Below are positions 1 through 49,747 of a DNA stretch of 49,747 nucleotides, piece by piece (positions within the stretch are counted from its first letter, which is position 1; every line of letters starts with the position of its first letter). This stretch comes from Vulcanimicrobiales bacterium. GTDB taxonomy: Bacteria > Vulcanimicrobiota > Vulcanimicrobiia > Vulcanimicrobiales > Vulcanimicrobiaceae. A program made the position numbers and the translations under genes. The stretch is from contig JBBRLI010000020.1 in the NCBI GenBank assembly GCA_038231455.1, positions 1-49,747 of the forward strand, written 5' to 3'. The notes below the pieces were generated by a model. That model saw nothing but the letters and a program-made list of their open reading frames with translations. It was not told where the DNA came from and searched no databases.

Positions 1-60
1 CGCTGCGACGGCGGCGATTGCGAGCGTTCGCGCTGGCAATCGCCGGGCAACGTTTCGCAC
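1..60 (-). CDS. 5' part of a probable exported protein running off the window edge
   Basis: GTG at 60 directly follows the TAG of the thioredoxin gene. It reads VRNVARRLPARTLAIAAVAA, which resembles a signal peptide. Confidence 0.5.
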   Translation of the reverse strand, partial: MRNVARRLPARTLAIAAVAA

Positions 61-582
61 CTAGCCGTGTCGTAACTGGGCGCTAACCGTCTCGATCGCT
101 TTTTCGTAGTCTTCCGGTGTATTGTCATTGTAGAGCGACGTCATGACGGCGCCGGTCTTCGGGTTGATGATGGCGACCGTGGACGTTGCCGTCTTGTCGG
201 TGTCGTACAATTTGGTCAATCCGAGTTTTTCCGCTTTGGTGGCCGCTTCTGCAGCCGTCTTTGCGTCCGTCACATCGAATGTCACAAACGTCGCCTTACC
301 GGCGTAGTGTTTTTCGATGCCGCGATATGTTGCTTCGGTTGCCTTGCACGCCGGGCACCAGTCCGCATGAATCCGCACGACGACGGGTTTGCCCTGAAGC
401 GCTTGCGGAAGCTGCCCAAGGATCATCCCACTGTGCTTCATCGCGGATGCGGGCACTTTCATTTCATCCATCGCGTGCATCGCGCCGGTCTCGGGAGGAC
501 TGCTAGGCGCCGTTTGCGCAAACGACAAAAACGGGATCGCGGTGAACGCGAGGGTCAGAAGCGCGGCGGCCGGACGATTCAT
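61..582 (-). CDS. Secreted thioredoxin-family protein
   Basis: WCPAC active-site motif in a thioredoxin-like context (VVVRIHADWCPACK). N-terminal signal peptide (SFA-Q). GGAG upstream of the ATG at 582. Confidence 0.85.
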   Translation of the reverse strand: MNRPAAALLTLAFTAIPFLSFAQTAPSSPPETGAMHAMDEMKVPASAMKHSGMILGQLPQALQGKPVVVRIHADWCPACKATEATYRGIEKHYAGKATFVTFDVTDAKTAAEAATKAEKLGLTKLYDTDKTATSTVAIINPKTGAVMTSLYNDNTPEDYEKAIETVSAQLRHG

Positions 583-728
583 AGGGAACTCCAAAAAGAG
601 AAGGGTCGTTTCCTAAGTGTAACGGGTGACCAGGTCGAGCGACGTAACGATGCTTACAGCCTTTTCCAGCCGGAGCTTCCCGCGCCGTCGTCACGACAAT
701 CGTTCTCACTGCAAGTCGAGGTGTATTC

Positions 729-2519
729 GTGATTTACCGTAACGCTCTCGTCCGTTTGCTGGTTGGGTTGCTCGTCGCCATACTCGTCGGCAGCGTCTCT
801 GCGTCTGCGCAAGAAACGCCGAGCGCGACGGAGTTCTATCGGCGCGCCGTGGTGACGATGAACGAACTTCCGGAACCACCGTTTATTGCGTTCCGGTACG
901 AAGGGACGGGGGCCGGGCTGCGGATTGATCTCGCGACCGAACCGTGCGAATTTTTCCGGTGGAAACTCGGCGATGCTCGAACGGAGTGGAGGATCAAAAG
1001 TCGCACTTCTGATGCCCGTGCGGAGTTCGTCGATACTGCCGGCAATCGCACGATGATGCATTTCAATCCGAGTTGGGTTCAGACGTACCGTCAACTTCGC
1101 TCGAAGCCATTACGCGATGCTCACGATATGTGCGCACCGCCGAGTCTGCGCCCACCGGATCCAATTACATCTGACCGAAAGTCGGATCCAGCGGTCAAGA
1201 CAATCGGCACGGTGCTCGCTATTGGACCGGGGATCTATCGTGTTGAAGACCGCGGCTCGGCAGCGTGTCCCAACGGTCATGCCGGACATGCGCTACATCT
1301 TTCGTCTCGCACACACGATCCGCACCATGAACTCACCGATGTGATCGTTGAGGTGAGTTCAATGCGGTTCTGCATGGTTCGATTTGGGACGCGTTTAGGC
1401 GTCGGTTTCACATCCGATGCGACCAACGAGCATTATTTTGCCGATGTTGGCGGCTACTGGATGCAAACCGGTGGACAAGCGGAATTCGCCGGACGCATCG
1501 TCGGCGTCGCTTCCGGCCACCGAGTCTGGCGCTACCAATTCGTGGACATACAATTCCCGACGTCATTGCCGGCCGCGACGTTCGCGCCAACGGCGACGGA
1601 TCCGTCGCCGTATACGCATCCCCAACGTCTGGTGGACATCGGCGGACGAAAACTCAACCTCTACTGTACGGGGACCGGTTTACCAACCGTGATTCTCGAA
1701 GCCGGAGGCGGGGAATCATCGCTCGACTGGCGCTTCGTTCAACCGCAGTTGACGAAGACGACGCGCACGTGCTCGTACGACCGCGCGGGTTACGGTTTTA
1801 GCGGTCGCGGCCCGCTGCCGCGCGACGCTGCAGCGACCGTCGGCGACCTGCACGCGCTTATTGCTGCCGCCGGAATTCCCAAGCCGTTCGTGCTAGTTGG
1901 GTACTCGAACGGCGAGCTGTATTCGAGACTCTAAGCCGATCGCTATTTGAGCGAACTCGGCGGACTCGTTTTCGTTGAACCGGCGTTCGAGGGCAACCAA
2001 GAAGCGCGCGTCGACGCCGCCGCGCCGATGTTCGCTCGGAATGCCGTTCATCAGATCGCCGTTGCAAAGTCGTGTTCGGCAGCATCCGAGAACGGTCCGA
2101 TTCTTCCGGGCTCGCCGTTATCTGCGACGTGCGTCGTTCCTGCGGATCCGCTCCTGCCCCAGGCACTCAACGACATGCTCCGAGCGCAATCACTTCGCGC
2201 CGGTTGGTGGACGGATAGTTATTCGGAGAACCTCACGGCGATTCCATTAACACTTGAAGAAATTCGCACCGAGCAGCGGTCGTACGGCGCGTTACCGCTT
2301 GCGATGGTGACGGCGGAGAACATCGTCCCGCCCGGCGCCTTTCCGCCAGCAGAGGAACGATCGATCGGGGAAATCATGCGCGCCCGGCGACTGCCCCTGA
2401 TGCAGCTCTCGTCGCGCGGCTATCAGGTGGAAGCGCGTGGATGCAGTCACGGCGACATCGTCAGCGACTGCGCCGATACCGTTGTGGACGCGATTCGCGC
2501 GGTCGTGGCTGTTCGATGA
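729..2519 (+). pseudogene. Exported protein with unknown N-terminal domain and C-terminal alpha/beta hydrolase, interrupted by an in-frame TAA at 1932-1934
   Basis: ORFs 729..1934 and 1947..2519 share a frame. Read-through gives ...GYSNGELYSRL*ADRYLSELGGLVFVEP..., the usual nucleophile elbow followed by the GLVLVD strand. YDRAGYGFS is also present. Confidence 0.75.
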
Positions 2520-2584
2520 GCTGATTCGGGCTGCACTGGCCGGCCTAGCCCGGCTGCAGAACGGCGTGATAGAATCGGTGTGAG

Positions 2585-3118
2585 ATGTTTACGCCGGTTG
2601 GAATCGAGCTCCCCGAGTATTACGAATGGGTCCGCGGTACGGCGTATCCCAAAGTGGGTCCGGGCAAGCCGCACGGGCAACTGCAAGTCGAAATGGCGGT
2701 GATCGTTCACGCCTGGGGTCGCAAGCGCGGCATAATCGCGACTGAACACGATATGAATATCCGAGTTGCGGACGACGATATACGCCGCTATTTGCCGGAT
2801 ATTCAGTTCACCTCGTACGAGCCATTGGACGCGCACGGAATTCCTGACGATCGAGAAATTCAGGATATTGCGCCGGATCTTGTTATCGAGGTCGTATCTC
2901 CCCAGCAGAATCTCGCTTATTGCGAAGAGAAAATCCGCGCTTTTCTCGTGGCCGGCACGACGGCCGTCTTGGTGGTCGATCCGGATCACCAGGCGTTCTT
3001 TGTCTATCGCTCAGGTTCGAAGACCGTCCTCGCCCGTGGAGATCAGTTTGCGGACCCGGCCTTTCCTGGCCTCGTCATTGACGTCTCGGACGTCTTCGAC
3101 ACCCTAAATCGACGGTAG
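2585..3118 (+). CDS. Uma2/DUF820 family PD-(D/E)xK endonuclease
   Basis: E-W-V-R-G, PHG, YLPDI, APDLVIEVVSP and VLVVDP motifs. Confidence 0.85.
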   Translation: MFTPVGIELPEYYEWVRGTAYPKVGPGKPHGQLQVEMAVIVHAWGRKRGIIATEHDMNIRVADDDIRRYLPDIQFTSYEPLDAHGIPDDREIQDIAPDLVIEVVSPQQNLAYCEEKIRAFLVAGTTAVLVVDPDHQAFFVYRSGSKTVLARGDQFADPAFPGLVIDVSDVFDTLNRR

Positions 3119-3137
3119 CCTCGTTCGAGCCTCGAAG

Positions 3138-3195
3138 GCGGTACGGACGCTAAGAGCCTCCTCCAGTCTGAATTGCCGCTACCGTTCGTACCCGC
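3138..3195. terminator. Imperfect inverted repeat between convergent genes
   Basis: GTACGGACG (3141-3149) pairs with CGTTCGTAC (3183-3191) with one G-U, flanked by GCGG/CCGC. Confidence 0.35.
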
Positions 3196-3203
3196 TAAAT
3201 TTC

Positions 3204-4655
3204 TTAATACCGCTTGCGGATCCACTCCGCCATAAAGTCCATGGTTCGGGAAAATGTGTCTCCGAAATAGCCGAACGATGTGGATCCTACCGGCGTTTGA
3301 AGGCCGAGAAGCTGCTCGCATGCGGAGCACTCGGTGCCGCCGTGAACCGCACCCTCCTCGATCGCAAACGTCTTATCCGCCATGCGGGCCGCTTGGTACA
3401 CGATTTCATCGGGGCGCAGGAAGTAGTGACCGCTGTTCGCGAGGATCAACATCGGTTTCGAGACGCCCGTGATGTTTCCAACCGAACTCGTCGCGGTCGA
3501 TGTGTAGTCGATGCCGGTGAGATCGTTGTTTGTTTGCGAATACGGGCCTTTCGTTCGAAGTGCGTGAGCGCCGAGCCAAATATGCACGTTCACGTTGAGC
3601 GTCGATGAAGCTGATAATCCGGAAGTTGCGGCGCCTGAGGGGGGACGCACGGAACAACCGAGCTGCATTGGACGACGTCCCGACTGCGAGAGAAAGATGA
3701 TGGGCTGTTGCGTGCACGCGAGGAGGTTGACATCCGGCTGCCAGATTCGAGCCGCCGATGCGCCAACGACGGTGAAGGGGATGTCGTCGCCCATCTTCGT
3801 TGGATCGCCCGCAACCGTTCGTTCCTGCGCGAGCAAGTTCTGAGCCTGCGAGATCAGGAGCGCGTTCCTCGCCGCTTGCGCCGCTAGGAAGCTCTGAACG
3901 AAAGCGTCGGTATAAAAAGCACCGTTGGTTGCTGCATTGTAACCGTTCGCCGCGCTGAACATGTCGAGCGTCGGATCTCGCTGTCCGAGCGTGTTGTTGA
4001 TAACGGCCGGATCGACATACGTAAATGTCGCCAGCGACTCGCCGAGATGCGAGTCGAACAAGATGATCCCATCGGCGGCCGGGAGCCCCAGCAAATTGGT
4101 GGTGACGCACGGGATGATTTTCTCGGGACCCGTGCACACGCCCATCCCGTTTTCTGCAACGTTCTGGTAGAACGCCATCATCGGCGCGCCCATGCTATGA
4201 CCGAACAACAACACTTTTTTTATCGTCGGTTGCGAGCGAAGGTATTGGACCGCGGCGGCGATCGCCGGTACGTGCTGTTCGTAGCCGTAATACGTCGTCT
4301 GCTTGTTGGTATACGCGCTATCGACGCACAGCGTTGTGAATCCGCGCTGTGCCAGCGCGTCGCACCCTTGAAAATCGACGTAACTGCTGAACGGGTGCAT
4401 GATGACGATACCGACGTGATTGTCGCCGGATACCGGCACTCGAAGTTTCGCTGCGGTCGCGACGGGCGTCCCAAGGTTCAGCGACGTCACTTGTGTCGAC
4501 ACGAGCGCGATCGGTCCGGACGACGGCACGGACACGGGAACCGGCAGGGCCGGAACCGTCGTCCGACCCCCTCCGCCGCATCCGCTGAGACCAAGAGATA
4601 AAAAGACGAGCGAAGCGAGCGCTCTGCTAAACGGGTGCGCGTTCGTGCGGTGCAT
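3204..4655 (-). CDS. Lipoprotein alpha/beta hydrolase
   Basis: GGAGG upstream of ATG 4655, lipobox LSGC, GHSMG nucleophile motif and C-terminal GAVHG histidine. Confidence 0.8.
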   Translation of the reverse strand: MHRTNAHPFSRALASLVFLSLGLSGCGGGGRTTVPALPVPVSVPSSGPIALVSTQVTSLNLGTPVATAAKLRVPVSGDNHVGIVIMHPFSSYVDFQGCDALAQRGFTTLCVDSAYTNKQTTYYGYEQHVPAIAAAVQYLRSQPTIKKVLLFGHSMGAPMMAFYQNVAENGMGVCTGPEKIIPCVTTNLLGLPAADGIILFDSHLGESLATFTYVDPAVINNTLGQRDPTLDMFSAANGYNAATNGAFYTDAFVQSFLAAQAARNALLISQAQNLLAQERTVAGDPTKMGDDIPFTVVGASAARIWQPDVNLLACTQQPIIFLSQSGRRPMQLGCSVRPPSGAATSGLSASSTLNVNVHIWLGAHALRTKGPYSQTNNDLTGIDYTSTATSSVGNITGVSKPMLILANSGHYFLRPDEIVYQAARMADKTFAIEEGAVHGGTECSACEQLLGLQTPVGSTSFGYFGDTFSRTMDFMAEWIRKRY

Positions 4656-4799
4656 ATTCGCCTCCAAAAATTCTGGCGGTTCCCTTCCGGTCCTCGACGG
4701 CAATTCCTTGCATCGAATTACCGTATCGACAAAACAGATTTCTACGATACGCACGGGCTCGTGTTCGAGCACCCGTTTGTCGTGCGGGCGATTCTGGGG

Positions 4800-4805
4800 T
4801 AGAAT
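4800..4805 (+). promoter_or_regulatory. -10 element (TAGAAT) for probably leaderless dusB operon
   Basis: TAGAAT ends 8 nt before GTG 4814, with no Shine-Dalgarno in between. Confidence 0.5.
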
Positions 4806-4813
4806 CGGGTGTT

Positions 4814-5830
4814 GTGAAACGCGCTGTCCCGGCGCTCCACATCGGATCGCACGAAATTTGGCCGCCGATCGTGCTGGCCCCGATGTCCGGAGTGACCAAT
4901 CGCACCCTCCGTGCCCTCTACAAACCGTTCGGCTTCGGCCTCACGGTCACGGAGTTCGTGTCCTCAAATGCGCTCCAGTACGGCGGGAAGCGCACGATGG
5001 AGATGATCGATCAGCACGGGCAAGAACAGCCCGTCTCGACGCAGCTCTGGGGGAACGATCCCGCGATCATGGCCCAAGCGGCCAAAGTGGTGCGCGAGTG
5101 CGGTGCCGACATCGTGGACATCAATTTTGGCTGCCCCGCCCCCAAAGTGACCAAAACCGAGGGCGGCAGCGCGTGTCTGCGCGACCCAGACCGCTGCGAG
5201 GCGATCATGAAGGCGGTCGTCGAGGCCGTCGATTGCCCCGTCACGATGAAGATGCGTCTGGGTTGGTCCGACGACAAGATGGTCTTCGTTGAGGTTGCGA
5301 AGCGCGCGCAGGCCGTCGGCGTGCAAGCCGTCACGCTCCACGCCCGGACGGCAAAGCAATTCTACAAAGGGAGCGCGGATTGGTCGCGCATTGCCGAACT
5401 CAAGGCAGCAATCGATATTCCGGTCATCGGCAATGGCGATCTCAATGACGCCGAGCTTGCGATGTCGCGCATGCGCGAGAGCGGTGTCGATGGCGTGATG
5501 CTCGGGCGCGCGACGCTCGGCAACCCGTGGCTCGTCTCGCAGCTGCGGTCGCTGATGCAAGGCGAAGAGCCGGCGCCGATGCCAGGCGCGCCCGAACGTT
5601 TGCGCTTTGCAATGCACCACTATCGGACGATGGTCGATGAATGGGGCGAACAGCGTGCCGTTCCGCAAATGCGCAAGCACCTTGGTTACTATCTCAAAGG
5701 CTTCTACGGCGCAAGCGAACTACGCGAGCGTCTGATGCGTACGGAGACCGCCGCAGAGACGCTCTCGATCGTCGAGGCGACGATCGAGCGGCTCGAAGGC
5801 CACGATGAAGCGGCGTTGGCCGTCGCGTAG
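4814..5830 (+). CDS. dusB: tRNA-dihydrouridine synthase B
   Basis: LAPMSGVT, DINFGCP, KMRLGW, TLHART, VIGNGD and GVMLGR motifs. Confidence 0.93.
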   Translation: MKRAVPALHIGSHEIWPPIVLAPMSGVTNRTLRALYKPFGFGLTVTEFVSSNALQYGGKRTMEMIDQHGQEQPVSTQLWGNDPAIMAQAAKVVRECGADIVDINFGCPAPKVTKTEGGSACLRDPDRCEAIMKAVVEAVDCPVTMKMRLGWSDDKMVFVEVAKRAQAVGVQAVTLHARTAKQFYKGSADWSRIAELKAAIDIPVIGNGDLNDAELAMSRMRESGVDGVMLGRATLGNPWLVSQLRSLMQGEEPAPMPGAPERLRFAMHHYRTMVDEWGEQRAVPQMRKHLGYYLKGFYGASELRERLMRTETAAETLSIVEATIERLEGHDEAALAVA

Positions 5831-7113
5831 TGCAGACGACCTTTGATGCGCTTTACGGTGCCCCGAGTCCCCAAGCACTGTATGAAGAAACGTATGAAAA
5901 CTATCGTGCGTATCTGAATCCGCCGCTCGCGCGGGTGATGAAACTCTCCGGCAGTCCGGTGGAAGTCTCGGCATCCGGTTGCACGATCGTCGACCACGCG
6001 GGGAAAGCCTATCTTGATTTTGCCGGTGGCTACGGCGTTTTTACGCTTGGCCATCGGCACCCGCGCGTGATCGCCGCCGTGCACGAGCAACTCGATCGGA
6101 TCGCGCTCTCCGGGCGCACGATGTTCAATCCGCTCATGGGGCGTCTGGCACGTAAGCTTGCCGAAATCACGCCGGGCGATCTGCAGATTTCGTTTTTCGC
6201 CAATAGTGGCGCCGAAGCGGTTGAAGGTGCGCTGAAGCTGGCGCGCGCTGCAACCAAACGCACGAAGATCGTCGGCACGATCAATGCCTATCACGGCAAG
6301 ACGTTCGGCGCGCTCACCGCAAGCGGACGCGAGTATTTCAAAGCCGCCTACGGTCCGCTCCTCCCCGATGTCGTGCATGTAGCCTTCGGCGATCTTGCCG
6401 CACTCGATGAGGCCCTCGTCGATGCCGCCGCGTTGATCCTCGAACCCGTGCAGGCCGAAGGTGGTGTGCTCTTGCCGCCCGCGGGCTACCTACGCGCGGC
6501 AAAAGACGTGTGCGAAAAACACGGCGCACTCTTCATCGCAGATGAAGTGCAGACGGGCCTCGGCCGCTGCGGTCTGCGCTTCGCGTGCGATGCCGAGGGC
6601 GTCGTCCCCGACATCATGACGCTTGCCAAAGGGCTCTCGGGCGGCGTGATTCCGATCGGCGCGTTCATCGCGCGACCAACCGTGTGGAACGCCGCGTACG
6701 CCAAAGCCCCGCTGATGCATACATCGACCTTCGGTGGGAATGAACTTGCTTGCGCCGCAGCACTTGCGGCCCTCGAAGTGCTCGAGGACGACCATCTCGT
6801 CGACAACGCGCGCGAGCGCGGCAAACAACTACTGGACGGCGCACGCGCCGTCGCAAGCGCCCACCCCGCGGTGATCGCGGACGTGCGCGGACTCGGCCTG
6901 CTCGTCGGCGTGGAGCTGACCAGCGAAGGCTACGGAGGAACGATCATCCCCGAAATGCTCAAACGCGGCGTGACCGCTGCCTGGACGCTCAATCAGCAGC
7001 GGGTGATCCGCCTCGAACCGCCGCTCATCGTGACGGCGCATGAAGTCGACCGCGCGCTCGCGGCGTTTGGTGAAGCCGTCGGCGTCGCGCACGAACGGCT
7101 CGGTGCCCTCTAG
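5830..7113 (+). CDS. Class-III PLP aminotransferase (omega-transaminase; PatA/ArgD/PigE-C-like)
   Basis: NSGAEAVEGALK, AYHGKT, EPVQAEGG, DEVQTGLGR, TLAKGLSGG (PLP Lys) and STFGGN motifs. TAGTG overlap with dusB. Confidence 0.9.
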   Translation: MQTTFDALYGAPSPQALYEETYENYRAYLNPPLARVMKLSGSPVEVSASGCTIVDHAGKAYLDFAGGYGVFTLGHRHPRVIAAVHEQLDRIALSGRTMFNPLMGRLARKLAEITPGDLQISFFANSGAEAVEGALKLARAATKRTKIVGTINAYHGKTFGALTASGREYFKAAYGPLLPDVVHVAFGDLAALDEALVDAAALILEPVQAEGGVLLPPAGYLRAAKDVCEKHGALFIADEVQTGLGRCGLRFACDAEGVVPDIMTLAKGLSGGVIPIGAFIARPTVWNAAYAKAPLMHTSTFGGNELACAAALAALEVLEDDHLVDNARERGKQLLDGARAVASAHPAVIADVRGLGLLVGVELTSEGYGGTIIPEMLKRGVTAAWTLNQQRVIRLEPPLIVTAHEVDRALAAFGEAVGVAHERLGAL

Positions 7114-7571
7114 TGCCCTATGTCGAATCCACCATCATCGTCGATGCGCCAGCGCGCGCCGTGTATGAGATGGCAAAAGAGCAAGAGCGCTTCCCGCAGT
7201 TCATGCCCGACGTTGAAACGGTCACGGTCCTCGAGCGGCATGCCGATTATATCGTTACGCGCTGGAAGACGCTCGTTGAAGATGCGCCGATCGAGTGGAC
7301 GGAAGAAGACCGTTTCGATGACGCGCTCATCCGCATCGACTACAAGCTCATCGAGGGCGATCTCGATACGTTTGAGGGCGCCTGGACGTTCGTTGAGAGC
7401 GATGGCCAGACGCTCGTAACGCTCGGCGTCGAGTACGACTTCGGCGTGCCGACGCTCGCCGAACTCATCGGTCCGACCTTAGCCAAAAAAGTAAAAGAGA
7501 ACAGCGAGATGATGCTCGCTGCTCTCAAGTCCGAAGTCGAGGCGACCGCAGCCGTTCAAGCGCGCGGCTAA
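7113..7571 (+). CDS. SRPBCC/START (polyketide cyclase, Coq10/RatA-like) lipid-binding protein
   Basis: Pattern VDAPARAVYEMAKEQERFPQFMPDV...IEGDLDTFEGAWTF. TAGTG overlap with the upstream gene. Confidence 0.85.
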   Translation: MPYVESTIIVDAPARAVYEMAKEQERFPQFMPDVETVTVLERHADYIVTRWKTLVEDAPIEWTEEDRFDDALIRIDYKLIEGDLDTFEGAWTFVESDGQTLVTLGVEYDFGVPTLAELIGPTLAKKVKENSEMMLAALKSEVEATAAVQARG

Positions 7572-7574
7572 GGG

Positions 7575-8234
7575 TTAACCCGGAATCGCGAAGGCGACGA
7601 GTTCCGTTTTATCCCGGTCCGTCGTCCAGAGTTTGGTACCGTCGAAGCCAAGCGATCGTGGAAGAAACTCAAAGCGGGCGATCTCTTCGTACTTTGGTTG
7701 ATCGCCGCGTGCATCGAGTCGCGCCAGTCGATGATTCGTCGTATCGTTGCCGTCCGTAACGGTGAGATAAAACTGTCCCGCGACCACGATCATCCCCGTA
7801 ATTTGCTGTCCGACCGGGATGGTGCGGATCACGGTACCGTCGTCTTGCAGTTCGACGATCTGCTGCAAAAAACGCTGACTCAGGAAAAGCGAATCGCCAT
7901 CGTAGGCGAGGAACGATCCCGTGTCCTCGGGGCATGCGATGGCTTCATTTTTCTTGAAGCCATGTCCGAATACGCAGCGGCGGATGAAACGGTTATCGTC
8001 ATCGCCGTTCTCGCTGCACACGACGCGCAGTGAATCGCCGGTTACGACCATGCCGATCGGTCGGCCCGGCGCTTGGTTCTCTTCGAAAGTCTCACCGGTA
8101 TTCGCGCGTATTCCATACACGCGGCTCGCATCCCACGAGCCAACCCAGATGTCGGTTCCATCGCAACTCAGGCCCATCGGGCGCGGCGCGGGGCTGGCGA
8201 TGCGGACGATCTCTTCGATCGCAGTAGAAGTCAT
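7575..8234 (-). CDS. Beta-propeller protein (glutaminyl cyclase/YncE-like repeats)
   Basis: Repeated G/L-x-x-DG-x-x-LW/LF blades (GLSCDGTDIW, LAYDGDSLF, LGFDGTKLW). GGAGG upstream of ATG 8234. Confidence 0.65.
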   Translation of the reverse strand: MTSTAIEEIVRIASPAPRPMGLSCDGTDIWVGSWDASRVYGIRANTGETFEENQAPGRPIGMVVTGDSLRVVCSENGDDDNRFIRRCVFGHGFKKNEAIACPEDTGSFLAYDGDSLFLSQRFLQQIVELQDDGTVIRTIPVGQQITGMIVVAGQFYLTVTDGNDTTNHRLARLDARGDQPKYEEIARFEFLPRSLGFDGTKLWTTDRDKTELVAFAIPG

Positions 8235-8330
8235 CGACCCTCCTTTTTCGGGGAGGGCCACATTACGGATTGCTGGCTCCGGTCCCCCTAGCAATCAGCC
8301 CGGCGGCGGGCACAATCCTCGGTCGCGTGG

Positions 8331-8336
8331 TAGGAT
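8331..8336 (+). promoter_or_regulatory. Extended -10 (TGgTAGGAT) for probably leaderless gene at 8345
   Basis: TAGGAT preceded by TG-n and ending 8 nt before GTG 8345. Confidence 0.5.
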
Positions 8337-8344
8337 GCCCGGAC

Positions 8345-9454
8345 GTGTCCAAGTTCTGTTTTGTCATCCACCCGGTTTCTTTCGAGGACGTCGTGCGCTA
8401 CGAGCCGGGTGCCGCCGGCAAAGGCCGCCCGATCATTGCAAAGATTCTCGAGTGGATGCCCTCGTACGCCGCTGCCCATCTGACCGGAATCCGCACGCCC
8501 GACGGGCGGGAAACCGAAGGCTGGTTTGTCGCCGCGCCGCTCATGCCGGAACAAATGCTCGAACTGCCGCGCGAAGCGGTCTACGAACGTATCCTCAAAG
8601 CGATTCAAATCGGCGTCGATCTGGGCGCAGACGTTGCGGGGCTCGGCGCGTTCACGGGGATCGTCGGCGACGGCGGCGTGACGCTCAACGAGCGGGCGCA
8701 GGTCCCGGTAACCACCGGCAACTCCCTCACCATCGCCGCGGGCGTGCGAAGTTTCTTCCGCGGCTGCGCGGAGATGGGCGTCGACCCAAAGTCGGCAACG
8801 GTCGCTGTGATCGGCGCGACGGGTTCCATCGGTGGCGCGATCGTCGAACTGATCGCCGACCGCGTCGGCCACATCGTACTCTGCGCGCGCAACGAAACGC
8901 GCGTGCGGAAATTCCAAGCCGCCATCGGCGCCCGCCTCGCGTGCACGACCTCGATCGAGATGGATGTGAGCGCGGCGGTTCGACAAGCGCAGTGTGTCAT
9001 CACCGCGACGAGTTCGACGCAAGACATCATCGAACCCGAAGATCTGCAGACGGGTGCCGTCGTCGTGGAACTCTCGCTTCCGCACGACGTCAGTCGACGC
9101 GTCGCGCAGCTACGTCCGGACGTGCTGGTGATCGAAGGCGGCAACATGCGCGTCCCCGGGAATCTGCGCGCGGAGCGGATGCGCGAACCAGGCACGGATT
9201 TTTCGCTCGGTTTACCGCCGGGAACGGCGCTTGCGTGTATGTCCGAGACGATGGTCTTGGCGCTTGCGAATCGCATCGAACCCTATACGCTCGGCCGCGG
9301 GATCGACGTGAACAAAGTCCGCGAGATCGACGCCCTTGCAACCGACGCCGGATTCGAGCTCGCCGACATGCGCGCGTTCGATCTTGCGATTCCGGCCGAG
9401 CAAATTGCGCGCACGCGTGCCGCCGCAGAAGCGCGCCGGAGCATCGCGGTCTAG
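8345..9454 (+). CDS. Acyl-ACP/thioester reductase-like protein (cyanobacterial AAR, PigE-N/TamH reductase-domain homolog)
   Basis: FCFVIHP N-terminus, AGLGAFTGIVG, TTGNSLT, Rossmann VIGATGSIG, VIEGG, and LACMSETM with candidate catalytic Cys (codon 9236-9238). Confidence 0.8.
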   Translation: MSKFCFVIHPVSFEDVVRYEPGAAGKGRPIIAKILEWMPSYAAAHLTGIRTPDGRETEGWFVAAPLMPEQMLELPREAVYERILKAIQIGVDLGADVAGLGAFTGIVGDGGVTLNERAQVPVTTGNSLTIAAGVRSFFRGCAEMGVDPKSATVAVIGATGSIGGAIVELIADRVGHIVLCARNETRVRKFQAAIGARLACTTSIEMDVSAAVRQAQCVITATSSTQDIIEPEDLQTGAVVVELSLPHDVSRRVAQLRPDVLVIEGGNMRVPGNLRAERMREPGTDFSLGLPPGTALACMSETMVLALANRIEPYTLGRGIDVNKVREIDALATDAGFELADMRAFDLAIPAEQIARTRAAAEARRSIAV

Positions 9455-9942
9455 TGGCCTCGCCGATCTACTCAAAGCCGTATGTCTACAAAGCGACGAT
9501 CGCCTGGTCGGGTTCAAAGTCGGGCGCGACCGTGGACTACGCATCGTATTCGCGCGAATACGAGATCGAAATCGAAGGCAAGCCGACGCTGCGCGGTTCG
9601 GCCGATAAGCCGTTTCGCGGCGATGCGAGCCTGCACAATCCCGAAGACCTGATGCTCGCCGCGATTGCCACGAGTCACATGCTCAGCTACCTTGCCAAGT
9701 GCGCGCGCGCCGACGTCCACGTCGTCTCTTATTGCGATGAAGCGACCGCGACGATGTCGGCTGAGGGCGGGCCAATGCGCTTCACCGACGTACTCCTCAA
9801 GCCGGTCGTGGTTATCAGTGCGGGCGATCTGTTTATCGCGCGCAAGCTCCACGTCGGCGCGCGTGAAGAGTGTTTCATCGCGAATTCCGTAAACTTCACC
9901 GTCAGAAATGAAGCGACCGTCGAAATGCAGGACCAGCCATGA
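9454..9942 (+). CDS. OsmC/Ohr family protein with first catalytic Cys replaced by Ser
   Basis: GSADKPFRGD-x-x-x-HNPEDLMLAAIATSHMLSYL and EECFIANSV. GTG overlaps the TAG of the reductase gene. Confidence 0.85.
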   Translation: MASPIYSKPYVYKATIAWSGSKSGATVDYASYSREYEIEIEGKPTLRGSADKPFRGDASLHNPEDLMLAAIATSHMLSYLAKCARADVHVVSYCDEATATMSAEGGPMRFTDVLLKPVVVISAGDLFIARKLHVGAREECFIANSVNFTVRNEATVEMQDQP

Positions 9943-10011
9943 ACAGCGCGACATCGGGGCCCCACGCAACGCGTGGGGGGCGCGGAGCCTGGGGCGCAGC
10001 GGCTTTCAAGC

Positions 10012-10935
10012 TTGCGTGCCACCATTAAAACCGTCGTCAGCGTGTCGCTTGGGTCGTCCTCGCGCGATCATCATGCCAAGGTCGAGTTGCTCGGCGAGCA
10101 GTTCGATATTACGCGCATCGGGATGGATGGGTCGCTCGATAAAGCCATCGCGAAAATTAAGGAACTCGATGGAACCGTCGATGCGATCGGCCTCGGCGGT
10201 ATCGACGTGTATCTCTATGCGGGCAAGAAACGCTACGCCATTCGCGATGGACTCAAACTCCTGGATGCGGCAAAAATAACGCCGGTGGTTGACGGCAGTG
10301 GTCTGAAGAATACACTCGAACGCGAAGCGGTCGGTTATTTGCAGCGCGAGCTTGGCATCGAGCTAAGCGGCAAACGGGTCCTTATGGTGAGCGCGCTGGA
10401 TCGATTCGGGATGGCGCAAGCGCTCGTCGCGGCGGGTGCGGAAGTCGTCTTCGGCGATTTCATCTTCGCGCTCGATCTCGACAAGCCGGTGCGGGGTCTT
10501 GATGAGTTCGAAGAGCTCGCGCAAAAGTATCTTCCGGATGCGTGCAAGTTGCCGTTTCAATTCTTCTACCCCACCGGCAAGAAACAAGACCGTCCGCCGG
10601 AATCCAAATATCCTGAGTATTACGACGACGCCGAGATCATCGCCGGAGATTTCCATTTCATGCGCGCGTATATGCCGCCGCGCCTCGACAATAAGACGGT
10701 CCTCACCAACACGCTGACCGCTCGCGATATCGAAGAACTCCGCTCGCGGGGCGTGACGACCCTCATCACAACGACGCCCGATTTTCAAGGGCGGTCGTTC
10801 GGCACCAACGTCCTCGAAGCGGCCCTCATCGCGCTTCTCGGCAAAACGTGGGCCGACGTGACGGATGAGGACTACGCGCGCGTTCTGCGCGACCTCGATT
10901 TGCGACCGCGCGTTTTGGAATTCTCCGCCCCTTGA
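10012..10935 (+). CDS. Conserved protein of unknown function (family often auto-annotated 'quinate 5-dehydrogenase')
   Basis: VVSVSLGSSSRDH, DAIGLGGID, VDGSGLKNTLER, DRFGMA, IAGDFH and GRSFGTNVLEA. Start uncertain (TTG 10012 or GTG 9973). Confidence 0.7.
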   Translation: MRATIKTVVSVSLGSSSRDHHAKVELLGEQFDITRIGMDGSLDKAIAKIKELDGTVDAIGLGGIDVYLYAGKKRYAIRDGLKLLDAAKITPVVDGSGLKNTLEREAVGYLQRELGIELSGKRVLMVSALDRFGMAQALVAAGAEVVFGDFIFALDLDKPVRGLDEFEELAQKYLPDACKLPFQFFYPTGKKQDRPPESKYPEYYDDAEIIAGDFHFMRAYMPPRLDNKTVLTNTLTARDIEELRSRGVTTLITTTPDFQGRSFGTNVLEAALIALLGKTWADVTDEDYARVLRDLDLRPRVLEFSAP

Positions 10936-12344
10936 TCGTGCTGCGCCGTCTTGGCGCAACGCAGGCGCACGACCGCGAGCGCGAGGCGGTCGGGGTTCCG
11001 CTGCGTCGCGTCCTCGGAGTGTGGGGACTCATCGCGGTTGGCCTCGGCACGATGCTGGGCGGCGTCTTCACGACGATTGGGTCGGGGATGAACGCCGCAG
11101 GGCCTGGCGTGATTGCATCGTTTGCGCTTTCGGGTCTTGCGTGTATTTTCGTTGCGCTCTGTTATGCAGAACTTGCATCGATGGTTCCGATAGCGGGCAG
11201 CGCCTACACCTATGCGTATGCGACGCTCGGTGAATTCGTCGCGTGGATTATCGGCTGGGATCTGATCCTCGAATACGGCATCAGCGTCGCGCCGACGGCG
11301 GCGGCTTGGTCCGGTTACGTCCAGAGTTTTCTCTCCGGTTTCGGCGTTAATCTTCCGGATTGGGCGCGCGTCGCACACGTCCTCACCCCGAGCGGGGCGA
11401 TCGATTTTTCCCATTTACAGATCGACGTGCCGGCGATCGCGATCATTTTAACGATCACCGCACTCCTCGCAATCGGGATCGACGAATCTTCGCGGACGAA
11501 TTCGATCATGGTCGGTATTCAGGTTCTCGCAATCGTCATTTTTATCGTCGCGCTCTTTGGCTCGGTGCAACCGGTGCTTTTCACGCCGTTCATTCCAACG
11601 GGCGGCGCAGGCATCCTCACCGGCGCTGCGCTCGTCTTCTTCGCGTACATCGGCTTCGATACGGTCACGGTTGCATCGGAAGAGGCGAAGCGCCCCGCAA
11701 TCGACGTGCCGCGCGCGATCGTCGGCTCGCTGATCGTTGGGATGATCTTGTATCTTGCGATCGCTTACGTAACGGTGGGCCTCGTGCCGTGGAAGGCAAT
11801 CGATCCCAACGCCGGGATGGCCGATGCGGTCAAACACGCGGGTAATCCGCGCTGGCTTGCAGCGATCGTCTTCGCCGGTGCCTTTGCCGGTACGACGACG
11901 GTGATGCTCACCTCACTGCTCGGGCAAGTGCGAATTTTTTACGTGATGGCGCGCGACCGCATGCTGCCGCCATTCGTCGCGCACGTCCATAAACGCACGC
12001 AGACGCCGGTGCGTACGACGATTGCAACCGGAATACTCGTTGCAATTCTTGCCGGTGTCATACCGCTCGAAGCGCTCCTGGCACTCGTCAATATCGGTAC
12101 GCTCTCAGCCTTTACGATCGTCTGCATCGGCGTGCTGTTCTTACGCGTGCGCAAGCCCGAAGCGAAGCGGCCGTTCCGTGCTCCGCTGGTGTTCGTTACC
12201 GCTCCGCTCGGTGCGATCTTGTGCATCGGGATCATGACGGGTCTCAGCGCTGCGACGTGGATTCGCTTCGTCGTTTGGTTCGCCGTCGGCGTTGCGGTTT
12301 ACGCGGCGTACGGCTATCGTCATTCGCTGTTGCGCAAGACGTGA
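10932..12344 (+). CDS. APC-family amino acid permease (cationic/YhdG-like)
   Basis: CYAELASMVPIAGSAYTY, FFAYIGFD, RIFYVMARD and LVNIGTL motifs, with about 12 hydrophobic segments. Confidence 0.9.
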   Translation: MIVLRRLGATQAHDREREAVGVPLRRVLGVWGLIAVGLGTMLGGVFTTIGSGMNAAGPGVIASFALSGLACIFVALCYAELASMVPIAGSAYTYAYATLGEFVAWIIGWDLILEYGISVAPTAAAWSGYVQSFLSGFGVNLPDWARVAHVLTPSGAIDFSHLQIDVPAIAIILTITALLAIGIDESSRTNSIMVGIQVLAIVIFIVALFGSVQPVLFTPFIPTGGAGILTGAALVFFAYIGFDTVTVASEEAKRPAIDVPRAIVGSLIVGMILYLAIAYVTVGLVPWKAIDPNAGMADAVKHAGNPRWLAAIVFAGAFAGTTTVMLTSLLGQVRIFYVMARDRMLPPFVAHVHKRTQTPVRTTIATGILVAILAGVIPLEALLALVNIGTLSAFTIVCIGVLFLRVRKPEAKRPFRAPLVFVTAPLGAILCIGIMTGLSAATWIRFVVWFAVGVAVYAAYGYRHSLLRKT

Positions 12345-13655
12345 ATGAAACGCGTCCTCGGTCTTGCCGATTTGCTCGTGATCGCGGCGGCGGCGATCGG
12401 TCCCGGCTTCGCGCTTGCGACCACGATGGGACCGATGGTCGGCGCGGGCGGTTACGCCGCACCACTCGCGCTTCTCGTCGTAACCGCAATCATGGCGTGC
12501 GTTGCAAGCGGGTATTTGCGACTGGGCACGCTGCATCCGAACGCCGGTTCATCGTACACTTGGATTCGCTCGGCGTTCGGCCCGACGTTCGGCGCGTACG
12601 GCGCGTGGGTGCTCATCGTTGCAAACATCTTCGCCATTGTTGTCACCGCTTTACCGGCGGGAACCTATACGCTGGATCTGCTCGCCCCGCAGTACGCTGA
12701 CTCGCCGATTGCAACGGCCGGAGTCGCGGCGCTCTGGACGATTGCCGCGGGTGCGCTTCTCGCGCGCGGCCTCAAACCGACGGCGCTCGTCACGATGGTC
12801 TTGGTGATCGCGGAGTTTGCCGTGCTCGGTGCGGCCGCCGTCGCGGCACTCTTGCTGCACGCAATCCCGAAGGCGGGCGCTGTTGCAAGCGAGGGCGGTG
12901 TGACGGGCTTTATCGGAGCGGTCGTGATCGGGATCTGGATGATCGACGGCTGGGAAGTCTCGGCCTCGACGGCCGAAGAGGCAAACGACGTGACGCGCGC
13001 GCCGGGCCTGGGCGGCCTGGGCGGCCTGGCAATCACCGCCGGTATTCTCGTCCTTTGCATGACCGCGTTTCTGCGGATCGGTACTCCGGCGAGTTTCGCG
13101 GAACACGCAACGGACGTGATGGCCTACGTCGGCACGCTCCTCGGCGGCGGTCCATGGCGGACGATCATTGCGGCAACGGTGCTCGTGTCGCTCGCGGCCT
13201 CGCTCCAAACAACGCTTGTCTATTTAAGCCGGAGCATCTTTGCGATGGGCCGCGACGGATTTGTTCCGCCGGCGCTCGGTCGGCTCGACGAGCGCGGCGT
13301 ACCCCTCGTCGCCATCATCTCTCTTACGGCACTGGGTGTCATTTTCTGCCTCGCAAGCGCCCTCTTGCCGAGCGTCAAGCGCGCTTTCGATCTGGTCCTC
13401 AGCGGGACATCGGTCTTCCTCGGTGTCCTCTTTTTACTCAGCGCGGCTGCAAGTGTTCGCCTCTTTTGGACCGAACGCGGAGCTCGATGGCTAAGTGGGG
13501 CCGGATTACCCGGGTTTGCCACGGTCGCTTTAGCGGGTATTTTGGTTGTAGCAGTCGCAGAAAGCGACCCTCGGACACAGCGGTTTATCGCCGCGAGTGC
13601 CGCCCTTGGTCTCCCGCTCGCTATTTGGCGCGGCCGGGTGATGCATCGGTCCTAA
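12345..13655 (+). CDS. APC-family amino acid/amine permease
   Basis: PNAGSSYTW, GWEVSASTAEE and SRSIFAMGRDG motifs; multi-pass membrane protein. Confidence 0.85.
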   Translation: MKRVLGLADLLVIAAAAIGPGFALATTMGPMVGAGGYAAPLALLVVTAIMACVASGYLRLGTLHPNAGSSYTWIRSAFGPTFGAYGAWVLIVANIFAIVVTALPAGTYTLDLLAPQYADSPIATAGVAALWTIAAGALLARGLKPTALVTMVLVIAEFAVLGAAAVAALLLHAIPKAGAVASEGGVTGFIGAVVIGIWMIDGWEVSASTAEEANDVTRAPGLGGLGGLAITAGILVLCMTAFLRIGTPASFAEHATDVMAYVGTLLGGGPWRTIIAATVLVSLAASLQTTLVYLSRSIFAMGRDGFVPPALGRLDERGVPLVAIISLTALGVIFCLASALLPSVKRAFDLVLSGTSVFLGVLFLLSAAASVRLFWTERGARWLSGAGLPGFATVALAGILVVAVAESDPRTQRFIAASAALGLPLAIWRGRVMHRS

Positions 13656-13679
13656 CGGGTGTTTTTCTAGGAGAGTCGG

Positions 13680-14183
13680 TTGAACGAAAAAGAAGTCGTC
13701 CTTACCAAAGAAGGCTTGCAGAAACTCGAAGACGAGCTCGATGACCTCAAGTCCGTCCATCGTCGCGAAGTAAACGAGCGGATTCGTCAGGCAAAAGAGT
13801 TCGGCGATATCTCCGAAAATGCCGAATACGAAGACGCAAAGCAAGAGCAAGCGTTCGTCGAGGGCCGCATTCTCAAACTCGAATCGATGGTGCGTAACGC
13901 GCGCCTGATCGACGCGAGCGAATACGCTCAAGACGAAGTCCATCTTGGAGCGACGGTCAAGGTCAAAGAAGTGAACGGCACCGTGTCGCGCGAGTTCACG
14001 ATCGTCGGATCGGCAGAAGCCGATCCCAAGAACAACCGTCTCTCGAATGAGTCGCCGGTCGGGCGTGCGCTCATCGGCAAAAAATCCGGTGAGACGGTCG
14101 AAGTGACGACGCCGCGCGGCGTCACCAAGTACAAGATCGAATCGATCAACAAGGCGCCGAAGAAGGCAAAGAAAGCGTCTTGA
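13680..14183 (+). CDS. greA: Transcription elongation factor GreA
   Basis: GDISENAEY and SNESPVGRAL motifs. AGGAG upstream of the TTG start. Confidence 0.97.
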   Translation: MNEKEVVLTKEGLQKLEDELDDLKSVHRREVNERIRQAKEFGDISENAEYEDAKQEQAFVEGRILKLESMVRNARLIDASEYAQDEVHLGATVKVKEVNGTVSREFTIVGSAEADPKNNRLSNESPVGRALIGKKSGETVEVTTPRGVTKYKIESINKAPKKAKKAS

Positions 14184-15700
14184 CGGACAAGGTCCACGAA
14201 ACGCCCGCCGAGAGCGACGACGATCTCGGCAAACGCGAAGCGGAACTGGTAGCGGCTAGGCGGACAAACCTAGCCGCCTTACGTTCCCGCGGTATCGATC
14301 CGTTTTTAGCGACGCGTTACGACGTCACCGATCATGCGGGCGACCTAGCAAAACAGTACGCGCATCTCGCGCCCGAAGAAAAAGCCATCGACGGCTCGCA
14401 TGCGATTGCGGGACGGCTAATGTCCGTGCGCGTGATGGGCAAGACGCTCTTCGCCGATATCGATGACCGTAGCGGCCGCATGCAGATTTACGCGCGCAAA
14501 GACGAAGTCGGCGACGATCTTTTCGCTGCGCTCAAGGAACTCGACCGCGGTGACTTCCTGGGCGTGCGGGGTTTCGTCTTTCGCTCCAAGATGGGCGAAC
14601 TCACGCTGCACCTGAAGACGTTCGAAATTCTTGGCAAAGCGCTTGCGCCGTTGCCCGATAAGTGGCACGGACTCACCGACGTCGAAAAACGCTATCGTCA
14701 GCGCTACGTCGATTTGATCGTCAATCCGGCCGTGCGAAACGTCTTCATCAAGCGCTCGGAGATCGTCGCGGAGATGCGCCGCTTCATCGACGCGCAGGGC
14801 TTTTACGAGTGCGAGACGCCGACGCTCTTGCACGTCGCCGGCGGCGCATCGGCGCGTCCGTTCAAGACGCACCATAACGCGCTGGACATTCCGCTCAATA
14901 TGCGGATCGCAACGGAGCTCAACCTCAAGCGGCTCATCGTCGGTGGGCTCGAGCGCGTGTATGAGATCGGTCGCATCTTCCGCAACGAAGGCATCGACAC
15001 CAAACATAACCCCGAGTTCACAATGCTCGAACTCTACGCCGCGTACTGGTCCGTGCACGAGATGATGGCGTTCAACGAAGAGTTGATCGCGCATTTGGTC
15101 CGCAAAGTTCACGGCAGCGACCAGCTCGTCTACGGCGAAGAGCCGATCTCGTTCAAGCAGCCCTTCGCGAAGATCGGCTATCTGGAATCGCTTAAGGAAT
15201 ACGGTGGGCTCGAACGTTCGCAGATTCTCGATCCCGAAGGCGCGCAGGAGACGCTACGAACTCTGGGCGTTGCGAAGTCGCCGACGCACGGCCATGCGAT
15301 CGACAAAATCTTCGAGCGCGTCGTCGAACCGCACCTCACCAACCCGACGTTCGTGTACGACATTCCGGTCGTGCTCTCGCCGCTTGCCAAACGGAAAGCC
15401 GACGACCCCGATCTCACCGACCGGTACGAACTCTTTTGCGCGCAGATGGAAGTCGCGAACGCCTTCACCGAGCTCAACGATCCAGACGATCAGCGCCAAC
15501 GCTTCGAACTGCAGATCGCCGAACGTTCGCTCGATGAAGAAGTCCCGCCGCCCGACTGGGATTTCGTGACGGCGCTCGAGTACGGAATGCCGCCGACGGC
15601 CGGCATCGGCATCGGCATCGATCGCCTTGTCATGCTGCTGACGAATAATACATCGATCCGCGATGTGATTCTCTTCCCGTTGCAACGCCCGTTGCAGTAA
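14180..15700 (+). CDS. lysS: Lysine--tRNA ligase (class II)
   Basis: RYRQRYVDL, FRNEGID-x-x-HNPEFTMLE and YGMPPTAGIGIGIDRL motifs. Confidence 0.98.
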   Translation: MTDKVHETPAESDDDLGKREAELVAARRTNLAALRSRGIDPFLATRYDVTDHAGDLAKQYAHLAPEEKAIDGSHAIAGRLMSVRVMGKTLFADIDDRSGRMQIYARKDEVGDDLFAALKELDRGDFLGVRGFVFRSKMGELTLHLKTFEILGKALAPLPDKWHGLTDVEKRYRQRYVDLIVNPAVRNVFIKRSEIVAEMRRFIDAQGFYECETPTLLHVAGGASARPFKTHHNALDIPLNMRIATELNLKRLIVGGLERVYEIGRIFRNEGIDTKHNPEFTMLELYAAYWSVHEMMAFNEELIAHLVRKVHGSDQLVYGEEPISFKQPFAKIGYLESLKEYGGLERSQILDPEGAQETLRTLGVAKSPTHGHAIDKIFERVVEPHLTNPTFVYDIPVVLSPLAKRKADDPDLTDRYELFCAQMEVANAFTELNDPDDQRQRFELQIAERSLDEEVPPPDWDFVTALEYGMPPTAGIGIGIDRLVMLLTNNTSIRDVILFPLQRPLQ

Positions 15701-15719
15701 TTCGCACAAAGGGGATGCC

Positions 15720-16919
15720 GTGATCGTCCAGGACTCCGTCAGCGTGTCACTTGCCGCAATCGATCGCACCGACCGCGAAATTCAAGCGTGGGTCCTCGTC
15801 GATCGCGGCGCTTCCCGCTCGGACGGCGTGGAGTCCACCGCGCCGCTTGCGGATGTGCCCTTCGGCGTGAAAGACATCTTCGATGTTGCCGGTCTTGCGA
15901 CGTCGTGCGGCTTGCCGATGGAACGACGGCGCGCTGCCGTGGATGCGTGGTGTGTTGCCGCACTCCGGGCAGCGGGAGCGATCCCACTTGGCAAAACCCA
16001 CACGACCGCGTTTGCCTTCATCGATCCCGCACCGACGCACAATCCGCTCGACCTCACACGCACGCCCGGCGGATCGAGCGCGGGCAGTGCGGCTGCGGTT
16101 GCGGCCGGCCACGTGCCCTTCGCGCTCGGTTCGCAGACGATTGGCTCGACGTTACGCCCGGCCGCCTATTGCGGCATCGTTGGCTACAAGCCGACCTATG
16201 GTTTGATTCCGACCGCGGGCGTCAGTCCGCTTGCGCCGTCGCTGGATCACGTCGGGATCATCGCGCGCGATATCGCCATGACCGAACGCGTCGCGCGTAC
16301 GCTCATCCCCGGATTCGGATCGCGCGAACGCCATGCGCTGAAGCTGGCGTACGCTCCGCGCACGCTTGCGAAACGATTCGACCCGATGACGCTTGACGTC
16401 ATCGATGAGGCCGTCACGCGCCTGCGCGAAGCGGGGCTCGACATCACGACGATCGAGCTTCCCGACGAGGTTGAGGCATCGCTCCCGATCACGCAGACGA
16501 TTCTCGGCTTTGAGGCGTATCACGCACTTCGGCCGATGCTCGCCCGCGAATTGCCGCCGGAGATTTACAACTTGCTGATGCGCGGATCGGCGGTCACCTT
16601 CGCCGACTATCGCGAAGCGCTCGCGTGGCGCGAACGCACGAGGCCTTCGATCGAAGCGGCGCTCGCGCATTACGATGGCGTCATGATGCCCGTTGCCAAC
16701 GTCGCGCCGCGACGCGCGACGACGGGCGACGGCGCACCGCTGGGACCGTGGACCTTCTGGGGCACGCCCGCCGCGAGCGTCCGCGTCGGCATGCACGATG
16801 GACTTCCAATATCGGTCCAAATCGTCGGCGCACGCAATACCGATGCAAGCGTTCTCACGGCCGCCGCCGCGGTTGAAAACAACGTCGCGGCTTGGATCAT
16901 CGCCGAATCGAAGAACTAG
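15720..16919 (+). CDS. Amidase-signature family enzyme
   Basis: PFGVKD, PGGSSAGSAAAVAAG and GSQTIGS supply the Lys-Ser-Ser triad. Confidence 0.9.
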   Translation: MIVQDSVSVSLAAIDRTDREIQAWVLVDRGASRSDGVESTAPLADVPFGVKDIFDVAGLATSCGLPMERRRAAVDAWCVAALRAAGAIPLGKTHTTAFAFIDPAPTHNPLDLTRTPGGSSAGSAAAVAAGHVPFALGSQTIGSTLRPAAYCGIVGYKPTYGLIPTAGVSPLAPSLDHVGIIARDIAMTERVARTLIPGFGSRERHALKLAYAPRTLAKRFDPMTLDVIDEAVTRLREAGLDITTIELPDEVEASLPITQTILGFEAYHALRPMLARELPPEIYNLLMRGSAVTFADYREALAWRERTRPSIEAALAHYDGVMMPVANVAPRRATTGDGAPLGPWTFWGTPAASVRVGMHDGLPISVQIVGARNTDASVLTAAAAVENNVAAWIIAESKN

Positions 16920-18001
16920 GCCGTTAAGAGCGTCGCTTCCAGCGCGAGCGTTAGGCGTTTTGTCTGCGAAGGTGTTCCCACCGAGATGCGGATGTAACGT
17001 TCGAGAGGCGGAGCGGACGGTTTGCGGATGTGAATGCCGCGACGCATGAGATCGTTCATGATTTGCGTCGCTCGCTCGGGAGTACCGCAATCGAAGAGCA
17101 CGAAGTTGGCGGTCGAGGGCAGCGTCGGTAAGCCGATCTTCTCGCCGAGTCGGTAATAGTTCTCGCGTTCGTTCGAAATTTTGCCGACGACGTCGGCCAC
17201 GTAAAGCCGGTCCGCAAGCGACGCCGTCGCAGCGGCCTGCGCGAAGCGGTTGACGCCATACCAGAGGCGGATCGCTTCGAGTGCGGCGATCGCCTCGCGC
17301 GATCCCAAAGCGTAGCCGACGCGTAGCGATGCCAAACCATATTCTTTTGAAAACGTCCGCATGCGGATGACGCGCGGGTCGAGATAGTTCTCGGGCGCGC
17401 GTTCGATTGCGGGAACGAAGTTCGCGTACGCCTCATCGTGGATAACCAGCGAATTCGCCGGCAACGCGTCGATGAAGGCGAGCACGTCGCGCCACGCGAT
17501 GTGCGAACCGGTCGGATTATCGGGATTGGGGAGAAAAATCAAGGCTCCATCCGTCGCTTTCGCGGCGGCGAGATAGCCGTCCAGATCGATTCGTGCACTT
17601 GCGAGGTACGGAACACGCGTGAGCGCTGTCTCGTACCCGATCGCGTGCATCTCGAACGTCGGAAAACCGCCAAGCGAGGTGATCGTCGGTGTGCCCGGTG
17701 GCGCGTACGCACGCATTACCACGCCGATCAGATCGTCGATCCCCGCGCCAACCGTGACGTTTTCTGGAGCGACGCGGTGAAGCGAGGCGATCGCTTCGCG
17801 CAGATCGTGCGTGCCCGGATCGCCGTAGCGGCTCGCGTGCGCCGTTTGCGCTGCGATAGCGGCGAGCGCTCGCGGACTTGGGCCGTAGGGCGATTCGTTC
17901 GATCCGAGCCGCAAGAGATCGCGGACACCGGCCTTTCGTGCGAGTGATTCGGGGCCGGCGAGAGCCGATGGAGCGCCTTGGGATAAGCCACGGGGATGCA
18001 T
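16916..18001 (-). CDS. HisC-like (histidinol-phosphate/aromatic) aminotransferase
   Basis: LGSNESPYGPS, PNPDNPTG, DEAY and RTFSKEYGLASLRVGY motifs. Confidence 0.85.
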   Translation of the reverse strand: MHPRGLSQGAPSALAGPESLARKAGVRDLLRLGSNESPYGPSPRALAAIAAQTAHASRYGDPGTHDLREAIASLHRVAPENVTVGAGIDDLIGVVMRAYAPPGTPTITSLGGFPTFEMHAIGYETALTRVPYLASARIDLDGYLAAAKATDGALIFLPNPDNPTGSHIAWRDVLAFIDALPANSLVIHDEAYANFVPAIERAPENYLDPRVIRMRTFSKEYGLASLRVGYALGSREAIAALEAIRLWYGVNRFAQAAATASLADRLYVADVVGKISNERENYYRLGEKIGLPTLPSTANFVLFDCGTPERATQIMNDLMRRGIHIRKPSAPPLERYIRISVGTPSQTKRLTLALEATLLTA

Positions 18002-18063
18002 TACCGTGCGGTTCTCAGCGCCGCGAAAGATGCCCCGCTGAGCCCCTGCTCGAACTCTCGCGC

Positions 18064-19599
18064 ATGGCGATGATTTCTTCGGCAATCGAACTCGACGGCA
18101 CGCACCTTTCGCTTGAGGACGTCGAACGAATCGCGGTTGGCAACGTGCCCATCACGGTCACCGCCGCCGCGCGCCAACGCGTAGCCGCGGCGCGCGCGAC
18201 CGTCGACCGCCAATTCGCTTTGGGAGTCGCTATCTACGGCGTGACGACGGGATTCGGCCGGATGGCTAACGTTACGATCGATGCGGCCGATACCAAAAAA
18301 CTGCAATTGAATTTAGTGCGTTCGCACGCGTCGGGCACCGGTCCATCGCTTGCGGAGGAACACGTGCGTGCCGCCGGCGTCTTACGGGTCAACGCACTCG
18401 CTACGGGCCACTCCGGCATTACCCTTGCGACGCTCGACTTGCTCATCGAACTGCTCAACCGCGGCGTGACGCCGGTCGTTCCCGCGCAAGGGTCGGTCGG
18501 TGCAAGCGGGGATCTCGCTCCGCTCGCGCACATGACGCTCACGCTCATCGGCGAGGGTGAGGCAACCTATCGCGGCGAGCAGTTGCCGAGCGCCGAGGCG
18601 CTCCGTCGCGCGGGACTTACGCCGATCGAACTCGGCGCGAAGGAAGGGCTCTCGCTTGTCAACGGCACCGAAGTGATGACCGCGATCGCCGTGCTCTCCG
18701 TGCTGCGCGCGCAGCATCTGTTGGCGGTCGCGGATGTCATCGGTGCCCTCTCGCTTGAAGCCTATCTTGCGACCGATCACGTCTTCGACCGTCGCATCAA
18801 CGCGCTGCGCCCGCACGTCGGTCAGCGGGTTGTCGCAGACCGCTTGCGCGCGCTGCTCTCGGGTTCGGAGATCATGCTCTCGCATCGCGACTGCGGACGC
18901 GTGCAAGATCCGTATTCGTTCCGCTGCATTCCAGTCGTTCACGGCGCCGTGCGCGACGCGATCGCGCACGTCCGCGGCGTCGTGGAGATCGAGGCGAATT
19001 CGGTCACCGACAATCCGCTGATCTTTCCCGAGGACGACGAATTTCTCACCGGCGGGAATTTTCACGGTCAACCGATCGCGGTCGCGTGCGACTTCCTCAA
19101 GATGGCGCTCGTCGGGATGGCGAGTATGAGCGAACGCCGCACGTACTCGCTGCTCGATGCGGAAGATCGCGGCTTACCGCTGTTCCTCGCCCACAAGCCC
19201 GGTCTCGAATCGGGTCTGATGCTCGCGCAGTACACGGCTGCAGCGCTGGTAAGTGAGAGTAAAGGTCTCGCATCGCCGAACTCGGTCGATTCGATTCCGA
19301 CCTCGGCCGGGCAAGAAGATCACGTCAGCATGGGCACGACGGCTGCGCGCATGCTCGATGCGATTTGCACGAACGTCGAAGGCGTACTCGCTTGCGAATT
19401 GCTTGCGGCGCTTGCCGCAACCGATTTCCGTCGTCCGCTTCGGTCGGGCGTTGGCACGGGTGCGGCGTTTGCGCTTGCCCGCGAAACCATCGCTCCGCTC
19501 GACGAAGATCGTTCGCCCGCGCCCGATATCGTGGCGGCACGTGCGCTGATCGCCGACGGATCGCTCGTTGCTGCGGCCGACCGGGCCGCAGGCTTGTGA
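18064..19599 (+). CDS. hutH: Histidine ammonia-lyase
   Basis: [15 protein letters not shown] (HAL-type SH), [12 protein letters not shown] (MIO), QDPYSFRC and QEDHVSMG motifs. Confidence 0.95.
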
Positions 19600-21287
19600 T
19601 CGCCGCGCCGCGCGTCGTGCGCTCGCCGCGCGGAAGCGCATGCACCGCGAAGAGCTGGCTTACGGAAGCGCCGCTGCGCATGCTCATGAACAATCTCGAT
19701 CCCGATGTCGCCGAGCGGCCCGAGGATTTAGTCGTTTACGGCGGCCTCGGCAAAGCCGCGCGCAATTGGGCGTGTTTCGATGCGATCGTCGCTTCGCTGC
19801 GCGATCTTGAAAATGACGAGACGTTGCTCGTTCAGTCGGGAAAACCCGTCGGCGTCTTTCGCACGCACGCCGACGCCCCGCGCGTCCTCATCGCGAATTC
19901 GAATCTCGTGCCGCATTGGGCGACCTGGGAACACTTCAACGAACTCGACCGGCGCGGGCTGATGATGTACGGCCAGATGACGGCCGGTTCGTGGATCTAC
20001 ATCGGCTCGCAAGGCATCGTACAAGGCACCTACGAGACCTTCGTCGAGGCGGGTCGCCAGCATTACGGCGGCGATTTGCGCGGTCGCTGGTTCCTTACCG
20101 CGGGCCTCGGCGGGATGGGCGGTGCGCAACCGCTCGCTGCGACGATGGCGGGTGCGTCGATGCTTGCCGTGGAGTGCGATCCCGCGCATATCGAACGCCG
20201 CCTGCAAACGCGCTATCTGGATTGCCGCGCCGAATCGCTTGACGAAGCGCTCGCGATCATCGATGCTGCCGTAGCCAAACGCGAAGCGGTCTCGGTCGGG
20301 TTACTCGGAAATGCCGCGGAGATTTTCCCCGAACTGGTACGACGCGGCGTGCGCCCGGATCTCGTCACCGATCAAACGAGCGCGCACGATCCGCGCAACG
20401 GCTATCTGCCTGCTGGCTGGACACTCGAACGCGCCGAGCGTGCGCGACGCGAGAATCCCGTCGAGGTCGAAACGGCGGCCAAATCGTCGATGGCCGCGCA
20501 CGTCGCGGCGATGGTCGCCTTTCACCGGCTCGGTATTCCAACCGTCGACTACGGGAACAATATCCGGCAGATGGCCCTCGATGCCGGCTACGCGGACGCC
20601 TTTGCCTTCCCGGGCTTCGTTCCGGCGTACATTCGGCCGCTGTTTTGTCGCGGCGTCGGTCCGTTTCGCTGGGTCGCGCTTTCCGGCGATCCGGATGACA
20701 TCTATAAAACGGACGCAAAGATGAAAGAGCTCTTCCCCGATAATACGCACTTGATCAACTGGCTCGACATGGCCAAGGACCGCATCGCATTTCAGGGTTT
20801 ACCGGCGCGCATTTGCTGGATCGGGCTTGGCGATCGCGCCAAAGCCGGGCTCGCGTTCAACGAGATGGTTGCGCGCGGCGAACTCAAAGCGCCGATCGTG
20901 ATCGGGCGCGATCATTTGGATTCGGGTTCGGTGGCAAGTCCCAATCGGGAAACCGAGGGTATGCGCGACGGTTCGGATGCCGTTTCGGATTGGCCGCTGC
21001 TCAATGCGCTCCTCAATACGGCAAGCGGCGCAACGTGGGTGAGTCTGCACCACGGCGGCGGTGTCGGCATGGGATATTCACAGCACGCGGGGATGGTGAT
21101 TGTCGCCGATGGTTCGCTTGATGCGGCGCGGCGACTCGAACGCGTGCTCACGAACGATCCGGCGACCGGCGTAATGCGTCATGCCGACGCGGGGTACGAG
21201 GATGCGATCGCGTGCGCGCGCGAAAACAATCTTAGCTTGCCGATGCTCGAAGACGGCCGCGACGATACACACCGCGCGCAGGATTGA
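19596..21287 (+). CDS. hutU: Urocanate hydratase
   Basis: [41 protein letters not shown] and HHGGGVGMG motifs. GTGA overlap with hutH. Confidence 0.97.
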
Positions 21288-22449
21288 CACCCAGCGCGTA
21301 CGCGAGCTGTGCGGGGTGATCGATATCCCAAAGCGTGAAATCAGCAAACTTTCCGCATTCGAGCGTTCCGATTTGCGCGCCGAGTCCGAGCGCCTGTGCG
21401 CCGCAGCGCGTGATTCCCGCGAGCGCTTCGTGCGCGGTGAGCCGGAAGAGCGTGCAGGCAAGGTTGAGGACGAGCAAAATCGATTCGATCGGCGACGTGC
21501 CGGGATTGCAATCGGTCGCAAGCGCGATCGGCACGCCGTGCGCGCGCATCGCGGCGATCGGCGGCAGTTTCGTCTCACGCAAGAAATAATACGCTCCCGG
21601 CAACAGGACGGCAGCCGTGCCCGCGGCGGCTAAAGCGGCGATGCCGTCCTCCGATGTGTGTTCGAGATGGTCGGCCGATTGCGCGCCGTACCGCGCCGCA
21701 AGTTCCGCGCCCCCGCCGTCGGTTAGTTGATCGGCATGCAGAGCGATGCCGAGGCCCTGCGCACGCGCGGCATCGAAGAAGCGTGCCGTCTGCGCGGGAG
21801 TGAATGCGATCGTCTCGCAGAAAGCATCGACGCGGTCGGCGAGATTTTCGCGAACGACCTGTGGCAGCACCGTGGAGCAAACGAAATCGATATACGCATC
21901 GGGTCGACCCGAAAATTCCGGCGGCAACGCGTGCGCACCGAGGTAGGTCGTTCGAACGCTCACATCGTTTCGCTCGCCGAGCGCGCGCGCGACGCGCAGT
22001 TCGCGCATTTCGGTTTCGAGATCGAGTCCGTAACCCGATTTGATTTCGAGCGTCGTCACTCCCTCGGCGCGCAACCGTTGCACGCGCGCATCGCCGACGC
22101 GAAGCAATTCTTCTTCGCTTGCGGCACGCGTAGCGCGAACGGTCGAGAGAATACCGCCGCCGGCGCGCGCGATCTCTTCATAGGTCGCGCCCTCGAGCCG
22201 CTGCTCGAATTCGCGCGCGCGGTTTCCGCCGTAGACGAGATGCGTGTGGCAGTCGACGAAACCCGGCGTAATCCAGCGACGTTCCGCATTCAGGATCTCG
22301 CGAGCCTCCGATGCGGGCACGTCCGCATCCCGACCGATCCACACGATACGCCCGTCGCAGATGCCGAAGGCGCCGTCCTCAATTGCACCGTATGCCGGTC
22401 CCGCCATCGTAGCGAGGCGCGCGTTGCGAACGAGCAGATCGAACGTCAT
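21232..22449 (-). CDS. hutI: Imidazolonepropionase
   Basis: [29 protein letters not shown] and [10 protein letters not shown] motifs. Confidence 0.95.
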
Positions 22450-22472
22450 CGCATCACGCCAGGCGCGCGTTG

Positions 22473-23876
22473 ATGCGCGTCTTCGCGCCACTCGCACGCC
22501 TCGCGAACGGCTGGTCGAGCGACGTCATCATCGAGATCGATAGCCACGGAACGATCGAACGCATCGAACCGTCTTCGCCGCGCGGCGATGCGATGCTCCT
22601 TGCCGGACCCGTGCTGCCCGGTATGCCGAACGCCCATTCGCACGTGTTTCAGCGCGCGATTGCGGGTGCGACCGAGCGGCGAGCGGGGAGTGCCGACGAT
22701 TTCTGGACGTGGCGCGAGAAGATGTATGGCGTGCTCGCCGCGATCGATCCCGATGCATTCGAGGCGATCGCGACGGCGACGTTCGTCGAAATGTTGCGCG
22801 GCGGCTATACCTCCGTCGCGGAATTTCACTACCTGCACAACGACCGTGACGGCACGCCATATGCGAACAAAGCCGAGCTTGCCGAACGCGTCATCGCGGC
22901 CGCCGCGACGGCAGGCATCGGACTAACGCTCTTACCCGTGCTCTATCAGACGAGCGACTTTGGTGGTGCTGCGCCGACGTTTGGACAGCGGCGCTTTATC
23001 ATGCCGACCGATTCGTTCTTGACGCTCGTGCAAAAACTCGAACGCATGGCGCAGGGTCTTCCGCTCGTGCGTATCGGTGCTGCTCCGCACTCGCTGCGTG
23101 CGGTGACGCCCGCGGCGCTTGCGACCGTCGTCGATTTCGCCACCGCATCGGACCTGCCGATCCACATGCACATCGCCGAACAAGAGCGCGAAATCCAAGC
23201 GTCGGTCGCGTGGAGCGGACAGCGGCCGCTCGCGTGGCTGCTGGAGCGTTTCGCCGTCGATCGTCACTGGACGCTCGTCCACGCAACGCATGCGGACGAA
23301 GGTGAGACGCGCGACCTTGCAGCGAGCGGTGCCGTCGTGAGTCTGTGTCCGACGACGGAGGCGAATCTCGGCGACGGCATTTTCCCCATGCCGGCGTTTC
23401 TGCTCGCCGGGGGGACCTTTGCTGTAGGAACGGACAGCAACGTTGCACTCTCTGCTTCGGACGAACTGCGCTGGATCGAATACGTCACGCGCCTCGCCAC
23501 GCGACGCCGAAACGTGCTCGCCGAGAACACCGGCTCCGTTGGCGAGCGCTTATATCTTGAGGCAGCGCGGGGCGGTGCTCGCGCTCTTGCACAGTCGATC
23601 GGCGCGATCGCCGTTGGTTCGCGGGCGGATTTGGTCGTGCTTGACGGGTCCGACCCGCTCCTTGTGACGGCCGCGACCGAAGAACTGCTCGATACCTACA
23701 TTTTCGCCTTGGGATCGGCGGCGGTTCGAGACGTCATGGTCGGCGGAGCGTGGACGATCCGAGAGCGCGTTCACGCGCGGGATGCCGAGATCCGGCGCGA
23801 CTATACCGGCGCGCTTCGCGCCTTACGCGAAACCTTTGCGCCTGGCGCCGAGTCAAATGACCTGCACCAAGCGTAG
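22473..23876 (+). CDS. hutF: Formimidoylglutamate deiminase
   Basis: [41 protein letters not shown] and [11 protein letters not shown] motifs. Confidence 0.93.
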
Positions 23877-23904
23877 TGTATTATCCAAGCGTTAAGGAGA
23901 GTCA

Positions 23905-24348
23905 ATGCTCGATCTCACCACCTCGTTCCCGCGCAGCGTCAAAGACCATATGGCCGGTCTCGTCATGATTGCGCGCACGACCGATAAAGCCAAGGCGAAA
24001 GCCCACGGCAACATCGGCGAATATCACTACAATTGTCCGATGGATGTCGGCGTGTTCACGTTCCTTGGAATCGACCACGAAGCGTTCCTCGATAAAGTCA
24101 CAAACGCAAAAGACGACCACGAAATCGAAGCGTACGTGAAGTCGTTTGCCGACAAGAAGACCCCCGCCGAAATCTCGGATTGGAACAAGACGTTCCTCGG
24201 CCATGCTCCCGCACCGGGCAGCGAAGGCGAAACGTACTTCCTCAACCTGCGCAACTCGCTCGATGCAAGCCGCACCGACATCACCGTTTGGGCCGACCTG
24301 CTCGATCTCGATGAAAAGCGCGACGTGCCCCGCAAGGCAGCCGTCTAA
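23905..24348 (+). CDS. DUF5069-like protein
   Basis: PRS...G...ARTTDKAKA...GEYHYNCPMD pattern and AAGGAG RBS. Confidence 0.75.
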   Translation: MLDLTTSFPRSVKDHMAGLVMIARTTDKAKAKAHGNIGEYHYNCPMDVGVFTFLGIDHEAFLDKVTNAKDDHEIEAYVKSFADKKTPAEISDWNKTFLGHAPAPGSEGETYFLNLRNSLDASRTDITVWADLLDLDEKRDVPRKAAV

Positions 24349-24350
24349 GC

Positions 24351-25142
24351 TTGCCGACGTACCGTTCCGTACTGGAATACGACGGAACGGATTTTTCCGG
24401 CTGGCAGTTTCAGCCGAAATATCGCACGGTGTGCGGCGAGCTCGAAAAGACGCTCGCCGCACTCTTTGCAGAGACCATCAAAGTCACGTGTGCGGGACGT
24501 ACCGATGCGGGCGTTCATGCAACCGGGCAAGTCATTTCGTTCAAAGCCGAGCGCACGTTCCCAATCGAACGTCTGGCACTGGCACTGAACGCACATTTAC
24601 CGCAAGACATTACCGCGCGCGACGCGGAGATTGTCGAAGATGGGTTCTCGGCGCGTCACCACGCGAAGCGCCGCATTTACGAATATGTGATTCTCAATCG
24701 GCGCACACCCTCAGCGACGTTGCGCCGCTCGGCGCATCACGTATGGCGACCGATCGACCGGTCGCTTTTCGAGCGCGCGGCGCAACACCTCATCGGCAAA
24801 CACGACTTCATCGCGTTCTGCGGCGTGTTGCCTGACCGCGGCGGAACCGTCCGCACGATTCTTGAGATCGATACCGAACGCACAGGCGAGCTGTTCAAGA
24901 TCCGTGTGATTGGCGATGGCTTTCTCCACCGTCAGATTCGCATCACGGTCGGCACGCTCGTCGAAATCGCGACCGGTCAACGTCCGCTCGATGATATCCC
25001 GCGCATCCTCGCATCGAAAGACCGTCGCGAAGCCGGCTATACGGCCGCTGCCGCCGGGCTCTATCTTGCGGGCGTGGAGTATCCCGGATTCGTATCGTAT
25101 CGTCCAGCGCTCGTTCCGCTCGACCTGGGGACGACGCCTTAA
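24351..25142 (+). CDS. truA: tRNA pseudouridine(38-40) synthase
   Basis: EYDGTDFSGWQ, AGRTDAGVHA, GKHDF and GDGFLHRQIR motifs. Confidence 0.95.
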   Translation: MPTYRSVLEYDGTDFSGWQFQPKYRTVCGELEKTLAALFAETIKVTCAGRTDAGVHATGQVISFKAERTFPIERLALALNAHLPQDITARDAEIVEDGFSARHHAKRRIYEYVILNRRTPSATLRRSAHHVWRPIDRSLFERAAQHLIGKHDFIAFCGVLPDRGGTVRTILEIDTERTGELFKIRVIGDGFLHRQIRITVGTLVEIATGQRPLDDIPRILASKDRREAGYTAAAAGLYLAGVEYPGFVSYRPALVPLDLGTTP

Positions 25143-25161
25143 CTTGGCGTAAAGCACGCCG

Positions 25162-26955
25162 ATGACTAAGGAGATGGAGAGTCACGCGTATCCCCTGGTG
25201 AGCATTCTTGTCCCCAATTATAACTACGTGAAATGGGTCGGGCAAACGGTCGATAGCGCCCTGGCACAGACCTACCCGAACGTCGAGATCTTGGTCTCTG
25301 ACAACTGCTCGACCGATGGTGCCTGGGAAATGCTCAACGAGCGCTACGGTGCCGAACCGCGCGTCCGGCTCAGTCAGAACGATCGTAACCTCGGGATGGC
25401 CGGGAATTTCGATGTCGTGTTGGCTAAGGCGCGCGGGGAATACGTGCTCTGTCTTTCCTCAGATGACTTTTTGATGCCGAACCACGTCGAGCTGCTCGAG
25501 GCGGTCTTTCATCGTCGGCCTGAGCTCGATATCGTCTACAGCAACGCGTTTTTTGCAAACGAAGACGGCAAGATCACCGGGATGCGTCAGATGCCCGGCC
25601 AGTTTCCGATTAGCTACGAGGACGCTCGTGACGAACTCGTCGAGAATTTCACGACCGTGTGTCCGGTCTGCTTTCCCTGTGCGCTCGTCAAACGAGAGGT
25701 GATGCAGCGGCCGGGCATTTGCGGCGACCCGGCGAGCGGTCAAGTCGCTCGCGACTGGGAAGCGATTATGCGCATGGCTTTAGCCGGAATGCGCTTTGGT
25801 TACGTTGCGCAAGCGACGATGGCGGTTCGGTTCCACCCGGGCCAGGTCACCGGCGATGAGTATTATATCGAAGGGAAAAACATCTCCGATTTCGTTGCGT
25901 ATGTCGAGCGCTACATGGATGAGCCTGAGTGGATTTCGCGCATGCGCGGACGCGAGCTTGGCGTGTCTCGCCTCGTTAACATCTTGGTCCGTGAGCACGG
26001 ACCGGCAACCGGCAATCTTCGGCCGATTCCGCCCGAGGTTTCGGCCAACTACGAGCGCGTGATCAAGCGTCTCGAAGCGCGCGCAGCCGAGTATGAGCCG
26101 GCGCGGGTTCGCGAATCGAAGATCAGTGTTGTCGTGGAAGTCGCCGGTCCGCCGGCCGGCCTGATCTCGGCCCTCGATTCGCTTGCGGTGCAAACGCACC
26201 AGAATTGGGAAGTCTGCATCGTCGATCACGGGGAAATCAATGTCGAGGGATTGATTCGGGGACATCGCGTCGGGTCGCGCGCATCGTACGTCCGGCAGCC
26301 GGTTTCGCCGAGTGCCGGTTCGGCTCGCAACCTCGGACTGCGGATGATCCGCGGCGAGTACGTCGCCTTCTTAGATGTTGAGTCGCGGTTCGAGCCCGAC
26401 CACCTCGAGAAAGCCGTCGATACGATCGAGCGAACCGGAGCCAAGGCGGCCTTGGCAACCGTCCGACTTGTCCTCGAGAGCGAAAACCTCGTCGGGGAAG
26501 GCGGCACGATCCTGGGAACCGTTGAGCCCTTCGGCGGTGCCGCCTCCGATGTCGCGCGTCTAAAGATCGCGCAATCGGTGCCGCTCGATGCGCTGGTTTT
26601 CTACCGTGGCCTGCTCGATCAGACCGGGCAGATCAACGATTTGCCGCTCCTGGACGATTGGGAATACATGATTCGACTTGCCGACCTCACGCCGTTCGCT
26701 CCGACCGGCGCGACGACGCTGAACCTGATCACGCGCATCGGCCTCTCGGGTTGTCGTCTCGCAGCTCTTCACCGCAACTACCTTTCGGTTGTCGATGCGG
26801 TCTACCGCGGCTATGCAGTGGACGAAGAGAGCCAACGCAAGCGCATCGCCCATCGTTCGAATGTGGCGCACGCCTTCGATTCGATCCTCGACTGGACGAG
26901 TGTACCGCAGGGGCTGGCGATGTTTCACGAGCAATTAGCGGGTCGCAAATTATAA
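25162..26955 (+). CDS. Tandem-domain GT2 glycosyltransferase
   Basis: Domain 1 has VSILVPNYNY, SDNCSTDG and SSDD. Domain 2 has SLAVQTHQNWEVCIVDHG, ARNLGL and FLDVE. Confidence 0.88.
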   Translation: MTKEMESHAYPLVSILVPNYNYVKWVGQTVDSALAQTYPNVEILVSDNCSTDGAWEMLNERYGAEPRVRLSQNDRNLGMAGNFDVVLAKARGEYVLCLSSDDFLMPNHVELLEAVFHRRPELDIVYSNAFFANEDGKITGMRQMPGQFPISYEDARDELVENFTTVCPVCFPCALVKREVMQRPGICGDPASGQVARDWEAIMRMALAGMRFGYVAQATMAVRFHPGQVTGDEYYIEGKNISDFVAYVERYMDEPEWISRMRGRELGVSRLVNILVREHGPATGNLRPIPPEVSANYERVIKRLEARAAEYEPARVRESKISVVVEVAGPPAGLISALDSLAVQTHQNWEVCIVDHGEINVEGLIRGHRVGSRASYVRQPVSPSAGSARNLGLRMIRGEYVAFLDVESRFEPDHLEKAVDTIERTGAKAALATVRLVLESENLVGEGGTILGTVEPFGGAASDVARLKIAQSVPLDALVFYRGLLDQTGQINDLPLLDDWEYMIRLADLTPFAPTGATTLNLITRIGLSGCRLAALHRNYLSVVDAVYRGYAVDEESQRKRIAHRSNVAHAFDSILDWTSVPQGLAMFHEQLAGRKL

Positions 26956-27482
26956 TGGCTCAACCGCTCGCTGAGGCCGCGACGGGGTTGCGCGCGCCTG
27001 CCGATGCAGACCTTTCGCTGCTCGGCGAGATGCGCAACGACCTCCCAACGCAATACTCGCTCCTGGCGTCCCCAAAACCGAATTCGCCGGACGACGTGCG
27101 CGCTTGGCTCGAACGCCGGAGCTCCGACCCGAACGGCCTGTTTTTCGTCATCGCCGACCAGATGGGGAATGCCGTCGGGTTCACGCAGGTGGTCGAGATC
27201 GATCGGCTCAGCCGTCATGGCGCGTTCGGGATTGCGGTCGATCGTCGACACCGCGGGATGGGGCACGCGCGGCGCGCACTAGCGCTTCTTATCGAACGTT
27301 GTACGGCCGACGGCCGGCTTGATAAGCTCATCCTTCATGTCGCGGCGGACAACGCCGTCGCGCGAGCGATTTACTCCGCGCAGGGATTTCGCGACGTCGG
27401 GATATTACGCCGACATTACCGTGGCCCCGAGCGTTGGCACGACGTTTCGATCATGGAACGTTTTCTCGGCGACGTCGCATGA
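26955..27482 (+). CDS. GNAT N-acetyltransferase (PseH/RimJ-like)
   Basis: HRGMGHA acetyl-CoA motif and N-x-x-A-x-x-x-Y-x-x-x-GF. TAATG overlap with the upstream gene. Confidence 0.85.
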   Translation: MAQPLAEAATGLRAPADADLSLLGEMRNDLPTQYSLLASPKPNSPDDVRAWLERRSSDPNGLFFVIADQMGNAVGFTQVVEIDRLSRHGAFGIAVDRRHRGMGHARRALALLIERCTADGRLDKLILHVAADNAVARAIYSAQGFRDVGILRRHYRGPERWHDVSIMERFLGDVA

Positions 27483-28198
27483 ATACCGTCGTGATGCAGC
27501 CGCAGTTTTTTCCCTGGCGCGGTCTCTTCGAGCAAATCCATCTGTGCGATGAATTCGTGCATCTCGACGACGCCCAATTTCAAAAGGGTGGAATGACCAA
27601 TCGCATTCAGATCAAGACGGCAAACGGTCCGTTTTGGTTTACGGTGCCGGTGTTGCGCGGCGGACATCTTCCGCCGATCAATGAGACGGAGATCGATTAC
27701 CGCAGCGACTGGCGCGGAAAAACCATCCGAACCTTCGAGATGTCGTATGCTCGCGCTCCGTTTCTGCGCGACGCCATCGCATTGCTTACCGAGGTCTACG
27801 ATCCGAAACCGGCGACGATCGGCGCGCTCGATATCGCGGCGATCGAACGATGCGCTGCCTACCTTGGCCTTCAACCGACATTTTCGCTTGCTTCGCAAAC
27901 GCCAGTGACGATGGCGAAGACCGACCGACTCGTGGGCCTGCTCGGCCAGCGCGGGACGAAGCGGTACATCACGGGGCTTGGGGCACTGGATTACCTCGAT
28001 GAGCCGATGTTAGCGGCCCAAGGAATCGAAGTCCGCGTGATGTCCTACGAGCGCACGCCCTATCCGCAATTGCACGGGCCGTTCGATCCGCACGTTTCGA
28101 TTCTCGATACGATCGCGAACCTCGGACCCGCTGCCGCAGCGTCGCTCACCTCGCCAACGATCGCCTGGCATGATGCCAAGCGGATGAGGACCGCATGA
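27479..28198 (+). CDS. WbqC-like protein (putative glycyl transferase for amino-sugar)
   Basis: MQPQFFPW, DDAQF, NRIQIK, YITGLGALDYL, YPQ and VSILD motifs. Confidence 0.88.
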   Translation: MNTVVMQPQFFPWRGLFEQIHLCDEFVHLDDAQFQKGGMTNRIQIKTANGPFWFTVPVLRGGHLPPINETEIDYRSDWRGKTIRTFEMSYARAPFLRDAIALLTEVYDPKPATIGALDIAAIERCAAYLGLQPTFSLASQTPVTMAKTDRLVGLLGQRGTKRYITGLGALDYLDEPMLAAQGIEVRVMSYERTPYPQLHGPFDPHVSILDTIANLGPAAAASLTSPTIAWHDAKRMRTA

Positions 28199-29079
28199 CG
28201 ACGGCCGCACTTCGCCCCCGGCTATCGGATACGGAACGAGCGGCCTTTGCTCGCGACGGATTTCTGCTCAAGCCCGGTTACCTCGATGTCGAACGGTTGA
28301 TTCGGCCGCTGCAGCGCGAACTCGGGTTGCTGATCGCCCATTCCGCGCGTTCGTGTGGAACGTCGTACACCGCACCGAAAGATCCGGCGGACTTCGACGC
28401 CGGTTACTTGGAACTCGTCGCGCGCTTCCCCGCCGTTCACAAGCTCGTGTACGATAACGCCAAAAACCTGACGAGCTTCCAACGTCTGATCGTGTGCGAC
28501 GAATTGCACGCGTTGTTTTGCGAACTGCGTAGCACGGGTTTCGCCGGAACCGCGCCGAGCTGGAACGGAATTCGGATCGATTCGCCCGGCGACCAGCTGC
28601 ACAGCTCGCCGTGGCACCAAGAGTTTCAGTATCAATTTCGCAGCCTTGACGGGCTCGTTTTGTGGACGCCACTCGTCCCCGTGACCGAGGCGATGGGTCC
28701 GGTCATCCTCGCCGCCGGCTCCCACGTCGAGGGTGTCATTCCGCTTGAGGATCGCACCGGAACCGGCGAATCGGATATGGATCGCGGTGAGTATGCTGCC
28801 TTGCGCTGTCCTAATGAAGAAGCGTTGATCGGTCGCTATCCGCACGTGGCACCGCTCTCAAAACCGGGAGATTTGTTCGCAATCGATTTTCTGACGCTTC
28901 ACGCGTCCGGCCGGAACGTCTCGAATCGCGCGCGGTTCACCGTCCAACTGCGCTACTTCAATTTTGAGGATGCATACGGCACCAGCATCGGCTGGACGGG
29001 CGGTCTCAAACATGGTGCGAGCCTCGCCGAAGCAAACGCCAAACTTGAACTCGCGCGGCCGTTCCAGGTGAAGGCGTGA
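28195..29079 (+). CDS. PhyH-family Fe(II)/2-oxoglutarate dioxygenase
   Basis: FARDGF, PWHQE, WTPL, GSH, PGD...LHASG-x-N-x-S...R motifs. Confidence 0.82.
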   Translation: MTTAALRPRLSDTERAAFARDGFLLKPGYLDVERLIRPLQRELGLLIAHSARSCGTSYTAPKDPADFDAGYLELVARFPAVHKLVYDNAKNLTSFQRLIVCDELHALFCELRSTGFAGTAPSWNGIRIDSPGDQLHSSPWHQEFQYQFRSLDGLVLWTPLVPVTEAMGPVILAAGSHVEGVIPLEDRTGTGESDMDRGEYAALRCPNEEALIGRYPHVAPLSKPGDLFAIDFLTLHASGRNVSNRARFTVQLRYFNFEDAYGTSIGWTGGLKHGASLAEANAKLELARPFQVKA

Positions 29080-30242
29080 GCGTTGCCGCCCACGCCGCAT
29101 GCGTCGTCTGTTCGACGGCGAGCGGCGCGCCGATTTATCGGAACGACGACGTCTCGGTGTCTTCGACGGGGCGGTCGTTTGCCGCTTCGACGGTCGTCTA
29201 TGTCTGCGCTGCTTGCGGGCACGCGCAGACGCCGCCGGTTGCGGATATCGAAGGCTACTACGACAGCGCGTACCGCGTTCATTTGGAGAGCGATGACGCC
29301 GACGATCTGTACGACGAGCGCGACGGGACGTCGGTGTATCGCAACGAGCATCAAGCGAATATCGCGCTAGAGAAGCTGGACTTGCGGCAGGGCGCGACGG
29401 TGCTTGACTTTGGATGCGGGAAAGGCCGCTCGTTGCGAGCGCTGCTCGCGAAGCGGCCCGACCTCGAAGGCTACGTCTTTGATGTGAGCGATGCATATCG
29501 CGCACAGTGGGATGAGTTTATCCCGCGCGAGCGCCAGGCAACGTACGGAACGCCGCCGGACTGGGCGCAGCATTTCGATGTGGTGCTTGCGTTCTTTGCG
29601 CTCGAACATGTCGCAGATCCGCGTGCGTTTTTGCTCGACATCCGTGCCCTGCTGCGCGAAGGCGGGACGCTGCATGCGATCGTTCCGAACGTTCGGCAAA
29701 ATCCGGGCGACTTGATCGTTGTCGACCACGTGAATCACTTCTCGCCCTCGTCGCTACGGATGCTGCTGGCAGCGACCGGATTCGACCACGTGCAGATCGA
29801 TGAACGGGCCCACGACGCCGCTTTTGTTATCGATGCCCGGCGAGCCGAAGCGCCGCCGGCGTTCGTGCCGGTTCAGGCCGACGTCGCAGACGACGTGCGT
29901 TACGCGCGCGAGTCGGTCGAACGCTGGGCGGCATCGGCCGCAAAGGTGGCGGTGTTCGAAGCCGAGATCGCCCAGGGTCGCAAGGCGGCAGTGTACGGGA
30001 GCGGGTTTTACGGTGTGTTCATCGCCAGCCACCTGAAAGATCGCTCGAACGTGGCGTATTTTCTCGACCGCAACCCGCACCAGCAGGCCAAGCGCATCTT
30101 CGACCTTGAGGTACGCCCTCCAACCGGCATTGAGGATGATGTCGAGGTCGTTTACATCGCTCTCAACCCGCTCAAAGCCCGCGAAATCGTCGCAGGAATC
30201 GCGCCCTTGCATCGGGTCGCGCGCGATTTCTTTTCCTTGTAG
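29076..30242 (+). CDS. Class I SAM methyltransferase with N-terminal Zn finger (sugar C/O-methyltransferase-like)
   Basis: CVVC...CAACG, VLDFGCGKG, LEHVADP, DHVNHFS and a C-terminal YGSG Rossmann-like domain. Confidence 0.82.
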   Translation: MSVAAHAACVVCSTASGAPIYRNDDVSVSSTGRSFAASTVVYVCAACGHAQTPPVADIEGYYDSAYRVHLESDDADDLYDERDGTSVYRNEHQANIALEKLDLRQGATVLDFGCGKGRSLRALLAKRPDLEGYVFDVSDAYRAQWDEFIPRERQATYGTPPDWAQHFDVVLAFFALEHVADPRAFLLDIRALLREGGTLHAIVPNVRQNPGDLIVVDHVNHFSPSSLRMLLAATGFDHVQIDERAHDAAFVIDARRAEAPPAFVPVQADVADDVRYARESVERWAASAAKVAVFEAEIAQGRKAAVYGSGFYGVFIASHLKDRSNVAYFLDRNPHQQAKRIFDLEVRPPTGIEDDVEVVYIALNPLKAREIVAGIAPLHRVARDFFSL

Positions 30243-30245
30243 CCG

Positions 30246-30944
30246 ATGCGAACGAGTTTAACGCCGGCCGAGCTTACGCGCTACCTCGGCCGACAAATCG
30301 ACGCGTTCTATCCGGACGGCGTAGCGTACGACCTGGGTCCGCCGGTGCACCGCGCGCTCGAACGGATCGAGCACTCATTTGCGCGCAATATCGTTCGCGG
30401 ATACACCGATGCGACTGGGGCGACGTTCTCGCATCTTCACGGCGACCAGTACGCGGCATTTCTGTACTATGTCTCGCATTCGGCTTGGGCCGATTCGGGT
30501 GATGCGGCTCTTGCGAGTAAGCTGTTTTTGCTCAACAAGGCGCTCAACGGCATCGTCTGCATGTACGACACCGTTTTGCCGGACGTGTTCATCCTCGTGC
30601 ATACTGTGGGGATCGTTTTGGGAAAGGCGCGTTACGGCAACTATCTGGTCGTCCATCAAAATGCGACCGTCGGAGCCGATGCTCGGGGCGACGTGCCGGA
30701 ACTCGGCGAGCGAACGACCTTGTACGGCGGATCGCTGGTTGTCGGAAGCAGCATCATCGGTCCCCGTTCCACTATCTCGGCCAACGCCGTCCTGCGCAAC
30801 GAGACGATCCCACCGGATTCGGTCGTCGCGGGCGCGTCGCCCGGCCTGATCGTCCGGCCGGCGGCCCGGCGCATGAGCGACCTCTACTTCGGAGAGCATT
30901 CTGAAGGGCGGGAACGGGGCGCTTTGGGAACGCGTCTATTATAG
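30246..30944 (+). CDS. Serine-acetyltransferase-like hexapeptide acyltransferase
   Basis: HLHGDQYA, HTVGIVLG, HQNATVG and left-handed beta-helix repeats. Confidence 0.8.
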   Translation: MRTSLTPAELTRYLGRQIDAFYPDGVAYDLGPPVHRALERIEHSFARNIVRGYTDATGATFSHLHGDQYAAFLYYVSHSAWADSGDAALASKLFLLNKALNGIVCMYDTVLPDVFILVHTVGIVLGKARYGNYLVVHQNATVGADARGDVPELGERTTLYGGSLVVGSSIIGPRSTISANAVLRNETIPPDSVVAGASPGLIVRPAARRMSDLYFGEHSEGRERGALGTRLL

Positions 30945-31008
30945 AATTCCGGCCGTTGCGCCGATACCGTTAAGAGTACGCCTCCGAAGGAGTCCTGGTA
31001 TCGAAATC

Positions 31009-32169
31009 TTGCGCCCGCCCGAGTCGGCGGCGATCCGCCCACTCGAGCCGATCCCCGTCTTCGTCCCCTGTACGGGTATCGACACGGTCAAACACGTCAC
31101 CGATGCCTTCGACGTCGGCTGGCTTGGCATGGGCGCGACGACCAAGGAGTTCGAGGACCGGATCGCCGCGTTCTTAGAGTTGGACGGCCGCTACGTGTGC
31201 GTCACCAATACCGGCACGGCAGCGATTCACATCGCGCTACTCGCGGCGGGCGTTGGGCCCGGCGACGAAGTCATCACGACGTCGTTTAACTATGTGGCAG
31301 ACCACCAGGCCATTCGGGCGACGGGCGCCGAGTGCGTGATGGTGGACATTCGCGAAGATAACCTCGGGATCGACGTCGCGAAGGCCGAAGCTGCGATTAC
31401 TCCGCGGACGAAGGCCATCATGCCGCTGCACTTTGCCGGCATTCCGTGCGATATCTCGGAGGTGTACGACCTTGCAAAACGGCACGGATTGCGCGTCGTC
31501 GAGGACGGCACGCATGCATTCGGTACGCGCGTCGGCGGTAAGCGCGTCGGCGGCTTCGGCGACATTGCGACGTTCAGTTTCGATCCGGTGAAGATCATCA
31601 CGTCGGTCGACGGCGGGGCAGTGATCGTGAGCAACGAGGAAGAGCTCAAGCGCTTGCAGCGGATGCGTCTACTCGGCGTCGATAAAGATACGGCCGAGCG
31701 GTATAAAAATTCGCGCGCGTGGGACTACGACGTCGTCAGCGTCGGCTTCCGCTATCACCTGACGAATATCATGGCCTCGGTTGGCATCTCGCAGATCAAA
31801 CGGATCGAAGAATTTATTCGTACGCGCGTCGCCGTTTGTCGCGCGTATAGCCAAGCCTTCGCGCCAATCAAAGACGTGCGCGTGCTCTCGATGGACTTTG
31901 CCGACGTCTCGCCATTCATCTATAGTCTGCGCGTCCCGGCCGAGCGGCGCGAGGCGCTGATCGATCACCTCAAGGCGCGGAATGTCGCCATCGGTATTCA
32001 TTTTATCCCGGTTCATAAACACGAGTGGTTCGCCGACGCTCCGCGCGGTGATATGAGCGTTACGGATCGCGTGACGCAGCAGGTCATCACCCTGCCGTTG
32101 CACTCGAACATGAAAACCGAACACGTCGAGCGGGTGATCGAGGGCGTTACCAGCTTCTTCGGACGTTAA
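31009..32169 (+). CDS. DegT/DnrJ/EryC1/StrS NDP-sugar aminotransferase
   Basis: TGTAAIHIAL, GPGDEVI, VVEDGTHAFG, FSFDPVKIIT (PLP Lys) and GFRYHL motifs. Confidence 0.93.
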   Translation: MRPPESAAIRPLEPIPVFVPCTGIDTVKHVTDAFDVGWLGMGATTKEFEDRIAAFLELDGRYVCVTNTGTAAIHIALLAAGVGPGDEVITTSFNYVADHQAIRATGAECVMVDIREDNLGIDVAKAEAAITPRTKAIMPLHFAGIPCDISEVYDLAKRHGLRVVEDGTHAFGTRVGGKRVGGFGDIATFSFDPVKIITSVDGGAVIVSNEEELKRLQRMRLLGVDKDTAERYKNSRAWDYDVVSVGFRYHLTNIMASVGISQIKRIEEFIRTRVAVCRAYSQAFAPIKDVRVLSMDFADVSPFIYSLRVPAERREALIDHLKARNVAIGIHFIPVHKHEWFADAPRGDMSVTDRVTQQVITLPLHSNMKTEHVERVIEGVTSFFGR

Positions 32170-32179
32170 CGCGGGCCGC

Positions 32180-32650
32180 TCACCGCGAGCGATCGATGCG
32201 CGCCGCGTAGCAGCCGCGTTTTGCGTTGTGCACGTGGAGATAAGCAACGCTCGGATCGGCAAGAAATCGTTCGATGAGCGGCTCGAGTTTCACGCCTTGG
32301 GCGACATCAGCATCGAGCATCGTGCCGCCGGTATCGAAGGCACGAACCGAGAGCAGACGGATACGCAACGATTCAGGGACCTCGTCCACGTACGTCGCCG
32401 TGGTGTTCGCTGCTTCTCGCACGAATATTGCGTGCGATGACCGGTACGGCGTGCGGGCGGGTTGGTGCTCGAAGTTTAGCAAGTAGACGCGCTCCCCGGG
32501 TTCCGCATCCTCAAGGGTGATGCGGCACGGAAAACCGGGCTTTGCATCGACGATCGCGTGAGAAATTCCACGGCGCGCGAGATCGTCGTCGCTCAGTCCA
32601 AAGAGCGGTGCGAAGAGGTCCAGGGGAAGGCCGGCAATCGTATAGCTCAT
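32180..32650 (-). CDS. DUF1203 family protein
   Basis: PGFPCRITLEDAEPGE, PYRSSHAIFV and YLHVHNAKRGCY. TACGAT -10 lies 7 nt upstream of the ATG. Confidence 0.85.
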   Translation of the reverse strand: MSYTIAGLPLDLFAPLFGLSDDDLARRGISHAIVDAKPGFPCRITLEDAEPGERVYLLNFEHQPARTPYRSSHAIFVREAANTTATYVDEVPESLRIRLLSVRAFDTGGTMLDADVAQGVKLEPLIERFLADPSVAYLHVHNAKRGCYAARIDRSR

Positions 32651-32736
32651 GTCCGGGATCGTATGGCTTTTGCTCGTATCGTGCGATCCGGATCTTGCGC
32701 CGGCATTCCACCGGAGGCGGCCTCACAAATTGGCCA

Positions 32737-33111
32737 ATGGGAAAGCGGGTGCTACGGTGGTTGTCCTACGACTTGCGCAAACATGAAGTGGGCGGCGGCG
32801 AAGTCGACAACGTAAACTTCGTCCCGATTCCGATCTTCGAGCTCGAGTCGCGTTATCGCCGAACCCAATTGCGACTCGAGAATAGACCGAGCGTCTCGTT
32901 TACTTACGGCAACGACAATTCTCAGGCTACGCGCCTCGGCGTGCTCGATACGTCGATCCGTCAGTACGTCGGTCAATCGTGGTTCGTTGGGCTGCGCTAT
33001 TTGAACTATTCCGCGCATTACGTAACGGGCAATCGGTTCTACGCGAACGGACGACTCGCCGATCGGAACGTTGGCCTCCTGCCGCTAATCGGTTATCGCC
33101 TGCGCTGGTAA
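32737..33111 (+). pseudogene. Probable remnant of an outer-membrane beta-barrel-like gene
   Basis: Alternating beta-strand pattern and C-terminal IGYRLRW aromatic end, but no signal peptide and only about 124 aa. Confidence 0.35.
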
Positions 33112-33114
33112 GCG

Positions 33115-33483
33115 CTACTCTTCGTCGTAGCGGTTGACCAGGATCTTGATCTGCTGGTTCTTCGCGCTGCGCAAGAACGTGATGTTCACATGCTGACGGC
33201 CGAACGGAAAACGGAAGACGAAGTCAAAGGACTCGGCGCCGTCGCCCGGCTCGCTTGCGAAGCGGTCGAATCGGCCTTGGAATTCTTGTACGGCCGCGCA
33301 GGGCGCGACGTCGCTAAAAAAATTGCGACCGATCACGCGCTCTTTCGAGAGGCGCGCGAGTTTGGATTCATACGCGTTGTACTGTTCGATTTTTCCACTG
33401 AAGTCGACGGAAATGAGTCCGAACGGCAGCGCGTCGACCTCGGATTCTCCAAGCTCGAAGAGATCCTGGGGGTTGACTTCCAT
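33115..33483 (-). CDS. Photoactive yellow protein (PYP)-like PAS protein
   Basis: DALPFGLISVDFSGKIEQYNAYE...VIGRNFFSDVAPCAAVQEFQGRF matches PYP, with Tyr42, Glu46 and chromophore Cys69 equivalents. 122 aa. Confidence 0.85.
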   Translation of the reverse strand: MEVNPQDLFELGESEVDALPFGLISVDFSGKIEQYNAYESKLARLSKERVIGRNFFSDVAPCAAVQEFQGRFDRFASEPGDGAESFDFVFRFPFGRQHVNITFLRSAKNQQIKILVNRYDEE

Positions 33484-33492
33484 ATGCGCGGC

Positions 33493-33518
33493 GGTTCGCC
33501 GGAGTCTCGCGGCGAACC
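33493..33518. promoter_or_regulatory. Inverted repeat between divergent pyp-like and crp-like genes
   Basis: GGTTCGCCG-N8-CGGCGAACC, perfect 9-bp arms. Confidence 0.45.
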
Positions 33519-33528
33519 CGGTCAACCA

Positions 33529-34176
33529 GTGCAAGGATTGACCGCCGACGACATCGACCGACTGGCTGCCGACGGCCGGGTCGAGCTCATCGCCCGCCGC
33601 ACGGTTGTTCCCTTGGACGGACCAACCGTCACGATCATCATCGATGGCTGGTTCCGCGTGTTTCGCAACGCCGCGTTCGTTCGCGACGTCACGCTTTTTC
33701 TCGCCTCGGCCGGGGACGTGCTCGCGCCGGGCGCCCTTTTTGGCGATCGATCGGCCGAGAGTGGAGCCGAAGCCCTCGTCGATGCCCACGTTCTCTTGCT
33801 GGCGCCGGAAGCGTTCACACGGCACGCGGAGAGCGACCCGGAGCTCTTTACGAAGATTGCCGTCGTGCTTGGCCGCCGGGTTTCGCGCGTGCAGAAGCGC
33901 CTCGAGGAGCTGAGCCGCTTTGGGGTCGAGGCGCGGGTTGCCGGTAGTCTGATCGATCTCGCGGCCGATTTCGGGACGGCGGGCCCTGCCGGGGTGAAGC
34001 TGGAGCTACCGCTCTCCCAAGAAGACCTGGCGAACCTAGCGGGAACCACCCGGGAGTCGTGTTCGTCGGCCGTGGCCGAGTTCGCCCGGCGGGGTTTTGT
34101 GAAGGGCAGCCGCCTGAAAGGCCTCGTGATTCTCGATCAGGCCGGCCTTGCGGCCGTGGCCAACGCCGGGGTGTAA
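33529..34176 (+). CDS. Crp/Fnr-family transcriptional regulator
   Basis: cNMP-like beta-roll plus VEARVA...LPLSQEDLANLAGTTRESCS HTH. Start is GTG 33529 or ATG 33484. Confidence 0.88.
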   Translation: MQGLTADDIDRLAADGRVELIARRTVVPLDGPTVTIIIDGWFRVFRNAAFVRDVTLFLASAGDVLAPGALFGDRSAESGAEALVDAHVLLLAPEAFTRHAESDPELFTKIAVVLGRRVSRVQKRLEELSRFGVEARVAGSLIDLAADFGTAGPAGVKLELPLSQEDLANLAGTTRESCSSAVAEFARRGFVKGSRLKGLVILDQAGLAAVANAGV

Positions 34177-34190
34177 TCGGACCGGCCGGG

Positions 34191-34219
34191 TTGACTCCGA
34201 ACGCCTGGGGCCGTATACT
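34191..34219 (+). promoter_or_regulatory. Sigma70 promoter of rplM-rpsI
   Basis: TTGACT-N17-TATACT. Confidence 0.8.
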
Positions 34220-34274
34220 TCGAGGGTTGCCGCGGCCGTCGTCGCGGCTCTTCTCGCCATTCAAAGACGGACAC

Positions 34275-34700
34275 ATGCGCACCTATAACCAGAAAACTGC
34301 CGAAGTCCAGCACGACTGGTACATCGTTGATGCAACGGGGCTCCGCCTCGGAACGCTCGCGGTGCGTATCGCCCGTGCCCTTTCCGGCAAGCACAAGCCC
34401 ACCTGGACGCCGCACATCGATGATGGCGACTACGTGATCGTGCTCAACGCCGATAAGGTCGAACTTGGCGGCAACAAGTGGACTCAAAAAGTGTATTACC
34501 GTCATAGCGGTTTCCCCGGCGGCCTCAAGATCGAGACCGCGCAGGATGTGAAGAACCGTTATCCCGAGCGCCTCGTCGAGCGCGCCGTCCGTGGAATGCT
34601 GCCGACGAATCGCATGCGCGACGTTCAGCTGACCCGTCTCAAAGTGTACGTTGGTAGCGAGCATCAGCATGCCGCGCAAAAGCCCACGGAACTGGCGTAG
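34275..34700 (+). CDS. rplM: 50S ribosomal protein L13
   Basis: WYIVDA, GKHKPTWTPH-x-D-x-GD, YYRHSGFPGG and VRGMLP motifs. Confidence 0.98.
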   Translation: MRTYNQKTAEVQHDWYIVDATGLRLGTLAVRIARALSGKHKPTWTPHIDDGDYVIVLNADKVELGGNKWTQKVYYRHSGFPGGLKIETAQDVKNRYPERLVERAVRGMLPTNRMRDVQLTRLKVYVGSEHQHAAQKPTELA

Positions 34701-34707
34701 GAGCATC

Positions 34708-35103
34708 TTGGAAAACAGCGATCTCTTTCTTGGAACCGGCCGTCGTAAGCGCGCCGTCGCTCGCGTGAAGCTCACGCTCGGCAACGGAACGATCACGGTC
34801 AATAAACGCACGGTCGAAGATTTCTTCCCGCGCGCCAGCCTCGTCCAAATCGTCAAACAGCCGCTCGATGTGACCCAGAGCCTCACGCGCTTCGATGTCA
34901 ACGTCAAGTGCGAAGGCGGCGGCGTCTCCGGTCAAGCCGGCGCCGTGCGTCACGGTATCGCCCGCGCACTGCTCGAAATGGACGCCTCGCTGCGCGAACC
35001 GCTGCGTCGCAACGGTCTACTCACCCGCGACCCGCGCGAAAAAGAATCGAAGAAGTACGGCCGCAAACGCGCCCGCAAACGCTTCCAGTTCTCGAAGCGT
35101 TAA
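34708..35103 (+). CDS. rpsI: 30S ribosomal protein S9
   Basis: GTGRRKRAVARV, GGGVSGQAGAVRHGIARAL and FQFSKR. TTG start preceded by AGGAG. Confidence 0.98.
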   Translation: MENSDLFLGTGRRKRAVARVKLTLGNGTITVNKRTVEDFFPRASLVQIVKQPLDVTQSLTRFDVNVKCEGGGVSGQAGAVRHGIARALLEMDASLREPLRRNGLLTRDPREKESKKYGRKRARKRFQFSKR

Positions 35104-35121
35104 TCCGCACAACGGAAAATC

Positions 35122-35160
35122 AAACGAGGCCCGGCGATCTGCCGGGCCTCGTTTTTATTT
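35122..35160 (+). terminator. Intrinsic terminator after rpsI (probably bidirectional)
   Basis: AAACGAGGCCCGGC-gatct-GCCGGGCCTCGTTT followed by TTATTT. Confidence 0.9.
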
Positions 35161-35175
35161 GAAGTCGCGTAGTGA

Positions 35176-35874
35176 TTACGGTCCGGATCGCGTGTTAGCG
35201 CGTTGGATGCTGCGCGCGAGATCTGGTGGCAACAGCCACGCTGAATCGAGTGACATCGCAATGTCGCCGTGCTTCCAACGCGGGCGTGGAATGCGGTGAA
35301 TCACGATGTGACGGTGGCCATCGTATTTTGCGATCGTCGAGAACACCGGGCCTTTTTCACCGCGGGATTCGGAGATGACAATCGGTGTTTTGCCGCGATG
35401 AAGCGGCGCTTCGTACCAAAGCGTTACCGCCGATCCGGTCGGATCGGAAACCGTCGCGTCGCGAAACCGAGTGCCCGCCGGTAAGCCCGCTGGAAGAACG
35501 ATCCGAAAGTGGATTGAGCGCTGCGCCTGCGCGAGCGATTGCGGTACGAGTTCCCTCGAGGTCATCTTCAACGGCGTTCGCGATGTCTTGACGTGCGGTA
35601 ACGTCGCCGCCATGAGCGCGTTGATCAGCCGCGCCGACATCGCATCGGAAGCTGGCTTGACCGCGCGAGAAATGCTTGGAACGAAGAAGAGGATGCCGCA
35701 AAATGCGAGCGCCGAAGCCGCGAACGCAAACGGCGACGCCCTCAACCGGCGCGACACTCTCGTGCCTCGCCGCAGTTCGTCTGCGCCTTGAAATACGTCG
35801 CGCGGGAATTCGGGGATCGGGACATGCTCGAAGCGGCGGTTGAGGACAAACGCGATTTCTTGCTCGATCGTCAT
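35176..35874 (-). CDS. Putative membrane-anchored anti-sigma factor
   Basis: Coupled (ATGA overlap) downstream of the ECF sigma. Short cytoplasmic N-terminus, one TM helix, extracytoplasmic domain (F-x-I-x-LP-x-GLP-x-G). Confidence 0.65.
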   Translation of the reverse strand: MTIEQEIAFVLNRRFEHVPIPEFPRDVFQGADELRRGTRVSRRLRASPFAFAASALAFCGILFFVPSISRAVKPASDAMSARLINALMAATLPHVKTSRTPLKMTSRELVPQSLAQAQRSIHFRIVLPAGLPAGTRFRDATVSDPTGSAVTLWYEAPLHRGKTPIVISESRGEKGPVFSTIAKYDGHRHIVIHRIPRPRWKHGDIAMSLDSAWLLPPDLARSIQRANTRSGP

Positions 35875-36431
35875 GGCATCGACTCCGTTTGGTGCGTAGC
35901 GTTCAGGCGAATTTCGACGAGCGGGCGGAGCCGCGTGCGCGCGAGAGCAAGGCGAAATCGGACCGTTGGTGCGGGAATGCCCAAGGCTTGACCGACTTCT
36001 CGACTCGAGAGTCCGATAAAATAGTGCAACTCGAGCGGTAGCCGGAGCCACTCCGGCAGCGTACCGATGGCGGCGAACAAATCCAAGCGATCGAGGCTTG
36101 CACCCGTCGCGTCGATTGTCGGCGCGTCAACGAGCGGCGCGCGGCGTTCGCCGTCGCGCCGCATCCGACGCGCGCGATCGCGGGCGCGGGAGACGACCGT
36201 ACGATACGCCCAGGCGGGAAAGGCATCGATTTGCCGCAGATCTGCTAGCGCCGCGCAAACCGCAATGCAAGCGTCTTGCGCCGCTTCTTCGGCGGCTTGC
36301 GTGTCGCCGAGAATCGACCATGCGATTCGATATGCATTTGGCCAGAGCGCCCGCGCGAGCGTTTCGCGCGCCGGGGCTCCACCAAGCGCGGCTGCTCGCG
36401 CGAGATCGACTAGCGTATCGAGGCCGCTCAT
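35871..36431 (-). CDS. ECF sigma-70 factor
   Basis: Region 2 (AEEAAQDA...FPAWAYR) and region 4 (LP...GLSSREVGQALGIPAPTVRFRL). Confidence 0.9.
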   Translation of the reverse strand: MSGLDTLVDLARAAALGGAPARETLARALWPNAYRIAWSILGDTQAAEEAAQDACIAVCAALADLRQIDAFPAWAYRTVVSRARDRARRMRRDGERRAPLVDAPTIDATGASLDRLDLFAAIGTLPEWLRLPLELHYFIGLSSREVGQALGIPAPTVRFRLALARTRLRPLVEIRLNATHQTESMP

Positions 36432-36439
36432 AGCCACAG

Positions 36440-36463
36440 GACGTTCGCCAAGGCGCGTCTGTT
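36440..36463 (-). promoter_or_regulatory. Putative autoregulatory ECF promoter
   Basis: Minus strand reads AAC-N17-CGTC, ending 8 nt before ATG 36431. Confidence 0.6.
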
Positions 36464-36472
36464 GGTGGCTGG

Positions 36473-38197
36473 TTAGACGATTTTGAGTTGGTAGATCGTG
36501 ATTTCGTCGTCGCGGCCGCGGATTTTCGCGACCATTTTATCGGCCGGATAATTGAGCTTCGATGCGAGGTACGTCGGTTCGTCGACAAAGATTGCATCGG
36601 GCGGAGCGGCTGCTTGGAGACGTGATGCGAGATTCACCGCGTCTCCGATGACCGTGTAGTCCATGCGCTTTGCCGATCCGATGTGTCCCGCAACGACGTC
36701 GCCCGTAGCAAGGCCGACCGAAATATGTAGTGGACGGCCGAGTTTACTTTCGAGACGCCCAACGATGTCGTTCAGTTCGACTGCCGCTTTGATCGCGCGC
36801 GTCGCATCGTCGCCTCTGACGTTCGGTGGCCCGAAGACGGCCATGATGCCGTCGCCGTAAAATTTATCGAGTAAACCTTCGTAGCGGAAAATCGTCGCAA
36901 CGGCTTCATCAAGATAGGTATTGAGAATGTCGACGACTTGCTCGGCAGGCATGTGCGAGGCCATCTTCGTGAAGTCGCGGATATCGGCGAACATGATCGT
37001 AGCGGGCTGACGTTCGCCGCCGAGTTTGATGTTATCCGGCTGGCGCATCAGCGACTCGACGACGTGCGGTGCAAGGTAGCGCGAGAAGGCCTCTTGCACG
37101 GCGTGACTGCGTTTGATGTCTTCCTGGTGCATCTCTTCGAGCGCGCGTCGTTCGGTCATATCCGTTACCGCGATCGCGGCACCGCCGGGAATATCGCCTT
37201 TTTCAAGCGATGCGATCCGGACTTCGAGTGCCAGTTCGCCGCGCGTCGCATGACGGCCAACCATATTGTAGTGGCCGCCGAAACCGTGACCCGATCCAAG
37301 GAACGTCGTAATGCCGGGGACGAGCGCGTCGAGCCCCCGTTCGGGCTGGCCGACCATCGATGTCGGGATGATGCCGAACGTATTGCCGGCGGCCTCGTTG
37401 AAGGTCGTGATCGTACCGGCTTTGTCGGTGGTGACGACGCCGCTCGTAATCGATTCGAGGATCTGCGTTTGAAACGCCTCGAGACGCGAGATCTCCGCGA
37501 GTCGTAGGGCCTGTTCTTTGAAGAGTCGGGCGTTGTCGATTGCAAGTGCCGCTTGGTGCGCGAAAGCGAGAATGAGCTGCGGATCTCCGCGATGGAAGAG
37601 ATTCGGTGTGATGCGCGAGTCGAGGTATACGACGCCGATCGAGACATCGCGTAGTTTGAGGGGCACGCAGATAATCGAGCGCAGCGCGAGCGTCTGAATC
37701 GATTGCGATGCCTCAAAGCGCGGGTCGGTCTGCGCGTCGGTCGTAAAAACGGGTTCGCCGCTTTCGGCCACTTTGCGCACGATCGACTGTGAGATCTTCG
37801 CATCGTTCGGATCGTCGGGATTGATGTTGTGTGCGATCGCTACGGCGAACTTGCCATCATCGTCGCGCAAGACGACGAAGCCGCGATCGGCTTTCATCAC
37901 CTCCACCGCAGCGTCGAGCACGTCTTTGAGAACGTGGTCGAGGTCGAGCGACGAGTTGACGATCGAGGAAACGCGCGTGAGCATTAACGCTTTTTGAATC
38001 TCGCGCTCCGTGCGATCCGTCATCGCGCTCACTTTGCTGAGCAGCGAGGTGTTTTCGAGCGAGAGCGTATCGAGCGCGAGCAGCGCTCGATCGATTTCAG
38101 CGGACAGCGCTGCGTCGCGCGCGCCGACGCGTGTGCGAATCGCTTCGAGTACCGTTTTTGCAACGTCGGCGGGGGCAGGACTGTGTTCGGTTGCCAT
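36473..38197 (-). CDS. GAF-PAS class III adenylate/guanylate cyclase
   Basis: GAF domain (ADRGFVVL, SIICVPL, AIDNARL), PAS domain (ESITSGVVTTD..FNEAA) and cyclase motifs MFADIRDFT, DKFYGDG, DYTVIGDAVNLASRL. Confidence 0.92.
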   Translation of the reverse strand: MATEHSPAPADVAKTVLEAIRTRVGARDAALSAEIDRALLALDTLSLENTSLLSKVSAMTDRTEREIQKALMLTRVSSIVNSSLDLDHVLKDVLDAAVEVMKADRGFVVLRDDDGKFAVAIAHNINPDDPNDAKISQSIVRKVAESGEPVFTTDAQTDPRFEASQSIQTLALRSIICVPLKLRDVSIGVVYLDSRITPNLFHRGDPQLILAFAHQAALAIDNARLFKEQALRLAEISRLEAFQTQILESITSGVVTTDKAGTITTFNEAAGNTFGIIPTSMVGQPERGLDALVPGITTFLGSGHGFGGHYNMVGRHATRGELALEVRIASLEKGDIPGGAAIAVTDMTERRALEEMHQEDIKRSHAVQEAFSRYLAPHVVESLMRQPDNIKLGGERQPATIMFADIRDFTKMASHMPAEQVVDILNTYLDEAVATIFRYEGLLDKFYGDGIMAVFGPPNVRGDDATRAIKAAVELNDIVGRLESKLGRPLHISVGLATGDVVAGHIGSAKRMDYTVIGDAVNLASRLQAAAPPDAIFVDEPTYLASKLNYPADKMVAKIRGRDDEITIYQLKIV

Positions 38198-38652
38198 CAG
38201 ATGCAGCAGTACAGGACGCGGGTGCCGTACGAGTCGTACCAATTCGCCGGAAGAAATTCGAGGACCGCGTTTGCGGCATCGGCTGGGACGAGGAACGAGA
38301 GATTGCTCGTAAACACTTCGCTTGGCGAGAGAAGCCCGTCTTGCGAGAGATCGATCGCGCCAAGGTGGGGCCGGGGCGTCGGCGTGTAGCGCTTGTCCCC
38401 GACGATCAATTGGAACTCGGGCAAACGAAAGGCTTGCGGTCGGACATTCGACGGATTCTTGAGCCGTGCGTTCTCGACGACGACGTATTGCTGACCGGGC
38501 GGACCGGGATCGACGACGGTTCCGCTACTCGTGATGCCGAGCGGCAAGCGAATTGTAACTGCTGCGAGGGCAGAAATCGGCGCGGCGATCGTTACAGCGA
38601 GCGCTAGAATTGCGGTAAGGATGCGAAAGGTCACGTCCGTTAACCATCCCAT
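38197..38652 (-). CDS. Exported Ig-like (DUF4352-like) protein
   Basis: Signal peptide (ALA-A), beta-rich body, and TGATG coupling to the cyclase. Start is 38652 or 38634. Confidence 0.6.
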   Translation of the reverse strand: MGWLTDVTFRILTAILALAVTIAAPISALAAVTIRLPLGITSSGTVVDPGPPGQQYVVVENARLKNPSNVRPQAFRLPEFQLIVGDKRYTPTPRPHLGAIDLSQDGLLSPSEVFTSNLSFLVPADAANAVLEFLPANWYDSYGTRVLYCCI

Positions 38653-38836
38653 TCGCGCGGCCCGTGCCTGCCAATTAAGGAGAAGACAGCGGTGGTGGAG
38701 GGGTCCGCTGCCTTCTAAAAATTCGACGGCCGCGCTCCAACTACGGTTCCTTCTTTTGTCGCTCCACCCTGCGGCAAGGCAAGTGCGGCAACGAGCCGGC
38801 CATTTTCCGGCCATGCAGGCCCGGTACGCTTCGCCT

Positions 38837-39028
38837 ATGACGATCGATACCGGAGCCAATACCGAGGCCGCGGCGCTTGCCGCCCGCGACCGGCTGACGG
38901 AGCAGACCCGCAGCGGCGCCACAACCGAACGGGGAATGGCGGGGATCGCAACGACGGCGATCTTTGAAGAAGCATTGCTCGCCGCAATCAAAGCCCGCTT
39001 GGCCGAACTCAAAGCGATCGCCAAATGA
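38837..39028 (+). CDS. flgB: Miniature FlgB-like proximal rod protein
   Basis: First gene before flgC. ERGMAGIATTAIFEEALLAAIKARLAELKAIAK resembles the FlgB C-terminal helix. TACGCT -10 lies 6 nt upstream. Confidence 0.5.
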   Translation: MTIDTGANTEAAALAARDRLTEQTRSGATTERGMAGIATTAIFEEALLAAIKARLAELKAIAK

Positions 39029-39384
39029 GCGAGTTCGATGTGCTCGGCTCCGCCGCGCGCGGGATGGCGCTGCAGCGCGGAATGCTCGATATCGCGGCGC
39101 GCAACGTCGCCGCAGCCCAAGCCTCAACACCCGATCATCCGTATCCGCGCCTGGTCGCGGAGATTGCGGCCGCGGGCGAGGATGGCGAGGACGCGATCCC
39201 CGGCGACCCGGACGCTCAGGCAGACGACGCGCCGCTGCAGACGCATCGCGCTCCGGGTTCGGCCGATGCACTCACGGAGATGATCGCGGTGCTCGATGCG
39301 CAGCGTTCGTACGAGGCTAGCGCTTCTATTTTCGATACCGGGAAGCGGATCGCCGAACGCGCGATCGATCTGGGTCGCTCGTGA
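39025..39384 (+). CDS. flgC: Flagellar basal-body rod protein FlgC (divergent)
   Basis: SAARGMALQRGMLDIAARNVAAA at the N-terminus and EMIAVLDAQRSYEAS...AIDLGR at the C-terminus. Confidence 0.85.
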   Translation: MSEFDVLGSAARGMALQRGMLDIAARNVAAAQASTPDHPYPRLVAEIAAAGEDGEDAIPGDPDAQADDAPLQTHRAPGSADALTEMIAVLDAQRSYEASASIFDTGKRIAERAIDLGRS

Positions 39385-39647
39385 AGATCGAACAACTCGT
39401 CCCCGATACCGCGCCGTTTGCTGCGGCTCGCGTTCCGAACGACTCGACGTTTATCGGATTGGTTGACGCGGCGGGAGCGCAGCTCGAACGCGCCGATCGC
39501 GCGGAGGCCGCGTTTACGAATGGTCGCGGCGGGATCACCGAGATGATGATCGAGCGCGCGCGTGCCGACATCGCGTTGCAAATTGCGACGACCGCGGCGT
39601 CGCGCGCAACGCAAGCGCTCAATTCCGTGCTCGGGATGCAGATCTGA
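39381..39647 (+). CDS. fliE: Flagellar hook-basal body protein FliE
   Basis: EMMIERARADIALQIA...ALNSVLGMQI matches the FliE C-terminus; position after flgC. Confidence 0.82.
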   Translation: MKIEQLVPDTAPFAAARVPNDSTFIGLVDAAGAQLERADRAEAAFTNGRGGITEMMIERARADIALQIATTAASRATQALNSVLGMQI

Positions 39648-41107
39648 TGGCGACGGCACTTGCGCGTTGGAACTCCGCCGCGCCACGCGTCCGTTTGGCG
39701 ATTAGCGCAATCGCAGCCGCAATCGTGCTGGGGATCTTCGGTTCGTTCGCCGCGACCCGCGATACGCGCGTTACGCTCTTCAGCGCCGCGCTTAAACCCG
39801 ACCAGCTTGCGGAGGTCGAGGAACGTCTTGCGGCGTGGACCGTTCCGTTTGCGCCGATCCCCGACAACGTGCGCGTCGATGCTCATCGACGCTCGGAACT
39901 TCTCCTGCGGCTCTCACTTGCGGGCGTCCCGCACCCGCATCTTGCGACCTCGGATGAAACGCTTGCGAAGATCGGTGCGCTGACGCCGCAAGCGGTCCTC
40001 GAAGCGCAGACGCGCGATGGCCTTGCCGCGGATCTCGCGCTTGGTTTGCGCGGCATAACGGGGATCGCCGATGCGCGCGTGGTGATCGCGCCGGCGCGCG
40101 CCGGGATGTACGCCGACGAACGCTCGCATGACGCGAGCGCAAGCGTCCGCATCACGCTCACGCCCGGCGCGCATCTCGGCGCGAACGTCGTGCTCGGCAT
40201 CCGGCGCTTTGTCGCGGGCGGCGTACCCGGACTCGAACCGGATCGGGTGACGGTTCTCGACGATCGCGGTCTGGCGCTTGGAGAACCAACCGATACGCAC
40301 GATGATGGAGCAACGCAGCTGGAGCTCCAGACGGCGCTTGATGCGGCGTTCGGCGCGGGCGCGACGATCGTACGCGTGCATCGCGAACCGGCGGGCGTGC
40401 ATCGCGATATCCGCGATGTGCGACGTACACCCGTCGGCGGCGGCGCGATCGTGATGACCACAAACGACGAACGGTATGCGAGCGATCGAAAACGGTATTC
40501 GCGCTCCCATGCAAGCGAAGATCGCGGCAGCGAGACGCGCGAGCTGCACGAAGAGACCTTACCCGCGACGACCGCGCGGGTAACGATTGCCGTATTCGTC
40601 GATGCGGCACGGTCGCTCGATATCAAAAAGATACGCGACCTCGCCGCCGCCACTTCCGGAATCGATCGCGCGCGCGGCGACGCGCTCACGGTCGAGGCCG
40701 TGCGGTTCGCGGTATCTACACCCGCGACTCTTCCGCCCAGCTCTTTCCCCGCTCTTCCGTACCTCGCGTCGCTTGCACCACAAGCGCTCGTTGCGCTGGC
40801 AATCGTGACGACGATCGGCTTTGGAGCACGACCGGCGTATCGTCTGGCCGCGCGCGTCCTCGAACGTGCGAGCGTCGCGGTCGCGCGCGAACGCGTTACC
40901 GGCTTCGCACCGACCCACGTGCGCGGGGCGCTCCTCGGCGAGCCGCCGCACACGGCGGCAGCGATCATCTCCGCACTTCCTGCTGCGACGGCAACGGCCG
41001 TGCTCGAACTCTATCCGCCCGAAGAGCGCGCGGCGATCGTGCGACGACTCACGCGCGCGGCAAATCCGCTCCTGCCGGACACCGAGGATCTCTTCCGTGC
41101 CCGGTAA
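39647..41107 (+). CDS. fliF: FliF MS-ring protein with C-terminal FliG-middle-domain-like segment
   Basis: TM1, LRLSLAGVP, ARVVIA, ASASVRITL, VAGGVPGLEPDRVTVLDDRG, GID-x-x-RGD, TM2, then GEPPHTAAAIISAL...VLELYPPEERAAIVRRL. Confidence 0.85.
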   Translation: MATALARWNSAAPRVRLAISAIAAAIVLGIFGSFAATRDTRVTLFSAALKPDQLAEVEERLAAWTVPFAPIPDNVRVDAHRRSELLLRLSLAGVPHPHLATSDETLAKIGALTPQAVLEAQTRDGLAADLALGLRGITGIADARVVIAPARAGMYADERSHDASASVRITLTPGAHLGANVVLGIRRFVAGGVPGLEPDRVTVLDDRGLALGEPTDTHDDGATQLELQTALDAAFGAGATIVRVHREPAGVHRDIRDVRRTPVGGGAIVMTTNDERYASDRKRYSRSHASEDRGSETRELHEETLPATTARVTIAVFVDAARSLDIKKIRDLAAATSGIDRARGDALTVEAVRFAVSTPATLPPSSFPALPYLASLAPQALVALAIVTTIGFGARPAYRLAARVLERASVAVARERVTGFAPTHVRGALLGEPPHTAAAIISALPAATATAVLELYPPEERAAIVRRLTRAANPLLPDTEDLFRAR

Positions 41108-41609
41108 CTTTATCACGCTTGCGGAGATGTTACGTCCGTCGGCTGTAGCACGAGAGCAAATTGAAAGCGCGGGGCCGAGCGTCTCGATTGAGTCGTCCTG
41201 CGCGCCCGTCGTACCGGAGCACCCCGAGGAGCGTCGATTCGACGATATCGTTACGCTTGCCATTTCCGATGCCCGTCGCTTTCGCGCCGTGCTCGCGGAC
41301 GCAATCTCACATGCAGCTGTATCGCTCGTTCGCGAGATTGCAAGTGACGTTCTCGCACGCGAGCTTCAATTTGCACCGTGTGCGATGGACGCGCTCGTTG
41401 TGCGTCTGGTGAACGATCACATGAATGCGGTTCCGCTTCGCGTTCGCATCAGCCCGCACGATCAATTTTTTACAAGCGACTTTCCGTTCGTAGTCGACGC
41501 CGCGCTGCAACCCGGCGATGCGATTCTCGAATGCACGAGCGGAGCGATCGACGCGCGCTTAGGCGTGCGGCTTGCCGACGTCATCGAACGCGCGAGTGAA
41601 CGCCGTTGA
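41097..41609 (+). CDS. fliH: FliH/SctL-like ATPase stator
   Basis: Position before fliI. LRVRISPHD...DAALQPGDAILECTSGAIDARL is the typical FliH C-terminus. Confidence 0.75.
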   Translation: MPGNFITLAEMLRPSAVAREQIESAGPSVSIESSCAPVVPEHPEERRFDDIVTLAISDARRFRAVLADAISHAAVSLVREIASDVLARELQFAPCAMDALVVRLVNDHMNAVPLRVRISPHDQFFTSDFPFVVDAALQPGDAILECTSGAIDARLGVRLADVIERASERR

Positions 41610-42874
41610 TCGGTCGTGGAATCGGGCACATTATCGCGACGCACGCGTTGCTGCTCGAGGCGCATGTTCCCAGTGCCCGCGTCGGCGATGGCGTGCGGAT
41701 CGTTCGCCACGATGGCCACACGATCGACGCGCACGTTGCTTCGCTTGGCGAGGGCAAGGCGCTTCTCGTGCCGCACGGGGCCACCGACGGCATCGCGCTT
41801 GGCGACCGCGCCGAAATCGATCGCTCTGCGGCGACCCTCGTCCTCGGTACCCCGCTGCTGGGTCGCGCAATCGCGCCGGATGGCTCGCCGCTCGACGCCC
41901 GCCCCGCGCCGCGCGGTGAGCGTTACGCCGTCCGCGGCTCCATCCCTACGCCGGCTGAGCGCCTCCCCGGCCGCACGTTGTTCGTAACCGGCGTTCGCGC
42001 AATCGATGGGCCACTCACGCTCGCCCGTGGCGCGCGGGTCGGACTCTTTGGAGCGCCCGGCGCGGGCAAATCGACCTTACTCGAATCGATCGTCGCCGGC
42101 GCCCAAGCCGACGCGGTGGTCGTCGCGCTGATCGGTGAACGCGGGCGCGAGGCCGAGCGGTGGCTCGCCGATCTGGATGCTCGCGTGTCGATCGTCTGCG
42201 CGACGAGCGACCGGAGCCCAGCCGAACGCCTAAGAGCAGCGGACGTCGCCTTTGCGCAGGCCGAGCGGCTGCGTGACCGCGGGCTCGACGTGCTCTTAGT
42301 CGTCGATTCGCTCGCTCGGATCGCTGCCGCTGCGCGCGACATGGCGATCGCCCTTGGCGAGCCGGTCGGACGCGGTGGCTACCCGCCGAGCGTATTCGCG
42401 CGCCAGGCCGGGCTCCTCGAACGGGCCGGCGTGACGGCCAGTGGAGCAATCACCCTCATCGCGACGGTACTCAGCGATGGGGCCGACGAGCGCGAACCGG
42501 TCTCTGATGCGGCTCGGGCCGCGCTCGACGGTCACATCGCCCTTTCCGAGCGCCTCGCCCGCGCAGGGCACTTTCCGGCAATCGACCTCCCGCGCAGCAC
42601 CAGCCGGACCATGCTCGACGTCGTCGACGCCGATCATGCCCGGAGCGCTTCGCGGCTGCGCGACGCGCTCGCCTTGCTCGAAGAAACACGCGAGGCCCGA
42701 ATGTTCGGCCTCGACGCGGGCGGCGGCGACGTCCATCTCGAACGAGTCGTGCGCGCAGAATCGCTCATTTCCGCCTTTTTGCGCCAGGACCGAACGCCAG
42801 CACCATTTGCGGAAACGCTCATGGAAATGCACCGAGTCGCCGAATACCTAAGGGCCGATGGATATTACAGCTGA
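41606..42874 (+). CDS. fliI: FliI/SctN export ATPase
   Basis: Walker A GAPGAGKST, LIGERGRE, ATSD, Walker B LLVVDS, GYPPSVF, LDGHIALS and GHFPAID. Confidence 0.92.
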   Translation: MIGRGIGHIIATHALLLEAHVPSARVGDGVRIVRHDGHTIDAHVASLGEGKALLVPHGATDGIALGDRAEIDRSAATLVLGTPLLGRAIAPDGSPLDARPAPRGERYAVRGSIPTPAERLPGRTLFVTGVRAIDGPLTLARGARVGLFGAPGAGKSTLLESIVAGAQADAVVVALIGERGREAERWLADLDARVSIVCATSDRSPAERLRAADVAFAQAERLRDRGLDVLLVVDSLARIAAAARDMAIALGEPVGRGGYPPSVFARQAGLLERAGVTASGAITLIATVLSDGADEREPVSDAARAALDGHIALSERLARAGHFPAIDLPRSTSRTMLDVVDADHARSASRLRDALALLEETREARMFGLDAGGGDVHLERVVRAESLISAFLRQDRTPAPFAETLMEMHRVAEYLRADGYYS

Positions 42875-43469
42875 GATTTCCGCGATCCAAAATCGCATCG
42901 CGACGATTACCGGAGCCCCGCCCGATGACGTGGTCACGCCCGAGGCGGCGCGCGCGTTCGCGCAGCACGTCGCAAGTGCGCTCCGCCCCGGCACGCAGTA
43001 CACGCCTGGCGGGCCGCAAACCGGCACTCCGGCTGGTGGTGCGCTGGCGGAAGCCCCCGGCGGCCCTGCTCCGGTCGCGCCCGAACAGATCGATGCGCTC
43101 GTCGGCCAAAACGCCGGAACGTGGAATGTCGATCCGGCGCTCGTAAAAGCAATCATCGCGAACGAATCCGGTTTCAATGCGAACGCCACCTCACCGGTCG
43201 GCGCGCAAGGCCTCATGCAGCTCATGCCCGAGACCGCAAAATCGCTCGGCGTTTCGGATAGTTACGATCCGGCCCAAAACGTTGCCGGCGGCACGCGCTA
43301 TCTTAAAGGTCTGCTCGATCGCTTCAACGGTAACATGCGCCTCGCGGTCGCTGCCTACAACGCGGGCCCCGGCGCCGTGCAGAAATACGGCGACGTTCCG
43401 CCCTATGCGGAAACGCAGAACTACGTCCAAAACGTCCTCGGTTCGTACGAGAAGTATCGCGCGCGCTAA
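42858..43469 (+). CDS. Lytic transglycosylase (SLT domain)
   Basis: AIIANESGF, GAQGLMQLMP, AAYNAGPG and ETQNYV motifs. Confidence 0.93.
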   Translation: MDITAEISAIQNRIATITGAPPDDVVTPEAARAFAQHVASALRPGTQYTPGGPQTGTPAGGALAEAPGGPAPVAPEQIDALVGQNAGTWNVDPALVKAIIANESGFNANATSPVGAQGLMQLMPETAKSLGVSDSYDPAQNVAGGTRYLKGLLDRFNGNMRLAVAAYNAGPGAVQKYGDVPPYAETQNYVQNVLGSYEKYRAR

Positions 43470-45030
43470 GCGCGCGCTACTCGTTCTCCTCGGCGCGCTC
43501 GCACTTGCTACGTCGCCGGCGCTCGCACGACGCGATGCGCCACCGGCGATCGCCGAGGTCTTCGCGCGCTACGCTCGCGCGAGCGGCACGGATCGAGCCC
43601 CGACGACGCTCGAGACCGCAGGAACGCTACGCGGCGACGGACTCAACGGAACGTTTCATAGTTGGCGTGATGGCACAAACGAGCGCGATGAAGAACACTT
43701 AGGCGAACGCAGCGAGACAACGCTGCGGCTGGGGTCGCGCTTGTTCGTTCAAAACGCGTCGGGCAACGTGCGCGAACTCAAAGGCCTGTTGTATCGCCGC
43801 GCACTCACGAGCGACTACGTCGATTCGGATGCGTTTCTCCGCGAACCCGAGCGCGCGCGATTCGTCGCGACCAAGATGATCGACAAACGCACGGCCATCG
43901 GCATCGAAGTTCGTGCGCCCGGCGGCGAGCCCGAGACGCTGTGGTTCGATGCGGAGAACGGCCTGATCGTGCGGCTCGAATATCTCGACGGCGACGGTCC
44001 GACAACGGTCGACATGCGGGACTACCGAAACGTCGAGGGCGTGCTCGTTGCGTTCATGACGGTGACGTCGGATGGCGACACGGCCTTTGACATCGTCGAG
44101 ACGACGACGAGCGTGCTCGTGAACAAGCCGGTCGATGCGGCGCACTTCGCGCCGCTGACGCCGCGCGTGCTCTTGGGATCGGGCGTCCAGACGCTGCCGC
44201 TCGAAGAACGCGGCGGCCACTATTACGTGCGCGTCAAGGTCAACGGTAAGCCGTACGTGTTCCTCGTCGATACCGGAGCGCAGAGTCTCTTGCTCGATTC
44301 ACACGTGGCAAAAGAGTTGGCGATCCCCGAAGAAGGTTCGCTCGAAGTGCGGGGCACGGCACGCGGCGGCGGATTGCACACGGTGCACATCGCAAGTCTG
44401 GGCGTCGGCGATCTGCATCTCGACGACATCGTTGCAAGCTCGCTTGATATCGGCGATAGTGCGGCCGGCGCTCTGCGGTTCGATGGCATACTGGGCTACC
44501 CGTTTTTTGCCGCGGCGCTTGTCGAACTCGATTTTGGCAAGAAGACGATGCGGGTTGGCGCGCCGGGATCGTTCGTTCCGCGCGGCGAGCGCGTGCCGAT
44601 CGAGCTCGATCGCGCGATTCCCGAGGCGATCCTTGGCGTGAACGGTCACTACCGGGTACCGTTCATCATCGATACGGGATCGAGTTCCGATGTGTTGCTG
44701 TTTCGCTGGTTCGTCGATCTGCATCCCGGTGTCGTGCCTTTTACCGCGCAGCAAGGGCTCAACTACGGACTCGGGGGCGCGACGAGTGCGTACCGCTCGT
44801 CTCTTGATGAACTGACGATCGGTTCGACGCCGATGTACCACCGGTATACCGACGTGATGCTCGCAAAACAGGGCGCGTTTGCCGACCGCTTCGATGCGGG
44901 CAACGTTGGCCTGGGCGTCCTGCACAATTTCGTACTGACGCTCGATGAATCCAATCTTGCGTTTTTCATCGAACGCGCGAGTGACTTCGATGACGGGCGC
45001 AGCCGGAAGCAATTCGCAACGGCGCGGTAA
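43405..45030 (+). CDS. Exported protein with tandem retropepsin-like aspartic protease domains
   Basis: Signal-like LLVLLGALALATSPALA, two DTG motifs (FLVDTGA, FIIDTGS) and DGILG/GNVG flaps. Start uncertain. Confidence 0.8.
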   Translation: MRKRRTTSKTSSVRTRSIARAKRALLVLLGALALATSPALARRDAPPAIAEVFARYARASGTDRAPTTLETAGTLRGDGLNGTFHSWRDGTNERDEEHLGERSETTLRLGSRLFVQNASGNVRELKGLLYRRALTSDYVDSDAFLREPERARFVATKMIDKRTAIGIEVRAPGGEPETLWFDAENGLIVRLEYLDGDGPTTVDMRDYRNVEGVLVAFMTVTSDGDTAFDIVETTTSVLVNKPVDAAHFAPLTPRVLLGSGVQTLPLEERGGHYYVRVKVNGKPYVFLVDTGAQSLLLDSHVAKELAIPEEGSLEVRGTARGGGLHTVHIASLGVGDLHLDDIVASSLDIGDSAAGALRFDGILGYPFFAAALVELDFGKKTMRVGAPGSFVPRGERVPIELDRAIPEAILGVNGHYRVPFIIDTGSSSDVLLFRWFVDLHPGVVPFTAQQGLNYGLGGATSAYRSSLDELTIGSTPMYHRYTDVMLAKQGAFADRFDAGNVGLGVLHNFVLTLDESNLAFFIERASDFDDGRSRKQFATAR

Positions 45031-45076
45031 TATTCGCGTCACGATCGCGCCGCACAATCGGTTTCAGGAGGAACCG

Positions 45077-45619
45077 ATGCCAACGATTCAACCATCCGCC
45101 TTCGCTGTCGTCGCGACGCATCTCGCACAGACGGATCGACGCACGCTCTCGCAAGCCTGGTTCGATGCGCTGCATCTTGCGCGCGAACAATCGCCCCACC
45201 CCTCACCCACGCGGCGCACGCTGCACGAAGGCAACGCGCGTGCAGAAGCGGGTGGCCTCAGTCCAGTCTCACAGGCCAACGATCGCAAGCATGTTGCTGA
45301 AGCGAGCAAAAATATCCGCACCGACGATCGCTCGCAGCGTCCGATCGGTCGCGAACGTCGCATCGAACGCAGCGAACTCTCGCATCGTATCGAACGCGCG
45401 GTCGTTCGCCGTTCACCGGCGCCAGTTGCCTCAATGGTGATTCGCGCGGATGACGGGCGCGTGCAACTGCTCGTTCGGACGGATGGCGATCGAACGCGCG
45501 TCGTTGCGCTCTGCCTTCCCGCCCAGCGCGTCGCCGTCGAAGCCGCCCTCGCCCACGCGCGATTTGCGCTAGCTCGCCGCGGCATCGCTGTCGATGCCGA
45601 TGTGCGGAGCGTGGCCTGA
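45077..45619 (+). CDS. Short FliK/SctP-like length-control protein
   Basis: Low-complexity N-terminal half. C-terminal GRVQLLVRTDGDRTRVVALC...VEAALAHARFALARRGIAV resembles the T3S4 domain. AGGAGG RBS; operon position fits fliK. Confidence 0.5.
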   Translation: MPTIQPSAFAVVATHLAQTDRRTLSQAWFDALHLAREQSPHPSPTRRTLHEGNARAEAGGLSPVSQANDRKHVAEASKNIRTDDRSQRPIGRERRIERSELSHRIERAVVRRSPAPVASMVIRADDGRVQLLVRTDGDRTRVVALCLPAQRVAVEAALAHARFALARRGIAVDADVRSVA

Positions 45620-46350
45620 TGCTTAATCCCGCATCGCTCGACGCACTTGCCCGCATCGCCGCCCGCGCAAACGACGTGCTCTCTGCCTACACACCGGGCG
45701 CGATGCCCGCGCATACCGACGTGATGGCTTCGCCGAGAGCACCCGATCTCGCGACGAGTCCACTTAGCGTTGTGGCGCCGGATGGCACCTACTTTCTCAC
45801 GCAAAACCGGGATGGTTCGCGCGCGTATACGCGCCTTGGCGATCTGCAGATTCGAGACGGTGTGCTCGGCGCACCGGACGGTTCGCCGATGCTCGGTTTT
45901 GCGGGGCAAGCGCGAACGGCCGGCGCCGTCGCGCAGCCACTCAAACTTCCCGAGGGGGATCGACTGCTCGGCCGAACGGCAAGCGCCCGCATCGAATCCG
46001 ACGGCAGCTTTGTCTACACGCGTCCGGCGATCGATCCGCGCACTGGCGAACGCACGAACGAACGCGTGGTCATCGGAACGCTCGCGCTCGCGCGCTTTCC
46101 CGCCGGCACGCAAGCAATGCGGATCGATGCAACGCACGTGAGCGCCCCGCCCGGCATCAACCCGCATATCGGAACGCCGAGCGACGGCACCTTCGCCGGA
46201 CTTGCCACCTATTCGCGCGACCGCAGCGGGATCGATATCGACGCGGGTTTGCAGAAGCTGCAAGAAGCGTATCTTGCCTTCGGCGCATTGCGCGCAGCGA
46301 CGAGCGCTCGCGGCAACGTGGAAAAAAGTGCGATGGATTTGGTCAAATGA
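45619..46350 (+). CDS. FlgE/FlgF/FlgG-family hook/rod protein (minimal, 243 aa)
   Basis: YTPG, GTYFL...YTRLGDL...G-x-L...DG-x-PMLG, IGTLALARF, and C-terminal IDIDAGLQKLQEAY. Confidence 0.75.
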   Translation: MLNPASLDALARIAARANDVLSAYTPGAMPAHTDVMASPRAPDLATSPLSVVAPDGTYFLTQNRDGSRAYTRLGDLQIRDGVLGAPDGSPMLGFAGQARTAGAVAQPLKLPEGDRLLGRTASARIESDGSFVYTRPAIDPRTGERTNERVVIGTLALARFPAGTQAMRIDATHVSAPPGINPHIGTPSDGTFAGLATYSRDRSGIDIDAGLQKLQEAYLAFGALRAATSARGNVEKSAMDLVK

Positions 46351-47141
46351 TCGCAGACTTGGTGTTCCCGCCCGCCCGCGGTCGGATCCGCCCGGCGCGT
46401 TTCGTGCGCCGCTCGCACGTCCCGCTCGCCGCCGCGTGCGTGGTCGCGAGTAGCTTGCGCGAGACGCTCCGCGAGCTGGTGGGCGCCTGCGAGGTGGTGC
46501 TGGGTGAACCCGCGGCAATCGACGAGATGGCTTGGCGTGCGCTCGCACGCGGGAGCCACTGTTTCCTGACCCGCGGCCGACGAACGGATATCGTGCTCGT
46601 CATCCCGATCCTCGACGCCCGGAGACTCGTCTTGCGGGCATTCGGCGAGGCCAGTGAGTACGATAGCGCACCGATCTCCGCGCTCGAATCGCATGCGCTC
46701 GAGCGGATCGCGGCCCGCTGTGCACATGCCTTCGATGCGCTGTGTGCGGAGCGCCGCGGGCCGGCGATTGCGATCCCAGCACGTGACATCCCCGCGTGCG
46801 CGGCATACTTCGATGTTCGCGTGAGCGCGCCGCTCCCCATCACCTTGGGAATCGGCATCGTCCGCGACTTACCCGTCCCCGCGGCGGGGCCGGGCATCGA
46901 TTCCTTAAAGCTGCGTGAGATTCTGGTTGAGGCACGGGCCGAATTCGCCTCAGGAATGGTATCGGCAAGGGACCTCGCCATGCTCCGCGTCGGCGATGTC
47001 GTGCGCTTGGACACGAAGGTTGGGGCTCCGGCCGCGCTTAAAGTTGGTCCAACGACGATAGCCGTGGGAAATTGCGGCTTCGCTGACGCGCACACGGCGT
47101 TTCTCGTGCGCACATCCTCCACGATCGGAGATTCCCCGTGA
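46347..47141 (+). CDS. fliM: FliM/SctQ-like C-ring protein (divergent)
   Basis: C-terminal SpoA domain ([13 protein letters not shown]); lies directly upstream of fliN. Confidence 0.65.
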
Positions 47142-47404
47142 TGGCCCAGGAGCAGAGCAAGAACCTGGACTTGCTCATGAACGTCCCGCTCAAAATTACG
47201 GCGGAACTCGGCACGTGCAAGATGCTCGTGCAAGATATTCTAAAGCTCGGCACGGGTTCCGTGGTCGAACTCGATCGCCTCGCTGGCGGTCCCGTCGACT
47301 TACTCGTCAACGATAAACTTGTCGCGCGCGGTGAAGTCGTCGCGATCGATGAGAACTTCGGCGTTCGCGTCACCGAATTGATCGAGCACGTCCAGCACCC
47401 GTAA
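47138..47404 (+). CDS. fliN: C-ring protein FliN
   Basis: [17 protein letters not shown]...[11 protein letters not shown]-x-PVDLLVN...ARGEVV...FGVRVTE. Confidence 0.95.
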
Positions 47405-47428
47405 GGTTTAAAACCGATCGATCTCCAG

Positions 47429-47458
47429 AAGCGCGGCGAAAGTCGCGTTTTTTGTTTG
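47429..47458 (+). terminator. Intrinsic terminator after fliN
   Basis: AAGCGCGGC-GAAA-GTCGCGTTT (two G-U pairs) followed by TTTGTTT. Confidence 0.75.
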
Positions 47459-47507
47459 GTCGCATCGCGGTAATACACGTGCCATCTCTTCGCGCCAACA
47501 TCGCTAC

Positions 47508-48170
47508 ATGGACGCACTCTTCGCCCTAGGAACGCACGCGGGTCGCTCTTCGCTCCCGCTCGATGTGCTCGCCTCGCTCACGCTGCTCTCGATCGCACCG
47601 TTCGTGCTCGTGCTCTCGACGGCGTTTGTACGAATCATCGTGGTGCTCTCGCTCGTGCGCTCGGCACTTGGCGCATCATCGCTCCCGCCGAACACCGTGC
47701 TCACGGGACTTGCGTTGATTCTTACCTTCGTTATCATGACGCCGACATTTGAAGCCATCTCGCACGATGCGATTGCTCCGTACGCGGCCGGTAAGCTTTC
47801 TCAGCATGCGTTCCTGGACCGCGCCGCCGGCCCGCTGCGTGCATTTATGTTGCGGCAAACGAAGACCAAGGACATCACGGTATTCGCGCGTGTCGCGCGA
47901 CGACCACCGGGCGAGATCGCAACTGCCGCTCCGCTCGTGGTGCTTATCCCCGCGTTCATCGTCGGCGAATTGCGATCGGCCTTTGCGATCGGGGTTGCGC
48001 TCTATCTGCCGTTTATCGCGATCGACCTTGCCGTCGCATCAATTTTGATGGGCCTTGGAATGTTTATGCTCTCGCCGCCAGTGATCTCGCTACCGTGTAA
48101 GTTGCTTCTCTTCGTTCTCGTCGATGGCTGGGCGATTGTTTGCGGTGGCGTTGTCACGAGTTTTCGCTAG
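47508..48170 (+). CDS. fliP: Export-gate protein FliP/SctR
   Basis: TAFVRIIVVLSLVRSALG, PPNTVL, LRAFMLRQT, IPAFIVGEL and SLPCKLLLFVLVDGW motifs. Confidence 0.93.
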   Translation: MDALFALGTHAGRSSLPLDVLASLTLLSIAPFVLVLSTAFVRIIVVLSLVRSALGASSLPPNTVLTGLALILTFVIMTPTFEAISHDAIAPYAAGKLSQHAFLDRAAGPLRAFMLRQTKTKDITVFARVARRPPGEIATAAPLVVLIPAFIVGELRSAFAIGVALYLPFIAIDLAVASILMGLGMFMLSPPVISLPCKLLLFVLVDGWAIVCGGVVTSFR

Positions 48171-48174
48171 CGAC

Positions 48175-48196
48175 ATCGCATGGAAAGCCATGCGAT
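48175..48196 (+). terminator. Hairpin just after fliP
   Basis: ATCGCATGG-aaag-CCATGCGAT perfect 9-bp stem, but no U-tract. Confidence 0.35.
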
Positions 48197-48700
48197 TGAG
48201 ACGGCGTTGGCGCTCTTGTCCTCCGGCTTCGCGTTCGCGTTCGTTACGCCTAAGACCGACGAGGGAGCCCGGACACTCTTCACACGAGAGAGGCCCTGAG
48301 GTAATCCGATCGGCTTAGTGGGACCTTGCTTGACCTCGGATTTACAGAGTGGAGCATGAAGACCTTGCACCAGGTATTAGGGTTGTTTATCCCGCGCATA
48401 TCGGCTGGAAGTTGATTTGGGCGCCACCCCTGGTTAATCGCGAACAGTCTCCGCTGCTGTTTCGATTCGTAGGCATCCGAGACACCGGAGAAAGCCTGCC
48501 CTATAATCCGGACACAATTTTCAAAGCGCGTCATCGGTCATCACAAAGCAGACATCGTTTCGTATCGAGCAATGTGACGGTCGCGTTCGGCGATCGAGCG
48601 ATTCTTTAAAGCCATTCAAGCATACGTACTTGACATGCCGATTGTAAAGTGTGACTTGACAGACGCGGTCCTCGCTCAGTGCTAAAATAAAGCGACTTTT

Positions 48701-49174
48701 ATGGACGCACGCCGAGAAGAATCAGGTGGATCGAGCTTCGCGAGCCTATTGCGACGGTTTCGCAAAGCCGTCGGCTTCTCGCAGTTCTTTTTGGCTGAGA
48801 CGTCGGGAATCAGCGTGGAGACGGTTGGAGCCCTAGAACGCGGACTCCGAAAGGCGCCATATGCCGAAACGATTGAAGCCATAGCAGATGCGCTGAAGTT
48901 GAATCCTGCAGATCGCGCTGCTCTTAAAGATGCAGCGGCGCGTGGGAGAGCTCGGCGAAGCGTTGATCCTGCCGCAGCAACAAGTACGGCCCCGGAACGC
49001 AGTCTCCCGGCGATGTACCTAATTGTCGAAGCGGGACGCGTCGCCGAATTTGCCGAGTTGGCCGCCCACGGCTCCATCCTATTCACACTCGTCCCGTTAT
49101 CTGAATCGCGCCTCGGTTTATTGCTTTCCGCTTCCGATGTCGGCCATGACTCGGATAGCCTTCGCACGGGATAA
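48701..49174 (+). CDS. XRE-family HTH regulator
   Basis: FASLLRRFRKAVGFSQFFLAETSGISVETVGALERG...P...IADAL. Extended -10 TGcTAAAAT at 48680-48688. Confidence 0.8.
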   Translation: MDARREESGGSSFASLLRRFRKAVGFSQFFLAETSGISVETVGALERGLRKAPYAETIEAIADALKLNPADRAALKDAAARGRARRSVDPAAATSTAPERSLPAMYLIVEAGRVAEFAELAAHGSILFTLVPLSESRLGLLLSASDVGHDSDSLRTG

Positions 49175-49241
49175 CGATACAGATGCTCACTTCGTTGGCT
49201 TAACTCACCAGTCGCACCGACCTAAAGGGAGTTGCTTCGTA

Positions 49242-49685
49242 ATGACTGATATCGTCTTGAATAATCCGACTAACCGTTCGCTCTTCGCCGAGCTCTTGCA
49301 AAAATGCCGGCGACGTACGCCTGCTGACGCACACATCATCCTTGAAATGCTAAGGAGTCCGGAACGCGTCGGAAAGCCCGTGAGTCAGGGCGAGGTTGCG
49401 CGCGCCGTAGGGATCGATCGCCGAAACTATGCGATGCTCGAGAGAGGCATCGCGCTTACAGTCGCACCAACAATGCTCGCTCGCATAGCAACCGCACTTT
49501 CGATGAACGAGGCAGAGCGGAACTTCTTGGCAGATCTCGTCGTCCCCGAAGTGAGTTCGAAGCGATTCGACAAGTCATGTTCATCTGTAGCAGAACTGGC
49601 TTCGATGCGACTGAGTCTGCCCCGGTTTCCCGGACAGTGGATTATGCTGCAATCGGCAGCGACGACTCGTATTGGATTGGGCTGA
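49242..49685 (+). CDS. XRE-family HTH protein (MmyB-like N-terminus), possibly truncated
   Basis: VSQGEVARAVGIDRRNYAMLERG...LARIATAL...ERNFL. GGGAG upstream of ATG 49242. Confidence 0.7.
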   Translation: MTDIVLNNPTNRSLFAELLQKCRRRTPADAHIILEMLRSPERVGKPVSQGEVARAVGIDRRNYAMLERGIALTVAPTMLARIATALSMNEAERNFLADLVVPEVSSKRFDKSCSSVAELASMRLSLPRFPGQWIMLQSAATTRIGLG

Positions 49686-49747
49686 CGTAGCCGAGCGTCG
49701 AATGACGACGTTTGGAATTGTACCAGCCTTCGATGTAGTTGAAAATA

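Follow-up and report, generated by a model that had tools for sequence, protein, structure and literature searches.

FlgM is an exported anti-sigma factor, FliJ is normally required for efficient export, and fT3SS core proteins of other bacteria have been proposed to underlie nanotube-like or hat-like membrane structures. PMC9380563 reports fT3SS-related structures other than flagella. The locus described here has a sister flagellar operon in the same phylum, in which a lytic transglycosylase (SLT) gene follows fliI–fliJ and fliK precedes the gene for a 272-aa axial protein. The two share this gene order, but FlgB (63 versus 150 aa), FliH (160 versus 356 aa), FliK (180 versus 313 aa) and FliM (264 versus 325 aa) are all shorter in our locus.

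The window (49,747 nt) is one entire contig of a Vulcanimicrobiota (Eremiobacterota) metagenome-assembled genome (MAG) from soil, denoted G000. Thirteen tightly packed ORFs on the + strand (38837–48170) form a reduced flagellar-type operon that we name RED: flgB-like, flgC, fliE, fliF (with a fused FliG piece), fliH, fliI, lytic transglycosylase, secreted aspartyl protease, short FliK-like ruler, a 243-aa rod/hook-family protein, FliM-like, fliN and fliP. Neighbouring genes overlap by 1–65 nt or are separated by gaps of 19–103 nt, and no stop or frameshift interrupts the operon. Separate fliG, fliJ, flgD, fliL, fliO, motAB and cheY genes are absent from the cluster, as is a FliG_C domain. On the gene order, the open frames and these absences, and on the sizes of the 63-aa, ∼ 180-aa and 243-aa proteins (which are conserved among orthologs), the preliminary description proved correct. 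Its inventory of the 13 genes also stands, but the set extends to other contigs, with fliQ–fliR–flhB–flhA on C23 and FlgF, FlgG and a sigma factor on C7. The presumed promoter lies in the intergenic region (38713–38836) between the likely start of a − strand DUF4352 gene and the flgB-like start. By eye, a GGCAAC-like hexamer is present ∼ 40–60 nt 5′ of the first RED gene in most of nine loci; a sigma-28-type promoter pattern was found in none of the nine upstream regions inspected. Divergent from the cluster is a GAF-PAS-class III adenylate/guanylate cyclase (36473–38242, − strand; Pfam Guanylate_cyc 4.8e-23, GAF 2.5e-17, PAS), a candidate regulator. Of 12 related loci, from all three families of the class (f1, f2 and f3), 8 have its ortholog beside the RED genes, with each family represented among the 8, which suggests that RED may be controlled by a cyclic nucleotide.

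The first gene (38837–39028) encodes an FlgB-like remnant of 63 aa without a Pfam match (dN/dS 0.09). Its orthologs measure 63–71 aa in seven f1/f2 loci, and it aligns with the C-terminal half of the 136-aa protein that takes its place in f3, whose N-terminal half, in our reading, resembles FlgB. Truncation to 63 aa may be incompatible with a normal rod. It is followed by the proximal rod protein FlgC (39025–39384, 119 aa; Pfam Flg_bbr_C 2e-5; NCBIfam FlgC 3.5e-10, below cut-off; dN/dS 0.16) and FliE (39381–39647, 88 aa; Pfam FliE 2.5e-5; dN/dS 0.13). The MS-ring protein FliF (39647–41107, 486 aa; dN/dS 0.14) matches YscJ_FliF (7.5e-21), YscJ_FliF_C (6.6e-9) and, at residues 423–470, FliG_M (4.9e-7); Pfam gave no FliG_C match. 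Its cytoplasmic tail (about residues 396–486), among the best conserved stretches across 11 orthologs, thus bears a FliG-middle-domain ARM motif: hhalign places residues 421–472 on FliG 118–169 of a complete flagellar operon (E 6.3e-4), and the tail stops 14 residues past the motif. The 243-aa rod/hook-family axial protein (45619–46350; Pfam FlgE/F/G D1 0.0025, below cut-off; FlgEFG subfamily 5.8e-5; dN/dS 0.12) matches its positional counterpart in the sister operon, the 272-aa D1/Flg_bbr_C protein (BLASTP 2e-7). We rejected the idea that it is a specially shrunken hook, since this counterpart belongs to a complete flagellar operon. The preliminary description also needs correction on FliM, whose middle domain is kept by fold.

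The export machinery begins with a short FliH (41127–41609, 160 aa; Pfam FliH 4.2e-6; dN/dS 0.17) and the export ATPase FliI (41606–42874, 422 aa; Pfam ATP-synt_ab 2.1e-61, T3SS_ATPase_C 1.5e-5; dN/dS 0.13). FliI contains the Walker A (GAPGAGKS), Walker B and GERGRE motifs, as had been claimed, and scores 357.7 bits against NCBIfam SctN and 350.3 bits against FliI, both under their own cut-offs. The FliM-like protein (46347–47141, 264 aa; dN/dS 0.14), a FliM middle-domain fold with a SpoA C-terminal domain, matches Pfam only through FliMN_C (9.8e-9). Its AF2 model reaches pLDDT 85–93 over residues 23–172, and the top Foldseek matches are Salmonella FliM (1.1e-9), FliM middle domains and CheC/CheX; on this predicted fold the FliM middle domain is retained. 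FliN (47138–47404, 88 aa; Pfam FliMN_C 2.6e-25; NCBIfam fliN 103 bits, above the cut-off of 84) is 100% identical in the congener, and the export-gate protein FliP (47508–48170, 220 aa; Pfam FliP 2.6e-71; dN/dS 0.03) scores 232.5 bits against NCBIfam FliP (above the 217.45 cut-off) and 177 bits against SctR. The remaining gate genes, on C23, include an FlhB with an NPTH cleavage site. A complex prediction of the FliF tail with the FliM-like middle domain scored 0.46 (runs 0.42–0.55; best of three controls 0.00), with at least 40% contact agreement between runs and partner pLDDT of at least 83. Among 80 solved complexes, 58 reach the mark that it passed, against 2 of 110 mismatches; at ≤ 0.60 only 7 of the 80 do so, as do both mismatches. 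We regard the result as weak support for the contact; FliG–FliM complexes have already been solved, so the pass may reflect memorisation of these by the predictor.

Two enzymes and a putative ruler complete the cluster. The lytic transglycosylase (42858–43469, 203 aa; Pfam SLT 2e-32; dN/dS 0.06) has an N-terminal extension, no signal peptide on inspection, and the catalytic motifs ES..GLMQ..AYNAG. Its best NCBIfam match is flagellar assembly lytic transglycosylase (7.5e-26, below cut-off), and over its whole length it shares 42.5% identity with the same-position SLT of the sister operon; the gene is absent from the RED cluster in three of eight f1/f2 loci. The secreted double retropepsin-like aspartyl protease (43405–45030, 541 aa; Pfam Asp_protease_2 7e-21, two stretches; dN/dS 0.08) carries two DTG motifs, and its N terminus resembles a signal peptide; it is present in all eight f1/f2 clusters and was not found in f3 loci or the sister operon. 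The FliK/SctP-like protein (45077–45619, 180 aa; dN/dS 0.22), whose start has AGGAGG upstream, has no Pfam match, and weak Flg_hook matches occur in two of six orthologs (best E 0.024). In its AF2 model residues 39–93 are disordered and the C-terminal domain has pLDDT 81–93; the two top Foldseek matches are the FliK C-terminal domain 2rrl (9.1e-4) and the PscP switch domain 5cuk (1.5e-3, TM 0.67). By predicted fold, the protein is a short FliK-type ruler and substrate-switch protein with a T3S4-fold domain.

G000 also holds a complete ordinary flagellum on contigs C9 and C16, with five flagellin matches over cut-off. There are two FlhA and two FliQ; separate fliF, fliG, fliI, fliJ, flgD, flgE, fliN and fliP lie on C9 and FlgI on C16. 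RED is thus a second system: the genes that it lacks do occur elsewhere in the genome, where they belong to a complete set that has separate copies of fliF, fliI, fliN, fliP, fliQ and flhA. The refutation proposed in the preliminary description, that such genes would be the only partners of RED in one ordinary flagellum, therefore fails. The satellite operon, on C7 in G000, has the order FlgF–FlgG–Rod-binding–FliA/WhiG-like sigma, and in RED-only genomes, too, the sigma gene lies 3′ of FlgF and FlgG of the RED type.

Of 331 genomes sampled from the class, 300 carry a reduced FliF (called at E ≤ 1e-20; f1 266/296, f2 5/5, f3 29/30), as do 305 of 401 sampled from the phylum (4/69 outside these families); many of the sampled genomes are MAGs. 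The order flgB′ to fliN is retained in all eight f1/f2 loci, whereas f3 carries the same genes split over two loci. Against the congener G001 (dS 0.6–1.8), dN/dS is 0.00–0.28 for each of the 15 RED genes covered, and one of the best 39 FliF-like matches contains an internal stop; the maintenance proposed earlier is borne out. FliG_C and RED FliF part company in whole groups (genus g35, 0/80 versus 72/80; g44, 0/12 versus 11/12; g49, 0/11 versus 10/11; family f3, 0/30 versus 29/30), and 7 of 16 single-contig genomes with RED lack FliG_C, on Pfam models that strongly diverged versions of FliG_C, stators or filament proteins could escape. Four RED-only genomes, G005, G007 and G016 (one contig each) and G037 (six contigs), have no Pfam match to FliG_C, flagellin, FlgI or FlgD and one FlhA each; the FliG_C, Flagellin_N, FlgD and FlgI models do match the ordinary set in G000 and G010. 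Each of the four has exactly three Flg_bbr_C proteins, which we read as FlgC, FlgF and FlgG (the FlgF/FlgG pair is annotated in G037 only), and a single MotA_ExbB match. In G005, the sole genome of the four with annotated neighbours of this gene, it is ExbB in an exbB–exbD–exbD–tonB operon. FliJ gave no match over cut-off in five of six RED-only genomes. These data agree with the earlier suggestion of a non-rotating machine.

In a 23-row FlhA tree the RED clade (SH-aLRT 99) is nested among in-phylum flagellar FlhAs, as sister to one of their lineages (support 100 with LG+G4, 97 with C20 PMSF), and five SctV references form a separate clade (support 100) far from RED. The proposed flagellar ancestry, independent of the injectisome, is supported by this topology. 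However, the sister relation is not recovered in the FlhB tree, which places RED alone on a long branch beside a single partial SctU, and the divergence of RED FliI and FliP far exceeds that between the two canonical lineages; long-branch effects may therefore act on the FlhA tree.

That RED is what is left of an ancestral flagellum in decay, or simply supplies parts that the genome's one ordinary flagellum would otherwise lack, is scarcely credible and already contradicted: FlgB, FliH, FliK and FliM are shortened and fliJ and flgD lost, but frames are intact across the class under the low dN/dS given above, catalytic and cleavage motifs are retained, the ordinary flagellum owns copies of each shared part and whole genera hold RED alone. 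A real but very divergent rotary flagellum, with FliG C-domain, stators, hook and filament beyond recognition, seems very improbable to us. Almost all RED parts fall under curated flagellar cut-offs, so further parts might be missed, and FliM and FliN are retained; yet three single-contig RED-only genomes lack the FliG_C, Flagellin_N, FlgD and FlgI matches that G000 and G010 give, the sole MotA-family gene of G005 sits beside ExbD and TonB, and the FliF tail ends just beyond its ARM motif. Furthermore, according to PMC9758169, flagella were not observed on a cultured phylum member without a flagellin gene, one that may or may not carry RED.

A static MS-ring and rod serving as envelope-spanning anchor, or as core of nanotube-like or hat-like structures, would suit the full rod gene set and peptidoglycan hydrolase, the missing L/P ring and external parts, and the non-flagellar precedents (PMC9380563). 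We consider it quite unlikely, because purifying selection has kept the ATPase, the FliM/FliN platform, the ruler and the FlhB switch alike, which suits regulated export that still goes on better than a scaffold used once. Alternatively, the basal body might be a checkpoint that mainly exports an anti-sigma factor, as modelled by FlgM, gating a FliA/WhiG-like sigma regulon on envelope or cyclic-nucleotide signals, with cargo secretion no purpose. The satellite sigma gene, the substrate switch implied by the FliK-like protein and FlhB NPTH, and the linked cyclase speak for this. But FlgM was not recognised, the 97-aa gene after the sigma gene of G037 matches no family and has no counterpart by tblastn in G000 or G005, the sigma factors score 165 (G037) and 123 bits (G005) under the family (TIGR02479) cut-off of 189.6, and some 20 genes are costly for a switch; we think this explanation unlikely.

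We favour as probable, from gene content, that RED is a maintained, non-rotating, flagellum-derived type III export apparatus. It encodes a complete export core (FliP/FliQ/FliR/FlhB/FlhA gate, FliH/FliI, FliF MS-ring, FliM/FliN platform), an axial set of FliE, truncated FlgB, FlgC, the 243-aa protein, FlgF and FlgG, and, as accessories, the peptidoglycan lytic transglycosylase, the short ruler and the cleavable FlhB. FliG would have shrunk to one ARM motif fused onto the FliF tail, anchoring FliM and FliN directly. Having no torque-generating surface or stator partner, RED presumably cannot rotate, and since FlgD, hook, junction, filament and P ring are missing, it would build no more than a rod that roughly spans the periplasm. 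We propose that it is a static, ATPase/PMF-driven protein exporter that first exports its own rod parts, probably also the SLT (which has no signal peptide), and later switches via the FliK-like protein and FlhB to putative late substrates and/or an anti-sigma factor of the linked sigma. RED is a second, reduced system, probably inherited vertically through the whole Vulcanimicrobiota class, and related species retain it even without any flagellum.

The cluster consists of 13 consecutive plus-strand ORFs running from 38837 to 48170, which overlap by 1–65 nt or are separated by gaps of 19–103 nt, on a contig (C20, spanned in full by the window) of a 3.71 Mb MAG comprising 106 contigs and 93.7% complete. 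Pfam names 11 of the 13 ORFs; the 63-aa first gene (FlgB′) and a 180-aa gene have no Pfam match. FlgB′ is followed by FlgC (Flg_bbr_C), FliE, FliF (YscJ_FliF and YscJ_FliF_C, plus FliG_M at residues 423–470), FliH (corrected start 41127), FliI, in which Walker A, Walker B and GERGRE are kept, and an SLT lytic transglycosylase (ES, GLMQ and AYNAG kept). Next come an aspartyl protease (43405–45030, corrected start 43405) with a signal peptide, two Asp_protease_2 stretches and two DTG motifs, the FliK-like 180-aa protein (corrected start 45077, AGGAGG upstream), a 243-aa rod/hook-family protein with a weak FlgE/F/G D1 match and the size of D0/D1 only, a 264-aa FliM-like protein (FliMN_C, 9.8e-9), FliN and FliP. 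The preliminary description, which had proposed a motor-less, flagellum-derived export system here, gave the cluster accurately by ORF, Pfam and motif checks. We refer to the encoded reduced flagellar-type system as RED. For the protease, a secreted double retropepsin-like enzyme, the genome gave at least four matches to paralogs (contigs C1, C3, C4 and C14), and the clusters into which it falls occur most often in Vulcanimicrobiota and Planctomycetota.

The export gate (FliPQR/FlhA/FlhB) and the ATPase FliI have Pfam matches for all six proteins in the genome. A search for fliQ, fliR, flhA and flhB located the RED copies on another contig, C23, in the order 40-residue fliP 3′-end remnant, metF, sigma/anti-sigma pair, fliQ, fliR, flhB (NPTH), flhA, secD, secF; RED-type FlgF and FlgG, together with a sigma factor, are encoded on a further contig, C7. 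Since a congener (G001) has both parts on one contig, with the C23 gene set downstream of fliP, C20 and C23 most likely adjoin. The remnant, a copy of the fliP 3′ end (window 48040–48170; 1877–1996 of the fetched C23 locus L003), is 87.5% identical and lies just before metF; in the congener it is found (L023 6057–6165) ∼ 850 nt downstream of fliP, which is intact there. An insertion of DNA with HTH, AraC-type and FMN-reductase genes seems to have taken place at the fliP end, with a duplication of its 3′ end. Between fliP and fliQ, metF (methylenetetrahydrofolate reductase) is present in six loci of f1, one of the three families (f1–f3) of the class that hold RED (L003 2019–2906; L016, L017, L018, L023, L024, L027); the f2 locus is without metF, and there fliP and fliQ abut. 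The sigma-70-family sigma factor and zf-HC2 anti-sigma factor lie inside the export-gate part in genus g1 (L003 4449–5599; L023 2462–3612), and in one other genome a related pair, encoded on the other strand, follows fliN (G006, L025 13109–14352). In f1 and f3 loci secD–secF come after flhA, a linkage kept across the class (L003 12920–15556; L024 647–3298; L029 7978–10512). In the source genome, two minus-strand ORFs without a family match (L003 9770–10900 and 11176–12324) are inserted between the flhA/secD/secF genes.

The same genome encodes an ordinary flagellum. Contig C9 carries ordinary fliF, fliG, fliI, fliJ, flgD, flgE, fliN, fliP, fliQ and flhA, this fliG being the sole source of FliG_C in the genome; contig C16 carries ordinary rod genes and FlgI, and five flagellin matches exceed the cut-off. 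RED and ordinary proteins are 26–47% identical where they can be compared. The alternative that the cluster merely supplies the missing parts of one ordinary flagellum was rejected, because the ordinary set is separate and has its own complete parts: RED is a second system, and the fliG and flgD genes found elsewhere belong to the ordinary set.

RED is conserved throughout the class. The order flgB′-flgC-fliE-fliF-fliH-fliI-(SLT)-protease-fliK′-243aa-fliM′-fliN recurs in all eight fetched f1/f2 loci, with SLT inside the cluster in five of them. In f2 the genes fliP-fliQ-fliR-flhB-flhA follow directly, and in six f1 loci they follow with metF interposed after fliP. Family f3 has the same genes minus the protease, split over two loci, one ending in SLT and the other consisting of a 160-aa gene, a rod-like gene, fliM′, fliN and fliPQR, then flhBA and secDF. 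Ortholog lengths are stable (FlgB′ 63–71 aa, FliK′ ∼ 184–191, FliM′ 255–269, FliF 466–494), and all 15 RED genes compared with the congener have dN/dS values of 0.00–0.28 (dS 0.6–1.8). RED FliFs match at 1e-49 or better and ordinary FliFs at 1e-11 or worse, so a threshold of E ≤ 1e-20 was chosen for RED-type FliF, which is present in 305 of 401 sampled genomes of the phylum (f1 266/296, f2 5/5, f3 29/30, other families 4/69). Genomes flagged as unpublished number 12 in this tally, six in the FliG_C tally and three in the FliF-match comparison, and no sequence-level claim is made on them.

The torque domain of FliG has a different distribution. FliG_C is found in 134 of 296 genomes of f1, four of five of f2 and none of 30 of f3. 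It was found in no sampled genome of several genera that hold RED FliF, namely g35 (FliG_C 0/80, RED FliF 72/80), g44 (0/12 and 11/12), g49 (0/11 and 10/11) and g38 (0/9 and 5/9), and seven of the 16 single-contig genomes with RED have none. [quoted passage not shown] Flagellin_N matched none of these four, the sole match among the five genomes searched being in G010, which has both systems, and FlgD was found in none of six RED-only genomes. Each RED-only genome has exactly three Flg_bbr_C proteins, which we read as FlgC, FlgF and FlgG. MotA_ExbB gave one match in each of five RED-only genomes; in G005, where the neighbours were inspected, this gene heads an exbB-exbD-exbD-tonB operon. FliJ exceeded the cut-off only in the source genome, G010 and G051 among the genomes searched. 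G051, a single contig with RED and no FliG_C, nevertheless has this FliJ match (6.9e-12, C1:1307529–1307870), which perhaps survives from an ordinary flagellum that disappeared recently. In the closed genome G010, the ordinary FlhA is in two adjacent pieces (C1:395882–397838; profile positions 2–79 and 79–655), which suggests a frameshift in the canonical flhA while RED is intact.

A defined set of parts is conserved under purifying selection in genomes keeping RED in which no gene for torque generation, stator, hook cap, filament or P ring could be recognised. Of the rotor protein FliG, RED has only FliG_M residues 2–49, fused to FliF, and no torque domain. In G005 the MotA_ExbB match and its neighbours do not correspond to the stator of a motility flagellum, and hook, cap and flagellin filament were not found in the RED-only genomes searched. 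The rod is represented by FliE and FlgC in the cluster, FlgF and FlgG in a satellite operon and FlgB as a 63-aa C-terminal remnant, and the fT3SS gate and FliI by a full set with the Walker motifs and NPTH. Without FliG_C and MotAB, the machine would be unable to rotate.

Several of the shortened proteins were identified by structure prediction. In the AF2 model of the FliM-like protein (nine orthologs), residues 23–172 have pLDDT values of 85–93, and the best Foldseek match is Salmonella FliM (1.1e-9), ahead of FliM middle domains and CheC/CheX. The model therefore points to a FliM, with a CheC-like middle domain and a SpoA C-terminal domain. In FliM, an N-terminal peptide binds CheY-P; residues 1–22 of the RED protein have low pLDDT, are poorly conserved among the nine orthologs and show no CheY-P-binding motif by eye. 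The FliK-like protein combines an N-terminal motif that is conserved with disorder over residues 39–93 and a confidently predicted C-terminal domain, the top two PDB matches of which are FliK-C (2rrl, 9.1e-4) and the PscP switch domain (5cuk, 1.5e-3, TM 0.67, rmsd 2.4 Å). The sequence signal is weak (Flg_hook in two of six orthologs, best E 0.024), and hhalign against FliK of the sister operon, a complete ‘type B’ flagellar operon of the same phylum (G043), aligned corresponding regions without significance (E 0.61). Its assignment consequently rests on the fold, which is predicted to be a T3S4 switch domain after a disordered ruler, as in FliK/SctP.

The ∼ 90-aa tail of FliF (396–486), with a conserved EPPHT..RR motif, aligns by hhalign (E 6.3e-4) to residues 118–169 of a FliG encoded by its own gene, where FliG_M begins, and ranks class-wide among the FliF segments that vary least. 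Co-folding of this tail with the middle domain of the FliM-like protein scored 0.46 against 0.00 for the best control, where, by the calibration, such scores mislead in the majority of cases if the pairing had no prior likelihood, and solved FliG–FliM complexes may be remembered by the model. This lends weak support to a contact between the two. FlgB′ aligns to the C-terminal half of a 136-aa f3 protein. The 243-aa protein matches the 272-aa axial protein of the sister operon (BLASTP 2e-7); the idea that it is a miniaturised hook specific to RED was rejected, since this homolog occupies the same position in a complete operon. A related-locus search of genome contigs with the 243-aa protein gave the congener contig only.

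The origin of RED was addressed with an FlhA/SctV tree of 23 rows: six RED, eight ordinary FlhAs of the phylum, four named FlhAs and five named SctVs from plasmid records. RED of G011 was left out because of a stop in its ORF call, and supports are SH-aLRT only. RED FlhAs form a clade (99) that is sister to the in-phylum flagellar type B of families f6, f10, f13 and f20 (100 under LG+G4, 97 under C20-PMSF), and the ordinary FlhA of the source genome falls in a separate lineage, type A. The five SctV references form a clade of their own (100), outside which RED lies. RED FlhA thus stands among flagellar FlhAs, which supports the earlier proposal of independence from the injectisome. The FliI and FliP trees, proposed in the preliminary description, were built without an outgroup and place RED far further from types A and B than these are from each other. 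The sister relation seen with FlhA was not confirmed by the FliI, FliP or FlhB trees; in the last, RED stands alone on a long branch, with incomplete sequences of one SctU and one Salmonella FlhB as references. NCBIfam models give flagellar scores against Sct scores of 615 versus 469 bits for FlhA, 232 (which passes) versus 177 for FliP, 350 versus 358 for FliI and 219 versus 225 for FlhB. Most RED parts are below both cut-offs; FliP and FliN pass the flagellar ones.

The sister operon reads FlgB150-FlgC153-FliE122-FliF565-FliG330-FliH356-FliI-FliJ152-SLT205-FliK313-axial272-FliM325-FliN. Both it and RED have an SLT after the ATPase genes (42.5% identity over the full length) and a short axial gene after FliK. 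Compared with it, RED has lost FliG, except for one ARM, and FliJ, has shortened almost everything and, in f1/f2, has gained the protease. Type A and type B FlhAs coexist in G047 (L045, L050) and two type-B copies in G086 (L048, L051); multiple flagellar systems seem to be common in the phylum. In other families of the phylum, with G086, G047, G050 and G043 as cases (e.g. L053–L056), many proteins match only the C-terminal half of FHIPEP (profile positions ∼ 320–656), and G086 has 19 FHIPEP matches in all.

RED shares its gene order with the ordinary flagellum (Bacillus-type fla operon), with homologous FlgB, FlgC, FliE, FliF, FliH, FliI, FliK, FliM, FliN, FliP, FliQ, FliR, FlhB, FlhA, FlgF and FlgG, but it lacks the FliG N and C domains, FliJ, FlgD, hook, junction, cap, flagellin, P ring and (from G005) stator. 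Nearly all of its proteins are shorter, it contains an inserted gene for a secreted aspartyl protease, and RED coexists with an ordinary flagellum or outlives it. We rate RED as predicted to work like a flagellar T3SS and as falling outside the motility flagella. RED also resembles the injectisome in part. The injectisome T3SS is non-rotating and, reportedly according to Abby and Rocha, derived from a flagellar ancestor; RED is likewise inferred not to rotate, has a short SctP-like ruler with a predicted T3S4 fold and a lytic transglycosylase in the cluster, and its FliI and FlhB score equally with Sct and flagellar models. However, RED keeps a FliE, FlgB, FlgC, FlgF and FlgG rod and a full-length FliF, and its FlhA is outside the SctV clade. 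Neither the secretin SctC nor SctD, the needle SctF, tip or translocon is among the 13 cluster genes, and SctC, SctD, SctF and translocon are absent from the annotated C23 genes. By the FlhA tree RED is not an injectisome, and the parts encoded in the cluster and among the annotated C23 genes point the same way.

Other reduced systems differ in other ways. Basal bodies of Buchnera aphidicola are said to have neither filament nor motor function and have been proposed to be protein exporters; that set reportedly arose from endosymbiont genome erosion and keeps FliG and hook genes, whereas RED is a stable paralogous system of free-living soil bacteria with a FliF–ARM fusion. FliF–FliG fusions, in which, as in RED, FliF and FliG sequence share a polypeptide, have reportedly been engineered in Salmonella and Vibrio. 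The natural ones of Planctomycetota (ESM Atlas) are 630–691 aa long with FliG_C in 31–94% of cluster members, whereas the RED tail of ∼ 90 aa reaches no further than the first ARM of FliG_M and lacks FliG_C; a literature search on Planctomycetes and FliF–FliG fusions returned nothing relevant. Among the nearest described cases, with the Buchnera basal bodies, is non-flagellated Lysobacter enzymogenes OH11, where fT3SS genes are kept without functional flagellin, as in the RED-only genomes, and non-flagellar protein secretion is proposed (PMC7688988). In OH11 the hook cap FlgD continues to be secreted, and its state resembles a fliC loss of recent date (PMC7688988); from RED, FlgD, the hook and the greater part of FliG are gone, and RED is conserved class-wide and occurs as a second system beside a normal flagellum. 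[quoted passage not shown] The only cultured member of the phylum, Vulcanimicrobium alpinus, has no flagella and no flagellin gene but type IV pili, and fT3SS genes are not discussed in the available main text (PMC9758169). Literature on Eremiobacterota, Vulcanimicrobium, Baltobacterales and WPS-2, subscription journals and supplements being outside the coverage, contained no description of RED.

Candidates for regulation are encoded nearby. In RED-only genomes the satellite operon encodes FlgF-like, FlgG-like and Rod-binding (FlgJ-N-like) proteins and a sigma factor of the FliA/WhiG family, with scores of 165 and 123 bits that do not reach the cut-off of 189.6. A divergent GAF-PAS cyclase gene adjoins the cluster in eight of 12 loci, in all three families, and is a candidate regulator of RED. 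No sigma-28-type promoter pattern was found upstream of the first gene in nine loci. By eye, a GGCAAC-like hexamer lies ∼ 40–60 nt upstream of flgB′ in most loci (window 38760–38800, and 220 nt upstream in eight relatives), which could represent a −35-like element belonging to an ECF-type promoter. An ECF-type sigma factor is encoded beyond the cyclase (35871–36437), and between cyclase and operon lies the gene (38197–38712), found in genus g1 only, of a DUF4352 protein whose N terminus has a hydrophobic segment.

We suggest that FliF would form an MS-ring around the FliPQR–FlhBA gate and that its ARM tail would dock FliM and FliN, which would in turn recruit FliH and FliI. Export of FliE, FlgB′, FlgC, FlgF, FlgG and the 243-aa protein could then build a rod, aided by SLT, which by inspection has no signal peptide and could for that reason be one of the type III substrates. 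The FliK-like ruler and FlhB cleavage would switch specificity to late substrates or to an anti-sigma factor for the FliA-like sigma factor. The cluster has no L/P ring or secretin, and what is exported may or may not cross the outer membrane. Tentatively, and with more doubt than conviction, we speculate that RED is a second, independent transition from flagellum to dedicated non-motile type III secretion organelle, at a stage that the injectisome lineage has lost: rod and FliF would still be flagellar, FliG reduced to an ARM tag docking a FliM/FliN sorting platform, the ruler of periplasmic length and the wiring through cyclase and FliA-like sigma factor, with cargo (possibly the co-encoded hydrolases, or else effectors) delivered to the periplasm or across the outer membrane of abundant soil bacteria.

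The origin of the injectisome from the flagellum is a long-standing question for which few living intermediates exist. RED, a putative exporter, is of interest for flagellar and T3SS evolution as a class-wide, selected, motor-less flagellar derivative that often stands beside an ordinary flagellum, and the complete sister operon within the phylum allows direct comparison. With it one can test what a flagellar T3SS may lose while being retained, whether an ARM motif carried by FliF is able to stand in for FliG in anchoring the C-ring, and what purpose is served by a basal body that is unable to turn. For the phylum itself, counts of flagellar genes in Vulcanimicrobiota (Eremiobacterota) MAGs are no indicator of motility.
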